A stretch of 64,000 bases of DNA. It comes from a virus. Shown here piece by piece: positions 1-64,000 of this stretch. The translations under genes and the position numbers were made by a program. The notes under the pieces were generated by a model. That model worked only from the letters and a program-made list of their open reading frames with translations, did not search any database and had not been told where the DNA came from. Numbering within the stretch: the stretch's first letter is position 1; every line of letters begins with the position of its first letter. Location: positions 32,001 to 96,000 of the IMG/VR virus record IMGVR_UViG_3300032315_000774. One strand, given 5' to 3'.

Positions 1-53
1 TGTCCGGTCGCTTCGAGCTTCTGCAGATTCTTGATGAACTCGCTGAGCTTCAT
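1..53 (-). CDS. 5' end of a hypothetical protein running off the window (MKLSEFIKNLQKLEATG...)
   Basis: ATG at 53 preceded by AAGGAG and the 18-bp box at 65-82. Confidence 0.5.
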   Translation of the reverse strand, partial: MKLSEFIKNLQKLEATG

Positions 54-64
54 GAGATATACTC

Positions 65-82
65 CTTCACTTCGCGTGCCAA
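65..82 (-). promoter_or_regulatory. 18-bp box copy 1 (TTGGCACGCGAAGTGAAG), sigma54-like
   Basis: Exact repeat; 13 nt from its TGA to the next ATG. Confidence 0.7.
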
Positions 83-84
83 GA

Positions 85-966
85 TCAGGCGGCGACCGCC
101 TCGGGTTCGGTCTCGGGCTCGGCCTCGGCCTTGGTCTCAGCCTTGCCGAGGACGCAGTCGGCGGCCTTCTGGGCTGCGCTCGCGGCGCGCAAGAAGATTC
201 GGACGTCGTCGCTGATCCTCTTGCGCCAGCTCGCGAGGTAGCTGGCGCTGTTCGACTCGACGTCGGGCCGCAAGATGCCGGTCATCGCGCACAGCATCGA
301 GGCCGCGCACTCGGCTACCAGCTCCTCCTCTGCGTACGTGTGCGAGCCGTACACGATCGGGTCCATGACCCCCGACCGATCGAGGCGGCTCGCGTGCCCC
401 GTGGAGTGGGCCAGCTCGTGGTAGAAGGTCGAGTAGTAGTGCTCGACCGACGCGAACGCCACGCGGTGCGGCATGCGGATGACGTCGCTCGACGGGATGT
501 AGCAAGCTCGGTCTCCACCGACCTGCAGGCGCGGCCCCTTCGCGAGGTACGCGTCGACGACCGTCTTCGCGTCCTCCTGCTCGACGATCTCCGTCGTCGC
601 CTCGGGCTCGGCCGTCGTCTGCTCCGCGTTGAACACGACGGCGTATCGAAGCAGTGGGAACTTCTTCGGCTTCCCGTTCTTGTCGAACTGCGTCTTGGAC
701 TCGACCATACCGTACCAGGTGACCGGCCACCCCTTCTCGCCCTTCTTCACCGGCGAGTTCCGATCGAGCCACTGCTTGAAGCTCCCCCAACGGGGGTCAG
801 CGTAGCCCGCGCAGCCGAGCAGCATCGTGTTGCTGCCTCGGTACGCACGCCCGGTTACTACGTTGCGGGGCGTACTGGACTGCCATGGCTTCTGCCAGGG
901 CACGACGCCCTTGTCGAGGAGCGCCAGCAAGCGCTCGGTCACCATCGCGTAGATCTTCTCGCTCAT
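85..966 (-). CDS. ardC: ArdC-family antirestriction / ssDNA-binding protein with zincin-like C-terminal domain
   Basis: N-terminal IYxxVTxxLLxxLxxGVVPWQKPW, YRGSN, HELAHSTGH and YAxEELVAE, all typical of ArdC/DUF1738. Confidence 0.85.
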   Translation of the reverse strand: MSEKIYAMVTERLLALLDKGVVPWQKPWQSSTPRNVVTGRAYRGSNTMLLGCAGYADPRWGSFKQWLDRNSPVKKGEKGWPVTWYGMVESKTQFDKNGKPKKFPLLRYAVVFNAEQTTAEPEATTEIVEQEDAKTVVDAYLAKGPRLQVGGDRACYIPSSDVIRMPHRVAFASVEHYYSTFYHELAHSTGHASRLDRSGVMDPIVYGSHTYAEEELVAECAASMLCAMTGILRPDVESNSASYLASWRKRISDDVRIFLRAASAAQKAADCVLGKAETKAEAEPETEPEAVAA

Positions 967-979
967 GTGTGTCTTCTTG

Positions 980-997
980 CTTCACTTCGCATGCCAA
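980..997 (-). promoter_or_regulatory. 18-bp box copy 2 (TTGGCATGCGAAGTGAAG)
   Basis: One mismatch to consensus; 15 nt from its TGA to the ardC ATG. Confidence 0.7.
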
Positions 998-999
998 CT

Positions 1000-1271
1000 C
1001 CTCACTGCTCCTCACTTTTTCCTCACTTACTATAAGTACCTTATTTTATTAGAGAAAAAGCTAGTCTAGTGAGGAAGTGAGGAAAGTGAGGAGTATTTAG
1101 CGCTATGATACGAGATACAGAAAGAGAAACCCTTCTTTTGTGCAGAAAAGCACAGACAGCTTTTCTCCATGAGCACAATAGGAGCTACAGCTTGGGACCT
1201 CACCTTCCTCACTAAACGAGGAAAAGCTTAAGTAAACCGAAGGTTTACAGGTCAGTGAGGAGGAGGTGAGG
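1000..1271. repeat. AT-rich region with inverted arrays of CCTCAC(T) heptamers; candidate replication origin
   Basis: CCTCACT at 1000, 1010, 1021; AGTGAGG at 1068, 1076, 1085; CCTCAC at 1198, 1207; (A/G)GTGAGG at 1254, 1265; AT-rich spacers in a GC-rich genome. Confidence 0.6.
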
Positions 1272-1742
1272 AGACAGCCACGTCACTAGCATCGTCTGGT
1301 CTTCCAACAGACGGCTCGTGAACTGTCGAGAATCATCTGGGGTCAGCTCGACGAGTGTGTCCGACAGCACATGTAGGATGTGGTCGATCCGGGAAACCGA
1401 GCATCGCTCACGACGCATCGCGTCGCGCTTGGCGGCCAGCGCTCGCACTTGAGCCACAGCGGCGAGCGGTCCTGACGTCGGCATGACATCAGCCTCGTGT
1501 GGCGCTGTGCAGAGCCCTTCCAGGAAGCGCTCGGTGCTCGGGTGGAGCGACCAGCCTGCGGCAGCTTGGAGCGCATACGGACAGCTTGGCGTGAGCCCAA
1601 AGAGCAGCTGGTAGCCGAGCTGCGTAGCCGGGTCTGAAGTGAGAGACGCGGGTACACGCAGCTGTGGTCCGAGCACAGGCGCGACACCGAACGTTGCGAC
1701 GAACAGCTTGCGGAACTCGACGGTCTTCACGCAGCCCGCCAC
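1245..1742 (-). CDS. hypothetical protein
   Basis: 165-aa ORF overlapping the upstream 1727-1936 ORF. Confidence 0.5.
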   Translation of the reverse strand: MAGCVKTVEFRKLFVATFGVAPVLGPQLRVPASLTSDPATQLGYQLLFGLTPSCPYALQAAAGWSLHPSTERFLEGLCTAPHEADVMPTSGPLAAVAQVRALAAKRDAMRRERCSVSRIDHILHVLSDTLVELTPDDSRQFTSRLLEDQTMLVTWLSPHLLLTDL

Positions 1743-1977
1743 AGCTCGCGGTTGATGCTGCGCTCTCGAAGCAAGCGCAACATGAGCATGTCGGCTTGCT
1801 CGCTCGTGATGCCGAGCGTGTGTTCAAGACGTTGCGTAGGTAAGCCGACGGTCGGCAACAGCTCGACGACGATGTGCCATCCATCGTCGCGTTGTACGCG
1901 CGTCACCGCGCTGATTGAAATCGGCGTCTTCTGCACAACGCGAACACTAGCGTTTTCTGCAGAAGTGGTCTACTAGC

Positions 1978-2625
1978 TTGTTCATGCTTTCCATCGAGGA
2001 GCTGATCACCACCTTCAACACGATGCCCGAAGAGCAGCGTATGTCGGCGTTCAACGTCGTCTTGCGTTGGCTCGGGCCGGATGGCGCGGACATCGTCATC
2101 GCAGATGCGGATGGCGAGGCCCGACTCGCCGCGAAAGAGGAAGACAAGAAGACACCAACAGAGCGCAAGCCGCCAGCGACTGAGGTGATGGACGCGCTGA
2201 GCGCCATCGTGAGCTACCTGTACGGACGCGACGCGAGGACGGTGCCCGAGCTGGCGCAGGCGCTGAAGCTCGACAAGTCGCTCGTGATGAAGGCCCTGTA
2301 CCAGGGGAAGAAGCTCAACAAGCTGACCGAGCTGAGCCTGACGGCGCCGCGTGCGATGCCTGGCTCGCGCAAGCCCGCAAGCAAGGGCTACGTGCTGTTC
2401 GGCCAGCCCGAGTTCTGGCGCCCGTCTCCCAAGGTCAGTGGCCTGCTCGACGGCGAGGTCGTCGAAGACAGCTCGAAGTTCGAGTTGGTCAAGACGATGG
2501 TCGAGGAAGCGCCTACGGCTGACGCAGTCGTCAACGAGTTCGAGCGCGTCCTCGACTCGCTCGTGTCGCCTCCGACGTCGACGCCGGTCGTGCCGCCCAA
2601 GGTTCTGAGCCTCGACGATCTGTGA
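1978..2625 (+). CDS. hypothetical protein, possible winged-helix (RTVPELAQALKLDKSLVMKAL)
   Basis: GC3-rich coding pattern, HTH-like segment; first gene of the plus-strand block. Confidence 0.6.
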   Translation: MFMLSIEELITTFNTMPEEQRMSAFNVVLRWLGPDGADIVIADADGEARLAAKEEDKKTPTERKPPATEVMDALSAIVSYLYGRDARTVPELAQALKLDKSLVMKALYQGKKLNKLTELSLTAPRAMPGSRKPASKGYVLFGQPEFWRPSPKVSGLLDGEVVEDSSKFELVKTMVEEAPTADAVVNEFERVLDSLVSPPTSTPVVPPKVLSLDDL

Positions 2626-2802
2626 GCAAGCCACACGTCCTCACGCGTGTGCTCACCGAGTACGCTGCACTGCTCCCTGCGGAGCGTGCGGCGTACCGGG
2701 AGCGCCTTCTGGCTCTTGCGGAAAAGTACAAGCTCACGCGCGAAGAGGTTGAGCGTCGACTCGACGCGATCGACGCCGCGCGTGTCGTGAAGGTGGTTCC
2801 TC

Positions 2803-3159
2803 ATGGTGATTGATCTCAAGAAGGACCCTGTTCCGTGCATCTGGTTCTGCATGTGGTTTGGCCTGTTCTGGTACGGCCGCAGTCGACCAGGCACGCACAA
2901 GATCGCGCTGACCCTCAGAGGTCTCGTGACAGAAGCATGCGCCGACGAGCAGAAGCGCGCGTACGAATACTTCGACGTACACCTCGGATTCACGCCGGTG
3001 CCTGCCAGGTTCCTAGACAAGATGAAGATCGAGGTGCCGTACAACAAGCTGCCGAAGATCGACGACATGCTGTTGATCGTTCCGTTCATGTTTTCACCGA
3101 GCACGTTTGTCACCAAGTGGTGGACGCTGCGCGCCATGCAGAAGATGTGGGGAACCTGA
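2803..3159 (+). CDS. hypothetical protein
   Basis: Overlaps both neighbours in a tightly packed operon. Confidence 0.5.
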   Translation: MVIDLKKDPVPCIWFCMWFGLFWYGRSRPGTHKIALTLRGLVTEACADEQKRAYEYFDVHLGFTPVPARFLDKMKIEVPYNKLPKIDDMLLIVPFMFSPSTFVTKWWTLRAMQKMWGT

Positions 3160-3695
3160 TGAAACACGCAGTTCTGGCTGTGATGATCGCAGTCGTGATC
3201 GTCATCGTGTTGTTCTTCGCGGTGCGCGACCACAGCTCGCGCGGCGACTCGGGGTTCCTGGTGACCGCCGAGTGCCAGCGCTACGACCGCGTGTGGCGCA
3301 CGCTGCGCGTCGGAGGACCGAGCTTGACTGCAGCAAAGCGCGAGGCGCTGTCGATGGCCGCCGAGTGGTGGAACGAAGAGCTGAAGCTACACGCGTTCGA
3401 GTTCGTCGAGGACGACCGCGATCTCGACGTCATCGTCGACACCAGCGCGGCGAAGAGCTACACGCAGTTCGAGATGACGTCGTGCGAGTCCGTCATGCGC
3501 ACACGCGTGTATCTCTACGACGGAGAAGCGCCGTCGAAGTGGATCGGCGTCTTCTCGCACGAACTCGGGCACGCGCTGTTTCTCGCAGACGACAACGTCG
3601 CCGAGTCGATCATGTACCATCGCGCGGGCACGCAGTTCTTTGGCGACGTCACGGACCAAGACAAGGCGCGCGTCACTGCGCGCTTCGAGGAGTGA
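3159..3695 (+). CDS. membrane-anchored matrixin-like (metzincin) metallopeptidase
   Basis: N-terminal hydrophobic helix; HELGHALFLAD followed by Met-turn SIMY. Confidence 0.7.
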   Translation: MKHAVLAVMIAVVIVIVLFFAVRDHSSRGDSGFLVTAECQRYDRVWRTLRVGGPSLTAAKREALSMAAEWWNEELKLHAFEFVEDDRDLDVIVDTSAAKSYTQFEMTSCESVMRTRVYLYDGEAPSKWIGVFSHELGHALFLADDNVAESIMYHRAGTQFFGDVTDQDKARVTARFEE

Positions 3696-3699
3696 GCAC

Positions 3700-4638
3700 A
3701 TGTACCGAATCATCGGCCTCTGCGGCGCTGCAGGCGTCGGCAAGAGTTACATCGCGAACATGCTGGGCAAGAACGAGAACTTCGTCGAGCGCTCGTTCGC
3801 CAAGACACTGAAAGAAGCTGCAGCTGTCATCTTCGACTTCAGTCACGAGCAGCTGTACGGTCCGAGCGAGAAGCGCAACGAGCCCGATCCTCGATGGGCA
3901 CGCGAAGGACGCGAACCGCTGTCGCCGCGCGAAGCTCTGCAGGTGCTGGGGACGGAGATCGCGAGACAGCTGCACGACGATGTTTGGATTCGTGCAGGCA
4001 TGCGCGCGATGGACCCGAACACTCGGTACGTGTTTCCAGACGTTCGCTTCAACAACGAGGCCCGGGCGATCCGCGACATGGGTGGTGTCGTCGTGAAGGT
4101 GTGTCGTGAAGGTACGAAGTCTGTCCGCGCACACGCTTCGGAACAGGGCATCGACCCCGCACTGATCGACTTCGAACTCGACAACGTCCTCGGTGACAAC
4201 GGCTTTACGATGACCGCGCTCCAGTCGCTCGTGTCGATGTCGTTCACTCCGTACGTCTTCCCGAAGCGACTGTGGGTCGCTCCTGGCTTCTTGAAAAGAC
4301 CTGGTGGTGACGACTTCAAAGCGTACATGCGACCTGTCCCGCTGCTCTGGATGAGAGTCGGTGAAGCTGCGCTCAATGCCGGGTGGCAGTGGCGCGCAGG
4401 CACACTCGACCTTGACGGCAACCGGATGATTCGAGACCGCGCACCGTTCGAGGCGTTCAACGTCTTCACCGAAGCGCGGCGCTCGTCGCCCTCGATCGAC
4501 GTGATGACAGTACCGGACTTCCGCGACGACGCTACGTTCGGTTGTCTGCAGATCCAGGCGCATGATAAGCAGACGTCGTGCGGAGCCCTTTTGGAAGTTC
4601 TCCGCCAAGCCGAAAACAATCGACGGCTCTACTTGTAG
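3700..4638 (+). CDS. deoxynucleoside monophosphate kinase with C-terminal extension
   Basis: IIGLCGAAGVGKS P-loop, FAxxLK, PRExLQxLGTE, DVRFxNE (T4 gp1-like motifs). Confidence 0.85.
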   Translation: MYRIIGLCGAAGVGKSYIANMLGKNENFVERSFAKTLKEAAAVIFDFSHEQLYGPSEKRNEPDPRWAREGREPLSPREALQVLGTEIARQLHDDVWIRAGMRAMDPNTRYVFPDVRFNNEARAIRDMGGVVVKVCREGTKSVRAHASEQGIDPALIDFELDNVLGDNGFTMTALQSLVSMSFTPYVFPKRLWVAPGFLKRPGGDDFKAYMRPVPLLWMRVGEAALNAGWQWRAGTLDLDGNRMIRDRAPFEAFNVFTEARRSSPSIDVMTVPDFRDDATFGCLQIQAHDKQTSCGALLEVLRQAENNRRLYL

Positions 4639-4681
4639 CCGCAGCCGCCATCGACACCGAGTGGACCCATCTGGAGCACCT

Positions 4682-5311
4682 ATGAACGACAAATACAAGA
4701 ACTGGCCGAGACCACGAGCTGTCGAGCAGAAGCTGGCAAATGCGGACCTCGTCGTCTTTGGTGACGAGTGGTCTCTCATCCACGGCTCCGCGAAGATCTT
4801 CTCTCTTCAGTACGAAGACAAGATGAAGCGATGGGAAGAGGTCTCTTGGCAGATCTTCGAGCTGATGTCAAAGCCACGCTTCTTGACTGAAATGCCTGTG
4901 CCGCCTTCGTCGATGGACGACGTCGACCTGCTTGACGTCTACGTTCAAGACATGCGGGCGTTTGCATGGTATAAAAGCGATCCAATGCATCAAACAAAGT
5001 GTGAGCTGTATGAGCAAGGTGCGTCAGGAGATGCACTCGCGCGTCAACGGTACGTGGAGATCTTCGCTTACTGCAGCGAGCACGACCGACCGAACAAGTT
5101 CTTCTTGTTCAAGAAGTTCGAGGTGGTCGGCGAGTCATATACGCGCTCTGTTGACGACATCGAAGACACCAACACGCCTTGTACGAAGTGCGGCGGTCGG
5201 AAGTGGATCGAGCACGATTGCGGCGACTCGTCGTGCGGGCAAGAGTACGACGTGTGCTCTGCATGCAGCGCACCGACGAGCAACGAGCAGCTCAAGAAGT
5301 CTGAGGTGTAA
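4682..5311 (+). CDS. hypothetical protein with C-terminal Cys cluster
   Basis: GGAG RBS; CTKC...C...C...CSAC. Confidence 0.55.
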   Translation: MNDKYKNWPRPRAVEQKLANADLVVFGDEWSLIHGSAKIFSLQYEDKMKRWEEVSWQIFELMSKPRFLTEMPVPPSSMDDVDLLDVYVQDMRAFAWYKSDPMHQTKCELYEQGASGDALARQRYVEIFAYCSEHDRPNKFFLFKKFEVVGESYTRSVDDIEDTNTPCTKCGGRKWIEHDCGDSSCGQEYDVCSACSAPTSNEQLKKSEV

Positions 5312-5312
5312 C

Positions 5313-5630
5313 ATGGTGGGCAAGGCACTCACGCTCTCGAATCTGATGCCATGGCACAACATCGTGCAGACGTTCTGCGATGGTAAGCTGTTGCTGAGCG
5401 GCGATGACCGTCCTCACCGCAAAGAACTGCTCGTGCAGTACGCTTCTGACAAGTACGACACCGTCGGTCAGTCATCCGATCCGGAGCTGACAGTGAACAA
5501 GTTCGTGCGCGACCGCGTCCGCAAGCTCCTCGTGAAGCGCGAAAACGAGCGCGAACGCCTGCTCGAACGGCTGCAGATCGTCGAGGAAGAGCTGCGCATC
5601 TACAAGCAGTACGAAGCGGAGAACCCGTGA
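5313..5630 (+). CDS. hypothetical coiled-coil protein
   Basis: GAGG RBS, ATG, operon packing. Confidence 0.5.
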   Translation: MVGKALTLSNLMPWHNIVQTFCDGKLLLSGDDRPHRKELLVQYASDKYDTVGQSSDPELTVNKFVRDRVRKLLVKRENERERLLERLQIVEEELRIYKQYEAENP

Positions 5631-6007
5631 CCTTGCTCCTCAAGCTGTGCTTGTTCGTGCCGTGGCTGCTTCCGCTGTTTCGTCGCGCCGTCGCGAAGCG
5701 GGTCATGCAGCGCATCGCGATGCCTGGTGACTACGCCGAGGCACCGAAGGTGCCAGGCAGCATCGTCGTCGTTGTGGGCCGTCCGTCGACGAAGCGAGCG
5801 ATGATGTTCACGTTGAACACTTCGCTCGAAGTAGAGATGACAGGCGCTGACCTCGGCGTGTCTGGTGACTGCATCGACACTATCTCTGCAAGCTACGACC
5901 TTGCACGAGGCTCGTTCGACGAGCTGCTGGACGTGGTACAGTACGTCAGCTTCGGTATGCTGGTGAGGAACCCACGCGGCGCTGAGTCGAGGTCACCTTC
6001 TTCATGA
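5627..6007 (+). CDS. hypothetical protein
   Basis: GTGA overlap with the upstream stop. Confidence 0.5.
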   Translation: MTLLLKLCLFVPWLLPLFRRAVAKRVMQRIAMPGDYAEAPKVPGSIVVVVGRPSTKRAMMFTLNTSLEVEMTGADLGVSGDCIDTISASYDLARGSFDELLDVVQYVSFGMLVRNPRGAESRSPSS

Positions 6008-8228
6008 ACTACGACGACATCAAGAAGCGCTTTGAGCAGCGTCTGCACGATCTTCGGTCGAAGGCAGGAGAAGAGCGCGACAGAGAAGCGCTCGAACTGG
6101 TGTGGCGTGTCGTCGGCCGCGACTTGACTCGGGCGATGCGAGAGTACGAAGCAGAGCTTCATGACACGTCCAACACTGACCTCGACACGTCCATCGCTGA
6201 CCGACGAAGACGCAGCTGAGCTGCGCGCGCTGCGCGTCGCACGCGACCAGTCTTCCGCTCGCATCGAGAAGCTACGGGCGGAGAACTACGCGCTCAGGGC
6301 TTCGGTAGAGCAGGCGCAGACGGCGCTGCGTGATGACCGTGACGAACAGCTGAAGGCGCTGACGGAGCGTGTTCAACAGCTCGAACTCGACATGGACAGC
6401 ATCCGTCGGTGGGGTAGCCCGAGACCTCGTCAGCGGTAACCGCACTCGCATCCCCAGAGTACACGCCACACCTTCGCCCACCACGACTGTGGTCGGACTT
6501 CGATGACCCTGACCGTCGACAGCGTGCCCAAACGCGCACTCACGAGCGCCCGCTCTCGTGCGTCGAGCTGTGCCTCTTCACGTGTCTTGCGCAGCGGACC
6601 AGCTGTGCAAGGACAGCCTTCTTGGGCTCGGTATCCGATCGGTTGCATGGCGCGATGTTCGCACAGAGCTGCAGCGCCAACAAGTTGACGTCGGCAAGTC
6701 GACGCCGTACGTTGTGCGTGCAGAGCAAAGGCTCTGCTCTCTTCTTCTACTTGAGCCGTGGAGTGGCCTCGGCTGGCGTCGGGGCCACTCCATGAACCTA
6801 AGCCATCGTCTGCACAGCGAAGTTGTACGGGAGCTGCGCCAACAAGCTGCTGCTTCACGGCACAGGAACGCGCAGCACGAGGCTACGAAGCATCTTCTAC
6901 ACACGCTCGTTCGTGAGGCTCTACCGGACCTGGTGCAGCTCGCTGTGCAGCGCTTGCGTGTGCGCGCTTCGCGTTCGTGATAGAGAAGCGACATGGTCTT
7001 CGCGGCTTTGATCGGTGCAGCTGTCGTCAGCTGCGTGCTTGGTGAGATGGCGCTGCAGGCGTTCATCTGGCTCATCACGAACCGAGGTGGCGAGTGACGC
7101 TCGTGTACGTGTGGGCTTCTTGGAGCGAGCCGAGCACACGGTTTCGCGAAGACGCAGAAGCCTACGCGAAGCGACGCGGCTGGCGCTTCGAGCCCTGCAA
7201 CCTCGACCTCGATCTTCCTCCATGCACTGTCGTCGCTTTGCCGACGATCGCGGTGTTCGACGAAGGGGACGCGCTGGTTGACAAGCTCATCGGAGCTGGG
7301 CGACTGGAAGCACTATGTCCAAGCCAGAGAGACGCGTAACGCTCGTCGACCTCCGCTCGAAGAACGGAGGCATCATCAAGAAGGGCACGAACTGCTGCGC
7401 CATGCCGCGTGGAAGAGTCTTCACGATCGGTGACGACACGACCGGCGTCGTCATGACGCGCATCCAACCCGAGTGGCTGGGGCCGCGCCTGCGAGGTGCG
7501 CGATGAGCCCCGCGAGCGTCGCTGTGTACCTGAAGATGGCCGACGTTTTCTTCGCGCTTGCAGTTCTTGTCGCGGTCATCATGCTCGCGAACAGGTTCGA
7601 CCCGGCCACGTGCCCACACGCGAACGCGAAGACCGAGGCGCTGTTCGAGCGTTGTCTCAAGCAGCATCCACAGACGGCCGACGTCGTCCTTTGGGCACCC
7701 TCGCCCATCGATCGATGCCTCAACGTCGCGTGCGTGCTGACGTCCACGACCACACCATGAAGTACGACAAGGACACAGGCACGTTCGTAGTCAGCTTCGA
7801 AGAAGTCAAAGCTACGGTCTCTGCGCAGCTGGACGTCGACGAGAAGGGTAACGTCATCAAAGGCACCTGGTGTGATCGAGCTGGGCAGCATCACGTCATC
7901 GAGATCGTGGATGTGTTGAAGCTGACGTGGTGGCAGCGCCTGAAGCAGTGGTGGCGTCGGTTCACACGCCAAGGAGAATAACATGCTTATAACCCGGACT
8001 GACTCACGACTTCCAATGTTCAGATCAAGAATCTGGTCATCGAGTCGACCTTTCGCGACGATGGACACGTGAAGATCATGCTGGTCACTGAGACGTCAGG
8101 TCTTCCGCATCCGCTGTTTCGAGTCAGTGGCTGCTCGAACTTCGTCAGCACGTAGCTTCCGATGATCACCTCTCAGCTGCAGCGGTCGACGAGATCAACG
8201 CATTCTTCGACCGCGTGGAGAGCCTGTC

Positions 8229-8837
8229 ATGAACGACCAAGACATCATCTACGAACTCGTAAAGCAGACTGTTTCGCTCCGCCGTCGACTGCGGAACGCG
8301 CGCGCTGTCTACAACAAGACACGTACACGTGCAGACGAGCTTTCGGACGCCGTAGACCAAGCAAATATGAGAGAGTACGGCGCCACGAAACGTGTGGACG
8401 ACGCGTGCGCTCGTTTGCTGCGCGAGTTCGACATCCCAGCGAACTCCTTCTCCAACACCGACGCCTTTCAGATCGAGGGTGCGATCACGAAGGCGACGAA
8501 CAAGTTTCGCGAGGCCGCTCAAGAAGCGAAGGACGCGAAGACCTTCATCGTAGGTGCGACGAGGCGGTTGATCGAGGAGTTCGGGATTCAGAACCACCAA
8601 CAGCTTGGTCTTCTCGAAGTCGTCGAAGCATGCGTGCGCAAGGCGAAGCAGCCGAACGAAGAGTTGCAGCGAGTGACGCGACAGCTGGAGTCGTTGCAGA
8701 GCCGAGCTGCAGACATGTGCGGAGCGCTGGAAGCGCTGCCCTCGATCGCCGACGCGAACGTGCAGCGCGCATACGTCAGCCTGGCTTTGGAGCTGAAGCG
8801 ACCTGTCAAGTACGCTGTCGTCGACGTCGGTTGTTGA
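8229..8837 (+). CDS. hypothetical coiled-coil protein
   Basis: GGAG RBS, 202-aa ORF with coding bias. Confidence 0.6.
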   Translation: MNDQDIIYELVKQTVSLRRRLRNARAVYNKTRTRADELSDAVDQANMREYGATKRVDDACARLLREFDIPANSFSNTDAFQIEGAITKATNKFREAAQEAKDAKTFIVGATRRLIEEFGIQNHQQLGLLEVVEACVRKAKQPNEELQRVTRQLESLQSRAADMCGALEALPSIADANVQRAYVSLALELKRPVKYAVVDVGC

Positions 8838-9090
8838 CAGCTCGACTCGGCTTGGCCTAGCTCGAAGGTGTGGTCGACGAGCTGCATCACACCTTGCGCG
8901 ACCCGATCGAGGCCGCAGAGCTGACCTGGGGGCGCTTCGAGCTGCGCTTCGACCCGCCTGTGCCGGTCGTCACACGCCGCCAAACGCACAAGAGGGCACT
9001 CCTGGGCCGCGCAAATGCCGTGGTGGTCGTCGACTACCAGAACGAGACGATGACCTCTCTGAGGCTCGTCCGAGGGCCTTGGAGGCGGTC

Positions 9091-9660
9091 ATGAAGCTGC
9101 AGCGTAAGAGTCGAACCTGGTGGTGGCCCATCCTCGCGCGACTTGCGTGGTGGCACTCGGCCATGCTCACCCACGTCTGGACCACGATCGGCGACACCGT
9201 CTACGTACCAAGCTGTCACGACCGCGACACCGACTGGGGTGCTCCCAGCTGGCAGGCGCGGCATCGTCTGGTGCTGGTCCACGAGCGCGTGCACGTGCGG
9301 CAGTGGCGCGACCTCGGCGTGTTGTTCCCGGTGCTGTACTTCGGTCCTGCGCCGTTCTTCGCGCTCATCGGAGCGGCCTTCATGGTGATGGGCGCGTGGG
9401 GCGTCTGGCTGCCCTCGGCTGCGTTCTTCGCGCTGTCGCTGCTCACAGCACCGCTCAGCGTCGGCCTCGCGTACGGGCGGTGGTGGCTCGAACGAGAAGC
9501 GTACCTCGAAGAGTTCTGGGTCACGAAGCGCGAGCACTTGATCACGCGCACCGACCAGATCGTCGAAGCGCTGTGGCTCGACTATCTCTACACGTGGCCA
9601 CGCGCGTGGATGTTCCACTGGTTCTGGACTCAGTACCAGCGACGTGGAGTTCGCCCGTGA
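9091..9660 (+). CDS. membrane zincin-like protein (HExxH)
   Basis: LVHERVHVRQW, two hydrophobic helices, downstream ExEAY. Confidence 0.6.
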   Translation: MKLQRKSRTWWWPILARLAWWHSAMLTHVWTTIGDTVYVPSCHDRDTDWGAPSWQARHRLVLVHERVHVRQWRDLGVLFPVLYFGPAPFFALIGAAFMVMGAWGVWLPSAAFFALSLLTAPLSVGLAYGRWWLEREAYLEEFWVTKREHLITRTDQIVEALWLDYLYTWPRAWMFHWFWTQYQRRGVRP

Positions 9661-9920
9661 GGCGAGCGCCTGTTCAAGGCACGTGGCACCACGACCCTAC
9701 GAAGCGACGTGTCGACGGCTCGATCAGCTGGGAAGAGCACGAGCGCGCCTGGCAAGTATACGCGTCGAAGTTCGGGCACGACCAGAGCGCGCTCCGCATG
9801 GCAGCGCGAGCAGGCTTCGACTACGAAGAGCTGACCCGCTTGCTCGGGCACGAGCCGAAGACCTGGACCGCTGAAGGCTGGGGCGCAGCGCTGCGCGACG
9901 CACAGCTGCGCGAGCGCTGA

Positions 9921-10643
9921 CTACCTCTCCTTCGGATCTGCGGGCAGCGTTACGTACGAGTAGTCCTCAACCAGCGTTACGTACGGGTGCGAGTCTACGT
10001 ACTCGCGCAGTTTGTGCTGTAGGGGACGCACGGCGACAACCTTGCCGTCATGGAACGTGACGACAACCTGCTCACCGAGGCATGGTGGACGTGACACGCC
10101 TGGATAAAAAGAGGTGACCGAGAACTGACACACATCGGAGTTGCTGAAGCGGATGGTGCCGGTGAGAGACGGCGGGTTGTACGACTCCACGAAACCGACA
10201 AGCACACCTTCGCCCTTCACGGCGGGCTTTGACTCCGGTGCTGGCGTGCTTGGCGTGGTCTTCTCGACGAGGCCGACATACCGAATGTTCCGGAAGTTTC
10301 GGCTCAGCTCTCGGAGCTTGCGGCGCTCCTCATCGGCGGCGTCCTGCAGCATCTTGATGTTCCTGCAGATCTTCGCGTGCTCACGACCGCACGCGGACAG
10401 ACCGTCGTCGGCGATGACGCCCTGCTTGACGAGCTGATCGTGCTTGAGGAACACCTTGCCCGTTGCTGCGCACTCGAAGCCTTCGATCTCGCGGTTCGGG
10501 TCGCTGATGTGGCGCAGTGCGTACACCTTGTGGCCTTCCAAGCATTCGATGTCGCCGAAGCCCATCGTCTGCGCGAGCGCGAGCAGGAACGTCTTGATCG
10601 TAGCCTCAGATCGATCGGGAGCGTCGATCATCATCCTGTTCAT
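9921..10643 (-). CDS. hypothetical protein with C-terminal cold-shock/OB-like domain
   Basis: GFVESYNPPSLTGTIRF...F...LGEQVVVTF resembles a CSD; start uncertain. Confidence 0.45.
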   Translation of the reverse strand: MNRMMIDAPDRSEATIKTFLLALAQTMGFGDIECLEGHKVYALRHISDPNREIEGFECAATGKVFLKHDQLVKQGVIADDGLSACGREHAKICRNIKMLQDAADEERRKLRELSRNFRNIRYVGLVEKTTPSTPAPESKPAVKGEGVLVGFVESYNPPSLTGTIRFSNSDVCQFSVTSFYPGVSRPPCLGEQVVVTFHDGKVVAVRPLQHKLREYVDSHPYVTLVEDYSYVTLPADPKER

Positions 10644-11018
10644 GATGCCTCGGTACTGAGGCTCTGATGCGCGGAAACAGACGTATCCGAGCGTGGAAAG
10701 ATTGATCTGACCGAGAATGCGTGTGTAGTCCATGCTGCACGCTAACGCTGCGTGCAGATACAGGTCAACGGAGCACGGTCGTGAAGTGCGTGCCGTTGAG
10801 CGCTTCGACTTGCTCGCGACCCCAGAGCGCTGCACCCGCTGCCGACCACACACGTTCACAGCTCGCGAGCTTGACGTCGTCACGGAACACTTCGACCGCG
10901 AAGCGCACAGGACGCACTTCGATCGCGTCGAAGTGCTGGCGCGAGAGGACGCGGTGAAGATGTGGCCACGAACGAACGCGCACCGAGTATCGTCGCGTCA
11001 GCTTCACGACAGGGAACC

Positions 11019-11402
11019 TCACGCGAGCGCCCAGTGGTTGATGATCAGGTGCAGCGTGTTGTCGGCGATGATGAGCAGCCAGACCGCAAGCCACGGTGGC
11101 CGATCCTGGTCGTAGCCCGTCTGCTTGCAGCGCTCCCACGACGGCCACTGCGAACGCGGTGCGAGGAAGTTCTTCGCGAAGACCACGTACCGCGCGAGAC
11201 CGAAGTGGTCGATGACCACGTGACTCGCGACGACCACGACCCACGCCCACACAGACGTCGCCACGAACAGGAACGGCACCCCGTACGCCACGCCGTGCGC
11301 GACAGCTGCGAGCCAGCTCTGTCGCTTGTGGAGCGCCATCCAGTCACTCTGCAGAAGGTAGTCGCCGATGAGATGTGCCAGCAGCTCGTTCATCCAGTTC
11401 AT
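11019..11402 (-). CDS. DUF3307-like membrane protein
   Basis: AHLIGDYLLQ, HGVAY, SHVVIDH, DNTLH pattern. Confidence 0.75.
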   Translation of the reverse strand: MNWMNELLAHLIGDYLLQSDWMALHKRQSWLAAVAHGVAYGVPFLFVATSVWAWVVVVASHVVIDHFGLARYVVFAKNFLAPRSQWPSWERCKQTGYDQDRPPWLAVWLLIIADNTLHLIINHWALA

Positions 11403-12022
11403 GGTCTGACGGTGTAGTCGAGGCGGGCGCCCCTGGCAAAGATCTTCATCTGGTTCTGCTTCGGGATCGCCACCGTGATGAGCGGAGGTCCGCATTGATG
11501 TGCGAGCGCGCGCCTGAATGCTTCGCCCGCTTCGTCGTACCGAACGCCGAAGTTCCCGCAGCCCCACGCACCCGTCACGAGGTGCTCGAACCCTTGCGTG
11601 GCGACGACCGCGAAGAGCCCTGCGAGGTAGTCTTCGTACGAAGGCATCCAGCTCTTGGGCGCCGCACAGAACGCGAAGCCCAGGTCGTACTTTGGCACCG
11701 TCACGAGAAGGATGTTGCCGGTGCCGTTCTCGTCCGCACGAGCGCCTGCTTCGTAGAACGGCTTAGCGTCGTCACTCAGCAGCGTGTCGTAGAACGGGAA
11801 CTCGCGGAGCAGATCTTCTTCTTGGCCGACGGCTCCGTACTTGTAGCCGCCACCGATGCTGCGCTCGCTCGCGAAGACATGGATGCAGGTCTTCTTGTTC
11901 GACTCACGTGCAGCAGTCGCCGCGTCGATGACTCGCGCTTGCACACGTGACTCGCGTGCCGTGCTCGCCTTCGCGAGCACGTGCGCTTCCCGTCGCCTGA
12001 AGAACTGAACGGTTGTGGTCAC
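11399..12022 (-). CDS. bacterial-type PARG / TIGR02452-like macrodomain ADP-ribose glycohydrolase
   Basis: GGGYxxGAxGQEE catalytic signature and LVTGAWGCGNFG loop. Confidence 0.8.
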   Translation of the reverse strand: MTTTVQFFRRREAHVLAKASTARESRVQARVIDAATAARESNKKTCIHVFASERSIGGGYKYGAVGQEEDLLREFPFYDTLLSDDAKPFYEAGARADENGTGNILLVTVPKYDLGFAFCAAPKSWMPSYEDYLAGLFAVVATQGFEHLVTGAWGCGNFGVRYDEAGEAFRRALAHQCGPPLITVAIPKQNQMKIFARGARLDYTVRP

Positions 12023-12442
12023 AGGTCACCCCAGGTAGTAGTCGAGGTACACAACGTCGTCGCTCGCGACGACGTTGAACGGAGGTCCCTCGCCACGCTC
12101 GATCAGCGCCTGCAGCGTCGGCACCATGCTCAGGTCGACCTTGTTGACGCCATGCTCGCGCAAGTCGCCCGCGATCATCTGAACGAACACAGCCCAGCAG
12201 TCACGAGGCGGCCACTTCGCAATCTCTTCGTCGTCCCACGCACCGAAGTCGCCAAGCCACTCGCGAAGTGCGGCGAGCGGTGGCGGTTCGGAGACCAACC
12301 ACGAGCTGCGCTTCTTGGCGATGTCACGCGCGTGCTTGTACGTGATCTCTCCGGCCTTCTCGCCCAGCTCCATGACGGAAGCGGAGCAGACGCGCGGGTC
12401 GAACTGCGAGAACATCTTGGTGAGGTTGATTCGAATGTTCAC

Positions 12443-12514
12443 CAGGGCCGGAGAGATTCGAACTCTCGTCGTCGGTTTTGGAAACCGCTGCACTGACCGC
12501 TGTGCTACGACCCT
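12443..12514 (-). tRNA. tRNA-Trp(CCA)
   Basis: Cloverleaf; anticodon loop TTCCAAA; T loop TTCGAAT; G27.A43 mismatch. Confidence 0.9.
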
Positions 12515-12519
12515 ATCAT

Positions 12520-12590
12520 CAGGGGCTGAAGGACTCGAACCTTCTTACGCGGATTCAAAGTCCGCTGCTCAACCCATGAGCCAAACCCCT
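12520..12590 (-). tRNA. tRNA-Gln(TTG)
   Basis: GCGGA-CTTTGAA-TCCGC arm; T loop TTCGAGT. Confidence 0.85.
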
Positions 12591-12960
12591 GCGCTACGTG
12601 TACCACGTCAGCGACGCGGTGTCTTGCTTCCTGTGTAGCCCTGACGCGCCCACGCGAGGCCCGTCGGCGTCCACTGCCCTTCGGGCGTCAGCACACGGCG
12701 CTCGACGAGCACAGCGTGCACACGGTCGACCTCGCCATCGCCGAACAGTGCTCGCAGCTCGGCCTCGGTCTCGGTCTCGGTCTTGTCGTGCAGCGCCTTC
12801 GCCAGCCGCACTTGCGTGAGCTTGCCAAGAGGCTTCGGCTGCAGTCGCTTCCGTGCAGCAGTCACGAGCTGTACCTTGCAGCTCAGCAAGCGCGCGATCT
12901 CCACGTCGCTCTTCGTCGCGTTCGCACGCACGAACTCCTGCACTTCGTGCGGCTCCAGAT

Positions 12961-13662
12961 TCAACACTTCCAGTGCTCCTTTCCGAGACCCAAGAACGCC
13001 TTGACCTCGACGTTCAGTTGCTCGCGCATGTCGTCGCTCAGGCGACCGACACGGAACATGATGATCATGTGGTGCCGACGCACCTCGATCCAGTAGATGT
13101 AGTCGATGGGCAGAGGGTCCCACTCGATGACGACGTCACGACCTGGAGGCCCATTGTGCAGGATGTACTTGTAGTCGGTCAGCTCGTCGAACGTCTTGAT
13201 CTCTCCTAGACGAAACTCGGGGTGTCGTCTCCAGTACGCCGCGCTGCGGTTGCCTTCTCCGTGGTCGTGGTCCGCCAGCTCGTAGCGATAGTCGAGGCCG
13301 CGACTCATCATCAGCTCTGCGAACGTCTTCCCCTCGCGAGCCATCGTGGCGAGTCGAGGGTCGAAGGCGTGCTTCGGGAGCAGACCGTCGGCGACGAGGA
13401 CGTCCCGCTGCTTCGGCGCGCAGCCTCGCATCACCAGAGTGCTGTACATCGACTCGTAGCACTTCGACGACTTCAGCCCTGCGAAGACACCCTTGACCAA
13501 GGGGACACGACGCTCGCACATCGTGACCTCGGGCAGCTCTTCCTCCACCAGGTACTCGGGCTGTCGGTACACTTCGTACGGCAGCGACCGCTTCTTCGCT
13601 CGCGCTTCGATCGACGCCTTGCGCTCGGGGTTCGCGTGATCGAGCCAGTTGAACGTGATCAT
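12961..13662 (-). CDS. hypothetical protein
   Basis: AGGAG RBS, 233-aa ORF with coding bias. Confidence 0.65.
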   Translation of the reverse strand: MITFNWLDHANPERKASIEARAKKRSLPYEVYRQPEYLVEEELPEVTMCERRVPLVKGVFAGLKSSKCYESMYSTLVMRGCAPKQRDVLVADGLLPKHAFDPRLATMAREGKTFAELMMSRGLDYRYELADHDHGEGNRSAAYWRRHPEFRLGEIKTFDELTDYKYILHNGPPGRDVVIEWDPLPIDYIYWIEVRRHHMIIMFRVGRLSDDMREQLNVEVKAFLGLGKEHWKC

Positions 13663-13721
13663 GTTGATCTCCTGGGAAGTCGGTGCCGCCCGAACTCATC
13701 GAGCGGCACCGACTTACTCGT

Positions 13722-14717
13722 TCACTCTGCGTCGGTGCCCTCGACGATGTCGCGCCAGAGGCGCTTGGCCGACGGGTTCTTGATCTCCGTCCCGAGCGCC
13801 CAGCGCAGCACCTCGTTCATGCCACGCAGCATGGCCGCGTCCTCGCCCGAGTGATCGCGGATCGCCTGCTGGATGAGCGCCTGCACCTCCTCGATGCGCC
13901 GACGACCCGGGCGCTTGACCGGGACTTCGACCTCGTCGAGCCCCTTGCCGGTACGAGCCGCCTTGACGACGGCAGCGACCTCGTTCGTCGACGCCTTCGT
14001 CGGCGACATGCCCTTCGTCGGCTCGCGCACGGCGACGATCGCCGTGATGTCGCTGAGCGCCGACACTTGCTGCTCGCGGCTGAGCTTGGCGAGGTCGACA
14101 ATGCTGGTCGACGGAATCTTGCCCGTCTCGATCGCCTCCTGCAGAGCGGGCTCCAGGCTCATGAACAGCCACCACTTCTCACAGGTCATCCATGAGATCT
14201 TGGCCTCGCGCATGAGCGCGGCGCGCGCCGCCGCTTCATCGATGCCCTCGCGCTGCGCCTGGCGCACGTAGGACGCGTACTTGATCGCGGCCGAGCGGAA
14301 CGAGTCGTTGACTCGGTCCTCGTTCGCTACGATGGCGAGCCGCGTCAGGTCGAGCGTCGTGCCCTCGACCATCTTGTACTGGATCTTGAAGAGCCCTTCG
14401 GGCTTGGGCTCCTGACCCGGTCCCGGGACGTAGCCGGTGTTGATGAAGTTGATCGCCGCCCAGCGGTGGCGGCCGTTCACCACCAGCAGACGCGGAGCGC
14501 CATTCGGCAGCTCCCCGTCCTGGCAGACCTGGATCGGCGTCCGCTGACCCTCGCGCAGGAGCGACTGCACGAGGTCGCTGTCGACCTTCGTGTCGTCGTA
14601 GAGCGGGTGCCCCGGAGGGGGCAAGCTGATCGCGGCCGGGTCGATCGCGAGCAGGTCGCTGCGCGAGACCTCGAAGCCTGCCGCCTTGAGCTTGTTGATG
14701 TTCTTGGTGCCGCCCAT
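13722..14717 (-). CDS. ParB/Srx N-terminal domain protein
   Basis: LVQSLLREGQRTPIQV...LVVNGRHRWAA; helical C-terminus. Confidence 0.8.
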   Translation of the reverse strand: MGGTKNINKLKAAGFEVSRSDLLAIDPAAISLPPPGHPLYDDTKVDSDLVQSLLREGQRTPIQVCQDGELPNGAPRLLVVNGRHRWAAINFINTGYVPGPGQEPKPEGLFKIQYKMVEGTTLDLTRLAIVANEDRVNDSFRSAAIKYASYVRQAQREGIDEAAARAALMREAKISWMTCEKWWLFMSLEPALQEAIETGKIPSTSIVDLAKLSREQQVSALSDITAIVAVREPTKGMSPTKASTNEVAAVVKAARTGKGLDEVEVPVKRPGRRRIEEVQALIQQAIRDHSGEDAAMLRGMNEVLRWALGTEIKNPSAKRLWRDIVEGTDAE

Positions 14718-14760
14718 TGTTTTCTCCTCTTCTTCTTTCGTGTCGTGATGACGTCAGACT

Positions 14761-15036
14761 CTACTTCACTTCGCGTGCCAACCGCTGGCGTCGGTTGGCC
14801 TCGTCCACAGCCGCGATGCCGAGCGTGCTGTCTTCACGCGACGACGCCACCAGCTGCGCAAGCTGCGCGTCCGTCAGCTCCGCCCACAGCCGAGCGAGCT
14901 GCGCGCGCTGCTTGGTGAGCTGCGCCGCGCGATCTCGCGCGAGGTTCTTGTCGTGGTAGATGTACCAGTCGGCGCCGCTCGGCGCGGTGCCGACGTAGGT
15001 CGTGACGTCGGAGTCGTTGATGGCGAAGTCGCTCAC
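14761..15036 (-). CDS. small hypothetical protein, paralogue of 15033-15281
   Basis: GTG start after AAGGAG; shares YVGTxPS, W, TDAQ and LAREVK. Confidence 0.65.
   Translation of the reverse strand: MSDFAINDSDVTTYVGTAPSGADWYIYHDKNLARDRAAQLTKQRAQLARLWAELTDAQLAQLVASSREDSTLGIAAVDEANRRQRLAREVK
14764..14781 (-). promoter_or_regulatory. 18-bp box copy 3
   Basis: Exact repeat, upstream of the ParB-like gene. Confidence 0.7.
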
Positions 15037-15281
15037 GCTTGCTCCTTCTTCACTTCGCGTGCCAACGCCACGCGGCGACGCAGCTCTGCATCGGCCTCGA
15101 TGCGCAGCTCGGTGCCGATCGCGGCTCGTGACACGATGTACTGGACCTGCGCGTCGGTTTGACGCGCCCACATCGCGCGCAGCATGCGACGCTGCGCCTC
15201 GATCTTCTCGACGTTACCGTCGTAGACGGTCCAACGGACGTCGCTCGGTGAGGTTCCGACATACACAGGCTGGTTCTTCAT
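15033..15281 (-). CDS. small hypothetical protein, paralogue of 14761-15036
   Basis: Shared motifs as above. Confidence 0.65.
   Translation of the reverse strand: MKNQPVYVGTSPSDVRWTVYDGNVEKIEAQRRMLRAMWARQTDAQVQYIVSRAAIGTELRIEADAELRRRVALAREVKKEQA
15048..15065 (-). promoter_or_regulatory. 18-bp box copy 4
   Basis: Exact repeat; 13 nt to GTG. Confidence 0.7.
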
Positions 15282-15292
15282 GCCACTTCCTA

Positions 15293-15310
15293 CTTCACTT
15301 CGCGTGCCAA
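15293..15310 (-). promoter_or_regulatory. 18-bp box copy 5
   Basis: Exact repeat; 13 nt to ATG. Confidence 0.7.
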
Positions 15311-15527
15311 GCTCAGAGGGCCACGAGCCAGAACATCGACCCGTTGGTTCGGCGCTTGGCCAGCTTGCGCGCTTCGAGCGCTTCGCAGGTGCGGTGCCAG
15401 CTTCCGAGCGCCAAGCCGCTTCCCTTGTTGCCGCTGGTCTCTGGCTGCCGGACGCCTGTCGGTCCTGCAGCTCGGGCCGCTTCGAGCAGCTTCTTCTGAG
15501 CGGAGCTGAGCTTCATGCTGGTGTCTA

Positions 15528-15545
15528 CTTCAGATTGCATGCCAA
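15528..15545 (-). promoter_or_regulatory. 18-bp box copy 6, variant TTGGCATGCAATCTGAAG
   Basis: Keeps TTGGCA and TGAAG at the same spacing; 13 nt to ATG; no SD. Confidence 0.6.
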
Positions 15546-15850
15546 CGTCAGAAACAGTAGCGCCCACATCACTGTGATGAACTGCTCATCGCTGTCTGTA
15601 GCGAACGCTGACGCCGTCAGAACGGCAAGAGAAAAGAAGAGCATGCTTCACTTCCTTGCTTTTGACTGGAATCTCTGCTGCATGTCCTTGATCTGTCGGG
15701 CCGATAGTCCGAAGACCAGACCGTGAACCTTGATCAAGAAGCTCATCCAGCTGTGACGCTCGTCGTGTGACGCTTGCTGCTTCGCTTTGGGGCTCGGGGC
15801 AGGTCGGCCCTTGCGTCTGAGCCGCGCCAGGCGTCGTCGGCGGGGTCGCA

Positions 15851-16273
15851 TCAGTCTTCGTCCTTGAGGAGGAAGTCGTTGTTGAGCACCTTGAACGACA
15901 GGCGCCCGCCCAGCGTCCGCGATACACGGTCCACCAGCGGTCGCACCACGATCCCTTCGCGGCGGTTCTTGGTTCCCGCGTAGACGCCGTTGGCCATCGC
16001 CAGGTAGCGCTCCAGCGTGTGCTCGAAGCTCCGCGCTTCGTCGCCCCGCACTTCTCGCTCGATTGGCACCGTGGAAAGGCCCAGCGACGCGACGAAGGCG
16101 CGCATCTCGTCGAGCGAGAGATACGCCCCGCGCCGCGTGTCGAACACGCTGAAGTGTCCCAGCTTGGGCTGGACCGTACCGAACATCGGGCGCGAGGCCG
16201 CCCACAGCTCGTAGCCCTGCTCGTGCAGGACACGAAGCGCGTCGGGGAGTGCGGTGTCGAGGACATCGATCAT
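15851..16273 (-). CDS. C-terminal half of an ATP-dependent RNA ligase (Rnl2/DRB0094-like), lacking motif I
   Basis: FSVFD, REGIVVRP (motif IV), SFKVLNNDFLLK (motif V); no KxDG. Confidence 0.65.
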   Translation of the reverse strand: MIDVLDTALPDALRVLHEQGYELWAASRPMFGTVQPKLGHFSVFDTRRGAYLSLDEMRAFVASLGLSTVPIEREVRGDEARSFEHTLERYLAMANGVYAGTKNRREGIVVRPLVDRVSRTLGGRLSFKVLNNDFLLKDED

Positions 16274-16527
16274 GTCGTCTCCGTCTTCACTTCGCGTGCC
16301 AACCTCTGCACGGCGGTCTTGATCTTCTGACGCTGTGCGTCGGTCAGGTCGCTGCTCAGGTAGCTGACCGGACCGTCCGACAAGATCGACACGTAGTTCG
16401 GATACGCGATGACGCGCAGGTTGACCGTTGACTTCGGTTGCGAAGTGGTAGCTACGACCGTGCACAGGTACGTCTCCGGACGCACGACAGAGGTCTCCTT
16501 GACGACGAAGGTCTTGAACATGGCCAT
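16270..16527 (-). CDS. hypothetical protein
   Basis: GAGG RBS; ends LTDAQ...RLAREVK. Confidence 0.55.
   Translation of the reverse strand: MAMFKTFVVKETSVVRPETYLCTVVATTSQPKSTVNLRVIAYPNYVSILSDGPVSYLSSDLTDAQRQKIKTAVQRLAREVKTETT
16285..16302 (-). promoter_or_regulatory. 18-bp box copy 7
   Basis: Exact repeat; 13 nt to ATG. Confidence 0.7.
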
Positions 16528-18015
16528 GGCTACCTCTGCAGTGCGTCGAGCACAGCGCTTCGTGCCGCCTCGTAGCGCTCGACGTCGCCGGGCTCCGTGG
16601 GCCTCGACATCAGTGCGAAGATCCGGCCGAGCGCGAGGCGCACGGTGGCGTCTCGCGTCTCGATGTCGAAGCCGACGTGCGACGGCACGAACACCTCGCG
16701 TGCGCGCGGAGCTTCAGGCGCTTCGCGCGGTGCACCGAACAGCTCGCGTTCGATCGCACGTTGCGTGCGGCGTGACTGCTTGCGGGTCACTGGACGCGCC
16801 TCCGGAAGAAGTCTGCGGCGGCGAAGCGCATCTGTCCCGCAGAGCCGACCACGGTCCCGACGAGCACGTCACGCTCGTCGTAGACGTAGCCGTGCGTGCC
16901 TGCGACGAACAGCTCTTCGAACTCGGGAGACTCTTCGGTTATGCCTTGCGCGATCAGCTTGGCATCTCGGTAGATGTCGATCTTCACAGCTCGCTCCAGT
17001 CGACGAAGTACGCCGGGTCGTTCAGGCGGTCCATGTTCACTTCTCCGTCGTCTTGGCTTGGATGCAGATCCTGATTTGCTTGCCTGCGAACTTCTTGAAC
17101 AGCTCGTCGTTACGCGGCGGCAGGTATGACGGCACGACCAAACAGTCGTTCTTTTTGTCCTTCCAGGCGCTCGGGTCTTTGCGTGGGTCCCACCCACGAG
17201 GCGGTACATGGAAGTCTTCTGGTGAAGACGGGTCGATCCACGCCTTGAAGAAGACTGCGTTGCTGCTGACGAAGTCCCAAGTCACGCCGATGAGCGGGAT
17301 CCTCAGTGCGCGGACCGCGTCGTAATCGTAGTCGACGACGCCATGCACGAAGTCCGCGCTGAGCATGTGCGCTTGGAGGTCCACAGACCCAAGTTTCAGC
17401 CACGGCACGCGTGGCTTGTCGATCTCGACAGTCGTCTTGCCGAAGCGCACGTCGCAGATGTGCGTGAGGTCGAGCTGTTCGATGGTCATGTCAGTCCCTT
17501 TCGCGCTCGATGTCGGCGATGACGTGGATCGGCACGTCCGAGCGGTCCTCGAACCGCTCGACGCGATCGAACTTGTAGTCGCGACCGTAGGCCCACGCCT
17601 GAGCCTCACGCTCGGTCTCCGCGACGATGACGGCGAGAAGCGTCGGCCCTCGCATGATCTTCCAGATGCTTCGCATGGTCTCGTTCCTCCTAGGCGGTGA
17701 TCTCGACGATCGAGATCTTGTTCGTGCGCGTGTCCAGGACGCGCTGTGATGCGGTGTAGATCGTGAGGACGTCTCGCCACTGGTGTGGGCCGATTGGCGT
17801 CCACAGCGCGTTGTACGCGAGCAGGAACGGCAGGTCCGAGACCAGCGCGCGAGTCTTGCACTGCGGCATCAGCTCGCCTGTCAGGACGTGCCGACAGACG
17901 CCTTCTCCATTGTTCGCGTACACGCCTACGAAGCGGCTGGCGCTCTGCCAGACCGAGAACACGTTCTCGTACGCGTCAGGCGCCTCCAGACGCTGGAGCG
18001 TGGTCCGAAATCGGA

Positions 18016-18405
18016 TCATCGTATGAAGTCCTTTCCGTTGTTCCCGATGACTCGACACGAGTACGGGATCGTCTCGTTGAAGTAGTCCTCCTCGGGCCGC
18101 GACTGCGACCAGTTGTAGCGGTCGACGATCGCGCGGACGCGCTCGATCACCCAGATGACCTGAGCCGCGCTTGCACGCGTCAGCCAGGGGTAACGCAGCT
18201 CGGCGTCGCGCTGCGCAACCTCCTTCTCGTAAGAGACCTGCTCGATCGGGGCGTCGATCTTGACCGAGAAGGTCATCCACCCCGAACGCGGGTTCACGCG
18301 TACCGTGGCACGCAGACCGCTCGCCTTGATCGCGCGCAACACGTGCTGCGCACGACCGCGCAGGTCGAGGTGCTGGACCTCTGCGTAGCGGGGACCGGGC
18401 GACAT
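18016..18405 (-). CDS. hypothetical protein
   Basis: Follows box copy 8 and AAGGAG. Confidence 0.6.
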   Translation of the reverse strand: MSPGPRYAEVQHLDLRGRAQHVLRAIKASGLRATVRVNPRSGWMTFSVKIDAPIEQVSYEKEVAQRDAELRYPWLTRASAAQVIWVIERVRAIVDRYNWSQSRPEEDYFNETIPYSCRVIGNNGKDFIR

Positions 18406-18418
18406 GCGCTTGCTCCTT

Positions 18419-18436
18419 CTTCACTTCGCGTGCCAG
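18419..18436 (-). promoter_or_regulatory. 18-bp box copy 8 (CTGGCACGCGAAGTGAAG)
   Basis: One mismatch; 15 nt to ATG. Confidence 0.7.
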
Positions 18437-18541
18437 ACTTGGCCGTGTGGAAGCCGACTTTGTCAGCGACATCACACGTGTGCTCGACGACACAGACCTC
18501 GACGAGGTGCGCTACGAGTGGCGCGTGGGCCGCCCGAAGGT

Positions 18542-19138
18542 CTACGGCGTGCCTGAGCGCTGCGTGGAACGCCTGCGGGTGATCGGCTGGGACGTCTCGT
18601 CGGCCGACTTGCCTGCGCCTGCGTCCGCTACGCTCGTTGAGCTGAGATAAGGCAGCCACAGCGGGTCGGGGTCGGCGATCGACAAGTCGAACTCCAGCTC
18701 GTGGGGCTTGTGCGGCTGGCTCTTGAGACGCATGCCTGCTTGTGCAGGCGTTCGGCTCGACTTCCTCTGGTTACACGTGAAGCAAGCCGCCACCGTGTTC
18801 GTCCAGCTCGACGTGCCGCCTTGTGCACGCGGCACGACGTGGTCGACCGTCGCCTCGCTCTTCGCGAGCTTGGCCCCGCAGTACATGCACGTCGAACGGT
18901 CACGCACGACGACCGCACGCCGAGAGAAACGCGGCGCGCGTCGACGTCGTGCGTGGCCTCGACGCAGCAGGATGACCGCAGGTCGCTCGTAGAGCGTGCC
19001 GTTCGCACCAACGATCGGGTCGTCGTGCACTTCGAGCACGTCACCCTTCGTCGACGCCAGCATGATCATCGCGGCCTCCCACGACACGACCGACAGAGGC
19101 TGGTAGTCGGCGCCGAGGATGAGCGTGCGGTAGTTCAT
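18542..19138 (-). CDS. HNH endonuclease (McrA-like HNH_5 type)
   Basis: RDxxTCMYCG, TVDHVVPRAQGG, WTNTVAACFTCNQRK. Confidence 0.9.
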   Translation of the reverse strand: MNYRTLILGADYQPLSVVSWEAAMIMLASTKGDVLEVHDDPIVGANGTLYERPAVILLRRGHARRRRAPRFSRRAVVVRDRSTCMYCGAKLAKSEATVDHVVPRAQGGTSSWTNTVAACFTCNQRKSSRTPAQAGMRLKSQPHKPHELEFDLSIADPDPLWLPYLSSTSVADAGAGKSADETSQPITRRRSTQRSGTP

Positions 19139-20274
19139 GCGCGCACTCTACGCGTTGTCGCAAGAAGACACAACTACTTCCGGAGTGCTTCGCTCTGCGT
19201 CGCCGTGATGTGATTCGGCCACGTCCACGTGAAGTGGCGGACCTCCGCCGTGTGCAGCACACCGTCGACGTCCACCGACGCGAGTTCGGAGTAGCCTGCT
19301 GCTTCTTGCCAGCGCTCTTCGAAGCGCGAAAGCGACGACGTGTGACCAGAGACGAGGTGCGTCAGCGCTTCGTGCAGCGCTCTGTTGACGACGGCACCGC
19401 TCCCTGTTGCGGTGCGACTGCCGTCGTCGACCTCGACGAAGACTGAAGTGTGAGCGGTGTGCGTGATGAGGATGCGCATGTCACGAAGAGACAGCGCGAC
19501 GAGCTACGAGTCAAGCGAACGACCGCGCCAGAAGTCTGCGTTCAAGATCTTGTCGATCTTGTCGCCTTCGAACTCTTCGAAGCTGAAGTTTCCGCGACCT
19601 GTCCACATGACGAGATTGAAGTTGCCGCCTGGCAGTGCCACTACGCCAAGCTGACGCTCGACTTCGGTCGGAAGCTCCGTTACCGGCAGAGCCGTGAACA
19701 GATTGTAGTGCAGGCGCACGTGGCGCACGTACGTGTACTTCGCTGAGTTTTTCAGCTCGAACATGTCAGGAAGGACCATGTCGCCGTGCACAGCGAAACC
19801 GGCTCTGTAGAACGCCTTGTCGACTTCCGACGTCGGAATCTCGCTGTTTGCAGAGAACGTCACGTCGAGCGTGCAGCGATAGAAACGCGTGGTATCGGTC
19901 ATGTCTTGTCCTCTTTTCGTGCTGCTTCGGACTCCATCACTCGGTCGACTGCTTCGCACCACGCTTGAACGAGGTGCCAGTCCTGCACGCCGCGCCCGAC
20001 TCCGCGATCTGCGCGCTCCTCTTCGAGATAGAGGATGTACGCTCGATCTCTCAGATCGGATCCGTCGACGAATGGGATCAGCTGAGCTACCCACGCGATC
20101 CGCTTGCGCATCGCGGGCAGTTCGGTGCGTGCTTCTTCGACCGCTTCGAGGACCCGTTTCAGCGGTCTGCGCGCCGCCTCGGCCGTGTCTTCAAGAACAC
20201 GAAGCTGACGCACGAGGCTTTCGCACAGCTCCAGCGCGGCGCTCAGGTCTTCGTCGAGAGCCACAGTGCGGACC

Positions 20275-20625
20275 TCACTTCTGAAGGGCGCCGAGAACGC
20301 CTCGCTGCATGCGCTCGGCGACGCGCGCGGCGAGGAAGTCGCGTGCTAACTTGATGTAACCGACCGCGACGTCGTTCTCAGGGCAGGCGAACGGACCTGC
20401 TTGGAAGGTCTCCAGACGATCTTGGAGGATCGCGAGCAAGTCGTCTTCCATGAGGCCGAGCGTGCTCTGTTCCTCGCCTCGCGGCCCATGCTGGAACTGG
20501 ATCTTGATGACGCTTCGATCCGGCAGCTGCACGCCGTACAGGTGCGAAGCGCCACCTGCGCTCATGTCGCGCTTGTCGAGTGGGGCGACGTTGTTCGAAG
20601 TGTGCGTGGCGAGAGACTTCATCAT
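20275..20625 (-). CDS. tad1: Tad1-family anti-Thoeris / anti-CBASS signal sponge
   Basis: GGASHLY, IQFQHGPR.E, DLLAILQDRLETFQAGPF.C.EN, R..ER..RGVLG closely follow the Tad1 pattern. Confidence 0.85.
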   Translation of the reverse strand: MMKSLATHTSNNVAPLDKRDMSAGGASHLYGVQLPDRSVIKIQFQHGPRGEEQSTLGLMEDDLLAILQDRLETFQAGPFACPENDVAVGYIKLARDFLAARVAERMQRGVLGALQK

Positions 20626-20732
20626 GTGTTGTCCTTTCAGAGCTGGAGGAACCGCGCGATGTACGCGTCTTTGACGTCGGCAGGCGTTTGCTGCTTGAGG
20701 GGTGCTGCGCCGAAGATCGCGTCGCCCTGGTC

Positions 20733-21161
20733 TCAGGTCACCGATCGGTCGTCGCGCTGGAAGATCTGTGCGCGCTCGACGCGTAGCGCTTCACGGTCGA
20801 GGCGCTTGATGTCTGGATGGCTCAGCGAAGGAAGCCCGAAGCGCTTCGCGATGGCTTCTTCCATGCGGTGTTCGAGCGCTTTGTACTCGGGCAGAAGCTG
20901 CTTGAGAGGCGCGCTGACATCGCCAAGATACGCCTCGGCTGCGTCGTGGAGCAGCCCCAAGAGCTGCAGCTCTTTAGGCGCATGCTCGCTCACCCAGAGG
21001 CAGTGGCTCGCGACGCTGTAGAAGGGCGAGGTGTGGCCAGTGAATCGGCAGATGTGTGAGAGCGCGTGTGCGATGTCGATGATGTCGATCGACTCGACCT
21101 GCGGCTCCAGGAGGTGGACGTACTTGCCGGTGTAGGTGAGGATCGTTGGCTCCACACGCAC
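20733..21161 (-). CDS. HD-domain phosphohydrolase (YfbR-like)
   Basis: DIAHALSHICRFTGH, YSVASH, LLHDAAEAYLGD. Confidence 0.9.
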   Translation of the reverse strand: MRVEPTILTYTGKYVHLLEPQVESIDIIDIAHALSHICRFTGHTSPFYSVASHCLWVSEHAPKELQLLGLLHDAAEAYLGDVSAPLKQLLPEYKALEHRMEEAIAKRFGLPSLSHPDIKRLDREALRVERAQIFQRDDRSVT

Positions 21162-21180
21162 TCCTTGGATGCTCGCAGCA

Positions 21181-21218
21181 GGTACTGCAGACAGTGCTAT
21201 CCGACTGCCTGCAGTACC
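21181..21218 (-). other. 15-bp inverted repeat hairpin (terminator or processing stem)
   Basis: GGTACTGCAGGCAGT-8nt-ACTGTCTGCAGTACC, no U tract. Confidence 0.55.
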
Positions 21219-21241
21219 ATCGACGACGTCGTCGGCTTTCG

Positions 21242-21340
21242 TCGCTGCTGAGCGTGACGCAGATGCTCTACTGATTGAGCTACACCCCCATCGAAAGGGG
21301 GCGTTCCGTTCTGCCCGGAAGTCTTCTGCAATAACAGCGA
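21242..21340 (-). ncRNA. circularly permuted tRNA-like (YrlA-like) module B
   Basis: GCAGA / degenerate T arm / CGCCCCC-loop-GGGGGTG / TAGCTCAATCAGTAGAGC D arm / TCTGC, closed by TCGCTGTT...AGCAGCGA. Confidence 0.6.
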
Positions 21341-21360
21341 ACTAGGATACGAACGTCATC

Positions 21361-21516
21361 GTGCTGCGTGGGTTCAGGGTCCTTCGGAACAGTTTGATCG
21401 TCATGCGCTGACCGCCGCTCTACCAGTTGGCGTACCTCCCCACCGATTGAGGAGGGCTGGCATCGAACCAGCAACCACGAGTCAGACTTGCTGATCTTGA
21501 ACTTGAACTTCAGCAC
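21361..21516 (-). ncRNA. circularly permuted tRNA-like (YrlA / Y-RNA-like) module A
   Basis: CTGAC / GCTGG-TTCGATG-CCAGC T arm / CCTCCTC-loop-GGGGAGG / D-arm-like CGCCAACTGGTAGAGCG / GTCAG, inside a long bulged terminal stem. Confidence 0.7.
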
Positions 21517-21529
21517 CCCGAAGGGATGG

Positions 21530-22291
21530 TTACGCTCCGTTCAGGAACGTGAAGAGCTTGCTCGCGTCGAAGACACCCTCGACCTCGCGTGCGTTGGCCT
21601 CGGCGATGGCCGCCTTGGCCGCGTGCATCAGCTTCTCGATGCGTTCGATCAGCGCGGCCTTCTTGGCCTCGTCCCAAGCACCCGAGAGCTGGAACTCGGT
21701 CCAGCGGCCGATGCGCTTCTGCGTCTTGCGGACGGTGGTCTGCGCGGGGTGCTTGTCCGACGCCGGGACGACCACCACGACCTCGTCGATCGAGGTGAAC
21801 TTGTCGCGTGCGGTGGGTCCTGACGAGGCCACCGTCGCGACGGCGCCGCCGATCACCACGGTCTTCGTGGCGATGAAGTTGACCTGCGGGTTGCGCGTCG
21901 GGATGCGCTTCGCCTGCGCGTGGAGGTCGCGGAAGATCTTCTCCAGCGCGATCAGCGTCGTCGTGGGGAGCTTCACCGTCAGCGCCTGACCGTCGACGAC
22001 GATGGCCGCTGACGCGCTCTGGTTCGCCACGTCGCGCGTGGCCATCAGCTCGACGTGCTGTCGAGTCACGGTGAACGCGCGCTCCAAGATCAGGTCGACC
22101 GTCTGCTCGACCTGCTTCGACTCCGGAGGCAGCCGCTCGCCGTCGTCTTCCGTTGGCTGGTACGTGCGATCCAGCCCAGTGAACTTGTCGGGCTTGTCGA
22201 GCAGCTTGTAGCCGTCGCTGGTGACGCGGTTCGTGATCTCGGCCTGCGCCTTGACCTGGCCGACGAGCGCGGCGAGTTTGATCTTGTTCAT
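21530..22291 (-). CDS. conserved helical hypothetical protein (resembles the family I recall as DUF7873)
   Basis: AAGGAG RBS; FTGLDRTYQP...GERLPPE, A.KHPAQ, GRW....SGA, A..EAN motifs. Confidence 0.7.
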   Translation of the reverse strand: MNKIKLAALVGQVKAQAEITNRVTSDGYKLLDKPDKFTGLDRTYQPTEDDGERLPPESKQVEQTVDLILERAFTVTRQHVELMATRDVANQSASAAIVVDGQALTVKLPTTTLIALEKIFRDLHAQAKRIPTRNPQVNFIATKTVVIGGAVATVASSGPTARDKFTSIDEVVVVVPASDKHPAQTTVRKTQKRIGRWTEFQLSGAWDEAKKAALIERIEKLMHAAKAAIAEANAREVEGVFDASKLFTFLNGA

Positions 22292-22336
22292 GATGTCTCC
22301 TCTTTCGAGGGTAGGTTAGAGGTGGAAGAAGAAGTC

Positions 22337-22465
22337 GGAATGTGCGAGTGACGCGGCGTTTTTCACCTTGCGGCGAAGCGAAGGATTTGAACCTTCTACC
22401 CAATGCTTATCATGCATTTGCTCTACCGATGAGCTAGCTTGTAAGCCGACGTCGGAGCACATTCC
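22337..22465 (-). ncRNA. tRNA-Ile(GAT)-like domain embedded in a longer stem, in the leader of the 253-aa gene
   Basis: D, anticodon and T arms intact; acceptor only 4 bp; enclosed by GGAATGTGC/GCACATTCC. Confidence 0.65.
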
Positions 22466-22467
22466 TA

Positions 22468-22586
22468 CGGGGTGTGATGGATTCGAACCATCTGGCTTGT
22501 ATGGCCATCGCAGAGCCCTTTGCAGGACGAGAGCGCGACCAGTTTGCAACTTTACATAGTTGGTGAGGCCCAGCCTCAAACACCCC
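22468..22586 (-). ncRNA. tRNA-like RNA 1 with giant variable-arm insert
   Basis: GGGGTGT/ACACCCC acceptor, GATGG-TTCGAAT-CCATC T arm, 51-nt insert shared with RNA 2. Confidence 0.75.
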
Positions 22587-22603
22587 TTATTGTCAAAGAA
22601 CCA

Positions 22604-22724
22604 TGGACCTGTGTGGATTCGAACCACTTGCTTGTATGGCCGTCGCGGAACTCTTTGCGGAGCGAGAGCGCGACCAGTTTTCTGATGCCCAGTATCAGTG
22701 GGTTGCCATTACCCGTTCAGGTCC
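22604..22724 (-). ncRNA. tRNA-like RNA 2 with giant variable-arm insert
   Basis: GGACCTG/CAGGTCC acceptor, GTGG-TTCGAAT-CCAC T arm, insert 44/51 identical to RNA 1. Confidence 0.75.
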
Positions 22725-22787
22725 GTTGTCGCCTCGGACTCGCGTCGTCAGCGACGAGAGGATGTATCGCTCAGCTCGTTCGCGATG

Positions 22788-23378
22788 TCAACCGCCTCCG
22801 AACACGCCCGAGCGCAAGATCGTCGACGACGTCTTCTGGCCCGAGCGCAAGAACGTCTGCACTGCCAACGCCAAGGACGCCGCGCTCTGCATGATGAGCG
22901 GCAAGAACTCGCCGGTCTCGCACGTCACCGCGCCCGCTGCCGCCTCGTCGGGGACGAACTGCGGCGACCACCGCACGACGCCCATCTCTCCGTTCGGAGC
23001 GAGCGCGCCGTGCACCAGAGGCACACCGTTCGCCGTCGCGAAGCTGATGAGCGTGCGTCGGGCTTCGATGTTGTCCGTCGCGTCGACCAGCAACGTCGGG
23101 TTGTGAAGCGTGGTCTTGACGTTGTCAGACGTGATCTTGCCCGGGGCTGCCACGTACGATGCGCGCGTTCGACCGAAGTTGAAGTTGGCGCTTCGGACGA
23201 ACGCTTGCGCCTTGTTCACGCCCAACGTCTGGGTGCTGAAGGCTTGCGTGGTGAGGTTCTTGGCTTCGACGCGGTCGAAGTCGACCAGCGTGAACGTCGC
23301 GTCTTCGTTGCGCAGGAGCATGGCCGCATTCGAGCCAAGAGCCCCTACGCCGATGATGTAGATGTGTGGCTGCTTCAT
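22788..23378 (-). CDS. E1-like ThiF-family adenylyltransferase
   Basis: IIGVGALGS, DFDRVEAKNLTTQ, NKA, VDATDN; candidate Cys in TCE. Confidence 0.9.
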   Translation of the reverse strand: MKQPHIYIIGVGALGSNAAMLLRNEDATFTLVDFDRVEAKNLTTQAFSTQTLGVNKAQAFVRSANFNFGRTRASYVAAPGKITSDNVKTTLHNPTLLVDATDNIEARRTLISFATANGVPLVHGALAPNGEMGVVRWSPQFVPDEAAAGAVTCETGEFLPLIMQSAASLALAVQTFLRSGQKTSSTILRSGVFGGG

Positions 23379-23395
23379 CGTCGCAGCATGACACA

Positions 23396-24082
23396 CTACG
23401 CTTTCACATGGAAGACGTTGGTGAACGCTTGATCGAGCGTATCTGCCAGACCGTGAACGTCTGATACGTGCATCCAACGTCCATACACACCTCGAAAGTG
23501 CGGAGAGTCGTCTGTGGTGAGCTGGATTTGAAGTTCTGAGTTCTTCGGTGTCGCTCCTCGAAGGAACGTCGCGTAAAGCACAGCTTTCCGCTTGTTCTCA
23601 CCGTAAACGACGAAGATGTAGAGATGGAACAGACCGACGAGGTACATCGGCGAGAAGGTCCGAGCTGTCGAACGGGTCTCCTCGTGCACGGTCAAGTGCA
23701 CCTGACGCTCACGCTCGGCGAACACTTCGATGATCTTCTTCATCTCTCGGCGGCGCGCGCCGAACCCGGCCATGTCCTCGTCCGACGGCCGCGTCGTCAC
23801 GTTGTAGCCCCAGCCTCCCGCGTACAGTCGCGACGAAGTGTCTCCGAGCAGTCGCGTCGAGGTGTCGTCGACTGGGAGCTTCATCAGCTCAGGTTGAGCA
23901 GCTTCGGACAGATCGTAGAGCAGCGTCCACGTGGGCATCAGCAACGCGTGAGGTACGAACAAGCCGTCACCTGCGTCTTGACCGTCTCTCCACGCGTTGA
24001 GCGTGTACTCGTTCCACGTGTCGGTCGTGGGAGTGCGGTCGCGGAAATCCTTCAGAAGCTGTTGGAAGTGAGCGTTGGTCAT
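23396..24082 (-). CDS. hypothetical protein
   Basis: 228-aa ORF preceded by TCGACA-17-TAGTGT. Confidence 0.6.
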   Translation of the reverse strand: MTNAHFQQLLKDFRDRTPTTDTWNEYTLNAWRDGQDAGDGLFVPHALLMPTWTLLYDLSEAAQPELMKLPVDDTSTRLLGDTSSRLYAGGWGYNVTTRPSDEDMAGFGARRREMKKIIEVFAERERQVHLTVHEETRSTARTFSPMYLVGLFHLYIFVVYGENKRKAVLYATFLRGATPKNSELQIQLTTDDSPHFRGVYGRWMHVSDVHGLADTLDQAFTNVFHVKA

Positions 24083-24089
24083 GCCCAGA

Positions 24090-24118
24090 CACTAGCGCGA
24101 AGCATGCGCTGTGTCGAA
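24090..24118 (-). promoter_or_regulatory. sigma70-like promoter TCGACA-N17-TAGTGT
   Basis: Canonical spacing; TAGTGT also precedes genes at about 1945, 23395 and 29347. Confidence 0.45.
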
Positions 24119-24120
24119 CA

Positions 24121-24750
24121 TCAGCGCTTGTCGCCTGAGCCACCGAGCGCGTTGCGCGCCTGCCGATCGAGCAGCTTCTGCTTGTTGCGCGCTGCTACTT
24201 CATGCAGCGACACAGTACACGTCGACTGCACGAAGTAGAACGCGTGCTGCAGTAACTCGAACATCTGCATCCTTCGATCGCTGATGTCGCCACGCGCGTC
24301 GCGGATCGTCTTCTTGCTGAGCCCTGCGAGCTGCCTGGTGATCTTCCTCAGATCGAGGTGATCCTGCGTCGTGACGATGGTCTGCGTCAGTCTCGCGGCT
24401 TCTTCGATGTGCAGGAGCTGCACGAGCTGCGACATGTACCAGAGGCAGTCTCCTGCTTCTGCGATGACCGCATCGACAACTTCGTCCCAGCGACTACTGC
24501 GCACGTTCGCTTGAATGTGCACATCTTGAAGCTCGTGCAGCTCTTCGATGAGACCCAGCACCAGATACACCCACGAGGTGTCGACGTCACCCACCATCAC
24601 TTGCGGGTAGATGGCCGTCGTTGGCGTGAACTCGCGGTACGCCTTACCTTCAGGTGAGAGCCAGAACTGGTAGAACGATACACGTTTCGTCTCTACTAGT
24701 TGAGTTACGCTCATGTCTTCTGCTCCTTCGCGCATTTGCCTTTGAGGCAC
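24121..24750 (-). CDS. MazG-like NTP pyrophosphohydrolase
   Basis: GLIEE, EAGDCLWY, NxxKLxDRxxRxxLxGSGDxR. Confidence 0.85.
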   Translation of the reverse strand: MPQRQMREGAEDMSVTQLVETKRVSFYQFWLSPEGKAYREFTPTTAIYPQVMVGDVDTSWVYLVLGLIEELHELQDVHIQANVRSSRWDEVVDAVIAEAGDCLWYMSQLVQLLHIEEAARLTQTIVTTQDHLDLRKITRQLAGLSKKTIRDARGDISDRRMQMFELLQHAFYFVQSTCTVSLHEVAARNKQKLLDRQARNALGGSGDKR

Positions 24751-24954
24751 ACCCAGCGCCCATCAGCATCTTTCGTCCAGCCTGCACGTTGACCTGGCTT
24801 CTTGCTGCCGCCAGCTTCGCCACCTTGACCTGTAGACGGCTCGTAGAAGCGCCGAAGTTTCTTGCAGACCGGACAGCGGTGCCGCAGCGCCTTGTTGTTT
24901 CGCATGGCTGTAAAGCCGAAGGGCGCTCGGTTCTTCGCCGAACGCCCTTCAAGC

Positions 24955-25308
24955 TCACTCGTCTTCGTCGTCCGAGTCCTCGTCGTCCTCGTCGTCTTCG
25001 TCGTCCTCGTCTTCGTCGTCTTCGTCCTCGTCTTCGAAGTCGTCGTCATCGACGTCGAGATCGTCGAGGTCGTCCTCGTCGTCCTCGTCCTTGTCCTCGG
25101 GGTCCTTGCCGGAGCCGAAAGGGACCTTGGGGCGGAGCATCACGCTCTCGGGCGTGGTCTCCGTCGCGGCGAAGCGCTCGATGACGAACGACTCGGGGAT
25201 GTGCTGGCCCGTCGTCTCGGCCGCGATGGCGCGGATCTGCGCGTCGGTGGCGTCTGCTTCGATCGTGTGCTCGTAGAGACGCCCGTCGAGTGTGATGCTC
25301 AGTCTCAT
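24955..25308 (-). CDS. ubiquitin-like (beta-grasp) protein ending ...RPKVPFG plus a ~50-aa Asp/Glu tail
   Basis: AAGGAG RBS; beta-beta-alpha-beta pattern over ~65 aa; adjacent JAB and nearby E1. Confidence 0.6.
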   Translation of the reverse strand: MRLSITLDGRLYEHTIEADATDAQIRAIAAETTGQHIPESFVIERFAATETTPESVMLRPKVPFGSGKDPEDKDEDDEDDLDDLDVDDDDFEDEDEDDEDEDDEDDEDDEDSDDEDE

Positions 25309-25652
25309 GTGTGCTCCTTCTTCTTGCCACGTGCTCGAAGTTCATCGAGCCATGACGTAGGCAAGACGTCCCTTACGACAGAACTCCAGGCGTCGTCAAA
25401 CGTCACCACGTACTGCTCGATGTGGCGACCGAACGCGATGTCGAGTGCTTCGAACGTCTCCAGGTCGATGGAACTCGGCACCGCACGTCCAGACCACGGA
25501 TGCAGATGCGCGACCGCGATCGACTGGTCACGCCGCGCCCACAGCTCGTCGAAGAACGTGCGCGAGTCGGGGATGTACGTCGACGTCGCGTCCGCTGGCT
25601 CGTGCCAGTAGACGGGCGCTCCGTCGACGAGGATGACCGCCAGCTCTCTCAC
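25305..25652 (-). CDS. JAB/MPN+ isopeptidase
   Basis: N-terminal E; HLHP...PSSID (HxHx7SxxD JAMM motif). Confidence 0.85.
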   Translation of the reverse strand: MRELAVILVDGAPVYWHEPADATSTYIPDSRTFFDELWARRDQSIAVAHLHPWSGRAVPSSIDLETFEALDIAFGRHIEQYVVTFDDAWSSVVRDVLPTSWLDELRARGKKKEHT

Positions 25653-26320
25653 GTGAGCAGCTTCTTCAGCGCGGCGACCGCTGCCGTCAGCGCAGGGCTG
25701 GTCAGCGGAGTCTCACACGCGACCGACAGCGACACGAGGTGCGTACGAGGGAAGTTCGACAGCATCTCCCTCTTCGAGACCATGTGAACTTCCACCACGA
25801 ATACGCCCTGTGTCGACTTGAGGACGGAACTCTTGAGCGCCTTGAGTTCGCTGAAGTCCTTTTGCTGAAGGACGAGCATCGCCCCGAACTCGGAGCAGTA
25901 CACCCAGTTGTCCGGATCGACGAACACGTACAGCTGCTGCTGCTTCGGCTGCGTCGACCAGTGCGTGAAGACCGTGACCGAAGGGCCTGTGCCGTACGTG
26001 ACCTGCTGGAAGCCGCCACGCGGCCCGAACTGCACGTCGGAAGGAGCGCCGAACTTCTGCTCCAGCTCGAACGGCGTGACGAACTCGCGGACGAGCCCGA
26101 ACTGCATCTTGCCGCTCGGTAGCGTCGTGTGCATCGGCTCGACCTTGCCGAGGTGCATCAGCGACTCGTAGCCCTCCATCTCGACCAAGATCGGGTAGCC
26201 CCAGCCGACGACCACGCGCGCGTTCTTGTCTTCGACCACCGACTGCCACGGCCCGAGGATCTTCTTCTCCTGCAGCTCGTTGATCTCGTCGTGCTCTGCC
26301 TTCATGTCCCGCTTGCTCAT
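25649..26320 (-). CDS. hypothetical protein
   Basis: 223-aa ORF coupled to JAB by GTGA overlap. Confidence 0.6.
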   Translation of the reverse strand: MSKRDMKAEHDEINELQEKKILGPWQSVVEDKNARVVVGWGYPILVEMEGYESLMHLGKVEPMHTTLPSGKMQFGLVREFVTPFELEQKFGAPSDVQFGPRGGFQQVTYGTGPSVTVFTHWSTQPKQQQLYVFVDPDNWVYCSEFGAMLVLQQKDFSELKALKSSVLKSTQGVFVVEVHMVSKREMLSNFPRTHLVSLSVACETPLTSPALTAAVAALKKLLT

Positions 26321-26329
26321 GATATTGTC

Positions 26330-27229
26330 TCACCCGTGCCGATAGATGACCAGACGTCCAAGGCGCTCGGCTTCGCGCACGACGGACGGCAGCGACTCCA
26401 GCGTCAGCCAGGTGTCGCCCTTCGTTCCTTCGTCTCACTCCTCGGAGTGGTACTCCGCGCGCAGACAGATGCCAGAGTCGACGACTCGCAAGCGCTCGTC
26501 GACGACACATGCGAGGCGCTGCCCGTCGACGACGTAACGCACGTCGTACGTCTGCAGCTCGCGCTGACGCGTGATCGAGAGCAGCGACGATCGCGTCACG
26601 GCCAGCGCGAGGCGCGCACGACCTTCGACTGTCGTCGCGAGTCGAGCAGCCTCTTCTGCTGCACGACGGGCGCGTTCGCGTGCGTCTGCAGCTTCTTGCT
26701 CGCGACGCAAGCGCTCCTGGTACTCGCGCGCTGCACGCTCACGCGCTTCACACACGCGCGTCAGGTCAGCGTGTACGTCGCACAAGATCGGCCGCCCTGT
26801 GAACGCGCGCTGCTCCTCGTACGCTTGGCGTGCGATGTCTTCGTCGCCCACGAGCATCGCGGCGCCGAGGCACACGACGTCAGGTCCCCAGACCGTCAAC
26901 TGGACACGCGTGAACGGTAGAACGTCTTGCGCCAAGAACACGCGCGTCACGAACGACGAGCCGATCTTCTTCGATCGACGCGTCAGCGCATGCTCTGTGC
27001 GCACCGTGCTCCCGACGAGGTAGCCGTGACGTGTGCGAACTTTCGGAGTCTCCGCCTCGCCTTCGAGCACGGCACGACGAGCCGCCACCTTCCACGCGTA
27101 GAAGCCGTGTGTTGGTGGCGCGCGATCGACTGTAAACGCTGACGAGTCCGGCAAGAAGATGCTTGGGCCTCCGAACCACGGAGCGGTGACGATGCGAGGT
27201 TCAGTCGACAGTAGTTCTTGCCAGCTCAC
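26330..27229 (-). CDS. putative E2-like conjugating protein with in-frame TGA at 26435-26437
   Basis: VVDSGICL resembles the E2 GxICL catalytic motif; frame continues 34 sense codons past the TGA and ends 9 nt before the next ATG. Confidence 0.55.
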
Positions 27230-27530
27230 GACAGCCTCGTACCACAGATGCCAGGCCGACTCGAACATCTGCATCGAGCGGGAGGAGGTGCGCCCAGAAG
27301 GCGTCGATGATGGCGTCATCTGTCTGTTCCGAGTGTGCTTGAACGAAAGCCTTGAGACGAGGCATCAGCTCGCGCAATCGCCTGTAGAAGCTCGCACGCG
27401 AGATGTCGAGACGTGTTGCTGCCAACGAACGCACGTTCCCTGCGAGGGCCAACTGGACAAAGAACAAGTCCTCGTCCAGCTGGCCCCGAGAAGCGCGTGC
27501 GACAGCTTGCAGCGCTTCACCGTACGTCAT
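27201..27530 (-). CDS. Fis-type HTH protein
   Basis: GNVRSLAATRLDISRASFYRRL matches the HTH_8 pattern. Confidence 0.65.
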   Translation of the reverse strand: MTYGEALQAVARASRGQLDEDLFFVQLALAGNVRSLAATRLDISRASFYRRLRELMPRLKAFVQAHSEQTDDAIIDAFWAHLLPLDADVRVGLASVVRGCRELARTTVD

Positions 27531-29311
27531 GCGCGTGCCCACACCGGCAGCGGGAGCAGCTTCGTCGCGGCGATCTGCTGCGCGAGGTCTGCACGCACCG
27601 TGGTCGTGGTCGACGACATCGGCGCCGACTCCATGAGGCGAGCCAGCGTGCGAGGCAGCGCGTACGCGTCCTCGATCGATGCCTGCGTCAGCTCGAAGTA
27701 CGGCACACCCGTGACCTGCGCCGCGCTTCGCCAGTAGCTCGGAACGCCCTTCACGCGGACCACTGGCATGCACACCACCGGCACGCCCCACCGCGCCATC
27801 GCGCGCTCCCACTGATCACGCGAGAAGCCCTCTTCCTCGTCGCCGATGAGCATCATGACGACGTCACCGCTCGGTCGCGGCACGCCACAGAGCGCCCCGA
27901 AGATCGATGCGTGCGTCGTCCCACCGCTCACCGACAGACCCCGGAACGACAGCTCGATCTCCGCTGCGGACGGCCCGCGCAGCTCCACGATCCGCGCGGT
28001 CGTGTTGAACGCCACGACCGTCACCTTGTCGAGAGGCAACGCCGTCAGGATGCGCCGAAGCGTTTGCTTCGCGACCTCGATGGCGTTCTGCATGCTCGGC
28101 GAGATGTCGAGCACCATCACCACGTGGAGGTCGTGCAGCGCCTTCTCCGTCACCGTTCGAGCTGCCGCCGACGCAGCGGCCTCCAGCTTCGCCTGGACGT
28201 CGCTCCGCGTGACCCGCGTGGCGATGTTCGCCGCCCGCATGTCCTCCGATGCCTTCAGCGCCGCCTCCCATGCCGTCTTCACGACGGGCACGTCGAGCAC
28301 GCCCAGCTCTTCGAGCGTCGGCGTCAGGATGACCAGCTCCTTCGGCGAGACCCCGCCCGCCTGGACCGCCGCGACCATCACGGCACGCGTCAGCTGCTCG
28401 CTCTTGAGCGCACCCGTGAGCTGCCGCCACGACGGCCGCTCCGTCTGGATGCGCTCGCACACCTGGCGCTCGGTCAGGTCGTGCCACGACGCCAGCTTGT
28501 CCCAGGCGACGCCCACGGCCACCGTGCGCATGCCGACTGCATCGGGCGACTGCTTCCAGCGCAGCGCCTTGTAGAACGCCTCAGAGCCCTTGTAGCGGCT
28601 CAGCGACGCCAACCGCATGATCGAGCGGCGGAAGCCCGCGCGCACGAGCCCGGCCAGCATGCGCGGGTTGTCCGTCCGGTAGTCGAGCCAGCGGTGGATC
28701 GCCGCGTCCCAGCGCCCCTTGGTGCTGAACCCGGCACGCCGGTTGATCTCGCGCACCTTCGGCGTCATCAACAGCGCGTGCACCTGGAGGAGCATGCGCG
28801 GGTTGAAGTCGCGGTCCTTCGCGAGCGTCAGGATCATCGCCTCACCGACCGCACGGAAGTCGTCGTCTCGAACCTTCTCCCCTGCCAGCTCGATCGTCTG
28901 ACCGCTGCGCTCCTGCACCAGCATGAACGCCGCGAGCGCGATCTTGAGGTCGCGGTGCTCCTGCGCGAACGCCCACGAAGCCCACTTCGCGGCGAACAGC
29001 TGGTCGAGCTTGTAGACCTCGTAGATCTGCGTGTACACACGCTCGGCCGTCGCCTCGTGCACGCCAGGCTCGACGATTGACGCGACGCGGCGTGCACCCT
29101 GCACGACGTGCTTGCCATCGTCAGAGAGCTTCCCGAGGCTCACGTGGCGCTTCTTCTGCGAGATGTCGAATACCTCGCCGTCGGACTTGATCTTGATGGG
29201 CTTCCAGACGCCGCCCACGTCGACGCCAGGGCGCCCGTGGTACGTGTGTTGGGTGTCGGCGATGAGCGAGCGGATGATGCGATCCGCTGCGCTGAGTGCT
29301 GCGTTCTCCAT
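27527..29311 (-). CDS. large helical + vWA domain protein (possibly Ro60/TROVE-like)
   Basis: MIDAS DISPS, VVAFN, GGTT, IGDEE at the C-terminus; long alpha-helical N-terminal region. Confidence 0.75.
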   Translation of the reverse strand: MENAALSAADRIIRSLIADTQHTYHGRPGVDVGGVWKPIKIKSDGEVFDISQKKRHVSLGKLSDDGKHVVQGARRVASIVEPGVHEATAERVYTQIYEVYKLDQLFAAKWASWAFAQEHRDLKIALAAFMLVQERSGQTIELAGEKVRDDDFRAVGEAMILTLAKDRDFNPRMLLQVHALLMTPKVREINRRAGFSTKGRWDAAIHRWLDYRTDNPRMLAGLVRAGFRRSIMRLASLSRYKGSEAFYKALRWKQSPDAVGMRTVAVGVAWDKLASWHDLTERQVCERIQTERPSWRQLTGALKSEQLTRAVMVAAVQAGGVSPKELVILTPTLEELGVLDVPVVKTAWEAALKASEDMRAANIATRVTRSDVQAKLEAAASAAARTVTEKALHDLHVVMVLDISPSMQNAIEVAKQTLRRILTALPLDKVTVVAFNTTARIVELRGPSAAEIELSFRGLSVSGGTTHASIFGALCGVPRPSGDVVMMLIGDEEEGFSRDQWERAMARWGVPVVCMPVVRVKGVPSYWRSAAQVTGVPYFELTQASIEDAYALPRTLARLMESAPMSSTTTTVRADLAQQIAATKLLPLPVWARA

Positions 29312-30019
29312 GCCGCAGTCTCTACGTGAGACGCTTGCTGCCGTCAACACTACCGATACAAGAACATCATGCTTGATGTATCGGAATCGCCACCTCGGAC
29401 TCCCGTGCAGCTTCGTCCGCCCATGCCTTCATCGCTTCAACCGTTCGCTTGTCGAGGCCAGGAAATCCAACCTCCAGAATGACGCACGCCATGCCGCAGA
29501 AGAACATGTACGCTTCGGTCATGTCTTGCGACGCCATCGGGTCTTTGGGAGTCGCCTGAAGAGCCAGCCGCGCTGCTAACACGCGCCCCGCTGTGGCGTA
29601 GAACTCTTGCTCGATGTCCGTCGCCATGTGCCCGAGCTTCTGTCGGAGCGCGTCTCGCTCTTGTCGGAGCTGTTCAAGTTCGGTCCGAAGTTCTTGCTCG
29701 GTCATGTGCTTCTACTAGCACAGCTCGACAGCCATCCGCACCAGCAGTCGCTTGTCGTCTGCACGCAAGAACAGCTGCGCTGCTTCCAGCGGCAAGTTGC
29801 AGGCGATACACCGCATCTGACCAGAAGCCGCATCGGGCTCGTACACATAGAACGTGTACATGTACTTCGGCTTTGCGACTGACGGCTCCGACAGCAGAGA
29901 GGGGGACTTCGGCGCTGGTTTGCAGGCTTCGTCGAGAAGCTGACGATGCTTCTTGATCGCGTCCAGTATGTTCGGGTCGTCGTAAGCGACTTGCGCCTTG
30001 AACGCCCACGCTGGCTTGC

Positions 30020-30631
30020 TCATCGCGTTCGAACTCCTGACGCCACGATCTCCTGCTTGTACAGCGTACTATACTCAACGTGCATCGCGCCTGATTGAAA
30101 ATCAGTAAAGAGACCACAGGTGTGCACCAGCAGCCACCAGTTCTGGTCGCAGGCTTTGCTCCAGCGCTCTGTCATAGCTACCAGCTCTTCGTCGGTGAAG
30201 ATCCGATCGTCAATACGCCGGACTGTCGTTTCTTCCCAGTGCGCAAGGTTCACAACGACTGCTTGTCCTGCGAAAGCAGAACTGGTGCTGATGTGCTTGT
30301 ACCAAGGCTCGATCGTCTTCGTGACGTTGCGGACGTACGAAGTGTCGTTGTTGACCGTCGGATCGCGCATAGCCTCTAGCTTGCGTCGAGGAATCGGTGC
30401 GCCTCCGTATCGGATCGTCCACCCGCCGTAGTAGTACGGACAGTTCAGCTTCGCGGTATCAGCAGGAAGAACTGGAACCGGCGAAGGCATCGCGAGGTCA
30501 GGGATGTAGCGAGCGTACTCGTCGGCGAACGCTTGTGCGTTCGCCTGCAGCTCCAGCCACACACGGTGTGCCTCTTCTGCTCGGGCGAACACACCGAAGA
30601 ACTTTGCGTCAGGATCGATCTTGATCTGCAT
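30020..30631 (-). CDS. hypothetical protein
   Basis: 203-aa ORF heading a chain of overlapping ORFs (29715-30023, 29367-29705). Confidence 0.55.
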   Translation of the reverse strand: MQIKIDPDAKFFGVFARAEEAHRVWLELQANAQAFADEYARYIPDLAMPSPVPVLPADTAKLNCPYYYGGWTIRYGGAPIPRRKLEAMRDPTVNNDTSYVRNVTKTIEPWYKHISTSSAFAGQAVVVNLAHWEETTVRRIDDRIFTDEELVAMTERWSKACDQNWWLLVHTCGLFTDFQSGAMHVEYSTLYKQEIVASGVRTR

Positions 30632-30814
30632 GATCCGACTTTACCTTACCGACGAGGAAAAGTCTCACGCACTCGGATCAACATGCGAAGGCAGTCACAG
30701 CGTGCCACAAGAGAGACCCCTGCTCCTCGGAGCCGCACCCTGTGTCCATCAGTCTAGCCTTGTACACTCCTATGCTGGCTTCACAGGAGCAAGAACACGA
30801 AGACGGTCATTCTA

Positions 30815-30888
30815 TGCTCGGAGAGGGATTCGAACCCCCAACAACTAGATCCTGAATCTAGCGCGACTACCAGTTGCGCCACCCGAGC
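30815..30888 (-). tRNA. tRNA-Leu(CAG), short variable loop
   Basis: CTAGA-TTCAGGA-TCTAG. Confidence 0.9.
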
Positions 30889-30892
30889 GATG

Positions 30893-30966
30893 TGCTCACG
30901 AAGAGATTCGAACTCTTACAATGCGGTGTTTGAAGCCGCCACGTCTACCAGTTGCGTCACGTGAGC
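30893..30966 (-). tRNA. tRNA-Leu(CAA), short variable loop
   Basis: GCGGC-TTCAAAC-ACCGC. Confidence 0.85.
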
Positions 30967-30968
30967 GA

Positions 30969-31042
30969 TGCCTAGGAGAGGATTCGAACCTCCACGTTAC
31001 AGACCCTCAGTCTGCTGCGTCTACCAGTTGCGCCACCTAGGC
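30969..31042 (-). tRNA. tRNA-Leu(GAG), short variable loop
   Basis: GCAGA-CTGAGGG-TCTGT. Confidence 0.9.
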
Positions 31043-31189
31043 AACCTCACAGCGAGCGCTCGCTGTGAGTGACCGTGTGTGCAGTGTGCACTGCTCAGCG
31101 GCCAGGCGGTCTCCCCTGGCCTTGATGACGCGTCTCGAAGTACAGAGCTGGCGGACTGGATACCGCTCGGGTGTACTTGATCAACGTCA

Positions 31190-31236
31190 TCGGTAGACAC
31201 GATGTGTTTCGGCCTTCTGGCCATCTTCAGTACCGA
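31190..31236 (-). ncRNA. type I hammerhead ribozyme
   Basis: TCGGTA-CTGAAGA-T-GGCC(AGAA)GGCC-GAA-ACAC(ATC)GTGT-C-TACCGA: complete core, three stems, GUC site. Confidence 0.85.
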
Positions 31237-31237
31237 G

Positions 31238-31310
31238 TGGAGGTGACAGGGATCGAACCTGCGACATTCGGCTTGCAAAGCCGACGCTCTCCCAGCTGAG
31301 CTACACCCCC
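31238..31310 (-). tRNA. tRNA-Ala(TGC)
   Basis: Cloverleaf with G3.U70. Confidence 0.95.
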
Positions 31311-31315
31311 ATGTG

Positions 31316-31388
31316 TTACGAGGACAGGATTCGAACCTGCGACCCGAGTCTTGTAAGGACCCCGCTCTGCCAACTGAGCTACCCCGCA
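31316..31388 (-). tRNA. tRNA-Val(TAC)
   Basis: GGGTC-CTTACAA-GACTC. Confidence 0.9.
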
Positions 31389-31461
31389 TGACGAGAGCAG
31401 GCATCGAACCTGCGACCTCCGGCTTTTCAGACCAGCGCTCTACCAACTGAGCTATCTCGTC
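31389..31461 (-). tRNA. tRNA-Phe(GAA)
   Basis: CTGGT-CTGAAAA-GCCGG. Confidence 0.9.
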
Positions 31462-31467
31462 GATCTT

Positions 31468-31552
31468 CGGAACCAGGAGGGATCGAACCTCCGCACGCTT
31501 TCGCGTGGCTACGGTTTAGCAAACCGCCCTGTTACCTCTCCAGCATGGTTCC
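31468..31552 (-). tRNA. tRNA-Ser(GCT)
   Basis: Loop TTGCTAA, long variable arm. Confidence 0.9.
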
Positions 31553-31556
31553 ATGA

Positions 31557-31628
31557 CGCCGCGTAGGAGAATCGAACTCCTCTTAGTTCCGCAGACAACG
31601 GAGTGTACTCCCAGAGTACGAACGCGGC
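31557..31628 (-). tRNA. tRNA-Asp(GTC)
   Basis: Loop TTGTCTG. Confidence 0.85.
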
Positions 31629-31637
31629 AAGAGACAG

Positions 31638-31712
31638 GAGGTATGACGGGGCTCGAACCCGCTAAAGGCAGCTCCACAAGCTGCTGCTTCGACCGCTTCA
31701 GCTTCATACCTC
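31638..31712 (-). tRNA. tRNA-His(GTG)
   Basis: Loop TTGTGGA; encoded G-1:C73. Confidence 0.9.
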
Positions 31713-31716
31713 ACAC

Positions 31717-31788
31717 AGACGCCGACTGGACTTGAACCAGCATATACAAGGACTGCAGCCTTGCGCCTCACCATTCGGCCACAGCGTC
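31717..31788 (-). tRNA. tRNA-Cys(GCA)
   Basis: CAAGG-CTGCAGT-CCTTG; U73. Confidence 0.9.
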
Positions 31789-31799
31789 ATGAACCCTGA

Positions 31800-31872
31800 T
31801 CGAGGCGAGAGGATTCGAACCTCCGACCCTCTGCTCCCAAAGCAGATGCGCTACCAACTGCGCTACACCTCG
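31800..31872 (-). tRNA. tRNA-Pro(TGG)
   Basis: TCTGC-TTTGGGA-GCAGA. Confidence 0.95.
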
Positions 31873-31875
31873 AAG

Positions 31876-31949
31876 AACTCCTGACGGGATTCGAACCCGC
31901 GATTGCCGCCGTGAGAAGGCGGTGGCTTGAGCCGCTTGCCAACAGGAGC
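31876..31949 (-). tRNA. tRNA-Glu(CTC)
   Basis: CCGCC-TTCTCAC-GGCGG. Confidence 0.9.
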
Positions 31950-31957
31950 GAAGAACA

Positions 31958-32029
31958 CGGGCACATGAAGATTTGAACTCCAACTTCAGGGTTCGTAGCC
32001 CTGCGACCTATCCGTTAGTCGATGCGCCC
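31958..32029 (-). tRNA. tRNA-Arg(ACG)
   Basis: CAGGG-CTACGAA-CCCTG. Confidence 0.9.
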
Positions 32030-32033
32030 CATG

Positions 32034-32107
32034 TGTGACAAGCAGGAGTTGAACCTGCGACCTCATGCTTATCAGGCATGCGCTCTGACCACCTGAGCTA
32101 CTGTCAC
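32034..32107 (-). tRNA. tRNA-Ile(GAT)
   Basis: CATGC-CTGATAA-GCATG. Confidence 0.95.
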
Positions 32108-32115
32108 GTGCGAAC

Positions 32116-32188
32116 AGCGTGTGGCGAGGTTCGAACTCGCGACCTACGACTTGGAAGGACGTCGCTCTGCCAACTGAGCTACACACGC
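32116..32188 (-). tRNA. tRNA-Gly(TCC)
   Basis: Loop CTTCCAA; one mismatch in the anticodon stem. Confidence 0.85.
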
Positions 32189-32192
32189 GAAG

Positions 32193-32395
32193 CGCCTCTG
32201 ACGGGACTTGAACCCGCAAACGACTAGATGAGAGCAACCGTGAAGCCTCTCTCTTCTCTGCACCGCCTTGGAGAATGGCCTTCCCTAAGCTGAGCATGGA
32301 GACCCAGTTCGGTGAGCAATCGCAACCGTAGGGCAGTGCAGTTATGTCTCCACCTTCCGTTTTAGGTGAGCCTGTTCCATTTCGGCTTCAGAGGC
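32193..32395 (-). ncRNA. tRNA scaffold (acceptor, D and T arms) carrying a ~130-nt structured insert
   Basis: GCCTCTG/CAGAGGC, GCC-GAAATGGAACA-GGC, GCGGG-TTCAAGT-CCCGT; 152 nt between the D and T arms. Confidence 0.75.
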
Positions 32396-32397
32396 GA

Positions 32398-32464
32398 AAG
32401 CAGAGGATGGAATCGAACCATCGAGCAACGGCTTATGAGGCCGCGCAGCACCTTGCGCTCTGCT
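32398..32464 (-). tRNA. tRNA-Met/Ile2(CAT) with truncated D arm
   Basis: GCGGC-CTCATAA-GCCGT; only 67 nt. Confidence 0.75.
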
Positions 32465-32473
32465 ACGAGCACA

Positions 32474-32546
32474 CGCATGCGACAGGGATCGAACCTGCGA
32501 CCCTCGGCTTAGAAGGCCGACGCTCTTCCAGCTGAGCTACACATGC
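32474..32546 (-). tRNA. tRNA-Arg(TCT)
   Basis: TCGGC-CTTCTAA-GCCGA. Confidence 0.95.
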
Positions 32547-32549
32547 AAG

Positions 32550-32622
32550 AGCCTGCTACCGGAGTCGAACCGATGACCAGCTGTTTACAAAACAGCTGCT
32601 CTACCAACTGAGCTAAGCAGGC
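32550..32622 (-). tRNA. tRNA-Thr(TGT)
   Basis: GCTGT-TTTGTAA-ACAGC. Confidence 0.95.
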
Positions 32623-32628
32623 GAGAAG

Positions 32629-32701
32629 TACCCCCAAGGAGATTCGAACTCCTGTCGCCGGGGTGAAAACCCAGCATCCTTGGCCACTAGAAGATGGGGG
32701 C
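32629..32701 (-). tRNA. tRNA-Glu(TTC)
   Basis: CTGGG-TTTTCAC-CCCGG. Confidence 0.9.
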
Positions 32702-32706
32702 GCGCA

Positions 32707-32779
32707 TTGTCACACCAGGAGTCGAACCTGGAACCCGCAGATTCAGAATCTGCTGCTCTACCAGTTGAGCTATGTGACA
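32707..32779 (-). tRNA. tRNA-Gln(CTG)
   Basis: GCAGA-TTCTGAA-TCTGC. Confidence 0.9.
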
Positions 32780-32782
32780 TCA

Positions 32783-32867
32783 CGGAAGGTAAAGGGATCG
32801 AACCTCTGCAGACTTTCGCCTGTCACCGATTTTCAAGACCGGAGCCTTACCACTCGGCCAACCTTCC
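32783..32867 (-). tRNA. tRNA-Ser(TGA)
   Basis: Loop CTTGAAA, long variable arm. Confidence 0.9.
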
Positions 32868-32870
32868 AGA

Positions 32871-33120
32871 GCCGGAAAACGCACCGAGGCGTGAGCAAAA
32901 CGCTTCGATGCGTTTTCCGGCAGACACGAGAATCCTGTGAACACAACAGAGCTTTCAGCTGTCCACAATGATCCTCATCAACCGCTTCATGAAACGCGAA
33001 GTCTCGCTGTCGCACCACAACAGCGCCCAAGACACCAGTGGTGTCTTCTTGCTCCGTGCAGGAGCATGCTCCTTTGGGAGAGGAGCACGTTCAGAACTAC
33101 AACTATCTCGTTGCAGCCGT
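32871..33120 (-). ncRNA. hairpin-rich putative ncRNA within the tRNA cluster
   Basis: At least five short consecutive hairpins plus a ~21-bp stem at 32871-32921; no credible ORF. Confidence 0.5.
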
Positions 33121-33130
33121 CAAGTTTGCA

Positions 33131-33203
33131 TGGGAGCGATAGGAGTCGAACCTACAACCCGCAGTGTAAAAATCTGCTTCTCTACCAGTTGAGTTACGCT
33201 CCC
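33131..33203 (-). tRNA. tRNA-Lys(TTT)
   Basis: Loop TTTTTAC; A31.A39 mismatch. Confidence 0.85.
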
Positions 33204-33208
33204 GACAG

Positions 33209-33282
33209 TGGAGACGACAGGAATCGAACCTGCGTTTAGACGGGGTAAGAACCCGCTGCAACCCAGCTTTTGCTAAGTCTCC
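33209..33282 (-). tRNA. tRNA-Lys(CTT)
   Basis: GCGGG-TTCTTAC-CCCGT. Confidence 0.85.
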
Positions 33283-33285
33283 GAA

Positions 33286-33358
33286 CGAGGCGCACAGGAA
33301 TCGAACCTGCAACCCGCAGACTAACAATCTGCCGCTCTACCAGTTGAGCTAACGCCTC
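33286..33358 (-). tRNA. tRNA-Asn(GTT)
   Basis: GCAGA-TTGTTAG-TCTGC. Confidence 0.9.
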
Positions 33359-33387
33359 AAGAATGACTCGTCTTCGATTGTCAGAGA

Positions 33388-33473
33388 TGGAGCAGGAGGG
33401 AGTCGAACCCCAGCCTCGAAAGGCGGCCCGGTTTACAGCCGGGTTGAGCTACCAATGCCGCGTACCTTGCTCC
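33388..33473 (-). tRNA. tRNA-Tyr(GTA)
   Basis: CCCGG-CTGTAAA-CCGGG, variable arm. Confidence 0.85.
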
Positions 33474-33614
33474 AGAAACTCGAAGGGCCAGCCCACCGTC
33501 GTCCGGCGAGCTGGCCCTTCAAGGAAGGATCACACGCCGAACGCTACGACATCTGCTCGCCTGTGTCGCTCGCGTTCATGGGCCTGTTGTACCGAGGTCC
33601 GATGGCGCTGTCAA

Positions 33615-34577
33615 CTACTGCTGCATGAATCCGAAGATCTGCGGTCCGAAGCGGTCATTCGTCGGTGTGTGCGTCATGCTGGTCGCTGCACAGAACGTCA
33701 CGCCTCGCGGCGATGGACACGTCCACGTTCGACATCCTGCGTTCAGGCTTGGCGGTGTCACGACGCTTTCGCTCGCGCACCCGTACGCTGTGCGCAGCGA
33801 CTGCACGCGGCTCTCTGCCTGCGAGAACGACACCACCGTGTCCGCTGTCCCGTGGATCCATAGGACCGGCGTGTTGCATCCGCTCCATGTGCCGCTGCCA
33901 GGCACGTTCAAGACTGCTCCGCTCAAGATGCTCACGCTGCTGACATCAGCAGGCGCACCGCACGCATACCAGAGCGCAGCGCCTGCGCCACACGAACGCC
34001 CATACACAGCGATCGGCCCGGTCACGCACAGGTTGGTGCGAACGTCCGCGACGACCGCCGCCAAGAACGCCGTGTCCTCCGTCGACTGAGCCCAGCTCGT
34101 GGTCCCTGGACACGGTGTGCCACCAGAACGCGCGTCAGGGTAAACGAACACCCAGCTGTCGCTGACGCCTGCCGTGATCGACGCCTGCTCGACTTCAGGC
34201 GCGGCCCAGTCCTGCGGGCTGGACCAGGTCTGTGCGCGGAAGCTCGCGCCCGTCCAGCTGGCACCATGCAGGCCCAGTCCCACGCGTCGTGGGACGCTGT
34301 TCGTGGCGTCGTAGTCTGCGTCGACGCTGAGCACGTAGGAGCGCGTGACGCCACCGACCGTGAGCGATCGGCTGTAGGCGCGGCGGTCGCCTTCGAACGC
34401 GAACACCGTCCGTGGCGTGTAGCGTGGCGCCAGCGTGCGCCCACAGCCCGCTGGGAGCGTTCCAGCGTCGAGGGGCACCGTGGCGTCGAGAAGCGAACTT
34501 GTGGCGTCTGGACGCGGTACAGACGCGTCGCAGGGGCAGGTGCACAGCTGACCGAGGAGTAGGAGGGCGATGATCAT
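33615..34577 (-). CDS. secreted alpha/beta hydrolase (PHB-depolymerase / LpqC-like esterase)
   Basis: Signal-like N-terminus, LHG, VYPD, GRSCG elbow, WIHGTADTVV, C-terminal H. Confidence 0.8.
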   Translation of the reverse strand: MIIALLLLGQLCTCPCDASVPRPDATSSLLDATVPLDAGTLPAGCGRTLAPRYTPRTVFAFEGDRRAYSRSLTVGGVTRSYVLSVDADYDATNSVPRRVGLGLHGASWTGASFRAQTWSSPQDWAAPEVEQASITAGVSDSWVFVYPDARSGGTPCPGTTSWAQSTEDTAFLAAVVADVRTNLCVTGPIAVYGRSCGAGAALWYACGAPADVSSVSILSGAVLNVPGSGTWSGCNTPVLWIHGTADTVVSFSQAESRVQSLRTAYGCASESVVTPPSLNAGCRTWTCPSPRGVTFCAATSMTHTPTNDRFGPQIFGFMQQ

Positions 34578-35614
34578 GCCCGGACCCTATAGAGGGTCCG
34601 CAGTGCCGACAAGGGTGGTCTGCGTCGCGTACCGAAGCACCGCGACGCAGACCGTGGAGTTGCTAGCCCCAGAGCCAAGATGTGGCGTCTACGTGCTGAC
34701 GTCAAGCGTCCGCGACGAGGCGTGCAGTCCACATGAACGAGCCGCCTGCGACGAGGTAACGCGCAACAAGATCGATGTCCGATCCATGACCGTATATAGG
34801 TTCGCTCGCATACAGTATCTGTACAGCACTTAGAAGTCGCTGAAAGTTCGGTACAGACAGCTCGGCGATGTGAGCGCTTTGAGCTTCGATGCGCTTGATG
34901 ACGACGTCGCGGTCTTCGGAAGTGCGTGCGAGGATCTTCGTCGTCAAGCTCTTCACACGACGTGCCTTCTCGGCGTTCACGAGATCACGTAAACGCGGAA
35001 GCGCAGAGCGGTGCACGATCTTCGGCCCGCGTGGTGTCATATACACGTGCCCTCGACCTGCAAGTTGGTGGTACGACCACGTAAAGAGCTGTTTGACCTC
35101 TGCACGCGAGAAGACGACCAGCGCACCTGTGTCATCGGCCATCACTGCCGATTCGAGCTTGGTGATGTCCTCGCGCACACGGTGTTCGTGATGGTGAACA
35201 GAAGACACGAGTAAGCGTTGTTCGTAGTAGTCGCTGTTTTCGATCCAGTGCTTGAAGAGCTTGATACCGGGTCTGATTTCATCAGGTGTTGTGATCACAA
35301 GTCTTCCAAACGCGGGGCGCGAACGCCAGGCTTGAGCCTCACGTGGGAGATAGGCATCCCAGGCCGCAGACGTTCGACCTCGGCGAGGTTCGAGTCGTAC
35401 ATGGACCACGTGAACAGACGCTTGAGTCGATGCGTCGGCCATGTCTCCGTGCGACCGTTGAGACGCACCGTCGCCATCAGCATCGAGCCTTCGGTCCGCG
35501 TGATGTTCACGATCTCGACCACCGTCTCGTTCAGCGTCGTCATCCGTGTGTTGCCCATCTTCTGCTTGAAGCGACGGAAGAGACGGTGACCTGCGCGGAG
35601 CTTGTTGGGGTCGA

Positions 35615-36010
35615 TCATGACTTCCTTCTCTGACGACGCAGGAGCTGCGCGTACAGCATACGCCAGCGCGTGACACCTTGCTCGTCGTTCTGACGTCTCC
35701 GGGCCAAGCGGTCCACCAGCGATGCAAACTCGACGTTGTGCGTGCCGTCGAAGCAGCTGCTCAACACTTCAGGCAACGCACCGAGGTCGAACGAACAGCC
35801 GTGTTCGGACGCGAACTCGGCCATCGCTTCCGCGCACGCAGCGCACCCGCGCTCGTACTGTGCGTCCTTGGCGTCGAGCCAGAAGCTATGCTTGTAGCGG
35901 TCGCCAGGCTTGATCTTGGTCCCGCACCCCGCACACGTGTACGTCTTCCGCGCGACCTGCCAGCGCTCGCGTACAAAGCTCGAAGGGTTGTCGACGTCGA
36001 TGCTACACAT
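35615..36010 (-). CDS. Zn-finger hypothetical protein
   Basis: ARKxYxCxxCxxxIxPGDxY...CxxC. Confidence 0.6.
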   Translation of the reverse strand: MCSIDVDNPSSFVRERWQVARKTYTCAGCGTKIKPGDRYKHSFWLDAKDAQYERGCAACAEAMAEFASEHGCSFDLGALPEVLSSCFDGTHNVEFASLVDRLARRRQNDEQGVTRWRMLYAQLLRRQRRKS

Positions 36011-36620
36011 CGCTGAGATACCTCACGGACCTCACGAGCGTTTCGTCGTCTGCATGAAAGATGTTTTCAAGATGCAGTTCGTCGGACTGAGCCATGTTCA
36101 GCGGGCGCATCGGCACCCAGACATTGGCGGAAGGCTGCGCGCGCTTGAAGCTCAGAGCGACATCGGCGTAGTCGTCGATGAAGACGTCCGCTCGAATGAG
36201 CGACTTGATCGGAAGACCGCCTCGACCGACGTGCGTCGTGAAGATGAGACCCACTTCCGCGCGGAAGCCTTGCGTGTGCAGCCACTGTCGCTTGGCGTCG
36301 ACACACGCTCCGATCTTGCCGTTGATCGACCATGGCGACGTCACGACGACGATGTTGAGCTTGTCCTGCTTCGCGACGAGTGCAGACGCCAGCGGCAGCG
36401 GGTGAAGCTGCGTCCACGTAGAGGATGTGTTCCACAACTTGCGGATGAACCTGACCACTGGATCTGGTGTCGTCGGGTCATGCAAGAAGCCGTGCGAGCG
36501 GATCTGATCGAAGTCGAACGCGCGCACCACAGCATCATCGCTCAGCGCTGCTTGGCCACGTGTGTAGCCCATCAGGTCGGCAAGAACGCCGTCCATGTCG
36601 ACGGCAACAGTGATCTTCAT
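36003..36620 (-). CDS. HAD-family 5'(3')-deoxyribonucleotidase (NT5C-like)
   Basis: VDMDGVLAD, VTSP, KxxWL, FIDD. Confidence 0.85.
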   Translation of the reverse strand: MKITVAVDMDGVLADLMGYTRGQAALSDDAVVRAFDFDQIRSHGFLHDPTTPDPVVRFIRKLWNTSSTWTQLHPLPLASALVAKQDKLNIVVVTSPWSINGKIGACVDAKRQWLHTQGFRAEVGLIFTTHVGRGGLPIKSLIRADVFIDDYADVALSFKRAQPSANVWVPMRPLNMAQSDELHLENIFHADDETLVRSVRYLSDV

Positions 36621-38024
36621 GCGCCAGCTACACCTCAACCGAGGGCGCTTGGCAAGCGAACGACGTTCGACCAACGCGCCATCATCGACCACTGATCAAC
36701 ATGTGCGATGGATAGTTCTGGAAACTTGGAAATAGGTGGGAACCTCTGTTCGAGGAACGCTCCCCGCAAGCGTCTGGGCATACGCTCTACGAGCCGGACG
36801 CATTCACGATCAGAGAACGTCACAAAGCCCCGAAGCGCGAGTTGCTTCAGCGCGGCGAAACACCTCTCTTCGTACGACATGGCTCTTATTGTGGCTGACG
36901 TTCGAGGGCAGTCCAGCGGATGTTGCGGTGGCGCATGTTGCCGGAGAACACGTCGACCGAACCGTCGGTGTTGACGGCACGAACGAAGCCTTGGGCACCG
37001 TTGCGCAAGAAGTGGACGTGGTCGCCCACCTGCAGCGCCCGCTCGCTCGTGACGTCTGCATACTGCTGCTCCGTCAACAGCAAACCGCGTGCAGTGAGCT
37101 TCTGTGCCACTGCAGTCACCCACTTCGCACGTTGCGTCGGGTCCAAGGGACTGCTCGCGACGCGCTCCTGCAACGACTTCAAGGTCGTGTAGCCTTCTTC
37201 CAGAGTGCTTCCAAGATGGTCGGACATGCTTCGCACCAGGTCTCTCGTGTGAGGAGGTCTTCGTAGATCAGCCGCTCGATGGGGTGGAGCTTGCTGACGT
37301 TGGCTCCGACATCTCGAAGTCGCAGCGCGTGCAGTTCCACCGATCGCGGGTCGGCGTGATCTTGTCGACCATCATCGGCACGACCTTGCCTAGATGTCCT
37401 CGGTTCGTGATGCCGTTCGCTGTCTTGATCGCGCATCGCGCACAGCCTTTGGCGTTGTCAGGGACGTCCAGCATCAGCGGGACGCCTGATGCGTCGACGA
37501 GAAACGGATGTGGTACTCTCATTCTTCTCCTCTCGCCGGAGCAACATGTCGATGGCCCGGCGTGCTTCGTCCGTGGAGCGTCGTGCGGCGGTCAGCTCGT
37601 CGCTCGCCGTGAACACAGATCCCTGAAGGAACGGGTTCGCAGCGTCGAGACGCGCAAGCGCTTCACGTAGCGCGATCAAGGCGTCGATCGGCGATGACAC
37701 TCGTGACATTGTGGCAGTCCCTCAGAGATCCAGTAGCGAGTCGTGCGCCTTCCGCATGTGCAGGCCACGTACAGTGCGCTCTGTGCGTGACACTGACGGA
37801 TGAAGCTCAGCGCATCTCGCATCGGCTCTTGTAGCACGTCAGGCGCAAGCGGAGCCAGCTCTTCGAGCGGTTCGAGCTTGAGCGAGGCTTTCAGCTCGAC
37901 GGCGACAGCGACGCCACGCTCGGTCTTGATGCGCAGCTCCAGCACACGCCCTGTCGGCTCGTCGTAGTGCTCTTTGACGAAGTCGACCTCGCCCGGTCGC
38001 ACACGATCAGGCACGAAGCCACGT

Positions 38025-38912
38025 TCACGTAGACCTGCGAGGAGAACGGGCAGCATGCGCTTTTCTCTGCGCCGTTCGCATAGCATACACGCGACGTTCG
38101 GAGCAACCGAGCTGTTTGGCGACGTCAACAGCGCGCCCCTTGAAGATGTCGATGTTAGCGCGGGCAGCCGCAAGCGGCGTCCCTGCACGTGCTCTTGGCT
38201 TCGATCCGCGTTCCAAGCGTGCTCGTGCTGCCTTGATCTCCGACGGCTTCTTTCCCAGACGTACCGCCGCTTCTTCAGGCGTGCCTTCGAGGAGATCCGC
38301 GAGATACCGAGACTTGACGCTCGGATGATTCTGGATCTTCAGAAGTGCGCTCGCCACGAGCGTGTGTCCATCTTGACGTGTGATGGACATAGCCGCAGCA
38401 AGCTGCGCGTACGGAACCGTTCCGTAGAGCCACGCATACAGCATGCGAAACTCTCGTGATGTCAGAGTCACGCCATCATGCACGCGGCGCAACGCAGCTT
38501 CGACTTCTTGTTCTTTGAACTGGTCAGGGGCAGGTTCTGGCTCAGGGGCTGCTACGTCGTCTGCTTGGCTCAAAGGCACAAGGTTCTTTGCATATCTCTT
38601 TTCTGCGCGAATGTCGTTGGTGATGACTCCATTGTACCGAGAGAACAAGCGTGTCAGTGGGCTCATCTCATACGCAGGATCGAAGTCTCGAAGCGACTCG
38701 AAGATCAGCGAGTACAGGTGCTCTGGTGTCGTCGAGTTCGCACGCCGCTTCGTCAGCACCATTCGAATGATCATCTTCAGCTCAGGTAGAAGCACGCGCA
38801 AGATCTGCTCGACGTCCTCACCAAAGCGCACTCGACACGCAAGAAGATTCAGCTCGGTCCAGTTCGACCAGCATTGATTCTTGGCAGGACATGTCGAGCA
38901 ATCTTGTCTCAT
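38025..38912 (-). CDS. putative phage sigma-factor-like / HTH transcription regulator
   Basis: ESLRDFDP resembles sigma region 2; LTSRE...YAQLAAAMSITRQ resembles region 4; further HTH-like segments. Confidence 0.5.
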   Translation of the reverse strand: MRQDCSTCPAKNQCWSNWTELNLLACRVRFGEDVEQILRVLLPELKMIIRMVLTKRRANSTTPEHLYSLIFESLRDFDPAYEMSPLTRLFSRYNGVITNDIRAEKRYAKNLVPLSQADDVAAPEPEPAPDQFKEQEVEAALRRVHDGVTLTSREFRMLYAWLYGTVPYAQLAAAMSITRQDGHTLVASALLKIQNHPSVKSRYLADLLEGTPEEAAVRLGKKPSEIKAARARLERGSKPRARAGTPLAAARANIDIFKGRAVDVAKQLGCSERRVYAMRTAQRKAHAARSPRRST

Positions 38913-39322
38913 TCGGTCACTCCCAGGAGCTGGTACAACCGCACGACACCTTGCTCAAGGTCGTCGACAGGCAGGGTCGTCAACGAACACCCGACCGCCC
39001 GAAACGCAGCCTCGATCGCCTCCGAACTTGCCAGTCGGCGCCCTTCACGAACGACGTGCACACAGTGAGCGTCCGATCCGAGCAACCGCATGTCCGCGAG
39101 CCGCTGAACGTCTGCTACACTCGTCGGGTTCACATCGACGATTGTCGGCCTCGCCATCAGCACGACGAGTGCGGGCGATGTGATGACGTCGATAGGTGTA
39201 CGCGCACACTCTACACAGATCGACGCCAGCGTCGTCTTGCCGACTTTCGGTGCGCCGATGAGGACGGCACACTGCTCACCGCGTGTCCTCTTCGACTTCG
39301 GGAGCTTGCGAAGTGTGTACAT
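38909..39322 (-). CDS. small P-loop protein
   Basis: LIGAPKVGKTT. Confidence 0.5.
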   Translation of the reverse strand: MYTLRKLPKSKRTRGEQCAVLIGAPKVGKTTLASICVECARTPIDVITSPALVVLMARPTIVDVNPTSVADVQRLADMRLLGSDAHCVHVVREGRRLASSEAIEAAFRAVGCSLTTLPVDDLEQGVVRLYQLLGVTE

Positions 39323-39711
39323 CAAGCGAAGCTCCCCACTTCGATTTGATACTTCGGCTCGAACGGCTTGTTCGTGAGCTGGATGTCCTTCACGCGATCG
39401 AACCTGAATGCTTCGATCGCGTTGTCCTTGCGGCAGTAAGCGTAGAGCAGCGGCACGCCGCCTTTGCCTCGGTAGCGGAGTGAGTAGCACTCCATCTCGC
39501 GCCACGTCGGCGTCGTCGCATCTTCTGCCTGGTAGAGGACACGCACTAGGCGAGGCGGATTCGCGCTGACTGCTGTGCGAATGCGGAGCTTCATCTCCGC
39601 TTCGGAGTTCGGTGGACCTTGTTGTGAAGGCACGAGCCCAAGCTCCTGCTTCACACGTTGCTTGACGCGATCGATGAGTCCTTGAGACAACCCGCGAGGA
39701 ATGAGAGGCAT
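39322..39711 (-). CDS. stand-alone WYL-domain protein
   Basis: R.MECYSL...LLYAYC......AFRFDRV. Confidence 0.8.
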   Translation of the reverse strand: MPLIPRGLSQGLIDRVKQRVKQELGLVPSQQGPPNSEAEMKLRIRTAVSANPPRLVRVLYQAEDATTPTWREMECYSLRYRGKGGVPLLYAYCRKDNAIEAFRFDRVKDIQLTNKPFEPKYQIEVGSFA

Positions 39712-39807
39712 GCTATAGCTCCCGTCGTTTGACGACTTGACCCTGCTCTACGATGACGAGGCAAAGGTCGTTCAGCACCTTCCACTTCACGCGGAGCGCA
39801 AGAATGC

Positions 39808-40356
39808 TCAAGTCAGTAGAGTGCGAGTCGAGAGAGATGGCGCCGTCGAGGCGGACTTCCGCTCTGGGAGACCAGACGAAAGTGCCCTGATGCGCGATGC
39901 GCGAGAGCGAGCTGCGGTCGTGCACGGTCGACATTGTACGACGCGATCCTTCTCGGAAGGTCGAACGTACCGTATCCGACCGCACGCACACGTCAACTGG
40001 CATGTGAACTCGGACGTGTCGACACGCCGGTACTCGGCTATGCCATCTCGCCGCACACGCCACACCTCTGTCTGCTCACCGCCTGGCGCGTCTGACCACG
40101 TACCTTGGCGCTGCGCAGACGCAGGCAACGGCAAGCGCACCTTGAAGTGAGGCTTCAGCTTGCGGCCGTGAAGACGTGTCACGAAGAACCAGATCTCCTT
40201 CGCCTTCACGAAGGCATGGCCCTCGACATCTGCAGAAAACGGAAGCTCTGGACAGATCAACCGGATCTGCGTCTTCGTCCACTGCACTTCTTCGAGTGCA
40301 GTGGTGACTTCGTCGGCATGTGCTTGCACAGCACGTGTGAGCACCAGCGGATTCAT
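39808..40356 (-). CDS. hypothetical protein with C-terminal Zn ribbon
   Basis: CACG...CRPC; coupled to the endolysin stop. Confidence 0.55.
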   Translation of the reverse strand: MNPLVLTRAVQAHADEVTTALEEVQWTKTQIRLICPELPFSADVEGHAFVKAKEIWFFVTRLHGRKLKPHFKVRLPLPASAQRQGTWSDAPGGEQTEVWRVRRDGIAEYRRVDTSEFTCQLTCACGRIRYVRPSEKDRVVQCRPCTTAARSRASRIRALSSGLPERKSASTAPSLSTRTLLT

Positions 40357-40991
40357 ACGTACACGATCTGTGCAGTCACGTACGCGAGCATGCGCCGCGC
40401 TTCACTGTCCGACGTCGCACCCCACGCACGGGCGAAGGCATCGAGCCCTGACTTCGAACGTGGCCCGAAGATGCCGTCGATCGCACCACCGTAGAAGCCG
40501 ACCTTCTGCAGCGCGATCTGCGTGTCCGTATCGTTCAGCTTCAGCTGGTCACCGTACAGACGTTGGATGACGTTCTCTGCAGAGCGCTGCCCGTGCTCGT
40601 TCGACCAGTTGAAGTGCCAGTCCTCGAACCCACGTGTCGCGCGGCTGCGAAAGCAGCTCCAACCGGCGTCTTTCAGACGCTGCCACAGCTGCTGATAGGT
40701 CCACTTGTGCCGCGCGAGCGTTGCGTCCACCGCAACGTCGACCGACACGCCGAAGTTGTGACCGCTGTAGCCCGGCTTCTGCACGCCTGTCTTCAGTCGA
40801 CGTGCTTCGCGCGACTGCTCTGCAGTCCGGTAGATGTCCGAGTACACGAGCGGCGTCGAGTCTTCGATGACCTTGAGCGCCGCCCATGCTTCGGGGTGCA
40901 TCCGCAGGAACGACTCCGGCAAGCTGTCACGAACTCCCTTGACGGTGTAGATGCCCGTGAGCGGTGGAATGTGAGTGAGCTTGAGGATCAT
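40353..40991 (-). CDS. endolysin: M15-family peptidase + peptidoglycan-binding domain
   Basis: YRT.EQ, PGYSGHNFGVSVDV, EDWHF; LQKVGFYGGAIDGIFGP. Confidence 0.9.
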   Translation of the reverse strand: MILKLTHIPPLTGIYTVKGVRDSLPESFLRMHPEAWAALKVIEDSTPLVYSDIYRTAEQSREARRLKTGVQKPGYSGHNFGVSVDVAVDATLARHKWTYQQLWQRLKDAGWSCFRSRATRGFEDWHFNWSNEHGQRSAENVIQRLYGDQLKLNDTDTQIALQKVGFYGGAIDGIFGPRSKSGLDAFARAWGATSDSEARRMLAYVTAQIVYV

Positions 40992-43129
40992 GTGTACTCC
41001 TGTACGGTGTAGTTAATGGTCAGCGAGTATGCTTCCCACGCTTGACCGCCACCTGAAGATGAGAGGACCACGATGTAGCCGTAGATCGGGCTGATGACGT
41101 TCCGACCTGGAACGAATCCACCGCCTGTCAGGTTGTTGTCGCCGTTCGCGAATGATGTGTACGTACCCGTAAGGATCGACTCGGCACCACCTGAGCCGAT
41201 CGTTCGGTTCGTGCGATGAATGTTTGCTTGGCTCGATGATCCGCTGACGTTGGCCAAGCTCAGGATGACGCTCGTCAGCACTGCGCCTTGCGGCAGCAAG
41301 ATTGGGATGACCCACGTTCCGCCGTTGGCGTTGTCCTTCTCCACGAAGCCAGCTACTGGATCGACGTGGAACGAAGACCCGCTGCTCGGTACACCCACAC
41401 AGCACGGAACGACCATCGTCTGCGAGCGTCCGACTGCAGAGGTGATGGCGGGTGCCGTCAGCGTTCCGGTCGCCGAGAACATCGTGTACCACGCAGAGTC
41501 TGAGAACGGTGTGATGACCGGGCCACCTGGTGACGGATACACTTCTGCGACGAAGCCTGTGGTCCCGAGCCGCTGGCGTGTAGCGATCAGCGCGATGTTG
41601 TCGAGCACCCACTGAGAACCGTTCCAGTCAGCGTTCGTGACCGTTTCGACGCCGCCATCCGCCCGCATGTACATGCGCGTGCGCATCCCGCCACCGGATG
41701 GCACGCTCGTGTAGATGAGTGATCGCTGGTTGGCTGAGTTGTACGCGAACGTGATGCCTGCGAAGATCGAGTTCAGCTGCGTCAGCGCGAGCTGTGGTGA
41801 GCGCAAGCCGTCGCTCGTCGTCTGCAAGCGATACGACCACGAAGACTGCGCGAACGGGCTCAAGCCTGTGTACGTGCCGACGCCGAACGTGTTGGAGGGG
41901 TTGCTCGACGTGTACACGTACGTTGACTCGTTGCCACCGACATCCGCCTGCCACTGTCCGGAGAGGAGCCACCGCGCATTCACCGTGGTCTCTTCGAAGA
42001 TCTCGCCGCTGATGAGTGCGACGTAGCGACGGATGTACATGTTCGGCGTCTCGGTCTCGGTGACGCTGATCAGCTCACGGACGCTTGCGGTGCTCGCCGC
42101 GCGATAGATGTAGAAACGTGGCGACAGCGAACCTGCGTCACCTTCGAGCGTGGTCCCGACTTCGATGGCGCCACGCGCTCGCACGACGTTCTGCATCGAG
42201 TACAGGTCCGCACCGTGCGGGTTCAGGTCATTCGGTACGCCTGCGACGTTGTTGCCGCTCCGCAGACGGTGCTCGCGATCGACAGACCCTGCGATGCTCG
42301 GCTCTTCACCGTAGACGTCGCTGATCTGCACCGTAATCGCGAGCGGTGCGGCGACCTGCGGCAGAACTTGAGGATTCACGTAGACGGTCATCGTCTGCGC
42401 AGCTGTTCCGGACGGGAGCACGTACGTCCCGCGTGTCGTGATCGTCTGCGCGACGCCTGGAGAGTCAGTGGGTGCTTCGTACGTGAGCGTGGTGCCGTTC
42501 CATGTCAGGGTCGCATCACCGGACAGCGTGTTGCTCGTGATGTTCAGAACGCTGAGACCTGGGAGCAGGGTCAAGTCGTCGAGGCGAACGCCCAACGTGC
42601 TCAGCGGCGGACCGATCGTCTGGATGTTGCTGCTCGTGATCGGTGCACCTTGCCCAGGAGCCGTCACCGTGCCGAGCAAGATCATGCGGTCACGTGCGGG
42701 CGCCGTCATGTCCGACGATGACGTCGGCAAGAACGTGTACTCGGTCAGCGTCATGATCGCGAGGACACTGACGCCGAGTGCACGCGTAGGCTCTGGGTTG
42801 CCACCGACAGCCGACGCCCGGGGCACGAAGTCTTGCTCCGTGTACACGGCGTACACGTAGTTCACGAACCCTTCGGCGTAGTTCACGAGCGCCTTACCGC
42901 TCTGCGCAGGCAGCTCGATCAGTTCACCGTTCGGCGTGCGTCCACGACACGCCGAGACGTTGATCAGAGTCGGGTTCGTTGCGGGTGTGATGATGCCACC
43001 CGAGATGATGCCCGCGCTACCGATGTCGACGTAGACATCTTTGATCGCTTGTGACTTCGAGTCTTCTGTGAAGGTCAGCGTCTGTTCATCGACGACGACG
43101 TTGTTCGGGTAGAGTGAACGATCGACCAT
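40988..43129 (-). CDS. tail fibre / receptor-binding protein
   Basis: End of the baseplate module; Gly/Ser/Thr-rich; internal repeat TxNAxWxxxxQWxxD. Confidence 0.65.
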   Translation of the reverse strand: MVDRSLYPNNVVVDEQTLTFTEDSKSQAIKDVYVDIGSAGIISGGIITPATNPTLINVSACRGRTPNGELIELPAQSGKALVNYAEGFVNYVYAVYTEQDFVPRASAVGGNPEPTRALGVSVLAIMTLTEYTFLPTSSSDMTAPARDRMILLGTVTAPGQGAPITSSNIQTIGPPLSTLGVRLDDLTLLPGLSVLNITSNTLSGDATLTWNGTTLTYEAPTDSPGVAQTITTRGTYVLPSGTAAQTMTVYVNPQVLPQVAAPLAITVQISDVYGEEPSIAGSVDREHRLRSGNNVAGVPNDLNPHGADLYSMQNVVRARGAIEVGTTLEGDAGSLSPRFYIYRAASTASVRELISVTETETPNMYIRRYVALISGEIFEETTVNARWLLSGQWQADVGGNESTYVYTSSNPSNTFGVGTYTGLSPFAQSSWSYRLQTTSDGLRSPQLALTQLNSIFAGITFAYNSANQRSLIYTSVPSGGGMRTRMYMRADGGVETVTNADWNGSQWVLDNIALIATRQRLGTTGFVAEVYPSPGGPVITPFSDSAWYTMFSATGTLTAPAITSAVGRSQTMVVPCCVGVPSSGSSFHVDPVAGFVEKDNANGGTWVIPILLPQGAVLTSVILSLANVSGSSSQANIHRTNRTIGSGGAESILTGTYTSFANGDNNLTGGGFVPGRNVISPIYGYIVVLSSSGGGQAWEAYSLTINYTVQEYT

Positions 43130-43130
43130 T

Positions 43131-46100
43131 TCAAGCTCCTGGCAAGTTGTTGGGGTCGAAGCCCCGAAGACCGAGACCGTACACTGCAACGTCAAGAACG
43201 CGCTCGACGCCCCACAGCTGCAGCCGCATCTGGTGATAGCGATGCGCAGGGTTCGCGAACGCGTCCTGGTCGACGTCGCGCCACGCCGTCGTGACCGGCG
43301 AGACCGTATCCGATCTCACTTGCAAGCGCCACTGTACGGTTCGAGCGTACAGTGGATGACGCGCCGTGTACGACAGGGTGTACACCGCACCTGGAATCGG
43401 AGCGTCGATCTCCACGAACCCACTGGTCGCGAACCGCCACGTCCCCTGCAACACTTCACGCCGCTGCAGCCCGTCGTCTACATACAGCGTCGCAGGGCGC
43501 GTGACGTCTGCTGTCTGCGTCAGTGTCGCTCGGTTGCCAATGACCAGGAGCTGAGCCTCGGCTGCGTACGACCCCGCTTCAGGCGCGATACGCATCCACA
43601 TCGGCACATCGTACAGCCACACGTTCGACGCGAAGCTCACGCCCAAGTCGATGACCGGCGTCTCGATCTGCGTGAGCTGATCGTACGCGAAGACGTACGT
43701 GGCCGAAGGGTTGAAGATCGACTGGTTTGCTGGGTCACCTGCTGCTGTTGACGCCACCTGCAGCGTCGTCGCCGACAAGAAGCGGTACGGCAACACACCC
43801 CCTGGCACCGTCGGCGTCTGCGGCTGTGGCACCGTGTTCGCAGTCAAGATTTCGTCTGGGAACGCTTCTTCGAGCGGTCCTGTGTGGCGTGTCGGGAGTG
43901 CGAGGATCGCGTTCGACGGCGCACCGAACACCAAGGTCTGTACTACGCGAGAAGGCGACGCAGGGCGCGCGATGGACAACCTGTCTGGGACTTGAGGCTC
44001 GACCGAGATGTTCGTCAGCGTGCAGCTCAGGAGGTCTGTCGCCGTGAAGATGCCTGCGACAGGAGACAGCTGGTAGTCGTAGATCGGCGTGTGCGCCGCC
44101 GAGTAGCGATCAAGCCCAGACTCGATGAGCGCTTGCTCGTCTTCTTGCAGAGTCTCAGCGGCCCACCGATACAGCGTCGCGCCTGTCAGATACGCCGTGC
44201 CTTGACCGAGGTACATGCCCGAGTTCGGCACCGTGATCACGATCTGCTCGATGCTCGTTACGCCGAACGTCCCGCCTGTGAGTAGAAGACGAACAGTCAT
44301 CGTCGTGGCGTCGTACGGCACCAACACCTGCCCAAGCACCTGGCGCGGATCGAGCGTGCCGCCTGCACCAGGCGCGACGAGATGCGTGCCTGTGATGGCG
44401 ATCGGGTTCGTGAGCGGTGCGACCGCCGACATCGGTGCGAACGCTCCGCCGTCGAAGCTCACGTCGAGGCGATAGCTCGCAGTCGCGAAGTGCGGGCTCA
44501 CCCACATCGCTACACGCACAGGACGGGTCCTGTAGTCGCTCACGTCGACGTCCCGCTGCATGTACCACGCAGTGCCCGATGCCGTGCTCTGAAAGCGCGT
44601 AGGTGCCAGATACGCAGGCGAGTCGAATGTCGCCGCGCTCGCGCTGCTCACGATCCAGCCGTCGGGCAGCGTGGCAGGACCCGTTGTCACCGGGTCCGAG
44701 AACGGCCCCGCGCCCGGTGGAGCGTAGTCCGGGTTGACATCGACGACCAGCTCTGCAGGCCGACGTGGCGCTTCGTTCACGCGTTCGTCGACCTCCACCG
44801 CCGCGCCGATCGACCAGCTCCCCCGCAAGCCCGTCGGATACAGCCGCGCCACACCCGAACCTGCGTGGTCGATGACTCGAACGACCTCACCTGCCGACCA
44901 CACGTTCATCGCGACACCCGTCTCCGGGTAGAAGACCTTGTCCTCGTGCTGAATCACGAAGGCGATCCCAGGGAACGGAGGTGTCACACCTTGAAGTCTA
45001 TGCAGACCACGGTTCGCGTTGCTGGCGGCAGTGGCCGCTGCGATCGAGATGTAGTTGTCGAACAGGCCGACGTTCGCTGCACTCACGGCGGCGAACGCAG
45101 TCGAGTTCCCTGCAGTCGGCGTGTCCGTGAGCAAGTCCAGCGTCAACGCGCGTACGCTGTTCCGGCCAACACGCACCAAGAAGCCTTGCTGTTCGGCGCC
45201 TGTCACCATGACCGTCGCACGCACCGCACCTGCGACAGGCGCCAACCCTTGAACTGCGCTCGTCGTCGCGAACACACGGGTGCCTGTCACGACACGATCG
45301 CGACGAAGCTCCCACGTGTTACCGACCACCGTTGCGACTGTCGCTGTTAGGTCTGCATACGTCCCAAGCCCTGACGCAAATACATACCGAACGAAGGCGC
45401 CTGTGCCTGTCGTGACGTTGTAGAAGTAGTCACCGACTTGGATGTCGTTGACCACCTCGCCGAACAAGATCTCAGAGCCTGTGTTCGAAGCGCCTGCGCC
45501 TGTCGCGACTTCAGGGTCGGGGCGCGCGAAGTCTTCGGCGAGTGCGAGTCCGTTGACATCGGTGCCGACGACGCGGATGCCCCCTGCGAGCCAGTCAGCG
45601 GGAAAGAACACATCGAGCGTTGAAGCGTCATCGAGCGTCCAGACGACAGGCGTCGACGTGAAGCTCTGCTGCAGCTCGCCAAGCCACACACGGTTTGTCG
45701 TGACCGGAAGTCGGCCCGATGACACGAGCAGTGTTGACTGGTGGACGGCTCCAGACGCCGTAAGCGCGCCCGACAAGCGCGGTGTCCCGAGGATCGCCGT
45801 CTGCGCGTCTGCACCCACACCATACGTGTTGATGCGGTTGTCGTCGCTCGTGTACGGCACCTCCAAGAGGAGCGCGTTCCCGAACGTGCCCGACGACGCT
45901 GACGCTGGCGTCAGACCGCTGTTCGCGCCTCCGGTCATGTTCGTCGTCGTGAAGCCTGCCAACTGTGCGTTGGTTGTGAGCAAGATGCTCGTGTTGCCTT
46001 GTGTGCCGCCGTACTGGTTGCGCACGGTGACCACCGCACCGTTGGCCACGGCAGTCACGCGGATCGCGCCCGCTGATGCCGGTGCTGCGGTTCGCGCCGT

Positions 46101-47912
46101 GTTGTTCCATCCGTCGTTGATGGCAGCGGCAAGGTTCGTCGCGACCTGCGCTGCTGAATCACCTGCGGTGTATGGTACGAGGACGCGCCCCGCTGCTGCA
46201 GGCGAGCCTGTGTTCAGCTCGAAGATCAGCGGCGCGTTGACGCCATCGCTGATCTGCGCCGTCACGGAGCCGAGCGCGAACGCGTTGATCGCAGCGCCTG
46301 TGGGGCAGGTGATGGTGCCCGATGCGGCGACCGCGCCGAGGCCGATCGTGCGCTGTGCGTAGGTGTTGACCGACGAAACAACCTGCGCGAGTGACCTCGG
46401 GCTCGCGCCGCCGTTGAAGCCTGCGCCGCTGTAACGGTTGTTGCTGAGATCGACGAGCACCGTCTGGTCGTTGAAGCGGAGCGGCAAGTACCACGACGCA
46501 GAGGTCGTGAACGATGTGGCGTTCACGAGACCAAAGAAGCGTGTGCTCAGCGGTGCTGCGGTCAGCGTGTAGCGGTTCGGCGACGTCGTCTGGAGCAGGT
46601 TGCCTCCGTACGAGAGGCCGAACAAGCTGTAGGTCAGGTTGACGCCTGAAGCGCCCTGGCTCGACAGGGAGACGAGGTCGACGAAGAACGTGTTGAGGCC
46701 GATCGAGACAGTTGCTGCACCACCAGTCGCTGTCTTCTGGATGATGTCGAAGCTCCGCCACCGTGTCGTCGTGATGCGACGCTGAGCCGCTGGGCTCGCG
46801 GTGTATGCGACCGGTTCTGTCGTCGTGCGTCCGTTCTGGTCAACACCCGTGAAGATGATCGTTCCGCCGTTCCATCCCGCACCGAAGTTGACGACAGCTT
46901 CGAGCGGTCGCCACAAGATCACGTTTGCCGTGTCGGTCACGCCGTTCGCGTTGTCGACTTCCACAGTGAACGGCGACAGCACACGCACCACGCGGAACTC
47001 GCCGTTGTTCAGCCCTGATGAGCTGTTGATGCTCAGGACGCGGCCTACGTCCGACGGACCGAAGCGAGGGTCCGGGATCGTCACGCGCTGCACGCTCTCC
47101 AAGCTCACAGCGAGCGTCGCCGTCAGCGCGACGTGCACAGGCTGACCATACGGCGCCACGAACGTGTTCGGCCCGCTCGCAGCGGACGCTGCAAGCACCC
47201 ACGTGTCGTCGACGACGTTGAGCGTCGGGAGGTCACCGAACACACGGCTCGGAGGCGCCATGTTCGGCGAGTCGAGCAGCGTGCATCCGAGCGTCCAGCT
47301 CGCGCGCCATGCCATCGGCAAGATCCACGGCGTGACCGCTGCGATGCCGGTTATGAGCTGTCTGAACCCGGTCACGGTCGTCGCGAACGACCGCGCCACC
47401 TGACGCCACGCTTGAAGGAGCAAGCGGTACGCACCAAGGCTCCACACGCTCGGGCGTGGTGCTGCGACCTGGCGTCCGAAGGTCGCGTCGATGAGCGCGT
47501 CGTCGGCCGTCTCCAGAGCCAACGTGTCACGGATCGCCTGGATCTGCGCAGCGAGCGCATCGAGCGCTTCACCGTGTGCCCACAAGATCGACGCGCTTTG
47601 ACGGCACTCGATGTAGCTTGGGTAGCTCGGGTTGCCGTCGCCAATGTATGCCCGCGCCAACGGTGGTCGACGGTAGACAGCGGTCACGACGTGTGGACCC
47701 TGCGCAAGCTGCGCTTGTACTTCGAGTGAACCTTGCGCGTTGCTCGTGAACGACCCGACGTACACGTCGTTGTCGTAGACATCGAAGACTGCGCTCGTTT
47801 GCTGCACGCTCAGGACAAGCGTTGTCAGACCTGAGCGTACAGGCAACACCGTGCCTGACGCGCGGTAGAACGAGCCTTGAGGCATGAGAGCCAAGAGATC
47901 GAGGTACTTCAC
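43131..47912 (-). CDS. very large baseplate wedge / tail structural protein
   Basis: ~1590 aa, beta-rich; N-terminal P2 gpI-like segment (L...FG......YRLLL). Confidence 0.65.
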   Translation of the reverse strand: MKYLDLLALMPQGSFYRASGTVLPVRSGLTTLVLSVQQTSAVFDVYDNDVYVGSFTSNAQGSLEVQAQLAQGPHVVTAVYRRPPLARAYIGDGNPSYPSYIECRQSASILWAHGEALDALAAQIQAIRDTLALETADDALIDATFGRQVAAPRPSVWSLGAYRLLLQAWRQVARSFATTVTGFRQLITGIAAVTPWILPMAWRASWTLGCTLLDSPNMAPPSRVFGDLPTLNVVDDTWVLAASAASGPNTFVAPYGQPVHVALTATLAVSLESVQRVTIPDPRFGPSDVGRVLSINSSSGLNNGEFRVVRVLSPFTVEVDNANGVTDTANVILWRPLEAVVNFGAGWNGGTIIFTGVDQNGRTTTEPVAYTASPAAQRRITTTRWRSFDIIQKTATGGAATVSIGLNTFFVDLVSLSSQGASGVNLTYSLFGLSYGGNLLQTTSPNRYTLTAAPLSTRFFGLVNATSFTTSASWYLPLRFNDQTVLVDLSNNRYSGAGFNGGASPRSLAQVVSSVNTYAQRTIGLGAVAASGTITCPTGAAINAFALGSVTAQISDGVNAPLIFELNTGSPAAAGRVLVPYTAGDSAAQVATNLAAAINDGWNNTARTAAPASAGAIRVTAVANGAVVTVRNQYGGTQGNTSILLTTNAQLAGFTTTNMTGGANSGLTPASASSGTFGNALLLEVPYTSDDNRINTYGVGADAQTAILGTPRLSGALTASGAVHQSTLLVSSGRLPVTTNRVWLGELQQSFTSTPVVWTLDDASTLDVFFPADWLAGGIRVVGTDVNGLALAEDFARPDPEVATGAGASNTGSEILFGEVVNDIQVGDYFYNVTTGTGAFVRYVFASGLGTYADLTATVATVVGNTWELRRDRVVTGTRVFATTSAVQGLAPVAGAVRATVMVTGAEQQGFLVRVGRNSVRALTLDLLTDTPTAGNSTAFAAVSAANVGLFDNYISIAAATAASNANRGLHRLQGVTPPFPGIAFVIQHEDKVFYPETGVAMNVWSAGEVVRVIDHAGSGVARLYPTGLRGSWSIGAAVEVDERVNEAPRRPAELVVDVNPDYAPPGAGPFSDPVTTGPATLPDGWIVSSASAATFDSPAYLAPTRFQSTASGTAWYMQRDVDVSDYRTRPVRVAMWVSPHFATASYRLDVSFDGGAFAPMSAVAPLTNPIAITGTHLVAPGAGGTLDPRQVLGQVLVPYDATTMTVRLLLTGGTFGVTSIEQIVITVPNSGMYLGQGTAYLTGATLYRWAAETLQEDEQALIESGLDRYSAAHTPIYDYQLSPVAGIFTATDLLSCTLTNISVEPQVPDRLSIARPASPSRVVQTLVFGAPSNAILALPTRHTGPLEEAFPDEILTANTVPQPQTPTVPGGVLPYRFLSATTLQVASTAAGDPANQSIFNPSATYVFAYDQLTQIETPVIDLGVSFASNVWLYDVPMWMRIAPEAGSYAAEAQLLVIGNRATLTQTADVTRPATLYVDDGLQRREVLQGTWRFATSGFVEIDAPIPGAVYTLSYTARHPLYARTVQWRLQVRSDTVSPVTTAWRDVDQDAFANPAHRYHQMRLQLWGVERVLDVAVYGLGLRGFDPNNLPGA

Positions 47913-48517
47913 TGCGCAGTTCCTCCGCGAATGTCGACGCCTGTGGGCTCGAAGTAGAACGTGCCGAGAACGGCGCTGCCGCTGCAACCGTATCCTGTCA
48001 CCGTGACGGTTCCTGGCAGCTCGCTTGGCGGTGCGACGACCACAGCCGAACCTTGGTGCATCGTGACAAGACCAGGCACGTCACCGAACAAGATGATCGG
48101 ATGTCGCTCGACGCTGAAGACCTTGCCTTCTCCTGCGAGAGAGTAAGCTGAAGTCACGTCAGCGACATCGATCAAAGCGATGAGTCGCTGGTCCACGTAC
48201 ACATGCAGCATCGTGCCCCACTTCAAGAAGCGAAGTCGATGACGCGGACCTGGAATCGCTCGGCTCGCGTAGAAGATTCCATTCACCAACAAACCGTCGA
48301 GGTCGAGCACCAAACCGTTCCACCGAAGCTGAACCCCTTCCGAGCACACGACATCGACGTCGAAGTTCGCCACGGGTGTCGGCCACGTGAGGCTGCCACC
48401 TGGAAGGATGACCGCACCCTGTTCCCAGACAGCGTTGCTGACCGTCCACGCGGACAAGTTCGACGTGAAGAAGTCGCTGCACGCTGTCGTGTCGAGGATG
48501 GCGTTGCCGTAGATCAT
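47909..48517 (-). CDS. virion structural protein (lectin/Ig-like)
   Basis: Coupled ORF in the tail module. Confidence 0.55.
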   Translation of the reverse strand: MIYGNAILDTTACSDFFTSNLSAWTVSNAVWEQGAVILPGGSLTWPTPVANFDVDVVCSEGVQLRWNGLVLDLDGLLVNGIFYASRAIPGPRHRLRFLKWGTMLHVYVDQRLIALIDVADVTSAYSLAGEGKVFSVERHPIILFGDVPGLVTMHQGSAVVVAPPSELPGTVTVTGYGCSGSAVLGTFYFEPTGVDIRGGTAQ

Positions 48518-49608
48518 ACTGCTTCTCCGGATCGAATGAGGACACCGTCAGGCGCGAAGAGGTCGAACGTGTTCGTCGCGATGCCGCCGCTCCCGAACGC
48601 ACGAATCTCCCGCTCGCCGCGCTGCGAGACCGCCAGCGCAGGCAGCTCCGCCAAGAGCGCAGTCGGTCGTGCCCCTGTCACTGTCAGTGGTGCACCATCG
48701 AGCATGGCACCTGCGCGCAGCTCGAACCGCTTCACTTTGCCTTGCATGCGCTGTCCTTCGTTCCGAACACGCGCGAAGATGACAGCGGGTCCCTCGATGA
48801 AGGAGCTGGTCGACACCACGAGATCTCCATCGACGAACACGTGAACGAAGTTCGCAGATCTCTGGATGCGAAGTTGCCTCGCGCTGTCGAAACCAGGCGC
48901 ACGCGTGCGCGATGCGGAGTACGCGCGGATCGTCGAGCTGCCGACGACACACACGAACTCGACCGCGTCGCCTTCGACCTCCAGAGTCGCGTCGAAGTGC
49001 TCGTACGTCCCTGGGGCGCTGAGCGTCGCTTCACCACCGAGCGTGAGCCCAGAGTCGAGCACGACACCATCGTCTTCCACGCGCGTGACGCCCGTAGGTG
49101 TCCAGCCGTTGTACTGACCCGCGAACGAGACCGGCGTGCTCGGCTCGAAGACGAAGTCGCTGGCCAAGCGCACGAGCGTGTAGCCGAACGTCGAGGCGGA
49201 AGCCGGTTCGACGACAAGAAGCGCGCCGCTTCCTGGACCCGACGACAAGATCTGGATCGAGAACGGGTCTGCGTCGACGGCACCGAACGCGTCCGTGGCT
49301 TGAATGGTGACGGGGAACGTACCGACTGCCGTCGGTGTACCTGAGATGACCGCAGTCGGTGTCCCTTGTGTAAGCGCAAGTCCCGGAGGCAGCGCGCCTG
49401 CGATCACCGACCACACGTAGCTCGGTACGCCACCGGCAGCAGACACGTTTGCTGTGTACGGCTGGCCTACGACGCCGCTTGGCAGCGACAACGTCACGAT
49501 CCGGAAGATCGAGTTCAAGTCGATGAAGACGTTGACGTTGCGGATGACCGCCTGAACGAACGGTGTGACCGAAACGTTGCCGTTGATCGTGAAGCCGATG
49601 TCAGGCAC
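48514..49608 (-). CDS. virion protein with putative Ig domain
   Basis: LPxGxVGQPY...GGVPSYxWS..GALPPGLAL...ISGTPT. Confidence 0.7.
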   Translation of the reverse strand: MPDIGFTINGNVSVTPFVQAVIRNVNVFIDLNSIFRIVTLSLPSGVVGQPYTANVSAAGGVPSYVWSVIAGALPPGLALTQGTPTAVISGTPTAVGTFPVTIQATDAFGAVDADPFSIQILSSGPGSGALLVVEPASASTFGYTLVRLASDFVFEPSTPVSFAGQYNGWTPTGVTRVEDDGVVLDSGLTLGGEATLSAPGTYEHFDATLEVEGDAVEFVCVVGSSTIRAYSASRTRAPGFDSARQLRIQRSANFVHVFVDGDLVVSTSSFIEGPAVIFARVRNEGQRMQGKVKRFELRAGAMLDGAPLTVTGARPTALLAELPALAVSQRGEREIRAFGSGGIATNTFDLFAPDGVLIRSGEAV

Positions 49609-49611
49609 AGC

Positions 49612-50577
49612 TCACTCCAGCACCGTGCCGACAGGGCAAGGAAGCATGAGGCTGCCCATCGTCCGATAGCGCATCGTGCCTGTTTCTGCAGGGTCACCGT
49701 AGTTGAAGTTGGTAGGGTTGTTGCCGCCGATCGCGAGCACGTCCGTCAACGTGCCCAAAGGACGGCCACCAGAAACAGTTGCGACGTTGTTCGTGAAAGA
49801 GATCGGAAAGCCAGGCATCCGAGCTGTGTTGTCGATACCGTTCGTCAGCTGCGTCAAGCCTGTCGCGACAGAGATCAACGTTGTAGACGCCAACGAAGTC
49901 ATCGTCGTCGCCGTGTTTGCGACGAGTGGAGTCCAGCTGGTGATGTTGTTCGGTGTCGAGCTGCTGTTGAGGATGATGAAGCGGTTCGTCTGTGTCGACG
50001 TCGTCAGGTCGAACAAGCAGAAGCCACCCTGGTTGTTGGTGTCGACCAACAGCTTGTCCATCACGAAGATGTCGCCTGTCGCGTTCTTCCAGATGTTCAA
50101 ACGGAACGCACCGACTGTAGAGTTCGACCGCAAGGTGATCGAGACGCTACCGCTCTGACCCGTTGCTGTGGGCAGCACCGTCGTCGAACCACCTGTGAAC
50201 TGGTTCGGCGCGACGAAGATGACGAAGCCAAGTGGGTTCAGTGGTGTTGTCGACTCGGCGACCATCAGCCAGTAGAGGCGTCCTCCGCCGAACACGTTGC
50301 CGAAGCCTGCGGGCGCTGTCCCTGTGGCCCATGAACGCGCGTTGCCTGTCGAGTTGAAGACGACGGCACCCGCACCGACACCCGTGATGAGATCGCTGTC
50401 AGCGAAGCTGGTGCCGTTCGACGAGCGTGTGATGACCGATGCCCCTGAGCCTCCGACGTTCTGCACCATCCAATAGAGGATGCGGTAGAAGGTGTACTGC
50501 ATCGTGCCGAGGCCCGTTGTTGCGCCTCCACAGTCGTTGTTCAGATCGGTGTCGAAAGCGACGCTAGGAGTGACCAC
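49612..50577 (-). CDS. virion structural protein
   Basis: Thr/Gly/Asn-rich ORF in the tail module. Confidence 0.55.
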   Translation of the reverse strand: MVTPSVAFDTDLNNDCGGATTGLGTMQYTFYRILYWMVQNVGGSGASVITRSSNGTSFADSDLITGVGAGAVVFNSTGNARSWATGTAPAGFGNVFGGGRLYWLMVAESTTPLNPLGFVIFVAPNQFTGGSTTVLPTATGQSGSVSITLRSNSTVGAFRLNIWKNATGDIFVMDKLLVDTNNQGGFCLFDLTTSTQTNRFIILNSSSTPNNITSWTPLVANTATTMTSLASTTLISVATGLTQLTNGIDNTARMPGFPISFTNNVATVSGGRPLGTLTDVLAIGGNNPTNFNYGDPAETGTMRYRTMGSLMLPCPVGTVLE

Positions 50578-50580
50578 TGC

Positions 50581-51969
50581 TCACCTCGGAGTCACGACGA
50601 GCACACCGCCGTCGAAGGTTGGATGCTGATTCGGCGCGAAGGCGATGTCGGCGACACCTGCATCGACCGCGCGTGAAAACTGAATGAACGTCAGGTTGTT
50701 GACAGCCGAGACCGCATTCCGCACGGCATTGTTCACGTCGCTGACTTCCAACGGTTCGCCCTGTGGTGACGCGAGCACGAACGCCTGGATCGCCGCGAGA
50801 ACCGCTTGCTGTGTCGCGACCGGCGAGAAGCCTGAGCGTGTCGTGAAGTCAGCAACGACCGCGATTGGCACACCGACACCACGTCTGTAGAGGAGATCTT
50901 GTCCTACGACTGTGTCGTCTGGACTGGCGTTCGTAGCCTGCATCTGTCGAATGAGTGCGTCGTAGTCGTAGTCGATCGTCACGAGCCCACCGGGCGCAAG
51001 AGGAGCTGCAGGCGTCCGAAGGAAGCGGATGCCGTCGAGCGCGCGTGTCGAGCCCGACAGTGGACCGTCGTCGAACACGACCTCGTAGTCGGTCCCCTCG
51101 ACGTATGTCGTCGCGCCTGCGGTGACGCCGTTGACGCGAAGCATGGGTGGCAAGCTGACGCGAATGAGCTGTCCGACGCCGTAGTATACGTTCTGCTCGG
51201 TGCGCTGCACGCTCTGCCCGTTGCGCACGAAGACGTCCACAGCTCCAGGCTGTGCACGCTCTGGAAAGCGCTCCACGTACACAGAACCGGCTGCGTTGAA
51301 TCCTGTGAGCGCGTTACGCTTGATCCCTGATGGTGTCGCCAGCTGGCGCCCTTGCACAGACAGGAAGAACAAGTCCACCAGCTGTGCGTTCGAGGTCTCG
51401 CCGTCACCGCCGATCGCAGCTGCAGGGTTGGTCACGGCCGAGAAGCCATTCAGCGGGATCAACGGACGCGTGAGCCTGTTCGGGCCGACGCGACTCTCGA
51501 CGCCTGGGCTGACGGCAACAGCTTGCACGCGAAGACGCCACAAGCCGTTCTCCAGGGGAGCGCCGAACGGAAGTGACGCTGCTTCTGTCGTCACGAAGAC
51601 GATCGTCGAGGTCGCGTCACGGACGCCGATAGGCGTGCCACGTGCGACAGGCAGTCCTGCAAGCGGTGGCGCGACCGAGCTTTGGAACTCCAGCGTGACC
51701 GTCGCGTTGGTCCCCGGGCTTGCGATGATGCCCTCGTTCGAGACGATGGCACGGATCTCTTCCGTTGCATCGAGGTCGAGTGCTTCGACCAAGCTCTGGA
51801 CCTGCGAAAGGTCTGCGACGTCAGCACTGAGCTGACCAAGGACGATGGATTGAGGAAAGAGCGACGAGTCGTAGATGGGTCCGTACGTCGTGTCGAGCTG
51901 GTTGTTCGGAACGGTGGCTTGCATTCGAGCAAGCCACTGCGCAGCGGGTACGGCTTCGAATGGCATCAC
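50581..51969 (-). CDS. baseplate J-like protein
   Basis: AxVTLEF, FVTTE, AVSPG, VTNPAAAIGGxxE.SN..L. Confidence 0.8.
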   Translation of the reverse strand: MMPFEAVPAAQWLARMQATVPNNQLDTTYGPIYDSSLFPQSIVLGQLSADVADLSQVQSLVEALDLDATEEIRAIVSNEGIIASPGTNATVTLEFQSSVAPPLAGLPVARGTPIGVRDATSTIVFVTTEAASLPFGAPLENGLWRLRVQAVAVSPGVESRVGPNRLTRPLIPLNGFSAVTNPAAAIGGDGETSNAQLVDLFFLSVQGRQLATPSGIKRNALTGFNAAGSVYVERFPERAQPGAVDVFVRNGQSVQRTEQNVYYGVGQLIRVSLPPMLRVNGVTAGATTYVEGTDYEVVFDDGPLSGSTRALDGIRFLRTPAAPLAPGGLVTIDYDYDALIRQMQATNASPDDTVVGQDLLYRRGVGVPIAVVADFTTRSGFSPVATQQAVLAAIQAFVLASPQGEPLEVSDVNNAVRNAVSAVNNLTFIQFSRAVDAGVADIAFAPNQHPTFDGGVLVVTPR

Positions 51970-52376
51970 ACGCTCCCACTTCGCGTGACGGTCGCACGCG
52001 GGTCTTCACTGTTGATGGCGACCGAGAATGCGTAGTTCACCTTCTCGACCGGAGGTTGCACACGCAGCGTAGCGATGCCTGCGACACGTTCTCGAAGAGA
52101 CCGCACTGCACGTTGACGTTGCTGCAGAACTTGCCACCGTTGGATCGCAGAACGAATGCGGCTGTCGAGTGCTGCAGCGATCGTGGTCGGTACACCAACC
52201 GTTCCGATGACGCTCTCCAGCCCTGCTCCGAATCCGTTCGGCATCGGATTGATCGTCAGAAGTTCACTGAAGTCTTGACCGAGCTTCGGCAAGTCAGACA
52301 CCAGCTCGGTCGTGCCTGCCGGAGAGATGACCCAGTCACCGTTCACGATACGGAACGTCTGGCTCATGTTCGACAC
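51966..52376 (-). CDS. baseplate wedge subunit (gp25/gpW-like)
   Basis: NGD...KL.QD...FGAGL; position upstream of J. Confidence 0.6.
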   Translation of the reverse strand: MSNMSQTFRIVNGDWVISPAGTTELVSDLPKLGQDFSELLTINPMPNGFGAGLESVIGTVGVPTTIAAALDSRIRSAIQRWQVLQQRQRAVRSLRERVAGIATLRVQPPVEKVNYAFSVAINSEDPRATVTRSGSV

Positions 52377-52810
52377 TCCTGGAGAACGGTCTTCGCTCGT
52401 CGGATGCCAGATAGGCCGAGATCGAGTTCGAGGATGTCAGCTTGGAGCTTGTCTCGCCACGCGAGCTGTCGACGCAGACGTGTCTGCAGAGCTTGTAGAG
52501 CTTGCAGTGGTTCTGAGAACGACAGCGCCGTCTGTACGGCTTTCGAGAAGTCGCCCAGCTCTACGCAGCTGCGCGCGACGGACGAGTCGAACGGGACGAG
52601 GTTGCTGAACTGCGCGAGGCCGCCTGCGACTGCCGCCAAGGCAGACTCGGACACCTGAAGCGGGATCAACACGACATCCACGACCGCGAGCTGTGCCGCG
52701 ACCTGTGCGCGTGCGACTTCGATCGCACCTTCGAGTGTTGTCAGCACGCCGACGATCGCCGCCCGAACAGGGGCTGACAGCGCACAGAGTACGATCTGCG
52801 AACAATCCAT
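52364..52810 (-). CDS. hypothetical baseplate-module protein
   Basis: GGAG RBS, coupled ORF. Confidence 0.5.
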   Translation of the reverse strand: MDCSQIVLCALSAPVRAAIVGVLTTLEGAIEVARAQVAAQLAVVDVVLIPLQVSESALAAVAGGLAQFSNLVPFDSSVARSCVELGDFSKAVQTALSFSEPLQALQALQTRLRRQLAWRDKLQADILELDLGLSGIRRAKTVLQECRT

Positions 52811-52812
52811 GC

Positions 52813-53268
52813 TCAGCTCCAGGGAAGTTGGATTGGCGCACCGAACAACCCGGTGCGCATCCAGGGATCGACAACAGCTGCTATCGTCTGAGCGACGACT
52901 CGCGGATCGACCTGCGGTACGACTAGACCTAGCACGAGCGGACCCGCTGGCGGAAGCGCTGTCGGTGTCGCAGCCGCGAACGCCGCGACACCTGCCACGA
53001 TCGCAGGTTCCAGCGATGGGACAACCCCTGTTCCTACGAAGGCCCCTCGAAACGCGCTCAGAGCCGCTGGCGTCGCAGGGGGTAGGGCCGCCTGGCCCAA
53101 GTAGCGTTCGAAGGCTGTGGCCCAGTTCTGCGCTGCCAGGATGCGTGAGCTGATCGGGTCCACGACCCCATTGATCGACAAGATCGGCCACCCCACGAAG
53201 TCTGGCCGCGAGCTGTCGATGACCGCGAGCACCGCCTCGAACAAGGTCGCAGGGGTCAGCGGCATCAC
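52813..53268 (-). CDS. hypothetical baseplate-module protein
   Basis: Coupled ORF. Confidence 0.5.
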   Translation of the reverse strand: MMPLTPATLFEAVLAVIDSSRPDFVGWPILSINGVVDPISSRILAAQNWATAFERYLGQAALPPATPAALSAFRGAFVGTGVVPSLEPAIVAGVAAFAAATPTALPPAGPLVLGLVVPQVDPRVVAQTIAAVVDPWMRTGLFGAPIQLPWS

Positions 53269-54278
53269 CGGATCTCCAACGTCGCGGACAGCTCGACACC
53301 TTCACGCAGCGGCATCAGCGCAGGCCCACTCGGACCGAACGCCGTCGCGACGGACAACTGCGTGGTCAGCCACAAGCTCAGCGCGCGCCCTCGCACCGCC
53401 ACGTCGTCGGCAGGCCCACCGGCGTTGAGGATGATCCTCGGCGCGGTGTAGCTCTGTGACAAGATCGCGCTCTGCTCGAACGCGCCCGTGGTGTCGACCT
53501 GACGCGTGAAGACCTCGGCTCCAGCTGCGTTCCACGCTTGTTCACGCATGCGCGTGAAGCCTGCACCAGGACCTACGAGAGATGAGCCAAGCGCATCACG
53601 CAAGTCGCCTGCTTCGATCTTGTAAGCATCCTGTACGACGCCGGTCGGGAGCTGAGCACCAACACGCACGACCACGCGCTCAGGTGTGGACATCGACCCC
53701 ACGTTCGGGACGACGCCGCTTCGGTCGACACCGATCGCGCTCCCGTAGGTCTCGATCCGCACGACTTCAGCGCTCTCGACGACCACGCTCTGCGTGTTCG
53801 CGTCAAGCGTCACGGAGAGGTTCTGAGCTTCGATGATGCCTCGACCGTCGCGTGTGAAGTAGTAGCCTGCGCCGCCACTGCTTCGGAGGTCATGCTCTCC
53901 AAGCTGAAGCGGACGGAACGCGCGCAGCTTGCCTTCTGCCGCAAGCTGGTTCTTGAGCTGGTAGCCTCCGTCGAACACAGAGCGGTCGCTCGAACCTGGC
54001 AGCTCAAAGCCTACGACTTTGGGTCGGTTGTTCGGGTCGAACGCGACCTTCACGTACGTGAACGCTTCTGGCATGTACCGCGCCCACGACGACCGAACAC
54101 CGTTCGCCGAAAACTTGATCGGTACAGTGACCTCTACAGCCAGCGGGATGTCGTTCAACTGAACATTGAGCAGACCTGTGTTCGGGTCGACGTTCAGAAC
54201 CTGGCCGACCATGACGCGCGAGAACGCGTCGTAGCGGTCGACGTTGTTGCTGTGCTCGTTCGGGCTACGCCTTCTCAT
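53265..54278 (-). CDS. baseplate central spike (gpV/gp5-like)
   Basis: N-terminal OB-like (GQVLNVDP...RYMPE), beta-rich body, terminal T.FGPSGP. Confidence 0.65.
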   Translation of the reverse strand: MRRRSPNEHSNNVDRYDAFSRVMVGQVLNVDPNTGLLNVQLNDIPLAVEVTVPIKFSANGVRSSWARYMPEAFTYVKVAFDPNNRPKVVGFELPGSSDRSVFDGGYQLKNQLAAEGKLRAFRPLQLGEHDLRSSGGAGYYFTRDGRGIIEAQNLSVTLDANTQSVVVESAEVVRIETYGSAIGVDRSGVVPNVGSMSTPERVVVRVGAQLPTGVVQDAYKIEAGDLRDALGSSLVGPGAGFTRMREQAWNAAGAEVFTRQVDTTGAFEQSAILSQSYTAPRIILNAGGPADDVAVRGRALSLWLTTQLSVATAFGPSGPALMPLREGVELSATLEIR

Positions 54279-56356
54279 CGCGGTCTCCAGATGCCTTCGG
54301 CCAGCAGACCAATGCTTCCGTACACGGCTGACGTTCGACCTGGAACTTCTGCCTGCTCCAAGCGGCGAACGTAGTTCACGCCAACGGACATGCTCATCGC
54401 CTTGGCGTTCCAGTCGACCCGAAGTGTCGAGCTGCGAACCGTCGCCATGAAGTCTTCATCTTGAACGTGAATCGGACGGTTTGGCCCGATCGACAGCTCC
54501 GGCAGATACGTCACCTGCACGCTATCTGCGTCGGCGTTCGCTTGGTTCAAGCGTACGTTCAGGAACAGTTCTGCGGTCTCCGGAGAAGAGATCCATCCGA
54601 AAGGCTCAACAGCTTGATAGCGAACACCGTACATCAGAAACGACGAAGGTCGCGACAAGCTGATCGTGTTGACTTCATGCTTTCCGCTCTCTGCTAGACC
54701 GTCGATCCAGTAGAACTGAGTGGCGACTTGATTGACTACTTTGGAGTCGTCGATCGACGACTCGGTCGTGATCAATGCGTCTGTCGTAATCTCCCATGGC
54801 GCTCCGTAGTCGCCAAAGTCCGAAGGCTTCGTGTCATAGAACGGGAACTCGACACAGATGTCGCCTCGCCCGGTCGCGAAGATCGTGAAGTCCACGCGCT
54901 TCAAGATGTCGAAGAGGTAGTCGAGCCGAGTCGAGTATGCGCCGCCGAGTGCGAACGACTTGATGAGGTCTTTGAGCAGAATGCCCTGCTCGACTTGCGA
55001 CTGCGCGAAGAATGGAATCGTCAGGTACACACCACCGAAGTCGACAGGATACTTGTCGGGTCGAGAACCGATCGCTGTGATGACGTCGTCGATTGACACC
55101 AGGTCGAAAGCACCGAATCTTGTCGGATCGTCAGCGAAGTCGGGGTCCGTGTCCGGCAAGCGCATGTTCACGAGGTCACTGGTTTTGACCGCTGTGTCGA
55201 CGGTGCGCTGGTACGAGACCAAGTCTGTGTTCACGCGTGCAGGCACACCTTGCGCGCGACTAGGGATGTCGTTGAACGACGTCGGACCGAAGAAGAACTG
55301 CTCGGACTTCTTCGGGTCGAAGCTCCCGAGCACTGCTCCTACGTCCGCACGTTGCGTCGTGTCGCCGTTCACCGAGAATCGGCGGTATGCAGACGAGGTG
55401 CCCGTGATCGTCGAGATCGGCAAGATGGCTTGGTCTTGACTCCGAATCTGTACACCTGCTTGTGCTTGCCCGAAGAAGACGGTGTAGACGAGCTGCTCCA
55501 ACGACAAGTCGCTGAGCCCATCTTGCATCGCGCTCAGAACGGCCGCGTCGATCTGTGTCTGGAGCTGCACCTGGTTGAAGATACCAGGCGCGAAGCTCAT
55601 ACGTGCGCGTGCAGGAATGCGAAGCACGTCCTCGCAGAGGATCGTGACCGTCTGTTGATTGTTCTCGTCCGTTCGCTGCGTCGCACGTGTTACGAACCCT
55701 GAGAAGTCCCAGTACCACTCCTGCGTTGCCGGGTCTCGCACCGCTACACGCACGGGATCTTGAGCTGCCCACGTACACTGCCCGGGCTTCGGCTGATAGA
55801 TCGTGCTGTCGACGCTGTTCCCACCCGACTGTTGAATGTACGCACGCTGTCGGCGGCGCAGCGCCAGCACCGCCTCCTTCACAGGATCGCTCGCAGGCTC
55901 TGGTACTACTGTCGAGGAGTACAGACCTGTCGACGACTGACTCCACAGTTCTTCTTTCAAAGCATCTGTTGCTGCTTGAAGTTGTGCACGCTGCTCCGCA
56001 GACAGAGAAGATGGAACTGCTACAAGTTCTCCACGACGCGGAGCTGGACGTGGCTTACCAGCTTTTGCATCTTGTTGTGTTCGAGCTACTTGCTGAATCT
56101 GCTCACGTCGTACAGCAAAGAAGGACTGCGTTTCTGCAAACTCCGTGTTCAGCTCTTGATCAGCGAGACGAGCTTCGGTGAAGCGACGGAGGTCGTCGAC
56201 GGTGTAGACGTAGCGGTTGTTCGGGCTGGTGAGCGTCAGCTCGGCTGTCGACGGCGCGCGAGCGTCGTTACGGTTGCGCGTGTACGTCACGAAGTCGGGC
56301 GTCACCTCTTGCCCGAGCCAGAACACACGGATGCCTGGAAAGTAGTGCGTCTTCAT
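54275..56356 (-). CDS. baseplate hub (gp27/gp44-like)
   Basis: FSGFVT...VTILCED.L, PELxxxPNRPI; synteny. Confidence 0.65.
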   Translation of the reverse strand: MKTHYFPGIRVFWLGQEVTPDFVTYTRNRNDARAPSTAELTLTSPNNRYVYTVDDLRRFTEARLADQELNTEFAETQSFFAVRREQIQQVARTQQDAKAGKPRPAPRRGELVAVPSSLSAEQRAQLQAATDALKEELWSQSSTGLYSSTVVPEPASDPVKEAVLALRRRQRAYIQQSGGNSVDSTIYQPKPGQCTWAAQDPVRVAVRDPATQEWYWDFSGFVTRATQRTDENNQQTVTILCEDVLRIPARARMSFAPGIFNQVQLQTQIDAAVLSAMQDGLSDLSLEQLVYTVFFGQAQAGVQIRSQDQAILPISTITGTSSAYRRFSVNGDTTQRADVGAVLGSFDPKKSEQFFFGPTSFNDIPSRAQGVPARVNTDLVSYQRTVDTAVKTSDLVNMRLPDTDPDFADDPTRFGAFDLVSIDDVITAIGSRPDKYPVDFGGVYLTIPFFAQSQVEQGILLKDLIKSFALGGAYSTRLDYLFDILKRVDFTIFATGRGDICVEFPFYDTKPSDFGDYGAPWEITTDALITTESSIDDSKVVNQVATQFYWIDGLAESGKHEVNTISLSRPSSFLMYGVRYQAVEPFGWISSPETAELFLNVRLNQANADADSVQVTYLPELSIGPNRPIHVQDEDFMATVRSSTLRVDWNAKAMSMSVGVNYVRRLEQAEVPGRTSAVYGSIGLLAEGIWRPR

Positions 56357-56982
56357 CAGCGCGCCTGTTGAAGAAGTGTGAGCAGCTGGTCGACTTGGCT
56401 CGCTTCAGTTTCAGGTGCCACGACGAACGAGAAGGAGTACCGAGCCCGACTCGCGTCCTGTGCGTCTTCTGAGAACTCCATGACTGCTTCGTAGTGTCCT
56501 TGTACGCGGATCATAGAAGGGACTGTCAGTGACGTGAACTGGATGTACTGCCAGTTGAACGTGCCGTCAGGCAAACGCACAGGTTCACGCGTGAGCTGAT
56601 ACAAGTTCGTCCACAGCAACAGGCGCGCGTAGTTGTCGGGCGGCATCAACGGCTCGCTGGCCTGTACAGCAGGCGGACGGTCGAAGCCCAGGATCATCTC
56701 GCTGATCTTGCGCGAGATGTTGCCGGTCGACCCTTCGAAGCGCAGCGTGAGGATGTCTTGGTTGCGTCCTGCGCTGTCGGTCCAGTGAAAGAACTTCGCG
56801 CCTCCGCGTGTGTATACGGTCGTGATACGCTTCGGCTGTTGCCAGCTTACAGACCTCGGGTTCAACGACATCGAGACGACGGGCAGCAACGTCACGCCAG
56901 GCGTAGCGCCTGGATAGACGACAGGCAGAAGACTTGGCGTCTCGCGCAGCGTCGACGAGAACATGCACGGGATGCGGTCCAT
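56356..56982 (-). CDS. tail tube initiator-like protein
   Basis: LNP......K......TRGG...W, YSFSFVV; follows the tape measure. Confidence 0.55.
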   Translation of the reverse strand: MDRIPCMFSSTLRETPSLLPVVYPGATPGVTLLPVVSMSLNPRSVSWQQPKRITTVYTRGGAKFFHWTDSAGRNQDILTLRFEGSTGNISRKISEMILGFDRPPAVQASEPLMPPDNYARLLLWTNLYQLTREPVRLPDGTFNWQYIQFTSLTVPSMIRVQGHYEAVMEFSEDAQDASRARYSFSFVVAPETEASQVDQLLTLLQQAR

Positions 56983-58997
56983 CAGTTACCTCGCGTAGCA
57001 GGCGCCTTCGAGCCACTCGGAGACTTCGACACAGGCACAATCTCCACCTTGATGCCGAAAGCTGTACCTTCGTCGTCGACCACTTCGTACATCTGGCCCC
57101 ACGGTCCGGAGACCTGCTGACCGCGAAGTGCTTGTTTGATCTTACCTGTGTCGGTCACACCTTGCGAAAGTTGCCGCTCAATGAGCTGCTTGATCGAATC
57201 TTCTACTCCTCTTTGGTTGAACTCGCGCGAGCGCTGCGCGACCAGCGCTCGGTACACTTCGTCCGTGTGAGGTGTGCTGCTAGGATCTGCGACGTCATCC
57301 ATGAGCCCAGAGAACGGTTTGAGCGTGTCGCTTCCAAAGTTCGCAAGGCTCCTGCCAAGTTCGTCAACGCTTTTGATCCTCTTCATCGCGCGTTGTCCCG
57401 CGCGTTCTCGTGTCGCAGCGTTGGTCGAGAAAAGATCAGGAAGATCGACGAGAGTTCGGAAGCCGTCGACCATGACCTTGAGCGTCAGCGCGCCGATCTT
57501 CACGATGTCCTGTTGCAGGTTTAGCATCGCGCGCTCGTACTTGCCCGTCTCGTCTGCGCGACGCTCGGATGCAGTCTGGAAGTCGAGCAGCGCCTTGCCT
57601 GAGACGTCCGTGCGCCCAGACATGAAGTCCCGATCGCGCATCAGCTTGACCGCTTGCCCTGATCCTTCGAGACCGAAACCAAGCGTTGACTCCAAGAACT
57701 TGCGAATGCGGCTCTCGTCTCCGCCGATGCGTGTCTGTGCGTCGTTCAAGATCTGGCGGAGGTTGGTGCTGAAGTTCTTGCCGTCGCGTGTGTTGAGACC
57801 GTCGCGCATCATGTATGCAGCGGCCAGCGGGTCCATGTTCGGATTCAGCTGACGCCCCAACACGCTGGCGTAGCCTTCGGGGAGGTTCGCGAGGCCACCT
57901 GCGATGCCTGCCATACCACGCAGCGCGAGCTGCGAGTTGGCTTCCGTCGAACCGCCACGTTCGCGCTGGTTGACGTCACGAAGACGCTCGTACACAGCGG
58001 TCAAGTCTTCGACGCTCTGACGCTGGATCTTCATCGTTGACGTCATCGACATCAGCGACCCCATCGTCGCGACTGTGTTGACGCCTGTGCCTTCGAGTGC
58101 ACGTGCGACTTTGTAGACACTGTTCGCTGCAGAGTCTGCAGCACGACCTGTTGTCGCGAACTCCTGTGCGATGAGGTCGCCGAACTGACCGGAACCCGCC
58201 TTGAAGTACGTGTCGAGCGCGACGCCCATGTCGGCGACGTTGGCGCCAGGCATCATCGTTGCGAGACCTGCACCTTCACCACTGATGCCGACCTTGGCCA
58301 ACGCAGAAAACGTCGGCACCAGCTCGCGAATCGCTGTAGGCACATCGACGCCCCATGTTCGCGCGAGGTTCTGCCCGCGCGCGTTCACGCGGTCGATGGT
58401 GGCTTGGCTCGTCTGCGCGACAGCATCGAACGTACGTGCAGCTTCGAACGCACGCGCGCGCCATGTCTCTTCGCCGCCCACGCCGTGCAGGAACAAGCCC
58501 AGCAACCCGCCTGCAGGAAGCACGCTGGTCAGCGAAGACGCTTGGCGTGCGAGGAACGCGCCCACGCCTTGATTGCCTGTAAGGCCAAGGACGTCGTTGC
58601 CGAGGAAGCGCTGCTTGGTGGTGTCGGTCAGGACACCGCCTTCGACATACGCGTCTCGGATGCCGCGCTTGATCGACGCGATACGCGCATCGAGCTTGGT
58701 GAAGTGAAGACCCATCGTGTCGAAGGTCTTCGAGACTTGACTGAGGTAGCGGTCGAGGTCCGTCAGAATCGGACCTGATGAGCGAAGCTCTCGGTTCAGG
58801 TCGACGGCTGTCTTGACGATAGCTCGTCCTTTGCTCGCCGCACGATCGAACTTCTGATCCATGTCCGTCACGCGGCGCGCGACGTCTGTCGCTCCCGCCA
58901 CGAACTTCGCACGCAACGCGTCGACGTTCTCAGCCATCATCTTGACGGCTTCGACCGCTTCCCGGATCTCGTCCGGTCGGATCATCTCATTCGCCAT
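56982..58997 (-). CDS. tape measure protein
   Basis: Long Ala/Gly-rich helical ORF downstream of the chaperone pair. Confidence 0.7.
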   Translation of the reverse strand: MANEMIRPDEIREAVEAVKMMAENVDALRAKFVAGATDVARRVTDMDQKFDRAASKGRAIVKTAVDLNRELRSSGPILTDLDRYLSQVSKTFDTMGLHFTKLDARIASIKRGIRDAYVEGGVLTDTTKQRFLGNDVLGLTGNQGVGAFLARQASSLTSVLPAGGLLGLFLHGVGGEETWRARAFEAARTFDAVAQTSQATIDRVNARGQNLARTWGVDVPTAIRELVPTFSALAKVGISGEGAGLATMMPGANVADMGVALDTYFKAGSGQFGDLIAQEFATTGRAADSAANSVYKVARALEGTGVNTVATMGSLMSMTSTMKIQRQSVEDLTAVYERLRDVNQRERGGSTEANSQLALRGMAGIAGGLANLPEGYASVLGRQLNPNMDPLAAAYMMRDGLNTRDGKNFSTNLRQILNDAQTRIGGDESRIRKFLESTLGFGLEGSGQAVKLMRDRDFMSGRTDVSGKALLDFQTASERRADETGKYERAMLNLQQDIVKIGALTLKVMVDGFRTLVDLPDLFSTNAATRERAGQRAMKRIKSVDELGRSLANFGSDTLKPFSGLMDDVADPSSTPHTDEVYRALVAQRSREFNQRGVEDSIKQLIERQLSQGVTDTGKIKQALRGQQVSGPWGQMYEVVDDEGTAFGIKVEIVPVSKSPSGSKAPATRGN

Positions 58998-59460
58998 CGA
59001 GCTTGACCTCTCGGACCGGGAAAAGCGCAAGCGCCTCTTCGTGCTTGCGCTGAGCTTCGGTGATCAAGGGCTGCATGTCGTCGCGATCGTCGTCGCTCGC
59101 GAGTTCTGCGCCTTCCGCCAACATCTTCGACATCTTCTCGAAGCTGTCTTCCTCTTCGATCGACCTCGCGACGACTGCCGTGTCGTTCCAGCGCTGCATG
59201 AGCTTCAACGTCTCGGGTTGCGCGAGCAAGATGCTCAGCGGAACGAACGGCACGTTGTCATCCGGACGGATGTTGAGCCCAAGGACTTTGATCAGCGTCT
59301 GCTCTAGCGTCTTCTGATCTTGTTCTTCGCGCATGCGCAGCGCGTGGTACTCGACATGCCACTGCTCTTCGGTCATGCGCCGAGCACTGGGGTCTGACAT
59401 GAGCACGCCCTTTCGAGCGAGGACATACGCGACGACGCCCCAGTGATCGTCGCTCGTCAA
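58987..59460 (-). CDS. tail assembly chaperone, second ORF (T-like)
   Basis: In the -1 frame relative to the upstream ORF; only a TTG start at the overlap. Confidence 0.55.
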   Translation of the reverse strand: MTSDDHWGVVAYVLARKGVLMSDPSARRMTEEQWHVEYHALRMREEQDQKTLEQTLIKVLGLNIRPDDNVPFVPLSILLAQPETLKLMQRWNDTAVVARSIEEEDSFEKMSKMLAEGAELASDDDRDDMQPLITEAQRKHEEALALFPVREVKLDGE

Positions 59461-59897
59461 AAAGACTTGATGTCTCTGAGCGCGACCTTCTTCTCGTTCA
59501 CGAGCGCCTTGTAGCTCTCGTACATCGCCGTCACGACTTCCGTGTCCTGTTCACCGAGCCACACGAACAGCTCGCGACGCGCCCAGCGCTCACGCGTCTT
59601 CGAGTCCGAGAGTGCGGTCGCCTCCATCGAGTTGGTGTCCGACGGCTCGAACAGCTCTGTCACCTTCTTCTCGTCCATCTCGACGATCGACATCGCCAAG
59701 CGCCCGCGCACCAGACGCTCGCTTGACTCCATCATCGACTCGGCGACGCCGACCATCGCGTTCGCTTCGTCTTCGTCAGCTTGGCTTAGCGTACGAAGAA
59801 GGATCTTCATCCCGAAGATCGTGCTCTCTCGCGTGAGAGCACCTGCGCTCATGACCTTCGAAAACTGCTTCAGTCTGTCGTGGACGATCGTCTTCAT
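59457..59897 (-). CDS. tail assembly chaperone (G-like)
   Basis: LRTLS..DE pattern; between tube and tape measure. Confidence 0.65.
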   Translation of the reverse strand: MKTIVHDRLKQFSKVMSAGALTRESTIFGMKILLRTLSQADEDEANAMVGVAESMMESSERLVRGRLAMSIVEMDEKKVTELFEPSDTNSMEATALSDSKTRERWARRELFVWLGEQDTEVVTAMYESYKALVNEKKVALRDIKSF

Positions 59898-60475
59898 AGT
59901 TCGATCCTGTCTGTATACCGAATCGATACCTCTGCGCTAGACACACGGTCGGTCACCGACAACGAGCGGTTGATGCTCGTGATCCAGCACCCCGTGTACA
60001 TGTACCGCTTCGGCTGATTTCCTAGCGATTCGAGCGAAGTCAACACGTCCGTTGGCGACGGCAGACGAGCAGGCGCGCGACCTGTAACTGTGTCACCCAG
60101 CGACACGCCGACGACCGAAGCTCCGAACAGGTTCGCCAGAGCTTGTGGTGGAATCCAGAACTCCTGAAGGGAGAACGGGATGCGCTGATCGCTGAGCTGC
60201 ACGATCGAATCGGTGCCGAGAACTTCTTCCGCGATGCTGCGCCACAGGTCGAAGCGTCCGAGACGAAGCTCTCGGCCTGTCGTGTTGCCTGGGACGATGT
60301 GATTCGGCATGCCCTGCGCGCCTGCGAGTTCGAACTCGTCGGAGACGTCCATGCTCTGCGAGGGTGCGAACGAGAAGGCCGCGCCTACTGTCCGACCGCG
60401 CGCTCGGATGCGAAGCCCGAAGGTGGTGCGGACTTTTGTAGCAGGCGGCCCGAAGTTCAGGCCGATGCTTGTCAT
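59894..60475 (-). CDS. second tail tube-like protein
   Basis: Paralogue of 60475-60960 (VP.N, RF/YDL, Y.GCW.T). Confidence 0.65.
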   Translation of the reverse strand: MTSIGLNFGPPATKVRTTFGLRIRARGRTVGAAFSFAPSQSMDVSDEFELAGAQGMPNHIVPGNTTGRELRLGRFDLWRSIAEEVLGTDSIVQLSDQRIPFSLQEFWIPPQALANLFGASVVGVSLGDTVTGRAPARLPSPTDVLTSLESLGNQPKRYMYTGCWITSINRSLSVTDRVSSAEVSIRYTDRIEL

Positions 60476-60960
60476 CAGCCACTGACCTCTTCGACGTACA
60501 GGTACATGAGCGTCGCGCTGGTCATCACTGTGCGGTTCTGATCAGCGGAGAAGGTCTGTCCCATCTGCGTGAACCAGCATCCCTTGTAGACGCGCCTGTA
60601 GTTGTTCTGACCGTCTGGCGACTTCCACACTTCTTCTACGTCGAAGGGCTCGTTCTGGTTGCAGAGCATGGTGAGGTCTGCTGTCCCGAACGCGGTCTTC
60701 ATGCGATTGGTGTAGAGATCGTACCGCGTGATCTGAACCTGTTGACCGCTCTGGTTTTGCGGCACGAGGTCGAAGGGGGCGCCGTTGCCTCCTTGACCGC
60801 CTGTCGACTCGCCAGGACCGCCTTGGAACTCGTACACGAACTGCGCATCGCGGCTCTGTGTCGGGTTCCAGCCGTTGATCGCACCGATGACCGCTCCGTT
60901 GCGACGGATGGTCAGCGCATGCGAGGTTTGGACTTTGGTGACGGGAGGTGTGAGTGCCAT
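60475..60960 (-). CDS. tail tube protein
   Basis: Directly after the sheath; IGAI, RYDLY, PFD, YKGCWF. Confidence 0.75.
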   Translation of the reverse strand: MALTPPVTKVQTSHALTIRRNGAVIGAINGWNPTQSRDAQFVYEFQGGPGESTGGQGGNGAPFDLVPQNQSGQQVQITRYDLYTNRMKTAFGTADLTMLCNQNEPFDVEEVWKSPDGQNNYRRVYKGCWFTQMGQTFSADQNRTVMTSATLMYLYVEEVSG

Positions 60961-60968
60961 GTGTCAGA

Positions 60969-63932
60969 TCACCCCTGGAAGAACGGGTTGTCGACCGAGT
61001 ACCGCCCGGAGAGGCGCAGCGCTGGGTATCGGAGGTTGTACCAGTAGTCGAAGAGGAACTGCGTCGGGTCGTTCGGGTCGCGCGACGTCTGAATGTCTTC
61101 GCTGATGTTCAGCGCGCGTGTGACGCCGTTGCGGTCCGTGTACGGTCCGATCGTGCCGCTGGAGATCTCCGCGTTCAGCACGCTCGCGATGACGATCTTG
61201 ATGTCGAGCAGGAAGTCTGCAGGCGACACCGGTACGATACCGACGAGCGATGCATCGAGCGCTAGCTCGACCTTGCGCGTGATGTTGTCCTTCTGCGTGC
61301 TCGTCGACTCGTACTTGAACGCGGGTGCACCTGCGCCACCTGCCTCTGTCGTCACTGGATCGAGCACGCGGAACAGGCCCGCGTCGAACGACGTCACGAA
61401 CGTGCCCTGCGACGCCAAGAGGTTGCTCTCGGTCTGCGTCCAGACCAAGGCGTCGTTGATGTCGTCGAGGTTGAAGCCTGCGACCGTACGTCGCGCGAGC
61501 GACAACGCTGGGTTCGTCAGCGACGAGCGCAGCGCAGCCCACGCCACGGCGAGGTACGTGCTGTCGAGGTTGACGGGGATCGACTCGCCCGACACCCCAT
61601 CCACGTAGCTGTAGCTCACGCCTGTCAGCTGTGGAGGCGCGACCAAGATCGCGCGCCCGCGTGCAGGGCTTGTCGGCGCGAACGCCAACGTACGCGTCGC
61701 CATGTACACGTACGAGCCTGCATCGTCGCGGCTGCCGACGGGTGTCGAGCGCGCCATGCCGAACCAGCCGCGACGGTAGCGCTTCGTGGTCGAGCTGTTC
61801 GCCGTCTCCAGAAGCGCGCGGAAGTCCGTCTGAACCGCGAGCGATGTCGACAGCACGACGAGGTCTGTGATGACGTCCGTCTTCAGCGTGGCGTTCATCG
61901 CCGCTGCGAACTCGGCACGCGTCGGTGACCCAGGCAGCGAGGTGTCGTCGACCTGCACGACCACCACCGAAGGCGGGCGCTGCAGGAAGGCAATCTCCAC
62001 CGCCAGCATCAGCGTGTTCGACGCGGACGTCGGGCCGAGGTCTGCGCGCGCAGCTTCGACCGAGAAGAAGCGCTTCTGCGCGTTGTACTCGTTCGCTGGG
62101 CGCGTGATCGTGAACGTCGCGTAGTAGACGCTCGCCACCGTCGGACGACGCCCTGCACCTGTCACCGTCAGCGGAAGCACCAGCGCTCCGAACAGCGCAG
62201 TCGCCGTCGCCGAAGCGCTCACGGTGATCGATGCGCTCTCGCCTTCCGTTGGCGACGTTAGCACGATCTGGTTGACGCCCGACGGCACGCTGGCCACCGC
62301 ACGGAACGACGGACCGAGCTGCGCTGCGAGCACCGCGTTGATGTTCGCGACGATGTCTGCGAGCGATGCCGTCGCAGGCGTGAACGTGCGGTAGTTCAGC
62401 GGAGGGCTCGCGAGCGCTGACACCTGCACGCTGACCGTCGTGCCGTTGATCGTCATCGAGAACGTGTTGTTCACGCTGACGTCCACCGTGCTCGATCCAA
62501 GCACCGCACCTGCGAACACAGCGGGCGTGTCGGGCGGTGCTGATGGACCGCCCCACGCGATCGAGTTGCCGCTGAGCAAGCAGTCGACGCCGACCGTGAA
62601 GTTGTCCGCGCTCGGCTGGCTCCCGACGCTCGACAGCTCGGTCACGCCCGTGAAGCCTGTCGCGTCGCTGTCCGTCGAGACCGACACGTACGACGCGAGG
62701 TAGACAGCGGTCGTCGAGTACACAGAGCGCGCGACCTGGATGACCGTGCGAGCCAGACGGTTGTCTGCGCCCGCTGCACCGAGCAAGAGCACGGCACCGT
62801 CGTTCGCGATGGCTGTTCCCACCTCGATGTCGCTCGTCGGTGTCGTCGACGGCGAGCGGAGGATGAGACCCGCTGTCGCTGCGTACGCGAAGGCGCTGTA
62901 CGCAGCGCCGAAGCCGAGGCTGCTTGCGCCTGCCAGCGCTGTGTTGATCGCGGTCGCGATTTCACCTCGCGTCGCAGCGGTCGGCGTGCCGTACGTCGTC
63001 GCCACGCGGATCTCGCGACCCAAGATCTGCACCGTACCTGCCGCGACGCCGGTCCCGCTCGTGTGCTGCAGACGCAGCGTCACGGGCGCGATGCCGTCGA
63101 TCGTGAGCGCCAGAGCTGTGCCGTTCACGCTGTACGTGAAGCCTGCACCCGCGTCCGCTGCGCCTGCCGCGTTCACGTACGTCAACGTGGTCGCGCTCGG
63201 CACGCTCGTAATGCGGAACGTGCCGTTGTTCCCAGGCGTCGCCGAACCGGAGACGACGACGAGCGCGCCGACGAGTGCCGCCGTGAACGATGCACCGGCA
63301 TCGGTCAGCGTCTGAACTTGCGAAACAGGCGCAGACACCGAGCCTGCACCCGCGCCCGACTCGACGGCCAGCTGCAAGTTGTAGGGTCCTGCTGCGTTGC
63401 CGATGATGATGCCTGGCACGTAGCGCAGGTACTGGTCAGGAATCGGGGCTCCGTTGCGCAGGTAGTCGCTGTCCTGCAAGCGACGGTTGCCTCGGTTCAC
63501 GAGCACGGCGTTCGGCACGACCTGCCAGGTGAACGCGCTGGTCTCCGTCACGCCTGCTGCGTTCGCGAAGATCACGCTGGTGGCGCTGACGACCTCGACG
63601 ATCGTGAACGTGCCGTTGTTCGCGGGGTTGGTCGCGCCGCTGATGGAGATCTGCGCGCCGACTCGCGTCGCTCCGAACACAGCGCCCGCATCGAGCAGCG
63701 TCACGAGGCCGCCCGCGAACGTGAGCGAGTCGCCTGTGCCTGTCGGAGCCACCAGCGTCAGCGTCTCGTCTTCCACGAGCCCACGTTGCAGCTGCAGGTT
63801 GGTGACCGTTCGTGTCCGGTCCGCCACACCGATGACGCCGATCTGCAGCGGCACGCCCGTGACGCCAGCGGCGTTCGGGACGACGACTTCCTCGATCGTG
63901 ACTCCAGGCGGCGTGTATCCGGTCATGCTCAA
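60969..63932 (-). CDS. contractile tail sheath protein with inserted domains
   Basis: YTPPGVTIEE N-terminus; C-terminal DPNDPTQ...Y...YP. Confidence 0.85.
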   Translation of the reverse strand: MSMTGYTPPGVTIEEVVVPNAAGVTGVPLQIGVIGVADRTRTVTNLQLQRGLVEDETLTLVAPTGTGDSLTFAGGLVTLLDAGAVFGATRVGAQISISGATNPANNGTFTIVEVVSATSVIFANAAGVTETSAFTWQVVPNAVLVNRGNRRLQDSDYLRNGAPIPDQYLRYVPGIIIGNAAGPYNLQLAVESGAGAGSVSAPVSQVQTLTDAGASFTAALVGALVVVSGSATPGNNGTFRITSVPSATTLTYVNAAGAADAGAGFTYSVNGTALALTIDGIAPVTLRLQHTSGTGVAAGTVQILGREIRVATTYGTPTAATRGEIATAINTALAGASSLGFGAAYSAFAYAATAGLILRSPSTTPTSDIEVGTAIANDGAVLLLGAAGADNRLARTVIQVARSVYSTTAVYLASYVSVSTDSDATGFTGVTELSSVGSQPSADNFTVGVDCLLSGNSIAWGGPSAPPDTPAVFAGAVLGSSTVDVSVNNTFSMTINGTTVSVQVSALASPPLNYRTFTPATASLADIVANINAVLAAQLGPSFRAVASVPSGVNQIVLTSPTEGESASITVSASATATALFGALVLPLTVTGAGRRPTVASVYYATFTITRPANEYNAQKRFFSVEAARADLGPTSASNTLMLAVEIAFLQRPPSVVVVQVDDTSLPGSPTRAEFAAAMNATLKTDVITDLVVLSTSLAVQTDFRALLETANSSTTKRYRRGWFGMARSTPVGSRDDAGSYVYMATRTLAFAPTSPARGRAILVAPPQLTGVSYSYVDGVSGESIPVNLDSTYLAVAWAALRSSLTNPALSLARRTVAGFNLDDINDALVWTQTESNLLASQGTFVTSFDAGLFRVLDPVTTEAGGAGAPAFKYESTSTQKDNITRKVELALDASLVGIVPVSPADFLLDIKIVIASVLNAEISSGTIGPYTDRNGVTRALNISEDIQTSRDPNDPTQFLFDYWYNLRYPALRLSGRYSVDNPFFQG

Positions 63933-64000
63933 GACTCACAAGCCAGGCCAGTTGTCAGTGTCGTTAGGAAGGACGCGGAAGCGGTGAGCGGTTCGCGAAT

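What the first reader, a model, noticed from the sequence alone, without database searches (positions are those of the whole stretch)
32193..32395. 203-nt tRNA scaffold with a ~130-nt potentially pseudoknotted insert
Seen: perfect acceptor, D and T arms, and an aberrant anticodon-like hairpin CACCT-AAAACGGA-AGGTG. Crossing or competing pairings follow: GGAGAC/GTCTCC, CTGCACTGCC/GGCGGTGCAG, CCCTA/TAGGG, plus GAGAG/CTCTC. It is too short for a standard group I intron and lacks tmRNA Ala identity. Inference: a third case in this phage of a tRNA used as a chassis for a functional RNA domain, possibly a ribozyme or a degenerate intron.
Basis: partly seen in the sequence, partly recalled or inferred. 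Interest (0 to 1): 0.72.

Follow-up and report, generated by a model that had tools for sequence, protein, structure and literature searches.

The report
Non-decoding tRNA-shaped phage RNA gene
This 203-base stretch is a real gene for an RNA with the outer shape of a tRNA that cannot read codons and carries a large folded extra arm; it is a divergent member of an uncatalogued phage RNA family that repeatedly sits next to genes for the RNA-surveillance protein Ro60.

Summary
On the minus strand (32395 to 32193), inside a 25-gene tRNA array, lies an RNA with a perfect 7-bp acceptor stem, D arm and T arm. It also has a hairpin with an 8-nt loop (AAAACGGA) at the anticodon position and about 130 nt at the variable-arm position. 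ARAGORN and Rfam call nothing there.

It is not an intron, a known ribozyme, a tmRNA or an assembly chimera. I collected 33 further non-identical relatives (152-267 nt), nearly all from IMG/VR phage contigs, mostly inside tRNA arrays. They share the tRNA frame, the AAAACGGA-type loop on covarying stems, a covarying closing helix and three inner hairpins. A family profile built without the window's element hits it full-length (E = 1.2e-6).

The window's copy keeps every helix but has changed the two most conserved hairpin loops. A strain about 97% identical lacks the gene exactly.

Ro60-type genes occur in 14 of 30 records found by RNA pattern alone, and directly downstream on the same strand in four. 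Here a Ro60-fold gene lies 2.8 kb downstream. The most likely role is a tRNA-framed, Y-RNA-like partner of Ro60; this is untested.

This scan has reported the same family before on other DNA.

The parts
32193..32395 (-). Whole tRNA-framed RNA gene, 203 nt including discriminator G73. No encoded CCA.
   Evidence: Sequence, MFE fold, full-length hit of the family profile at E = 1.2e-6.
32389..32395 (-). Acceptor stem 5' strand, GCCUCUG (RNA 1-7).
   Evidence: Pairs perfectly with 32194-32200.
32370..32386 (-). D arm GCC-GAAAUGGAACA-GGC (RNA 10-26), with G18 G19.
   Evidence: Similar D arms occur in relatives.
32351..32368 (-). Hairpin at the anticodon position, CACCU-AAAACGGA-AGGUG (RNA 28-45). 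The 8-nt loop has no U33.
   Evidence: The loop is identical in 6 relatives. 33 of 34 family sequences, this element among them, have a stem around this A-rich loop, with many different stem sequences.
32332..32341 (-). Closing helix of the extra arm, 5' strand CUGCACUGCC (RNA 55-64).
   Evidence: Pairs with 32258-32267. The helix at this position covaries in relatives.
32310..32328 (-). Hairpin A, CGGU-U-GC-GAUU-GC-UC-ACCG (RNA 68-86). Family consensus is GGU-U-GC-GGAU-GC-ACC, followed by CGAA.
   Evidence: Alignments and the covariance-model alignment.
32290..32307 (-). Hairpin M, CUGGGU-CUCCAU-GCUCAG (RNA 89-106).
   Evidence: MFE fold. A hairpin at the same place in minimal relatives is GGCUC...GGGUC.
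32268..32287 (-). Motif B, UA-GGGAA-GGCCA-UUCUC-CAA (RNA 109-128). Family consensus is UA-GGGAA-GCGCG-UUUCC-AAG.
   Evidence: The stem is kept; the loop differs from the family.
32258..32267 (-). Closing helix 3' strand, GGCGGUGCAG (RNA 129-138).
32225..32257 (-). Accessory hairpin with GAGAG/CUCUC (RNA 139-171), between the closing helix and the T arm.
   Evidence: MFE fold. Some relatives (L262, L105, L119, L120, L128) also appear, by eye, to carry an extra hairpin at this place.
32201..32217 (-). T arm GCGGG-UUCAAGU-CCCGU (RNA 179-195).
32193..32200 (-). Acceptor stem 3' strand CAGAGGC plus discriminator G.
27527..29350 (-). Gene for a 607-aa protein with a Ro60-like fold (helical N-terminal part plus vWA domain with a DxSxS site). 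It lies 2.8 kb downstream of the RNA on the same strand and is the candidate protein partner.
   Evidence: Pfam finds vWA only. The AlphaFold model has pLDDT 76. The top 8 PDB matches are Ro60/TROVE chains at E 1e-6 to 1e-5, but TM is only 0.28-0.43.

Best explanation
The stretch is a genuine gene for a non-decoding, tRNA-shaped RNA. It is a divergent member of an uncatalogued RNA family found almost entirely on phage contigs.

Likely biogenesis (inferred): it is transcribed with the surrounding tRNA array. Because its acceptor stem, D arm and T arm are intact, the tRNA-processing enzymes (RNase P, a 3' trimming enzyme, the CCA-adding enzyme) probably cut it out and finish it.

Why it cannot decode (inferred): the loop at the anticodon position is an 8-nt AAAACGGA without U33, and this loop is conserved as such across the family.

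The functional part is the extra arm at the variable-arm position. It consists of a closing helix around hairpin A, a CGAA-containing joint, hairpin M and hairpin B.

Most likely role (inferred from gene neighbourhood only): a Y-RNA-like partner of a Ro60-type ring protein. The extra arm, and perhaps the A-rich loop, would dock the protein. The tRNA body would offer a handle to tRNA-binding machinery.

The window's copy keeps all helices but has altered the loops of hairpins A and B.
For: Real, structured RNA:
- Perfect tRNA frame, and the MFE fold beats all 200 shuffles.
- The long-frame scanner gave 114 hits against 0 in shuffles.

Family membership:
- IMG/VR pattern scans gave 19 framed elements among 63 stretches and 16 of 16 new loci framed.
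- After removing duplicates and one mis-framed row there are 34 distinct sequences of 152-267 nt: 30 from these two scans, plus L147, L037, L057 and the window's element.
- 33 of 34 have a stem around the AAAACGGA-type loop, with many different stem sequences.
- In the closing helix, 4 of 5 pairs change on both sides among 7 minimal forms, and 0 of 500 shuffles reach the covariation score. Different helix sequences at the same position occur in about 15 sequences, including the window's 10-bp helix.
- A full-length nhmmer profile built without the window's element hits it end to end at E = 1.2e-6 and 22.9 bits. The next hit is an ordinary T arm at 10.6 bits.
- A covariance model of the 69-nt extra-arm module, also built without it, ranks it 2nd in the window at 15.2 bits, E about 0.005.

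Placement: 14 of 19 loci of the first set have tRNAs within 1.5 kb of the element.

Ro60 link:
- The window's 607-aa protein best matches Ro60 structures.
- In records found by RNA pattern alone, TROVE scores over its cut-off in 4 of 17 and 8 of 13.
- The divergent Ro60-like protein is strong in 1 of 16.
- With the window's own record this makes 14 of 30, and 6 of 10 among records at least 90% complete.
- From the coordinates (arithmetic done by hand), the element lies directly upstream on the same strand as the Ro60 gene in 4 records (G017, G018, G027; G026 with a weak TROVE match). It lies within 3-5 kb in 3 more (G008, G012, G023) and 2.8 kb upstream here.
- This matches the known layout of Y RNA genes, within 4 kb of Ro60 and on the same strand (PMC4201824, passages read). 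In phage phiLo, Yrl1 and Yrl2 lie upstream of Ro60 (PMC12135203, passages read).
Against: - No expression or processing data. The only RNA run laid held a strain that lacks the gene.
- A profile of the core alone (hairpin A to motif B) does not find the window's element; the best hits, E 1.3-5, lie elsewhere.
- The covariance-model E-value is rough, and the top hit (14460-14527, 18.6 bits) lies in a coding region. The module-only evidence is therefore marginal.
- The window's copy has changed the otherwise near-invariant loops: GGAU/AGAA/AGAG to GAUU, and GCGCG to GGCCA.
- A strain about 97% identical lacks the whole gene, so it may be dispensable or decaying.
- The Ro60 link is not universal. 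Three of 10 near-complete phage genomes with a family member show no Ro60-type gene and one shows only a weak match. Many records are fragments.
- Family invariance is partly forced, because my patterns required the motifs.
- Hairpins A, M and B never vary among the minimal forms, so they have no covariation support.
- The Ro60-like fold match has low TM (0.28-0.43) and no TROVE sequence match.
Confidence: 0.55

Rival explanations
1. A decaying or dispensable copy. The element descends from the family but has lost its function in this phage, and is being lost from the population.
For: - The two most conserved hairpin loops are mutated. The CGUUU of motif B, which in relatives is complementary to the AAAACG loop, is gone.
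- The core-only profile fails to recognise it.
- A strain about 97% identical has tRNA-Gly joined to tRNA-Met with one base between, so the gene is exactly absent.
Against: - Every helix of the family architecture is intact, including a perfect 7-bp acceptor and a 10-bp closing helix. The AAAACGGA loop is unchanged.
- The same sequence is held in runs of several studies, with only one variant seen inside the element.
- Another divergent member, L057, exists and was found without motif patterns. My picture of invariance is therefore biased by the patterns used.
Confidence: 0.2
2. A tRNA decoy or competitor that works without Ro60. It would bind or block host tRNA-targeting defence nucleases, or other tRNA-handling proteins, through its tRNA body, with the locked non-anticodon loop making it uncleavable.
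For: - The complete tRNA elbow and acceptor are kept while the anticodon loop is replaced.
- It sits inside tRNA arrays.
- Three near-complete genomes with a family member have no Ro60-type gene.
- That phage tRNAs can counter tRNA-cleaving defences is recalled background, not taken from any call.
Against: It does not explain the large, conserved extra arm. It also does not explain the repeated placement directly upstream of Ro60 genes. There is no direct evidence.
Confidence: 0.15
3. An interrupted tRNA gene. The roughly 130-nt insert would be an intron or self-cleaving ribozyme that is removed to give a working tRNA.
For: - There is a tRNA frame around a structured insert.
- In the RNA run a contig skips 32189-32396.
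Against: - No Rfam intron or ribozyme match, even at E up to 10.
- The insert is in the variable region.
- The remaining loop is 8 nt without U33, and this loop is conserved in the family.
- The skip removes the whole gene including both acceptor strands, in a contig with 13 other differences. It is strain variation, not splicing.
- All 20 amino acids are already served by the array.
Confidence: 0.03
4. A tmRNA-like molecule or an assembly chimera of two tRNAs.
For: - The T arm and the start of the acceptor 3' strand (GCGGGUUCAAGUCCCGUCAG...) resemble those of tmRNA. That comparison is recalled, not tested.
- Two relatives (L068, L069) have a G3:U70 pair.
Against: - ARAGORN calls no tmRNA here but does call tmRNAs elsewhere in related loci that also carry a family member.
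- The element has C3-G70, a full D stem and no tag reading frame.
- Independent contigs from other studies carry the same sequence.
Confidence: 0.02

Closest known systems
YrlA-type bacterial and phage Y RNAs, partners of Ro60/Rsr (Rfam RF02553; Chen et al. 2014, PMC4201824; phage phiLo Yrl1/Yrl2, PMC12135203)
   Same: - A tRNA-like D arm, T arm and acceptor in a non-decoding RNA.
- Genes lie within a few kb of a Ro60-type gene on the same strand, often directly upstream.
- A CGAA-containing single-stranded joint next to a helix.
- M. smegmatis YrlA is cut by RNase P and receives CCA (PMC4201824, passage read), which is what I infer for this RNA.
   Different: - The topology differs. In YrlA the RNA ends form the long Ro60-binding stem and the acceptor-like stem is closed by a loop. 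Here the ends form a normal open acceptor stem and the conserved module is grafted at the variable-arm position.
- The GNCGAAN0-1G motif is not met exactly (ACCGAACUG).
- RF02553 does not match the element itself. The 27.9-bit sub-threshold hit straddles its T arm and the neighbouring tRNA-Gly.
- Binding to Ro60 is untested.
Class II tRNAs with long variable arms (Ser, Leu, Tyr, Sec)
   Same: 7/5 acceptor/T geometry, a 3-bp D stem with a large D loop, G73, and an arm emerging at the variable position.
   Different: - The arm is about 130 nt rather than 13-21 nt.
- The anticodon loop is 8 nt without U33.
- It is not called by ARAGORN or the Rfam tRNA model.
- Acceptor stems and discriminators vary freely across the family, so there is no shared charging identity.
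tmRNA (Rfam RF00023)
   Same: A tRNA-like acceptor and T arm enclosing a large structured insert, encoded in phage tRNA regions.
   Different: It has a full D stem and an anticodon-position hairpin, no G3:U70 here, and no tag reading frame. Canonical tmRNAs coexist with family members in L037 and L057.
Other tRNA-framed RNAs of about 125-145 nt in the same phages, with a 55-65-nt variable arm ending ...CAUACAAGC (this window 22468-22724; many loci)
   Same: The same design principle (tRNA frame plus a structured variable arm), the same genomic setting beside Ro60-like genes, and absence from Rfam.
   Different: A different arm sequence and fold, mostly 7-nt anticodon-like loops, and much higher frequency in the 60 Ro60-like loci.

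Membership tests
Uncatalogued family of tRNA-framed RNAs with an AAAACGGA-type loop (defined here from 33 relatives) | Open 7-bp acceptor stem, D arm and T arm enclosing the whole RNA. | tested here: met
Uncatalogued family of tRNA-framed RNAs with an AAAACGGA-type loop (defined here from 33 relatives) | Hairpin at the anticodon position with an A-rich 8-10-nt loop, consensus AAAACGGA. | tested here: met
   The loop is identical to that of L251, L252, L261, L119, L088 and L128.
Uncatalogued family of tRNA-framed RNAs with an AAAACGGA-type loop (defined here from 33 relatives) | Closing helix directly flanking hairpin A ... motif B-CCAAG. | tested here: met
   A 10-bp helix; its 5' strand ends 4 nt before the hairpin-A motif as matched (3 nt, CUA, before the full hairpin) and its 3' strand overlaps the G of CCAAG (CCAA-GGCGGUGCAG). 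The helix covaries in relatives.
Uncatalogued family of tRNA-framed RNAs with an AAAACGGA-type loop (defined here from 33 relatives) | Hairpin A, GGU-U-GC-[4 nt]-GC-ACC, followed by CGAA. | tested here: met
   The stem and CGAA are present. The loop is GAUU rather than GGAU/AGAA/AGAG, and there are 2 extra bases on the 3' side.
Uncatalogued family of tRNA-framed RNAs with an AAAACGGA-type loop (defined here from 33 relatives) | Motif B, UAGGGAAG-CGCG-UUUCC. | tested here: inconclusive
   UAGGGAAG and the stem GGGAA/UUCUC are present (L260 has the same UUCUC). The loop is GGCCA instead of GCGCG, and the CGUUU is lost.
Uncatalogued family of tRNA-framed RNAs with an AAAACGGA-type loop (defined here from 33 relatives) | Significant match to a family profile built without the element. 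| tested here: met
   - Full-length nhmmer profile: E = 1.2e-6, met.
- Covariance model of the module: rank 2, E about 0.005, borderline.
- Core-only nhmmer profile: no hit, not met.
YrlA / Y RNA (RF02553) | Match to the Rfam model at its gathering score. | tested here: not met
   Only a 27.9-bit hit against a gathering score of 69, and it spans the T arm plus the neighbouring tRNA-Gly.
YrlA / Y RNA (RF02553) | RNA ends form the Ro60-binding stem, with the tRNA-like domain circularly permuted. | tested here: not met
   The ends form an ordinary acceptor stem.
YrlA / Y RNA (RF02553) | GNCGAAN0-1G motif (PMC4201824). | tested here: not met
   The closest strings, read from the sequence, are ACCGAACUG and GCCGAAAUG. 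Neither fits exactly.
YrlA / Y RNA (RF02553) | Encoded within about 4 kb of a Ro60 gene on the same strand. | tested here: met
   2.8 kb upstream of the Ro60-fold gene at 27527-29350, on the same strand.
YrlA / Y RNA (RF02553) | Bound by Ro60. | not testable with these tools
   Needs pull-down or gel shift.
tRNA (RF00005) | 7-nt anticodon loop with U33, and detection by tRNA finders. | tested here: not met
   The loop is 8 nt, AAAACGGA. There is no ARAGORN call and no RF00005 hit, even at E up to 10.
tmRNA (RF00023) | G3:U70, no D stem, a tag reading frame, and detection by ARAGORN or Rfam. | tested here: not met
   C3-G70, a D stem is present, and nothing is called.
Group I/II introns and small self-cleaving ribozymes (Rfam) | Match to any intron or ribozyme model. 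| tested here: not met
   Nothing for the insert at E up to 10. One 12.3-bit group II D1-D4 hit (E 1.9) lies mostly over tRNA-Gly. Nothing was found in relative L038 either.

The most novel reading that the evidence does not exclude
The family is a new architectural class of Y RNA. [quoted passage not shown] Phage Ro60 particles could then plug directly into tRNA-handling machinery, for example surveillance or repair of tRNAs cut by host defences; this phage also encodes two RNA-ligase-domain proteins. On this reading the window's copy, with its changed hairpin loops, is a specificity variant matched to the very divergent Ro60-like protein of this phage, not a decaying gene.
Probability: 0.3. 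Interest if true: 0.8.

Novelty: new variant of a known kind. Interest (0 to 1): 0.6.

Why it matters
Phage tRNA arrays are usually read as codon-supply devices. Here they also carry conserved RNAs that look like tRNAs to the processing machinery but cannot decode, and that travel with Ro60, a protein of RNA quality control whose bacterial and phage roles are still poorly understood.

If the RNA is a Ro60 partner, it widens the definition of Y RNAs. It would also give a direct, testable handle on what phage Ro60 particles do during infection, for example tRNA surveillance, repair, or evasion of tRNA-cleaving defences.

The family is absent from Rfam, and tRNA finders do not call the window's element, so it goes unannotated in phage genomes.

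Tried and rejected
Database searches with no result:
- Rfam at gathering threshold, and at E up to 10, on the element, on relative L038 and on 31030-31245: no family explains the insert.
- INPHARED phage searches found only tRNA-sized matches.

Pattern scans that failed:
- The first scan, on the 10-bp helix, gave 4 chance matches.
- A pattern of D arm plus loop gave 0.
- A pattern on a conserved hairpin gave only 4 stretches, 2 of them new.
- My single metagenome scan, with a pattern specific to the window's element, returned one AT-rich chance match (L070).
Only one, L147 on a 2.5-kb Microcoleus MAG contig, has the tRNA frame. By my estimate most of the rest are chance matches. I therefore could not test earlier notes that the family occurs in several bacterial phyla.

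Protein route: the neighbouring 320-aa protein has no relatives in IMG/VR. PHROGs named only a baseplate protein.

Homology tests that failed or were weak:
- The core-only nhmmer profile did not find the element.
- MAFFT misaligned the window's closing helix. I therefore counted that helix by anchors in a script and ran the formal pair count on 7 minimal forms only. L254 was left out because of its misaligned start, and the window's element was left out to keep the model independent.

'Anticodon lock' (AAAACG loop pairing with the CGUUUU of motif B):
- Both sides are conserved and complementary in most relatives, but I found no change on both sides that would prove the pairing.
- The window's copy lacks the motif-B partner.
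- A 6-bp match to UCGUUU just before the T arm is about as likely as not by chance, by my own estimate.

Other points:
- RtcB is not found in the 61%-complete record.
- The RNA run X19 gave no depth over the element because its strain lacks the element. This says nothing about expression.
- Literature searches listed no paper describing this family. The supplementary tables of PMC4201824, which list phage YrlA candidates, could bear on whether members were seen before.
- Rows dropped: L250 (wrong frame start) and the duplicates L081 = L071, L111 = L109, L264 = L259, L265 = L254. L066 and L067 were kept as the copies of the L043 and L038 elements.
Full report
**What is there**

The finding lies on the minus strand, between tRNA-Met (32398-32464) and tRNA-Gly (32116-32188). 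It sits in a run of 25 same-strand tRNA genes covering all 20 amino acids.

Read 5' to 3' the RNA has these parts:
- Acceptor GCCUCUG.
- A D arm, GCC-GAAAUGGAACA-GGC.
- A hairpin, CACCU-AAAACGGA-AGGUG.
- About 130 nt of further sequence.
- A T arm, GCGGG-UUCAAGU-CCCGU.
- Acceptor 3' strand CAGAGGC and discriminator G. No CCA is encoded, as for the neighbouring tRNAs.

The minimum-energy fold reproduces this frame. It folds the insert into a 10-bp helix closing a three-way junction, plus one further hairpin (-78.2 kcal/mol, z = -2.52, 0 of 200 shuffles as good).

ARAGORN calls neither a tRNA nor a tmRNA here. Rfam has no match for the insert even at E up to 10. A sub-threshold YrlA hit merely bridges the element's T arm and the D arm of the next tRNA.

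The record is a 137-kb IMG/VR phage contig, estimated 61% complete, with no close relative among deposited phages.

**It is not an artefact**

Public runs from several freshwater studies hold the stretch. A contig of 1837 nt from another study spans all of it with 5 differences.

The same call showed a 574-nt contig about 97% identical (13 differences) in which tRNA-Gly is joined to tRNA-Met with one base between. In that strain the whole gene with its spacers (32189-32396) is absent. This is presence/absence variation between strains. It is not splicing, because both acceptor strands go with it.

**Relatives**

I aligned the neighbouring 607-aa vWA protein with its homologues and fetched 60 IMG/VR loci that encode it. 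Most of these come from phage contigs of 200-600 kb and carry tRNA arrays upstream of the gene.

A scanner for tRNA frames longer than 100 nt gave 114 hits in these loci plus the window, against 0 in shuffles. Four hits (L037, L038, L043, L057) share with the window's element the A-rich loop and the T stem GCGGG/CCCGU.

Conserved motifs from these then served as patterns:
- One IMG/VR scan gave 63 stretches, 19 of them inside a tRNA frame.
- A second scan, which did not fix the 3' half of motif B, gave 16 new loci, all framed.

After removing duplicates and one mis-framed row I had 34 distinct sequences of 152-267 nt, the window's element included. In the first set, 14 of 19 loci have tRNAs within 1.5 kb of the element.

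Only one is framed, on a 2.5-kb MAG contig.

**Family architecture**

The minimal forms (152-155 nt) show the design clearly:
- A tRNA frame.
- A hairpin at the anticodon position with the loop AAAACGGA.
- A short linker, GNCRUR.
- A 5-6-bp closing helix.
- Hairpin A, GGU-U-GC-GGAU-GC-ACC.
- The joint GAAU, which with the last C of hairpin A reads CGAA.
- Hairpin M, GGCUC...GGGUC.
- Hairpin B, UA-GGGAA-GCGCG-UUUCC-AAG.
- The closing helix 3' strand, a linker and the T arm.

Longer forms add hairpins before hairpin A, between A and B, or after the closing helix.

Evidence for each structural element:
- Anticodon-position stem: present in 33 of 34 sequences, with many different sequences.
- Closing helix: 4 of 5 pairs change on both sides among 7 minimal forms; 97.9% of cells are paired against 22.7-54.1% when the partners are slid; 0 of 500 shuffles reach the covariation score. 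About 15 sequences have a differently spelled helix at exactly this position.
- Acceptor and outer helices of the long forms also covary.
- Hairpins A, M and B never vary in the minimal set. They are supported by conservation only.

**Does the window's element belong?**

Its parts map one to one onto this plan:
- Loop AAAACGGA, identical to six relatives.
- Linker GACAUA.
- Closing helix CUGCACUGCC/GGCGGUGCAG.
- Hairpin A, CGGU-U-GC-GAUU-GC-UC-ACCG, followed by AA, so that its last two bases plus AA read CGAA.
- A hairpin at the place of M.
- UA-GGGAA-GGCCA-UUCUC-CAA, with the 3' strand of the closing helix (GGCGGUGCAG) starting directly after it.
- An accessory hairpin where, by eye, L262, L105, L119, L120 and L128 also have one.

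Profile tests, all built without the element:
- A full-length nhmmer profile hits it from position 3 to 213 at E = 1.2e-6 (22.9 bits). The next best hit in the 137-kb genome is a plain T arm at 10.6 bits.
- A covariance model of the 69-nt module ranks it second in the window (15.2 bits, E about 0.005 with rough calibration). The top hit lies in a coding region and is probably chance.
- A profile of the core alone does not find it.

L057, the other member found without motif patterns, scores similarly low (17.5 bits).

I conclude that the element is a divergent but genuine member. Its differences are concentrated in the loops of hairpins A and B, which are the most conserved parts elsewhere. 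That invariance is partly imposed by my search patterns.

- The 10-bp helix is the family's closing helix.
- GAGAG/CUCUC is the accessory hairpin.
- GGAGAC/GUCUCC would compete with hairpin M, and CCCUA/UAGGG would use the invariant start of motif B. Neither has a counterpart in any relative.
- The single natural variant, U66C in a low-depth contig, would break the second of these.
- A pseudoknot is therefore not supported.
- Earlier notes of this scan propose that the A-rich loop pairs with the CGUUUU of motif B. In most relatives the two are complementary, but I found no compensatory change. The window's copy has lost that partner.

**Link to Ro60**

The window's 607-aa protein (27527-29350, same strand, 2.8 kb downstream) matches Pfam only in its vWA part. 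Its AlphaFold model (pLDDT 76) finds Ro60/TROVE structures as the eight best PDB matches over about 550 columns. These include phage phiLo Ro60 and Deinococcus Rsr further down the list. TM is low, at 0.28-0.43 for those eight.

In records found through the RNA alone:
- TROVE scores over its cut-off in 4 of 17 and 8 of 13.
- The divergent Ro60-like protein is strong in 1 of 16 and 0 of 13.
- With the window's own record this gives 14 of 30.
- Among records at least 90% complete it gives 6 of 10, with one more weak match and three with none.

From the record coordinates (arithmetic by hand):
- The RNA gene lies directly upstream of the Ro60 gene on the same strand in G017, G018 and G027, and in G026 where the TROVE match is weak.
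- It lies within 3-5 kb on the same strand in G008, G012 and G023.

This is the known arrangement of Y RNA genes (PMC4201824 and PMC12135203, passages read). Iyer et al. note that only a small subset of jumbo phages have a TROVE protein (PMC7824862, passage read). I had no matched control set, so enrichment is not formally tested.

**How it most likely works**

Shown:
- A conserved tRNA-framed fold with a non-anticodon loop and a conserved extra arm.
- Placement in tRNA arrays.
- Frequent linkage to Ro60-type genes.

Inferred:
- Co-transcription with the array.
- Release by RNase P and 3' trimming, followed by CCA addition.
- No decoding.
- Docking of a Ro60-type protein on the extra arm, which offers a helix next to a CGAA joint as in Y RNAs.
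- The tRNA body serving as a handle for tRNA-binding factors.

The phage also encodes two RNA-ligase-domain proteins but no RtcB in the part assembled. This fits, but does not show, a role around tRNA damage.

The main rivals are a decaying copy and a Ro60-independent tRNA decoy.

**Novelty**

I found no description in Rfam 15 or in four full-text searches. Supplements were closed and subscription journals are not covered.

Earlier follow-ups of this scan reached similar readings on other genomes. This is therefore a further, divergent member, not a first sighting.

Relative to public knowledge it is a new variant of the tRNA-mimicking Y-RNA theme, with a different topology.

Noticed in passing
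window 22468-22724 (-), and loci such as L016 8569-8698, L027 8271-8403, L044 9014-9150, L062 9154-9623: A second, much commoner family of tRNA-framed RNAs of about 125-145 nt. Its 55-65-nt variable arm contains ...CUCG-hairpin... and ends in CAUACAAGC / CCUACAAG just before the T arm. It occurs in many of the 60 Ro60-like loci, and twice in this window.
   Followed up: partly
window 27527-29350 (-): The 607-aa 'vWA' protein has a predicted Ro60-like fold with no TROVE sequence match. Relatives at about 40% identity are numerous in metagenomes and MAGs (681 proteins at E <= 0.001 among the 8000 candidates scored). They include 60 IMG/VR loci, mostly next to tRNA arrays.
   Followed up: partly
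window 32189-32396: A 574-nt contig in a metatranscriptome run, about 97% identical, joins tRNA-Gly to tRNA-Met with a single A between them. The whole RNA gene is therefore a presence/absence polymorphism between strains.
   Followed up: partly
window 31030-31245: Another first-stage note proposed a hammerhead ribozyme just after tRNA-Ala (31190-31236). Rfam shows no hammerhead match on either strand at E up to 10. The 193-nt gap in the array stays unexplained.
   Followed up: partly
window 32869-33130 (-): Another gap of about 260 nt in the tRNA array, between tRNA-Lys(ttt) and tRNA-Ser(tga). Its minus-strand sequence has several hairpins. It was not analysed.
   Followed up: no
window 14460-14527 (-): This is the best hit of the extra-arm covariance model (18.6 bits). 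It contains CCGAAUGGCGCU..GCGUCUG but lies inside a 331-aa open reading frame (13722-14717). It is probably chance, and it shows that the model's E-values are optimistic.
   Followed up: no
window 40895-40906 (-): An exact 12-mer, UGCGGAUGCACC, equal to the family's hairpin A core, lies inside an open reading frame. No motif B was seen nearby, so it is probably chance.
   Followed up: no
genome C1:22060-22551 (-) and window 15887-16156 (-): Two proteins with an RNA_ligase (PF09414) domain are encoded by the phage. No RtcB was found in the assembled 61%.
   Followed up: no
L068 2051-2317 (-), L069 6285-6548 (-): Two long family members have the acceptor GGGGCUG/CAGCUCC with a G3:U70 pair (alanine-type identity) and a tmRNA-like T arm. 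Acceptor stems in the rest of the family vary freely.
   Followed up: no
L016, L037, L039, L045, L048, L057: ARAGORN calls canonical tmRNA genes in six of the Ro60-like phage loci.
   Followed up: no
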